Part shown: in pieces, positions 1 to 13,057 of the stretch
Numbering within the stretch: the stretch's first letter is position 1
How the letters are laid out: each line of letters opens with the position of its first letter
NCBI GenBank assembly: GCA_043818055.1
Contig: JBDRGF010000038.1
Location: 1 to 13,057 of the forward strand
Source: Pseudomonadota bacterium
GTDB lineage: Bacteria; UBA10199; 2-02-FULL-44-16; JBDRGF01
Length of the DNA stretch: 13,057 nucleotides
Reading direction: 5' to 3'
The notes under the pieces: model-generated
The model's input: the letters and a program-made list of their open reading frames with translations, nothing else
Databases searched by the model: none
Told to the model about the DNA's origin: nothing
Position numbers and translations under genes: made by a program

Positions 1-164
1 TCTTGTGGATATCTGATACTCCTTTACCAAAAATTAACCGGATTTTATAAAAGACCCTCTCTATTTGTACGAAAACTTTTTCTCTCATTCTCCGCAAACC
101 CTTGTCTTCTCTCTTGTATTTTTCCGCCGAGAATTGCTGCTACCTTCTTCAAAAAAATATTCGG

Positions 165-899
165 TTACATTTTTTTCAACAATAAACTTTGCGTTTCAGA
201 TGTTGGGTAAAATGGAACAGTAGCATTGCTGTCACCGTAAATACCTTCTACTGTAAATCCAATTCTTTTTGCTATTTTAATGATGGGAGGCAAATACACA
301 TCACAAACTCTGTATACCTCCTGTTCCTTTCTATCACCTATTTCTAAATCATAGGTGAATAGTTTTGTTACTGAATTATCTGAACCATTTACTTCGATAC
401 TCACACTTAATGTACATATCAATTCACCGCCATTCACATTAAACGTTGATCTTCTATAAAAACCATCTTTAGGATTTCCAGGAACATACGATTCGATAAA
501 AAACAAACCTCCTCTAACCAAAGCCTTGTAGACACGTTCTAATAACCTTTGAATTGCGGGTTTACCTTTAAAAAAACTCATACAATGACCAACACATGTG
601 ATAACTTTAAATCGTCCATCAAAGTTCAAATCTAATGCATCTGCTTTAATTAATTCGTAATTAGAATAACCTTTATTTTCTAAAAAAATGCGAGCCTCAA
701 GAAGCATTTCGGTATCGTTGTCAATACCCACAGCTTTAACACCTCGATTAAGAGGAAAAGTCAGAACTCTTCCGGAACCACAACACAAATCCAGAAATAC
801 ATCACTAGAATTACACATGCTACTTAGACGATCTAAAATTAAATTATCACCAAGATTATTAATAAAAATCCTATTATAGTATTTTGCGAATAATCTCAT
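165..899 (-). CDS. Class I SAM-dependent methyltransferase (244 aa), possible tailoring enzyme of the peptide cluster
   Basis: Motif I FLDLCCGSGR, acidic post-beta2 GIDND, ADA motif, and 'VYKALVRGGLFFIE' as in Methyltransf_25/11-type enzymes. AAGAGG lies upstream of the ATG. Last complete gene in the co-oriented minus-strand run. Confidence 0.9.
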   Translation of the reverse strand: MRLFAKYYNRIFINNLGDNLILDRLSSMCNSSDVFLDLCCGSGRVLTFPLNRGVKAVGIDNDTEMLLEARIFLENKGYSNYELIKADALDLNFDGRFKVITCVGHCMSFFKGKPAIQRLLERVYKALVRGGLFFIESYVPGNPKDGFYRRSTFNVNGGELICTLSVSIEVNGSDNSVTKLFTYDLEIGDRKEQEVYRVCDVYLPPIIKIAKRIGFTVEGIYGDSNATVPFYPTSETQSLLLKKM

Positions 900-935
900 A
901 CTAAATGCCTCTTTTTGTTTCGTTCGAAAAAGATA

Positions 936-2408
936 TCACTCCAAAGCCAGTAACTCAAACATAGGAAAATTCATTGTTGGAGAATATTTTTGTATATTAA
1001 TGTCTTTTGTAAATAACCATGTAAGTCCAGTATGATATAATGGAATCACTACAGAGTCAGCTTCAATAATTTTATTAAAATCTTTAATATACTGATTGTC
1101 AACTGAGTATAACCCCTTTTGTTCCTGTTCGCTAACAAGTTTGCACATTCTATCTGTCGGATCAGGAAAACTTACACCCAACTTAGAACAGAACATCATC
1201 TTAATTACCCAATTTTCAATATTTCCACCAATATCAACTTTGCAAACACGCAGATCATACTCTTTATTGGAGTGTAATAAATCTAACCATTTGGGCTTTG
1301 ATTGATCTACAGTTATAAATTCATATGGTATATTTTCGTCATCCAATACTTTTCCGATAAGTTGCTCAATATAATTACGCTCTGACTCAAGAATTGTTGA
1401 AATAAAGATAATTTTTAATTTAGCATTACTTCGTGGAATAATTCTTTCATCTTTGAATAAATCGGTTTGTTCAATTTGTGAATGTAGGGGATAAAAAGAT
1501 TTTGAAAGCATTGAATTTTTAGAATTAAATGCAATCTTATTTTGCCCCTTTCTAATTTTGTTTTTGAAAAGCATTCGATTTTTAGGATTATCAAATACAT
1601 TCTTGATGTAAGGGCTTAGAACCAATGACAATAGGTGGGTAGGAGTGTTATGAACCCTGATAAAATTGTAGGGAATATTATCAATAAGATCATTATATTC
1701 AGCGATGATTACATGTTTTGAATTAGAATATTTATCTAAAGCACTCTTATAATCGACTGATTCAAATACAATTATAGAGGGCGTATCTTCTTTGACGGAG
1801 AACCAATCTTTTCTCTTTGTAAGAACAACTCTATTTTTATCTACGAAGGTCAATTTGCATGCACCTGATGAAATAATTTCAGCATTATGTTTCCAATCAC
1901 TGTTAGCAAAGTTGTTAGGGCTATAGAAACCATAAAAAGGCATTGAAAGATATTCTAACAACCCTTCAGGGCGCTTATCAAAAATAAAACGGAGATGGAG
2001 TTTGTCAACAACTTCTAAACCAAGTGAAAAATCATCACCATTAACAAAATCACTCCACCCTCTAAGCTTTTCAAAAACTGGTATTCGTGACTTCTTCAAA
2101 TAGAGCTTGAACAACTGTTTCAAGCTTCTAATATATTGATCAGCTGTGATTTCAATTCCATCAGCACAACGTAAGTCTCTTGTTAAAAAGAAATCCCATT
2201 TCATTTGATCGCTAGACACTTCCCATTTTTGTGCCAAATAAGGCTCATATCTTCCCGAAGATTGGAATCTAATAAGTGTACCAACAAGACTCTCCATATA
2301 AAGCATATTTGAAATAATATCAGAGTCTTTTGGATTGAATGAAGGCGGGGAATTTCGATTTGTTTCAACAAATGTCAGCACATTATCATTGGTATTGCTA
2401 TTGAGCAT
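936..2408 (-). CDS. ABC transporter substrate-binding-like protein, family 5 (OppA/DppA-like), 490 aa
   Basis: N-terminal 'LVGTLIR...YEPYLAQKWEVSSDQMKWDFFL...ADGIEITADQ...SL' and C-terminal 'IIEADSVVIPLYH' match SBP_bac_5 signatures. No signal peptide or lipobox is visible, and no cognate permease or ATPase is in the window. Confidence 0.8.
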   Translation of the reverse strand: MLNSNTNDNVLTFVETNRNSPPSFNPKDSDIISNMLYMESLVGTLIRFQSSGRYEPYLAQKWEVSSDQMKWDFFLTRDLRCADGIEITADQYIRSLKQLFKLYLKKSRIPVFEKLRGWSDFVNGDDFSLGLEVVDKLHLRFIFDKRPEGLLEYLSMPFYGFYSPNNFANSDWKHNAEIISSGACKLTFVDKNRVVLTKRKDWFSVKEDTPSIIVFESVDYKSALDKYSNSKHVIIAEYNDLIDNIPYNFIRVHNTPTHLLSLVLSPYIKNVFDNPKNRMLFKNKIRKGQNKIAFNSKNSMLSKSFYPLHSQIEQTDLFKDERIIPRSNAKLKIIFISTILESERNYIEQLIGKVLDDENIPYEFITVDQSKPKWLDLLHSNKEYDLRVCKVDIGGNIENWVIKMMFCSKLGVSFPDPTDRMCKLVSEQEQKGLYSVDNQYIKDFNKIIEADSVVIPLYHTGLTWLFTKDINIQKYSPTMNFPMFELLALE

Positions 2409-2432
2409 ATTAATCTTCGATAAAATAATATT

Positions 2433-3227
2433 CTATTCGATCGTTATTGATCCTCTGTCTGTTTGAGCATTGATTGTTTTTGTTGGTTTGGATCTTTTCA
2501 ACGTAGCAGTCATGCTGGCCTTTTTATCTTTAATTTTAAATGAATGCTTAAGATTCTCAGCAATTGTAATCTTTCCATTATTGGCTGCTAATCTGAAATC
2601 TGTATTATCAAAGATACTATGATCGACGAATTTCAAAAAGACATTTCCGCTGTGATTTGAAAATATGGCTTTAGATCCATCAGCCAAATCAAAGGATTTA
2701 AACTCCACATTTCCACTTACAATTTCGAAAGTGCTTTTTTGCTTTCCATTCAGCTTGAGATTATCACCGATTATTGATCCGTTTTTCACATGAAAAGTAA
2801 ACGTACCCTGAACACCCGAAATTTGAATTTCCCCGTCATCAATCGTGGCTTTGATCCTCTTCCCATCAGGCACTGCAACCGTAAGGTTGCAAAACCAATC
2901 CCCTTCCACTGTATTACCTGCACTTGGCTGAATTACTTCATACCAGCTATTACTGCTTTTATCCTTTTGGCTATATCCCTCTCTTGTAGCTAGAAGTTTA
3001 GCCGTTTTTTCATTATTGGCCATCAGTTTAGCATTAACATGAAGTTCATCATCTTTTGACTTTATGATTTGAATCAATCCTTTCGTATTCCCTATTTCGA
3101 CCAGATCATCACCCTGCATTTTAAATGTTCGTTCTCGTGTCTCCTTAAATCCATAATCCGATGCAAATGAACAGGTAGATATTGCAGTTACAAATAGCAA
3201 GGGTACTAATACAGAAAACTTTTTCAT
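2433..3227 (-). CDS. Secreted DUF4097-like beta-strand repeat (putative adhesin-type) protein, 264 aa
   Basis: Start moved to ATG 3227, which follows GGGAGG at 3232-3237. Sec signal peptide MKKFSVLVPLLFVTAISTCSFA. Contains 'LTVAVP' and repeated xxGxI/V units (DDGEI, KNGSI, VSGNV, HSGNV, NNGKI, DRGSITI). Confidence 0.75.
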   Translation of the reverse strand: MKKFSVLVPLLFVTAISTCSFASDYGFKETRERTFKMQGDDLVEIGNTKGLIQIIKSKDDELHVNAKLMANNEKTAKLLATREGYSQKDKSSNSWYEVIQPSAGNTVEGDWFCNLTVAVPDGKRIKATIDDGEIQISGVQGTFTFHVKNGSIIGDNLKLNGKQKSTFEIVSGNVEFKSFDLADGSKAIFSNHSGNVFLKFVDHSIFDNTDFRLAANNGKITIAENLKHSFKIKDKKASMTATLKRSKPTKTINAQTDRGSITIE

Positions 3228-3264
3228 AAATCCTCCCATATTTTCGCAGCTCTGGCTTTGGTGC

Positions 3265-3564
3265 CTATATTTGAGCTATCTTCTGCCCTTTTTGTACACA
3301 ATTACACTTGGAATCGCAATGACAATAACTTCCGCAGTTATCCTCTCTCGGACAGCCTCTGCCACGGCAAAGAACAATTCCTTGTGCACCATCCCCAAAA
3401 GCCCTTGGAATCAGTAAAACCGACCCCTTGCTGTCCAGATGTTCCGGTAGTTTTGCATATTTTACCCATTTATGTTCTTTAATCCCCTCTTTTTTCTCAG
3501 CTTCTTTCCTTTTATCGCTCTTGAGACCTTCAGATTTCATAATATCATTTTTTACGGTTATCAT
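3265..3564 (-). CDS. Cys-rich precursor peptide P7 (99 aa, 7 Cys)
   Basis: Start moved to ATG 3564, preceded by GGGAGG directly after the P6 stop. Leader HKWVKYAKLPEHL...IPRAF; core CRGRGCPREDNCGSYCHCDSKCNC. Confidence 0.8.
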   Translation of the reverse strand: MITVKNDIMKSEGLKSDKRKEAEKKEGIKEHKWVKYAKLPEHLDSKGSVLLIPRAFGDGAQGIVLCRGRGCPREDNCGSYCHCDSKCNCVQKGQKIAQI

Positions 3565-3574
3565 AAGTCCTCCC

Positions 3575-3835
3575 TTACTTAATGTTGTTACATCCATTAC
3601 ACCCGCACTTCTGATTATCACAGCCACATCTGCTGGGACATGTCACCACACAATCATCGTGCATAACATCTACCACACCAAGTTTAGGTAAGCTTGCACT
3701 TTGATCAGATTTATTTAACATTTTTTTGTGGATGAACTCATATGAATATGTCTTATTGCTCCTGCTCTTTTTTTGGTCATTTGTTCTTTTATCATCTACA
3801 TGAACTACAGGAAGTTGAGATCTTCTAACTTTCAT
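3575..3835 (-). CDS. Cys-rich precursor peptide P6 (86 aa, 7 Cys)
   Basis: RBS AAAGGAG. Leader YEFIHKK...LPKLG; core CVVTCPSRCGCDNQKCGCNGC. Confidence 0.85.
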   Translation of the reverse strand: MKVRRSQLPVVHVDDKRTNDQKKSRSNKTYSYEFIHKKMLNKSDQSASLPKLGVVDVMHDDCVVTCPSRCGCDNQKCGCNGCNNIK

Positions 3836-3849
3836 ATTTTCACTCCTTT

Positions 3850-4065
3850 CTAATTGTTCCCTTTACAATGCTGTCCGCGACAACCGCAATTTCCACCTTC
3901 GCAATGACATGTTTCCGGTTGCACGTATTCATTTGTGTTTATTTTTTTTAAATTATCGTTTTCTTTAATCACCCACTCATGTTTTAATTTATTACTATCG
4001 TTCAATTTCCTTTTGTTATTGAGTGAACCATAATCTTTTATTTTCTGTATTAACCCAATTTTCAT
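3850..4065 (-). CDS. Cys-rich precursor peptide P5 (71 aa, 5 Cys)
   Basis: RBS AGGAGG overlaps the P4 stop (TAGGAGG). Leader HEWVIK with no PKL motif; core CHCEGGNCGCRGQHC. Confidence 0.8.
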   Translation of the reverse strand: MKIGLIQKIKDYGSLNNKRKLNDSNKLKHEWVIKENDNLKKINTNEYVQPETCHCEGGNCGCRGQHCKGNN

Positions 4066-4074
4066 TATTTCCTC

Positions 4075-4329
4075 CTACTCGAAGAGCTTGTTTTTCTGAC
4101 CGTTGCATCCGCATTTGGAGCCCTGGCAGCTACAATCACCGCCGCAATTGATGAGACACGAACTCCTATTATTGCCACTCTCGATGAGTTTTAACTTTGG
4201 CACAATAATATCAAACGAGCTTCTGATCATCTCAAATCCCTGACCTTTTTTATTTCTTATAGAAAGGACTTTGATATTTCGTTCGAAGTCCATCTTAAAT
4301 TCTGCTGCTTTATTATCATGTACTTTCAT
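4075..4329 (-). CDS. Cys-rich precursor peptide P4 (84 aa, 6 Cys)
   Basis: Start moved to ATG 4329, preceded by GAGGTG. Leader FEMIR...IVPKLK; core CLINCGGDCSCQGSKCGC. Confidence 0.85.
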   Translation of the reverse strand: MKVHDNKAAEFKMDFERNIKVLSIRNKKGQGFEMIRSSFDIIVPKLKLIESGNNRSSCLINCGGDCSCQGSKCGCNGQKNKLFE

Positions 4330-4341
4330 ATTCACCTCACC

Positions 4342-4404
4342 AGTGCTTCGTCAATTTAATTTCCACCAGTGGTAATGTAATAATATTAAATTGTTACGAG
4401 CACT
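4342..4404 (-). other. Intergenic imperfect inverted repeat / RNA stem-loop inside the peptide array
   Basis: On the transcript, AGUGCU-CGU-AA-CAAUUUAAU (4404-4385) pairs with AUUAAAUUG-ACG-A-AGCACU (4360-4342): 18 bp with two bulges. No U-tract follows. Confidence 0.65.
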
Positions 4405-4443
4405 TGCGCCGATCATTTAAACAAAGATATAATTCTCACGGTA

Positions 4444-4752
4444 CTATGCAACCATCTTACTGCCGTTACATTTACAATCTGTACCTTTACAACCGCAGTT
4501 TCCTGAACAATCTGCGCCACACAATGAATCACATTTGGCCTGGCATTCACCCCTTTTATATGCTTCTGATGCACTTTTCCCGAAAAGCTTTGGAATATTG
4601 ACTTCAATCGTCGAACTCATTAGATGCTCAGGAAGCCTCGCCTTTATTACCCACTCGGTGTTGTGCGTTTTACTTTTCATTTTCGTCTTGGCTGACTTTT
4701 TGCTCTCATTACTTCCTAACTGGTTTACCGAATTGCTTTTATTAACTTTCAT
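4444..4752 (-). CDS. Cys-rich precursor peptide P3 (102 aa, 8 Cys)
   Basis: Start moved to ATG 4752, preceded by AAGGAGG; this removes the overlap with P2. Leader TEWVIKARLPEHL...IPKLF; core CQAKCDSLCGADCSGNCGCKGTDCKC. Confidence 0.85.
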   Translation of the reverse strand: MKVNKSNSVNQLGSNESKKSAKTKMKSKTHNTEWVIKARLPEHLMSSTIEVNIPKLFGKSASEAYKRGECQAKCDSLCGADCSGNCGCKGTDCKCNGSKMVA

Positions 4753-4771
4753 TGATTTACCCTCCTTTAAT

Positions 4772-5062
4772 TTATTTAATTTTATTTTTGCTTGCACAGT
4801 TACTTCCACACTTTGTTCCGTCGCAGCCACACCTGGTACCGCATTCAGCTCCGCATAATGTTCCGCAAATACATTTGTTATCAAACAACTTTGGAACAAA
4901 GTTGTCGCGTTTCATATTTGTTATTTCGTCGGACAACCTATGTTTGTAAATCCATTCATAACGATTAACATCTTTTTTTTGTGCGGTTTTGTCCTTTGTG
5001 GCCTCTGTTACAATCTTTTTTCTTTCCAGGTGAACGTTCGGTTTGTTCTTGTTAATTCTCAT
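4772..5062 (-). CDS. Cys-rich precursor peptide P2 (96 aa, 8 Cys)
   Basis: RBS AAGGAGG. Leader YEWIYKHRL...FVPKLF; core CICGTLCGAECGTRCGCDGTKCGSNC. Confidence 0.85.
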   Translation of the reverse strand: MRINKNKPNVHLERKKIVTEATKDKTAQKKDVNRYEWIYKHRLSDEITNMKRDNFVPKLFDNKCICGTLCGAECGTRCGCDGTKCGSNCASKNKIK

Positions 5063-5077
5063 ATCCCCTCCTTTTGT

Positions 5078-6484
5078 TTATTGTTTTATAGATGATGTTG
5101 TTGATTTATTCTGTTTCTTCCAAATCCCGGACTTGTAATAGTTTTTTAACTTAGCGATGAGGTTAAATTTCATCGTCTGGCACGATGCTTCGCTCTTATC
5201 CACCAGAAGCCTTGCAGGACACCAACCGAGGCAGGCAGGAAATATTTTACAGGTCTTACATTTCCTGATCAAAAATGGGTCGTAATTGTACCATTTAAGA
5301 GTTTTTTCATCTAAGTCCACACCTTCTGACAGCGTGCCGATCTGTTCCGTTTCTGTTCCAACATACTCCCAGCACTTTTGTAATCCACCCTTTGGTTCAA
5401 CGACAAAGCTGTTCAACATATCCGCAGTGCATGCACTAAACCTCCTCTGGGGTGGTTCTTCGATTTTAAAGCCCTTCTTTTCAGCATACTTGGTCAGTTC
5501 TGATTCGAGTGGCGCAAAATCTTTAAAAGAATAGAGCTTATTACATCCTGAACCATAATTTTTACAGACAGCACTTGAAACATTAAAGCTGTCATGAACA
5601 GGGGCAAAATATACATATACTTTTTTTTGCAACCCCTTTTCTACGAGAATATCGACAAGCTTTTTTGCATCGTTCACATTGCTTTTATCAATATTACATC
5701 TGAGGTTGATATTGATCAGATCACAGGTATCGCAGACATTTTTAAGTATTTTATTGAACGACCCTCCCTTTGGCGATGGTCTTCTCTTATCATGCACATC
5801 TGGAGGGCCATCCAGGGTAATCTGGGCGAATGTCACTCCTAGTTTTTTGAGTTTTTTTGCCCTCTCCCTTGTAAAAAGCACTCCGTTAGTAATAATTGAA
5901 CCGCTGTATCTGGCTTTATACTTCTTACAGGAACTAATAAACTTCCTTGAGAGTTCGCATATTTGTTTATATCTAAGAAGTGGTTCTCCTCCATACCAAC
6001 ACACACTCAAATCCTTTATACCTCTTTCCAGTTGTGTCTTAACAAAATCCAGAAGATGTTTTGCTACCTTTGGTGACATGCAGTCCTTGCTCAGACATTC
6101 ATAACAGTATTTACATCTCAGATTGCAGTTAGTCGTCGGAAGGACTGTTAATGATAATGAATTCAAATTAAATCTGGCGGCTTTATTTCTAAATCTTAAA
6201 TAGGCATCTTCATTAAACTCTTGCGGTACAACAAAACCGCCAGAGATCATTACTTTCTTTAAATCATCAGGGATTGTCTTCCATCTTTTATCTATACCAT
6301 TGCTATTATATTTTTTGATCTTATTTCTGCTTTCAGCCAGCCAACCTAATGTATCTTTTGCATCTCTTGAAAATTTTACAAAATTACCGCGCAGGGTATT
6401 GAATAAAAAATAAATATCCTTTTCAACAAAACCCATGTTAAATTCCGACGCAAAGTATTTGTTATCAGTTTTATTCTTTCCCAT
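5078..6484 (-). CDS. Radical SAM/SPASM domain peptide maturase (468 aa) with an N-terminal RRE-like region
   Basis: Start moved to ATG 6484, preceded by AAGGAG; this removes the overlap with P1. Motifs: CxxxCxxC (CNLRCKYC), YGGEPLL, ITNG, QITLDG. Complete 7-Cys SPASM motif C-x13-G-x4-C...C-x2-C-x5-C-x3-C-x12-C. About 110 aa N-terminal extension. Confidence 0.95.
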   Translation of the reverse strand: MGKNKTDNKYFASEFNMGFVEKDIYFLFNTLRGNFVKFSRDAKDTLGWLAESRNKIKKYNSNGIDKRWKTIPDDLKKVMISGGFVVPQEFNEDAYLRFRNKAARFNLNSLSLTVLPTTNCNLRCKYCYECLSKDCMSPKVAKHLLDFVKTQLERGIKDLSVCWYGGEPLLRYKQICELSRKFISSCKKYKARYSGSIITNGVLFTRERAKKLKKLGVTFAQITLDGPPDVHDKRRPSPKGGSFNKILKNVCDTCDLININLRCNIDKSNVNDAKKLVDILVEKGLQKKVYVYFAPVHDSFNVSSAVCKNYGSGCNKLYSFKDFAPLESELTKYAEKKGFKIEEPPQRRFSACTADMLNSFVVEPKGGLQKCWEYVGTETEQIGTLSEGVDLDEKTLKWYNYDPFLIRKCKTCKIFPACLGWCPARLLVDKSEASCQTMKFNLIAKLKNYYKSGIWKKQNKSTTSSIKQ

Positions 6485-6509
6485 CTTTTCTCTCCTTATT
6501 ATTAAATAA

Positions 6510-6830
6510 TTATTCTGCCTTCTTACCATAATTATAGCAGTCCGGCTTTTGCATTCCTTTATCACAGTCGCACTTGACGCCGACGCAATTGCATTTACTT
6601 CCGCAATTGAGCAGGCAGAGATTGTCACACGGGCCAGACGGTCTCTTGTTTGTATCTGTAAAGAGTTTTGGGAAATTCTTAACACTCTTATATGTTGAGG
6701 GCGTATCGCTTAAATCATTTTCAAAAATCCACTCTGCACTGCTTTTTGTTTTTTCTTTACTTCTTTGGCTTGTTTTCGTTTTTACAAGCTGATTTTTAAC
6801 AACATCACTTTGACCTGTCTTGTTAATCAT
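6510..6830 (-). CDS. Cys-rich precursor peptide P1 (106 aa, 8 Cys), first gene of the operon
   Basis: RBS GGGAGG. Leader AEWIFENDL...NFPKLF; core CDNLCLLNCGSKCNCVGVKCDC...C. Confidence 0.85.
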   Translation of the reverse strand: MINKTGQSDVVKNQLVKTKTSQRSKEKTKSSAEWIFENDLSDTPSTYKSVKNFPKLFTDTNKRPSGPCDNLCLLNCGSKCNCVGVKCDCDKGMQKPDCYNYGKKAE

Positions 6831-6885
6831 TTTTTCCTCCCTTTTGTTTTCAGGTTATTCTAAAAAACATTTGATCGTATCCATA

Positions 6886-6902
6886 AGCAATAAACGTGCC
6901 AA
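6886..6902 (-). promoter_or_regulatory. Sigma54 (-24/-12) promoter of the peptide/radical SAM operon
   Basis: Minus strand reads TTGGCACGTTTATTGCT, matching the consensus YTGGCACG-N4-TTGCW with exact GG-N10-GC spacing. It lies about 55 nt upstream of the P1 start. Confidence 0.88.
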
Positions 6903-7099
6903 AGTTGGATTTTTGATTTAAGGGCGGTTAGAGTGTAATATTCTTTTTAGTGATCATCGATGCGAGGAAGCTAAACACAATATTTGTTCGGTTTTTGAGA
7001 AATTATCATATGAAGTTGTGATTTCTGATTGAAGACAAGCTAGATCTAATAGCTGGTATATAAGCATCTGCGCCAATATCTAATCATCAACACCTTATA

Positions 7100-7166
7100 T
7101 TCCCAAAAATCGGAATGGAGTTCCATTTTTAGGAATTGTCGCAAGATCTGCGATTCACTGCGATTC
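7100..7166. promoter_or_regulatory. Candidate enhancer-binding-protein sites (UAS): tandem dyads
   Basis: TCCCAAAAATCGGAA (7101-7115) and TTCCATTTTTAGGAA (7121-7135) start 20 bp apart. TCGCA-N5-TGCGA lies at 7139-7153, and CTGCGATTC occurs twice (7148-7156, 7158-7166). All sit between the two divergent sigma54 promoters. Confidence 0.45.
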
Positions 7167-7206
7167 CCAATCTATTAAATTTCGATGACTTAACTGTTTC
7201 TTCAAA

Positions 7207-7223
7207 TTGGCACGCTTGTTGCT
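7207..7223 (+). promoter_or_regulatory. Sigma54 (-24/-12) promoter of the small plus-strand ORF
   Basis: TTGGCACGCTTGTTGCT, a consensus match with GG-N10-GC spacing, 60 nt upstream of ATG 7284. Confidence 0.88.
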
Positions 7224-7283
7224 ATGTAACTCAATTAAATACTGTCATCCCTTTTGTGGGAGATTAAACAAAGGAGAATTACT

Positions 7284-7490
7284 ATGACGATGGAAGTCCG
7301 TTCAACAAATTACGCAGGCAATTTTCAATTGCAAGGATATGACAGAAGAAATCCTCAAATAATCAGCGTGCATACAAACAAGGACAACAGAACGATTTCA
7401 AGAACACCTGAACATCCACAGGGTTATTTAAATCAAATCCTTCAAAATATTTATAGACATTTCGTCTGGCTATTTACCGGTCGACGTTAG
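7284..7490 (+). CDS. Small hypothetical protein (68 aa)
   Basis: Strong RBS AAAGGAG before ATG 7284 and its own sigma54 promoter. It fills an otherwise empty gap. No family recognised. Confidence 0.7.
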   Translation: MTMEVRSTNYAGNFQLQGYDRRNPQIISVHTNKDNRTISRTPEHPQGYLNQILQNIYRHFVWLFTGRR

Positions 7491-7513
7491 AAATTATCAT
7501 AACCTGTTATTAG

Positions 7514-8959
7514 TTATTCTTGCATCGAGTGCAAACTCATTCGTCTTGCACTAACAAAAAGGATGGCAATAAATAGGATGAAAAACATAAGGGAAACAGC
7601 CATACTTCTAATGTCCGTGGAATCGCGTGTAAGCGAACAGCTCATGGCTTTGGCGCCGGAAGCGCCTCCTGAAAAAGCGTTACCGGCGATATCTTGTCCT
7701 TCGGGAACGGATTCGACGGTTGGACTGCCCTCTCCCACTCCATTCATACCTGAACCTCCGGATGGCACTTCGACCTGGTCGATTGAGGTGAAAACGATAT
7801 TCCCTCGTGTCCAAAGAGCTGTCGTTGAGCGAGTGCTGCCGCTGGGACCTGTGTAGGTAGCCATGACGTATTTTCTCTGAATGGCAGGATCGGAAATCGT
7901 AATAGCATCGCCACCTTTTGTGAGTTCGCTATCTTTAAGGTCATATCGAATCCGAAACGCTTTCAGCTGATTTTGTTTTTGATTGATATCGTCGCCGGCT
8001 TCATAGATTTCAACATATCTGATGGAGTTGTCTTTTGATGATGCTGATTGTGGCAAAATAAATGTTGGTTTGTCTTTGATAAGTTGTGAATCAATCATCC
8101 CAATATTCGAATTAGCCCCCTCTTCAAGTATGAAAGCTTTTTCTGCCTCAATTCCTCCTCCATTGTCGTAGAGAGAAACCTTCGATAACGTGAGGTTTTT
8201 GACGTCTGCATCAGCTCGGATGCCGTAGAGCTTGTTATTCGTGATGATGCTCTCTTCGATGAGGATGTTTTCACCTTCACCATAGATGCCGATATCGAAA
8301 TTTGATATGGTGACATCATCAATGGTTACGCCTTTGCCTTGTGTCTTAATTCCTGTCGAAAATGCTGGAGGTGATTCTGGAACTCCTGTCAGCTTTGAAT
8401 TTGTCACCAAACACCCATTTGAACAACTGAGCTCGATTCCCTTTTTGGATTTATCGATCGTGATATTGTGGAGGAGAAGATAAACATCGAAGTTTACAGC
8501 AAGACCTACATTTTCCCCATCAAATACAAGCCCTGAAATGATTATTGGTTTGTTATCGTATGAAGGTTTTGCAAGTTTTATTGTACTATCTAAAGCACGT
8601 GGATATATTATCAACTGCCCATTATTTATTTTTTTGATTCCTATCTTAAAACAAAATTCATAGTAACTGTTATTTACAAGATAGACAGAGTTTGGATCAA
8701 CAACGTTATCAGAAACTATTTTTTCAGCTACATCTGCCTTATCTGTCACTATGAGGTTAGGATCGTTCTCTGGACAAAGATTCGCTAGTTCAATATCAAT
8801 ATTCGTATTTGGAATTTTAAAAAGATTAGATTCCAACTGAACAAATGTTGGAGGAGATACATAAATCTGTGGGTTGTCAAAAGTGGCAAGCTGCTCTGCT
8901 GAAGCAATACTTCCACACAATATCATGAGCAAAAAAGTTGTTATCGCTATCTTTTTCAT
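7514..8959 (-). CDS. Secreted / membrane-anchored protein with right-handed parallel beta-helix repeats and a C-terminal sorting-signal-like tail (481 aa)
   Basis: Start moved to ATG 8959, giving signal peptide MKKIAITTFLLMILCGSIASA. PbH1-like repeats (KGIEL, TGIKT..GVTIDDVTISNFDIGI, NILIEESIITNNKLYGI, NLTLSKVSLYDNGGGI). Then a Gly/Ser-rich linker, SCSL, a hydrophobic helix and RR at the C-terminus. Confidence 0.75.
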   Translation of the reverse strand: MKKIAITTFLLMILCGSIASAEQLATFDNPQIYVSPPTFVQLESNLFKIPNTNIDIELANLCPENDPNLIVTDKADVAEKIVSDNVVDPNSVYLVNNSYYEFCFKIGIKKINNGQLIIYPRALDSTIKLAKPSYDNKPIIISGLVFDGENVGLAVNFDVYLLLHNITIDKSKKGIELSCSNGCLVTNSKLTGVPESPPAFSTGIKTQGKGVTIDDVTISNFDIGIYGEGENILIEESIITNNKLYGIRADADVKNLTLSKVSLYDNGGGIEAEKAFILEEGANSNIGMIDSQLIKDKPTFILPQSASSKDNSIRYVEIYEAGDDINQKQNQLKAFRIRYDLKDSELTKGGDAITISDPAIQRKYVMATYTGPSGSTRSTTALWTRGNIVFTSIDQVEVPSGGSGMNGVGEGSPTVESVPEGQDIAGNAFSGGASGAKAMSCSLTRDSTDIRSMAVSLMFFILFIAILFVSARRMSLHSMQE

Positions 8960-8978
8960 GTGCCCCCGCCATCTCTTA

Positions 8979-8995
8979 TGCATTTTCGAGGCCAA
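8979..8995 (-). promoter_or_regulatory. Possible third sigma54 promoter, for the beta-helix gene
   Basis: Minus strand reads TTGGCCTCGAAAATGCA, with correct GG-N10-GC spacing but several mismatches. It would leave only a ~10 nt 5' UTR. Confidence 0.4.
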
Positions 8996-9157
8996 CTTTC
9001 TACCTTGCAAGCTATCATTATTCAGTTGAAAATTCAACAAGTTAGAATTTATTCAAAAATCGCATCGGGTAAAATCTACCCCCTATATATGAGGGTACCG
9101 TCAAAATTGACTAATAAACTTCATGATGCTAGGTTCTCGTCAACCGGGAGGCTTGTG

Positions 9158-12100
9158 ATGATAGGAAATGCCTCTAAAAATATAAGAAATTTCAACGTCA
9201 ATGTAGGGGCGGGTTTGAAACCCGCCCTATTTGTTTTTAAAGCCTCCCCCCTCAGGGGGGGAGGTAAGGTGTGGGGTGGGTTTGCTCGCCACATGCTACA
9301 TGCCACATGCTACATACTGCTTTTGCTTTTAACTGCATGTGGTTCTAATAGAAACAACGCTATTCAGGAAGATGTTGCAACTCCTATAACCAAAGAAATC
9401 ACACCTGAGGATATGATAATGTCAGATCGCTATCTTGGCGAACTTGTTGTGCATTTCAGGGATGATTTGGTAGTGAGGTTGAAGGAATTACCCCCTCCCA
9501 GCCTCCCCCGTATTAAAGGGGGAGGGGTGAGCACAACAAAACAGCAACCCCGTTTTGAAGTGCGCAACTTCTATTATCAAAGCCTCTCAGATGATCTTAA
9601 TAGAATACTCGAAGAACACCCGTCAGTAGATGTGAGACGCTATCTAACGATGGAACAGGAGGAGTATGATACCTTCAAACGTGATCTTGAAGACTTAAAC
9701 TCCGAAGAGCTGCCCGATCTCAACTCGATCTATTACTTCAAAGCAGAACCTAAAGAAGCTCTCATTTTATACAACAAGCTTAAAAACCTCTATGGAGTTG
9801 AATATATTTATCCACATCTTCAAAAGGTGCTTACTGCCACAACTACGCCCGACCTTTCATCCCAACAGGGATATCTTACATCAAACGGCGGTATAGACGC
9901 CCAATATGCCTGGAATCTTGGTGTCATGGGAAAAGGTGTGCATATTTATGAAGAGGATAGCGCATTCAACTTCGACCATGAGGATTTGCAGCTCGATTAC
10001 ACCGTCTATAACGAAAAGACAAATCCGAAAGGTTCACTCGTAAATAGCGTATCATCTCTCGGGGCACATCTGCCCCCGGAAAAGCAGCCGTTTATAATGG
10101 TAGGTGTTCCACTTGATGCCGCATTTGCCCATGGGACTGCTGTCGCAGGAGTCTTGAATGCATCGCACAACAATGGTACTGGAAATTTTGGAGTAAAGGG
10201 AATCGCACCAGATGCAAAGCTATTGGCGGGACTCACAGATGAGAGAAATTTATATTATGGCGCTGTCGTTGTTATCGAATCTGCAGTCACAGGCAAGGAT
10301 GGTTGTGAAAAAACGACAGGCGGTCTCGATGATCCCTGTTTTGGCAAAGGTCAGCTCCCATGTGAAGTCGTCCCTGATGAGATGAAATACTATCAAACGC
10401 TTGCTGCTATAGGCATTACAGTCGTTGAAGGTGCGGGAAACTCCAGCCTCGATATCGGCGATCCGAGCCAGTACACAGGCAAATGGAGTATATGGGTGAA
10501 TCCCACCACACAGGATAGCGGCGCGATTATGGTGGGGGCAAGCGATGGTGCCAACATGCAAAAGGCAGCCTTTAGCAATTACAGCCCCAGAGTCGATGCG
10601 TATTCATGGGGCAAGGGCATCGTCACGACTTCGTATCCCTACGGCGATGCTGCAACCAGCCCATTCTATTGGAGCGGACCAAATGGCCCAACGTCTCAGG
10701 ATCCTACTAATGATAAAAACAGATTTTATACAAACAGATTCAACGGCACATCCGGGGCAACTGCGATAGTCGGAGGTGCCGTCACATTGGCACAAAGCAG
10801 GTTTATGCAATTAGCGGGCAATGGCAGAATGAGATACATCATGCCGAAGAAGATGAGGGAACTCGTGAGAACAAGCGGGGATAGTCAGAAGGATACAACA
10901 AACCAAAACATCGGTGTCCAGCCGAGGATGGATAAACTATTGAAAGTAGTTGATAACTACTGGCAGACGATTTCTGCAAAATACCCTGCATTGAAACAAC
11001 AATTGGGGAGCACCAATCGCATGACGAAGCAGGAGATCATCGCGATGCGCTCTGATGGTGTTGGGATTGTGTGCATAAAATACGACCCTGACGGTAGTTC
11101 GAGCGATCCTCTATGTTCAGATGGCCTCCTTTGGCCGAGGGCAGACCAGATGAGTGTCGATATGGATATCGAAGGCGATGGTTTGATGGACTTAGTCAGT
11201 TGGAAGAGAGGAGAGTTTAAAATCGACCTCAGTTCGCAAGGTGCAGCATCAGCATGGTGCTCCGATCTCAAAGGAGTCAGGGAAACCGATGGCTATTGTG
11301 ACAAATTTCCAGAAAAATATGGTTCATGGGATATAGTGATTAAATACACCGATATTAACAGTAAGTGGCTCTTGCCATATGTGAAAGACATGGATGCGGA
11401 TCATCGCTCAGATCTCATGCTCTACGATAAAGAACACGGCAGATGGTATATCGAATATATGAATGTCGATTATATCAGCAAGAAAGAGAATCGAATCGCA
11501 AGTTGGGACAAAACACTGCAATATGACTGGAAAGACGAACTGAATATCGATCCATGGAAAAGTAAATATTCAAGGCCTGCGGTGAGCGATTTGGCAGCTG
11601 CAAATAAAAAAGATTATTCTTATGCGGACGGTTGGACAGATATTTCAATCTTATGTTCAGATGGCTATTGGCGTGTTGACTTTGGAGGACTCAACGGTCC
11701 CGATGGCAAATGGGATATCAAGACTAAATACCTCACAGATGAACAGTTAAAAGTAGCTCCAGGCTGGGCGTATCAGCCGTACGTGAGCTCCTCAAGAAAT
11801 TATGAATCTATCGAAAAACTAATGGTCGACAATTTACCATATTATGTGGAAGCCCTATACGTAAAAAATCCTGACACGATTCTGAATGGAGGAAAGTTTA
11901 GTGGAATATGGGACGCGGGAGCAGGAGATATAGCCGAAGGAAACTCTGATCATTTTGAATATTGCAGGATCACTAAGGAATGTTCAACGGAATCTCCTGT
12001 TATCGGAGGAAATGAATCGATTCTTATCCCTTATTCAGGATGGAGCTATACAAGAACCGATTATCCAAATTTAGGTGTGTTTATTCCTGGTGAGAGTTTT

Positions 12101-12475
12101 GATCTTTTAATACGAGGAGAAGCTTCAAGACGACCTGAGAACTTTCAACCGGTGAAGGTTGATTTAAGCTGCAAACCTCTCACGATGGATGATCGCTACA
12201 TCTTCCAATGCAAAGATGAATGGATAATAGTAGCTGATTCTTACAGATGTGCGAACTGGGGAAAAAACAGCGTGGGTAAAGATATATGCACCGATGAAAC
12301 ATGGGGCATCAAGCACATCCCACTGAGTTACGATCCCGGCGACTTCACCCTCCCCGGCCAGCCATACATCGGCGGCATCAGCTATTTAGATACTCAAAAG
12401 ATCATTCAAAACTCTTTACTTGAGAATCCAAACACTCCTCCACCTATCATCGTCGATATGCCGATGATTAAGTAA
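9158..12475 (+). CDS. S8 family (subtilisin-like) serine peptidase, predicted lipoprotein, with C-terminal FG-GAP/VCBS-like repeats
   Basis: Catalytic motifs IYEEDSAFNFDHEDL (Asp region), HGTAVAG (His), GAGN (oxyanion Asn) and FNGTSGA (Ser). Lipobox LTAC with Cys codon at 9338. DxxGDGxxDL-type motifs DIEGDGLMDL, DMDADHRSDL, DGWTDI. Start uncertain: ATG 9158 has GGGAGG at 9146-9151; ATG 9293 is the alternative. Confidence 0.88.
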   Translation: MIGNASKNIRNFNVNVGAGLKPALFVFKASPLRGGGKVWGGFARHMLHATCYILLLLLTACGSNRNNAIQEDVATPITKEITPEDMIMSDRYLGELVVHFRDDLVVRLKELPPPSLPRIKGGGVSTTKQQPRFEVRNFYYQSLSDDLNRILEEHPSVDVRRYLTMEQEEYDTFKRDLEDLNSEELPDLNSIYYFKAEPKEALILYNKLKNLYGVEYIYPHLQKVLTATTTPDLSSQQGYLTSNGGIDAQYAWNLGVMGKGVHIYEEDSAFNFDHEDLQLDYTVYNEKTNPKGSLVNSVSSLGAHLPPEKQPFIMVGVPLDAAFAHGTAVAGVLNASHNNGTGNFGVKGIAPDAKLLAGLTDERNLYYGAVVVIESAVTGKDGCEKTTGGLDDPCFGKGQLPCEVVPDEMKYYQTLAAIGITVVEGAGNSSLDIGDPSQYTGKWSIWVNPTTQDSGAIMVGASDGANMQKAAFSNYSPRVDAYSWGKGIVTTSYPYGDAATSPFYWSGPNGPTSQDPTNDKNRFYTNRFNGTSGATAIVGGAVTLAQSRFMQLAGNGRMRYIMPKKMRELVRTSGDSQKDTTNQNIGVQPRMDKLLKVVDNYWQTISAKYPALKQQLGSTNRMTKQEIIAMRSDGVGIVCIKYDPDGSSSDPLCSDGLLWPRADQMSVDMDIEGDGLMDLVSWKRGEFKIDLSSQGAASAWCSDLKGVRETDGYCDKFPEKYGSWDIVIKYTDINSKWLLPYVKDMDADHRSDLMLYDKEHGRWYIEYMNVDYISKKENRIASWDKTLQYDWKDELNIDPWKSKYSRPAVSDLAAANKKDYSYADGWTDISILCSDGYWRVDFGGLNGPDGKWDIKTKYLTDEQLKVAPGWAYQPYVSSSRNYESIEKLMVDNLPYYVEALYVKNPDTILNGGKFSGIWDAGAGDIAEGNSDHFEYCRITKECSTESPVIGGNESILIPYSGWSYTRTDYPNLGVFIPGESFDLLIRGEASRRPENFQPVKVDLSCKPLTMDDRYIFQCKDEWIIVADSYRCANWGKNSVGKDICTDETWGIKHIPLSYDPGDFTLPGQPYIGGISYLDTQKIIQNSLLENPNTPPPIIVDMPMIK
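9203..9230 (+). repeat. GTAG-type REP-like palindrome
   Basis: GTAG-GGGCGGGTTT-G-AAACCCGCCC-TAT: a 10 bp perfect inverted repeat preceded by a GTAG tetramer. Reads VGAGLKPAL in the protease frame. Confidence 0.75.
9243..9281 (-). repeat. C/G-tract palindromic repeat, copy 1
   Basis: CCTCCCCCC-TCAG-GGGGGGAGG hairpin (9243-9264) followed by a G-rich flank. Same architecture as 9491-9527 in the opposite orientation. Confidence 0.65.
9288..9318 (+). repeat. Heptamer tandem repeat (ACATGCY) x4
   Basis: acatgct acatgcc acatgct acatact at 9291-9318; GCCACATGCTACAT is exactly duplicated (9288-9301, 9302-9315). Confidence 0.75.
9491..9527 (+). repeat. C/G-tract palindromic repeat, copy 2, in frame within the protease prodomain
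   Basis: CCCCCTCCCAG-CCTCCCCC-GTATTAAA-GGGGGAGG-GG, with an 8 bp stem at 9502-9525. Encodes PPPSLPRIKGGG. Confidence 0.7.
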
Positions 12476-12508
12476 AAAAACGGTGCGAGGGTGGTATATT
12501 TTGAATTC

Positions 12509-13057
12509 TCAATCCAATTTCATTTTTTTGAGTTTGGCGTACAAGGTCGTTTTGCCGATTCCTAAATGCATCGCTGCTTTTTCTTTTTCGCCATTCGTGA
12601 AATCGATCGATTCCCTGATGTACTCTTGCTCAACCTTCGAAAGAAAGGTTTTCAAGGGCATTATCGAGCCTCTTGCCGAAGGTGAAAGATTGGATAACGA
12701 AGAATCACACGTTGACTCACTAAAGGGCATAGAGACGTTATTTTCATCTATCAGATCCCCTTCGGAAAGGATGACCACGCTGTGAACAATATTTTCAAGT
12801 TCCCTTATATTTCCCGGCCAATTGTATTCTTTCAGCTTTTCGATAGCTGCCTTGGAGATTCTTTTGGCCTTTCCCCGCACACTGAACTTTCTTAAAAAAT
12901 GCAATACCAGATCCTCAATATCTTCTTTTCGTTCTCTCAAAGGCGGTATGGTCAATGTGATAATTTTCAAACGATGATAGAGATCCAAACGAAACTCCCC
13001 TTTCGACACCAATTCCTCAAGGTTGTCGTTCGTCGCTGCGATCACTCTGAAATTCGA
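12509..13057 (-). CDS. Sigma54-dependent transcriptional activator (NtrC/Fis family bEBP), 5'-truncated by the window edge
   Basis: AAA+ motifs RVIAATN, FRLDLYHRL, IPPLRERKEDI and YNWPGNIRELEN, plus the C-terminal Fis-type HTH AAMHLGIGKTTLYAKL. The frame stays open to the window end. Confidence 0.95.
   Translation of the reverse strand, partial: SNFRVIAATNDNLEELVSKGEFRLDLYHRLKIITLTIPPLRERKEDIEDLVLHFLRKFSVRGKAKRISKAAIEKLKEYNWPGNIRELENIVHSVVILSEGDLIDENNVSMPFSESTCDSSLSNLSPSARGSIMPLKTFLSKVEQEYIRESIDFTNGEKEKAAMHLGIGKTTLYAKLKKMKLD

Follow-up and report, generated by a model that had tools for sequence, protein, structure and literature searches.

Seven paralogous precursor peptides (P1-P7) are encoded around a single radical SAM/SPASM maturase in the window (the whole 13,057-nucleotide stretch analysed, i.e., JBDRGF010000038.1 of GCA_043818055.1, positions 1 to 13,057, forward strand), and their long leaders share two short motifs. 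The first (motif 1, EW(I/V)) is, judged by sequence, likely to be the N-terminal tag of a wider precursor family shifted ~30 residues inward, with loss of its proline. We consider it reasonably probable that these precursors are served by the one RRE-type enzyme, with motif 1 as an inward-moved docking tag, thioether-bearing cores and motif 2 (hydrophobic-P-K-L) as a second contact or cleavage landmark. In detail, we infer that motif 1 would add a β-strand to the RRE wing of the maturase, and that the docked enzyme would then install thioether cross-links from Cys to carbon acceptors in the CxCxGxxCxC cores (probably ranthionines). Motif 2 would serve as a subfamily-specific contact or mark leader cleavage rather than form the RRE strand, and the basic extension ahead of motif 1 is likely an unstructured tether with a weakly constrained sequence.

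The precursor genes and their maturase

All genes of the cluster lie on the minus strand. P1 (106 aa, 6510..6830; EWI 6726-6734, PKL 6663-6671; 8 Cys) is followed by the maturase (468 aa, 5078..6484) and then by P2 (96 aa, 4772..5062; EWI 4949-4957, PKL 4886-4894; 8 Cys), P3 (102 aa, 4444..4752; EWV 4648-4656, PKL 4585-4593; 8 Cys), P4 (84 aa, 4075..4329; degenerate EMI 4225-4233, PKL 4192-4200; 6 Cys), P5 (71 aa, 3850..4065; EWV 3970-3978, without PKL; 5 Cys), P6 (86 aa, 3575..3835; EFI 3731-3739, PKL 3680-3688; 7 Cys) and P7 (99 aa, 3265..3564; KWV 3463-3471, PRA 3400-3408; 7 Cys). The precursor gene run continues with a DUF4097-like β-strand-repeat protein (2433..3227, 37 nt past P7) and a homologue of solute-binding protein family 5 (PF00496; 936..2408). 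A class I SAM-dependent methyltransferase (165..899), a possible tailoring enzyme, is located 164 nt before the contig end. Promoter and terminator scans of the locus gave signal no better than chance. Identical contigs covering parts of the cluster are present in one groundwater RNA run; contigs alone do not show transcription.

The intergenic gaps between the seven precursor ORFs are 9-25 nt, with a single exception of 114 nt, and each ORF is preceded by a ribosome-binding site (7/7). The start codons rest mainly on these SD sequences and on the 9-37 nt gene spacing; P7 starts at the SD-led ATG at 3564 and P3 at the SD-led ATG at 4752, in favour of which a TTG at 4899 was rejected. Internal starts right before motif 1 were ruled out (the preceding codons are GCA, TAT, ACC, TTT, CAT, TAT and CAT).

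The original prediction regarded the peptides as otherwise dissimilar. They are instead diverged paralogues: P2-P7 are 22-29% identical to P1, four Cys are invariant in the alignment, and the core CxCxGxxCxC is common to them. No recent duplication was found at the DNA level among the precursor genes, which match each other only over short stretches, and the genome has no further copies past P1-P7. A single-sequence scan of genome contigs detected no relative, and P3 as an Atlas query returned no match that could be used. The residue after CxC is D, N, E or Q in 9 of 14 CxC motifs, as compared with 46 of 161 non-Cys core residues.

The maturase matches PF04055 above cut-off (CxxxCxxC, C120/C124/C127) and the SPASM family TIGR04085 with 51.5 bits (cut-off 27), the seven SPASM Cys being at 352, 371, 409, 412, 418, 422 and 435. 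In the AF2 model (mean pLDDT 92.9) the N-terminus forms strands 16-21, 24-29 and 34-39 followed by helices, so that an RRE fold is predicted with high confidence for residues ~10-90; the top structural matches of the whole chain are CteB entries (5WHY/5WGG). The best NCBIfam matches are TIGR04463 (CrpC; 292.6 bits, curated cut-off 525), Clo7bot (TIGR04334; 241 bits, cut-off 600) and CefB (NF038107; 215.8 bits, cut-off 600), all below cut-off, and none of the seven window peptides matches TIGR04333 (Clo7bot peptides) or NF038108 (CefA). The locus combines radical SAM and SPASM domains, a predicted RRE and co-encoded leader/core precursors, as in RRE-dependent radical SAM/SPASM RiPP systems, in which a leader motif would occupy the RRE cleft. 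The six catalytic-proximity positions named in the available part of PMC10288494 correspond to Y128, Y164, I198, T223, W372 and E373, as read by eye on a CteB alignment and the CrpC sequence, the two enzymes that the comparison covered. This set (Y,Y,I,T,W,E) is close to that of CrpC (F,F,V,T,W,E) and unlike that of CteB (F,F,T,S,H,Q); together with the seven SPASM Cys, as in ranthionine-forming CrpC, it would be in line with the proposed chemistry.

The leader motifs and the family tag

Counted from the SD-led ATG, motif 1 reads AEWIF (E33, P1), YEWIY (E36, P2), TEWVI (E33, P3), FEMIR (E33, P4), HEWVI (E30, P5), YEFIH (E33, P6) and HKWVK (K32, P7), and motif 2 reads FPKLF (P1), VPKLF (P2), IPKLF (P3), VPKLK (P4), LPKLG (P6) and IPRAF (P7), with none in P5; the motifs and residue numbers of the original prediction were reproduced in full. 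The best common 3-mer and 4-mer of the leaders (EWI/YEWI) and of their parts downstream of motif 1 (PKL/IPKL) exceeded all 1000 of 1000 composition shuffles. When motifs were placed uniformly, 134 trials out of 200,000 brought the five Trp-bearing ones into a span of 7 residues, a frequency to be read with the non-independence of paralogues in mind. Motif 1 is degenerate in P4 (EMI) and P6 (EFI); the P4 copy is weak, aligned to motif 1 in one MAFFT alignment and unaligned in another. In P1, P2, P3 and P7 it tends to lengthen to E-W-(I/V)-x-K-x-x-L-(P/S)-(D/E). In P5, residues 46-50 (EYVQP) form another stretch that resembles the tag. The distance from the Glu of motif 1 to the Pro of motif 2 is 21 in four of the six peptides, 11 in P4 and 17 in P6. 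Literature searches with the motif strings returned unrelated word matches only, among the matches listed; PMC12710340 gives 13 motifs, of which motif 1 may be one.

The leaders are 52-69 residues long. As had been noted, their first ~30 residues are basic and unalignable, with 8-10 K+R in residues 1-30, whereas the 1740 long ORFs examined from the genome average 4.0 and 4.7% of them reach 8. They contain few hydrophobic residues and no common motif ahead of motif 1 (766 and 796 of 1000 shuffles equalled the real best). A secretion signal was rejected, the best 9-residue mean hydropathy being -0.3 to 1.2.

The family tag emerged from 89 candidate precursors, which are small Cys-rich ORFs located close to related enzymes (51 loci). 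An M-x-[WYF]-[IVL] start is present in 53 of the 89 (25 of the 51 loci), and 39 of these 53 have Pro at position 7 (e.g., MEWIVNP, MKWISNP, MKYIVKP), which gives the form M-[EK]-[WYF]-[IVL]-x-x-P; several of the tagged candidates are Clo7bot or CefA family members, and the median leader length is 15. A 5-position matrix built on all 89 unselected N-termini gave motif 1 the top score in six of seven window leaders (above 95% of shuffles in four of seven), and residues 2-6 of the window peptides scored negative. The tag Pro is kept in none of the seven motif 1 copies, and with Pro included in the matrix motif 1 ranked first in only four of seven leaders.

The predicted RRE fold and the match of motif 1 to the family tag make motif 1 a likely RRE-binding element, and the available text on CteB describes a leader that, when bound, becomes an extension of the RRE sheet (PMC6231123). 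The same role had been assigned to motif 2, for which we found no direct support: none of the 89 short-leader candidates matches it, and it is absent from the homologue in locus G005. A modelled complex between RRE residues 1-110 and P3 residues 22-66 scored 0.01 in both runs and weighs neither for nor against such docking. Several points count against docking through motif 1, among them the loss of the tag Pro. As far as the sources are available, recognition by the RRE is assigned to residues 1-5 in the published CrpA model and RRE deletion did not abolish CrpA processing (PMC13692751), PapB is active in vitro without leader (PMC12715619), and the SuiA binding site lies outside the RRE.

The true RRE strand might be motif 2, as hydrophobic-x-x-P-x-L, with motif 1 a secondary or relict copy. 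In five of six peptides the first Cys follows the Pro of motif 2 at a distance of 12-16 residues, near the family median leader length; W/Y/LxxP is, in the available part of PMC12710340, a widespread RRE motif, and VxxP, IxxP and LxxP occur in P3, P4 and P7. The family matrix also selects DIIVP, near motif 2, in P4 and puts EYVQP second in P5. However, P1, P2 and P6 have no hydrophobic residue three positions ahead of the Pro, P5 and the peptide of locus L113 keep motif 1 without motif 2, and it is motif 1 that matches the family tag; we regard this assignment as quite unlikely. Still less credible is that the maturase reads neither motif, both being leftovers of tandem duplication or protease or transporter signals: the precursors are indeed paralogues, the window's gene run contains no peptidase, and the protein after the G005 homologue resembles, on a reading of its sequence, a tail-specific protease, but the motifs persist where their flanks have diverged past detectable similarity, and one tag precedes very different cores beside related enzymes of many lineages.

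Internal motifs in related loci

The two best-scoring related loci also encode precursors with an internal tag, in these cases with Pro: EWIAMP (L113) and EWVVKP (L034). Their enzymes fall with the window maturase into one 13-member branch (SH-aLRT 96). The conservation called for by the original prediction was found in three further, independent homologues, known here from peptide sequence, which have both motifs in the same layout (motif 1 at 35, 38 and 30, Pro 19-20 residues on). Since motif 1 lies at 22 or 43-73 in other relatives, its position, said to be fixed, is so only within a subfamily (30-36 in the window, 30-38 in these homologues), and because the precursors are paralogues and the position elsewhere spans 22-73, it lends the start codons modest support that is not independent.

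Thirteen L034-type precursors are conserved over the entire leader, with W and P-T-G invariant and a later Pro exactly 16 residues after Glu. An alternative is that the two motifs mark conserved sites within a small leader domain, folded or folding on binding, which pack together and dock as a unit. A domain of such kind has been proposed for the CrpA N-terminus, and by eye the register matches that of F33-x-V-x-P37-x-G39 and P52 in CrpA/CrpB. The AF2 model of the L034-type leader has strands 44-49, 55-62 and 68-71 (block pLDDT 67-78), the motif being predicted as the middle strand of a three-stranded sheet, a poor place for RRE addition and so a point against docking by motif 1; the spacings of 21 in four of six window peptides and 19-20 in the three homologues fit as well. 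Fold searches with the model turned up nothing clear (best Z 2.8, with no Foldseek match at E<=0.001), which is no evidence of novelty or of absence. Against the alternative, that model was built on 13 sequences with a mean pLDDT of 52. The window extensions are basic, hydrophobic-poor and unalignable, the spacing is only 11 in P4 and 17 in P6, and motif 2 is missing from P5 and the L113 peptide. A folded unit seems rather unlikely for the window leaders, and we retain motif 1 as the probable docking tag.

We propose, tentatively and with considerable doubt, that the window, G005 and L034-type clusters represent a clade of thioether-forming maturases not described before, with precursors that have an extended two-site leader, the tag now lying inside it (a folded leader in some members; in others, just the two motifs carried by a basic tether). 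Profiles of the leaders alone did not relate the window set significantly to the L034-type family (hhalign probability 12%, best HMM E 0.67), a further point against the inward-moved tag; it is full-length profiles, with the Cys core included, that carry the link. If true, the clade would connect the Clo7bot-type peptides, with their short leaders, to the CrpA protein substrate, with a single enzyme making a seven-member library of poly-thioether peptides.

Comparison with known systems

Leader motifs in common among paralogous RiPP precursors are expected, so that the finding is not very surprising in itself. Recognition sequences determine the substrate choice of RiPP enzymes and provide a handle for precursor discovery and engineering. 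If motif 1 works internally, the five-residue tag of Clo7bot/CefA-type families would be portable and position-independent, and with seven natural substrates of differing cores the maturase is a candidate broad-range cross-linking catalyst. Literature searches on FlmE/OhkG and on multi-precursor recognition found no match; for Clo7bot/TIGR04463/geopeptide systems the Crp study was the sole match.

The following comparisons with the Crp and Sts systems use the available parts of the respective papers. In the CrpA/CrpB/CrpC system of Methanococcus voltae (PMC13692751) the maturase belongs to TIGR04463, the best-scoring family of the window maturase. The window enzyme resembles CrpC in its predicted RRE, in its SPASM domain with seven auxiliary Cys and, by eye, in proximity residues, and the peptides resemble CrpA in a long leader before a Cys-rich core; the enzyme scores below the family cut-off. 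CrpA is a protein of 298 residues that contains ten repeats of 17 residues each; its N-terminal domain is predicted to fold, and its predicted recognition lies at residues 1-5, whereas the window has seven peptides of 71-106 residues, in which the extensions are basic and unconserved and the cores are of the CxCxG type. The Sts sactipeptide system (StsA/StsB/StsC; PMC10288494, PMC12710340) shares Trp-led recognition (WxxP) and a CxC-rich core with Gly. In contrast, its core motif is CxCxCx4GxGxG, and motif 1 has no Pro three residues past Trp; the Sts system also has its RRE apart, as StsC, and StsB belongs to the MftC group. The ranthipeptide systems CteB/CteA (thermocellin, SCIFF) and PapB/PapA (freyrasin) are likewise built as RRE-radical SAM-SPASM enzymes. 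Of the solved structures, CteB comes closest to the window maturase in both sequence and fold (~18% structural identity), and it is the model for leader binding by RRE strand addition applied here, but these systems have single short leaders; the PapA leader end, PIRAY, may loosely resemble PRAF of P7. Clo7bot (TIGR04333/TIGR04334) and CefA/CefB (NF038108/NF038107) resemble the window in having a maturase of related type, clusters with more than one precursor gene and the tag that motif 1 matches, which lies at residue 2 of a leader of ~15 in these families and at 30-36, without Pro, in window leaders that carry a second motif. Thioether RiPP systems are known as such, and what would be new is the variant form found in the window cluster.

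Gene organization around the seven precursors

The window corresponds to an entire contig (G000:C38) of a genome from a small phylum (93 genomes). Its minus strand carries a gene run consisting of the precursor P1 (6510-6830), a radical SAM enzyme of 468 residues (5078-6484), the precursors P2-P7 (5062 down to 3265), and genes for a DUF4097-like protein (2433-3227), a family 5 solute-binding protein (936-2408) and a methyltransferase. Intergenic gaps are 9-37 nt, with the exception of P3-P4 (114 nt). Every precursor gene has an ATG preceded by a purine-rich, Shine-Dalgarno (SD)-like sequence; in P3, P4 and P7 this ATG gives a shorter ORF than the longest possible one. No peptidase or exporter is encoded in this run, and the contig ends 164 nt past the methyltransferase gene. 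The N-terminus of the DUF4097-like protein is hydrophobic, whereas the solute-binding-protein homologue shows no obvious signal peptide; both genes follow the precursor genes in close coupling.

The P3-P4 gap is occupied by a dispersed repeat (4342-4446; a 69-bp imperfect palindrome), whose far end adjoins the P3 stop codon. There are 21 long matches in the genome, the other 20 at 81-94% identity; among the 17 copies listed, the other 16 begin after CT. The repeat has no match in Rfam (folding z = -1.55) and may be a miniature transposable element of ~105 bp. The P3 variant from another assembly (P0121) has a reading frame nine residues longer. Upstream of the cluster (7514-12475) are two genes. 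One, on the minus strand, encodes a beta-helix protein that has a Gly-rich linker and a hydrophobic C-terminal tail; the other, on the plus strand, encodes a divergent subtilase (S8) of 1171 aa in which a lipoprotein-like LLLLLTAC stretch occurs. Two further SPASM radical SAM genes of weak similarity are present elsewhere in the genome (G000:C75:11322-12593 and 24028-25224).

Leader motifs and the N-terminal tag of short-leader precursors

The strings and positions originally reported for motif 1 (E-W-(I/V) type) and motif 2 (hydrophobic-P-K-L) are all present in P1-P7, and EWI/YEWI and PKL/IPKL each exceeded 1000 of 1000 shuffles. Motif 1 is weak in P4, and motif 2 is absent from P5; the Pro of motif 2 sits 12-16 residues ahead of the first Cys in five of six window peptides. 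The stretch ahead of motif 1 contains no common motif (shuffle comparison) and is basic (8-10 Lys + Arg per 30 residues versus a genome mean of 4.0). The peptides had been described as otherwise dissimilar; they are rather paralogues, 22-29% identical to P1 and sharing four invariant Cys and a repeated CxCxGxx core, and the common motif position is therefore partly due to shared descent. As support for the start codons, this position counts modestly.

We surveyed 159 loci of related enzymes for candidate precursors, accepting ORFs of 22-150 residues that lie on the same strand no more than 2.5 kb away, follow an SD and contain 7% Cys or more. This gave 89 candidates from 51 loci, L113 (see below) excluded and clear non-precursors, e.g. 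one rubredoxin-like ORF, included. M-x-[WYF]-[IVL] starts 53 of them (25 loci), with Pro at position 7 in 39 of the 53 and the first Cys at a median distance of 15; among 29 tag-bearing candidates scanned, four scored above the Clo7bot cut-off and one above that of CefA. We derived a matrix, without motif selection, from residues 2-6 of the full set of 89 candidates. It has its top score at motif 1 in P1, P2, P3, P5, P6 and P7 (equalled by 11, 5, 44, 120, 5 and 545 of 1000 shuffles, respectively) and places it third in P4, while the peptides' own residues 2-6 all score below zero. If a Pro column is added, motif 1 ranks first in just four of the seven, because the tag's Pro is kept in none of them. 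An internal start at motif 1 is ruled out, as no start codon precedes the motif in P1-P7. Given the candidate N-termini, the matrix scores and this absence of start codons, the best reading of motif 1 is the N-terminal tag of the family (M-[EK]-[WYF]-[IVL]-x-x-P), shifted inward.

Homologues with extended leaders

Extended-leader precursors are found at both best-scoring related loci, L113 (genome G005, same order; EWIAMP at 22, without PKL) and L034 (EWVVKP at 49, VPKK downstream in the leader, CGCDGSQCGCQG core). Their enzymes and the window enzyme fall into one 13-member branch (SH-aLRT 96; quick tree of 52 rows) containing no short-leader precursor loci, precursors having been seen for three of the 13 members. 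When 1.84 billion representatives were searched with a profile, 16 matches were obtained, seven being window peptides or a near-identical variant. Three others are new window-type peptides, a kind of match favoured by the profile: P0139 (VWI at 35, VPRIF, spacing 19), P0141 (EWI at 38, FPQL, spacing 20) and P0144 (EWV at 30, IPTIF, spacing 20). In the 13 members of the L034 type, motif 1 stands at 43-73, except for one probably partial sequence (at 24), with a Pro exactly 16 residues after it. Full-length profiles of the two types match (hhalign probability 95.8%, E 7e-9), whereas leader-only profiles are not linked (12%). Within the phylum, the precursor profile matched in G000 and G005 only (2 of 93 genomes). 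As judged from these homologues, both motifs are conserved beyond the window genome, and the fixed position of motif 1 near residue 33 is a trait of the subfamily.

Motif 2 occurs in none of the 89 short-leader candidates and thus belongs to the extended-leader group, in which only its hydrophobic-Pro is constant. It may touch the enzyme at a second site, pair with motif 1 in a hairpin or mark the cleavage site.

The unnamed L034-type family (L034:5520-5936, P0127, P0129-P0136, P0138, P0140, P0142, P0143) has a strongly conserved ~60-residue leader resembling, by eye, the CrpA N-terminal domain. The core reads CGCDGxQCGCQG, and the C-terminal tail is follower-like; the members scanned had no match in NCBIfam. 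In the G005 cluster (L029:3912-7557), one precursor is followed by a 547-aa tail-specific-protease-like protein and a 386-aa MFS-transporter-like membrane protein (both by reading of the sequence); they are candidates for the leader-removal and export functions lacking in the window's gene run. In G014, of the same order, two radical SAM genes have next to them a precursor that contains 14 Cys and whose leader differs (L030:5691-5987).

Enzyme, chemistry and leader recognition

The enzyme contains a radical SAM and a SPASM domain. In NCBIfam it scores highest against TIGR04463 (293 bits; 525 required), Clo7bot (241; 600 required) and CefB (216; 600 required), in each case short of the cut-off. 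Its AF2 model (114 sequences, mean pLDDT 92.9) best matches CteB and predicts a SPASM fold and, at the N-terminus, three strands followed by helices, the order of a RiPP recognition element (RRE). The six catalytic-proximity positions, as defined in PMC10288494, are Y, Y, I, T, W and E (by eye against CteB), compared with F, F, V, T, W and E in CrpC, which belongs to TIGR04463 and has been reported to form ranthionine links (PMC13692751). Asp, Asn, Glu or Gln follows 9 of 14 CxC motifs versus 46 of 161 non-Cys core residues. Because of these two features we infer thioether, probably ranthionine, links.

Both motifs had been proposed to bind the RRE. For motif 1 this is likely right, as it matches the family tag; for motif 2 the proposal found no support. 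Several facts complicate even the former. In an AF2 model of the L034 type, motif 1 is the middle of three strands (pLDDT 67-78 over residues 31-80; mean 52). By eye, F33-x-V-x-P37-x-G39 and P52 of CrpA/CrpB share this register, yet the model in PMC13692751 places RRE recognition at the first five residues of CrpA, and RRE deletion left some processing. Other reports describe PapB as leader-independent in vitro (PMC12715619) and the SuiA binding site as lying outside its enzyme's RRE (PMC6231123). In its main text, PMC12710340 names YxxP, Lx4F, HIxxI, FxLD and W/Y/LxxP as recognition motifs, from a full list of 13.

The likeliest scheme is one in which motif 1 would be captured by the RRE as an added strand, a core Cys would bind to auxiliary cluster I at its open site (by analogy to CteB), and the deoxyadenosyl radical would take a hydrogen from the side chain of a residue close by. 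Each of the seven cores would acquire several thioether rings, and a protease encoded elsewhere would then cut off the leader; motif 2 would serve as an additional contact or as a landmark. The system fell into none of the curated families compared (TIGR04463, Clo7bot, CefA/CefB). The leader feature is real and conserved, and it represents a variant, itself new, of the known RRE-dependent thioether RiPP systems.
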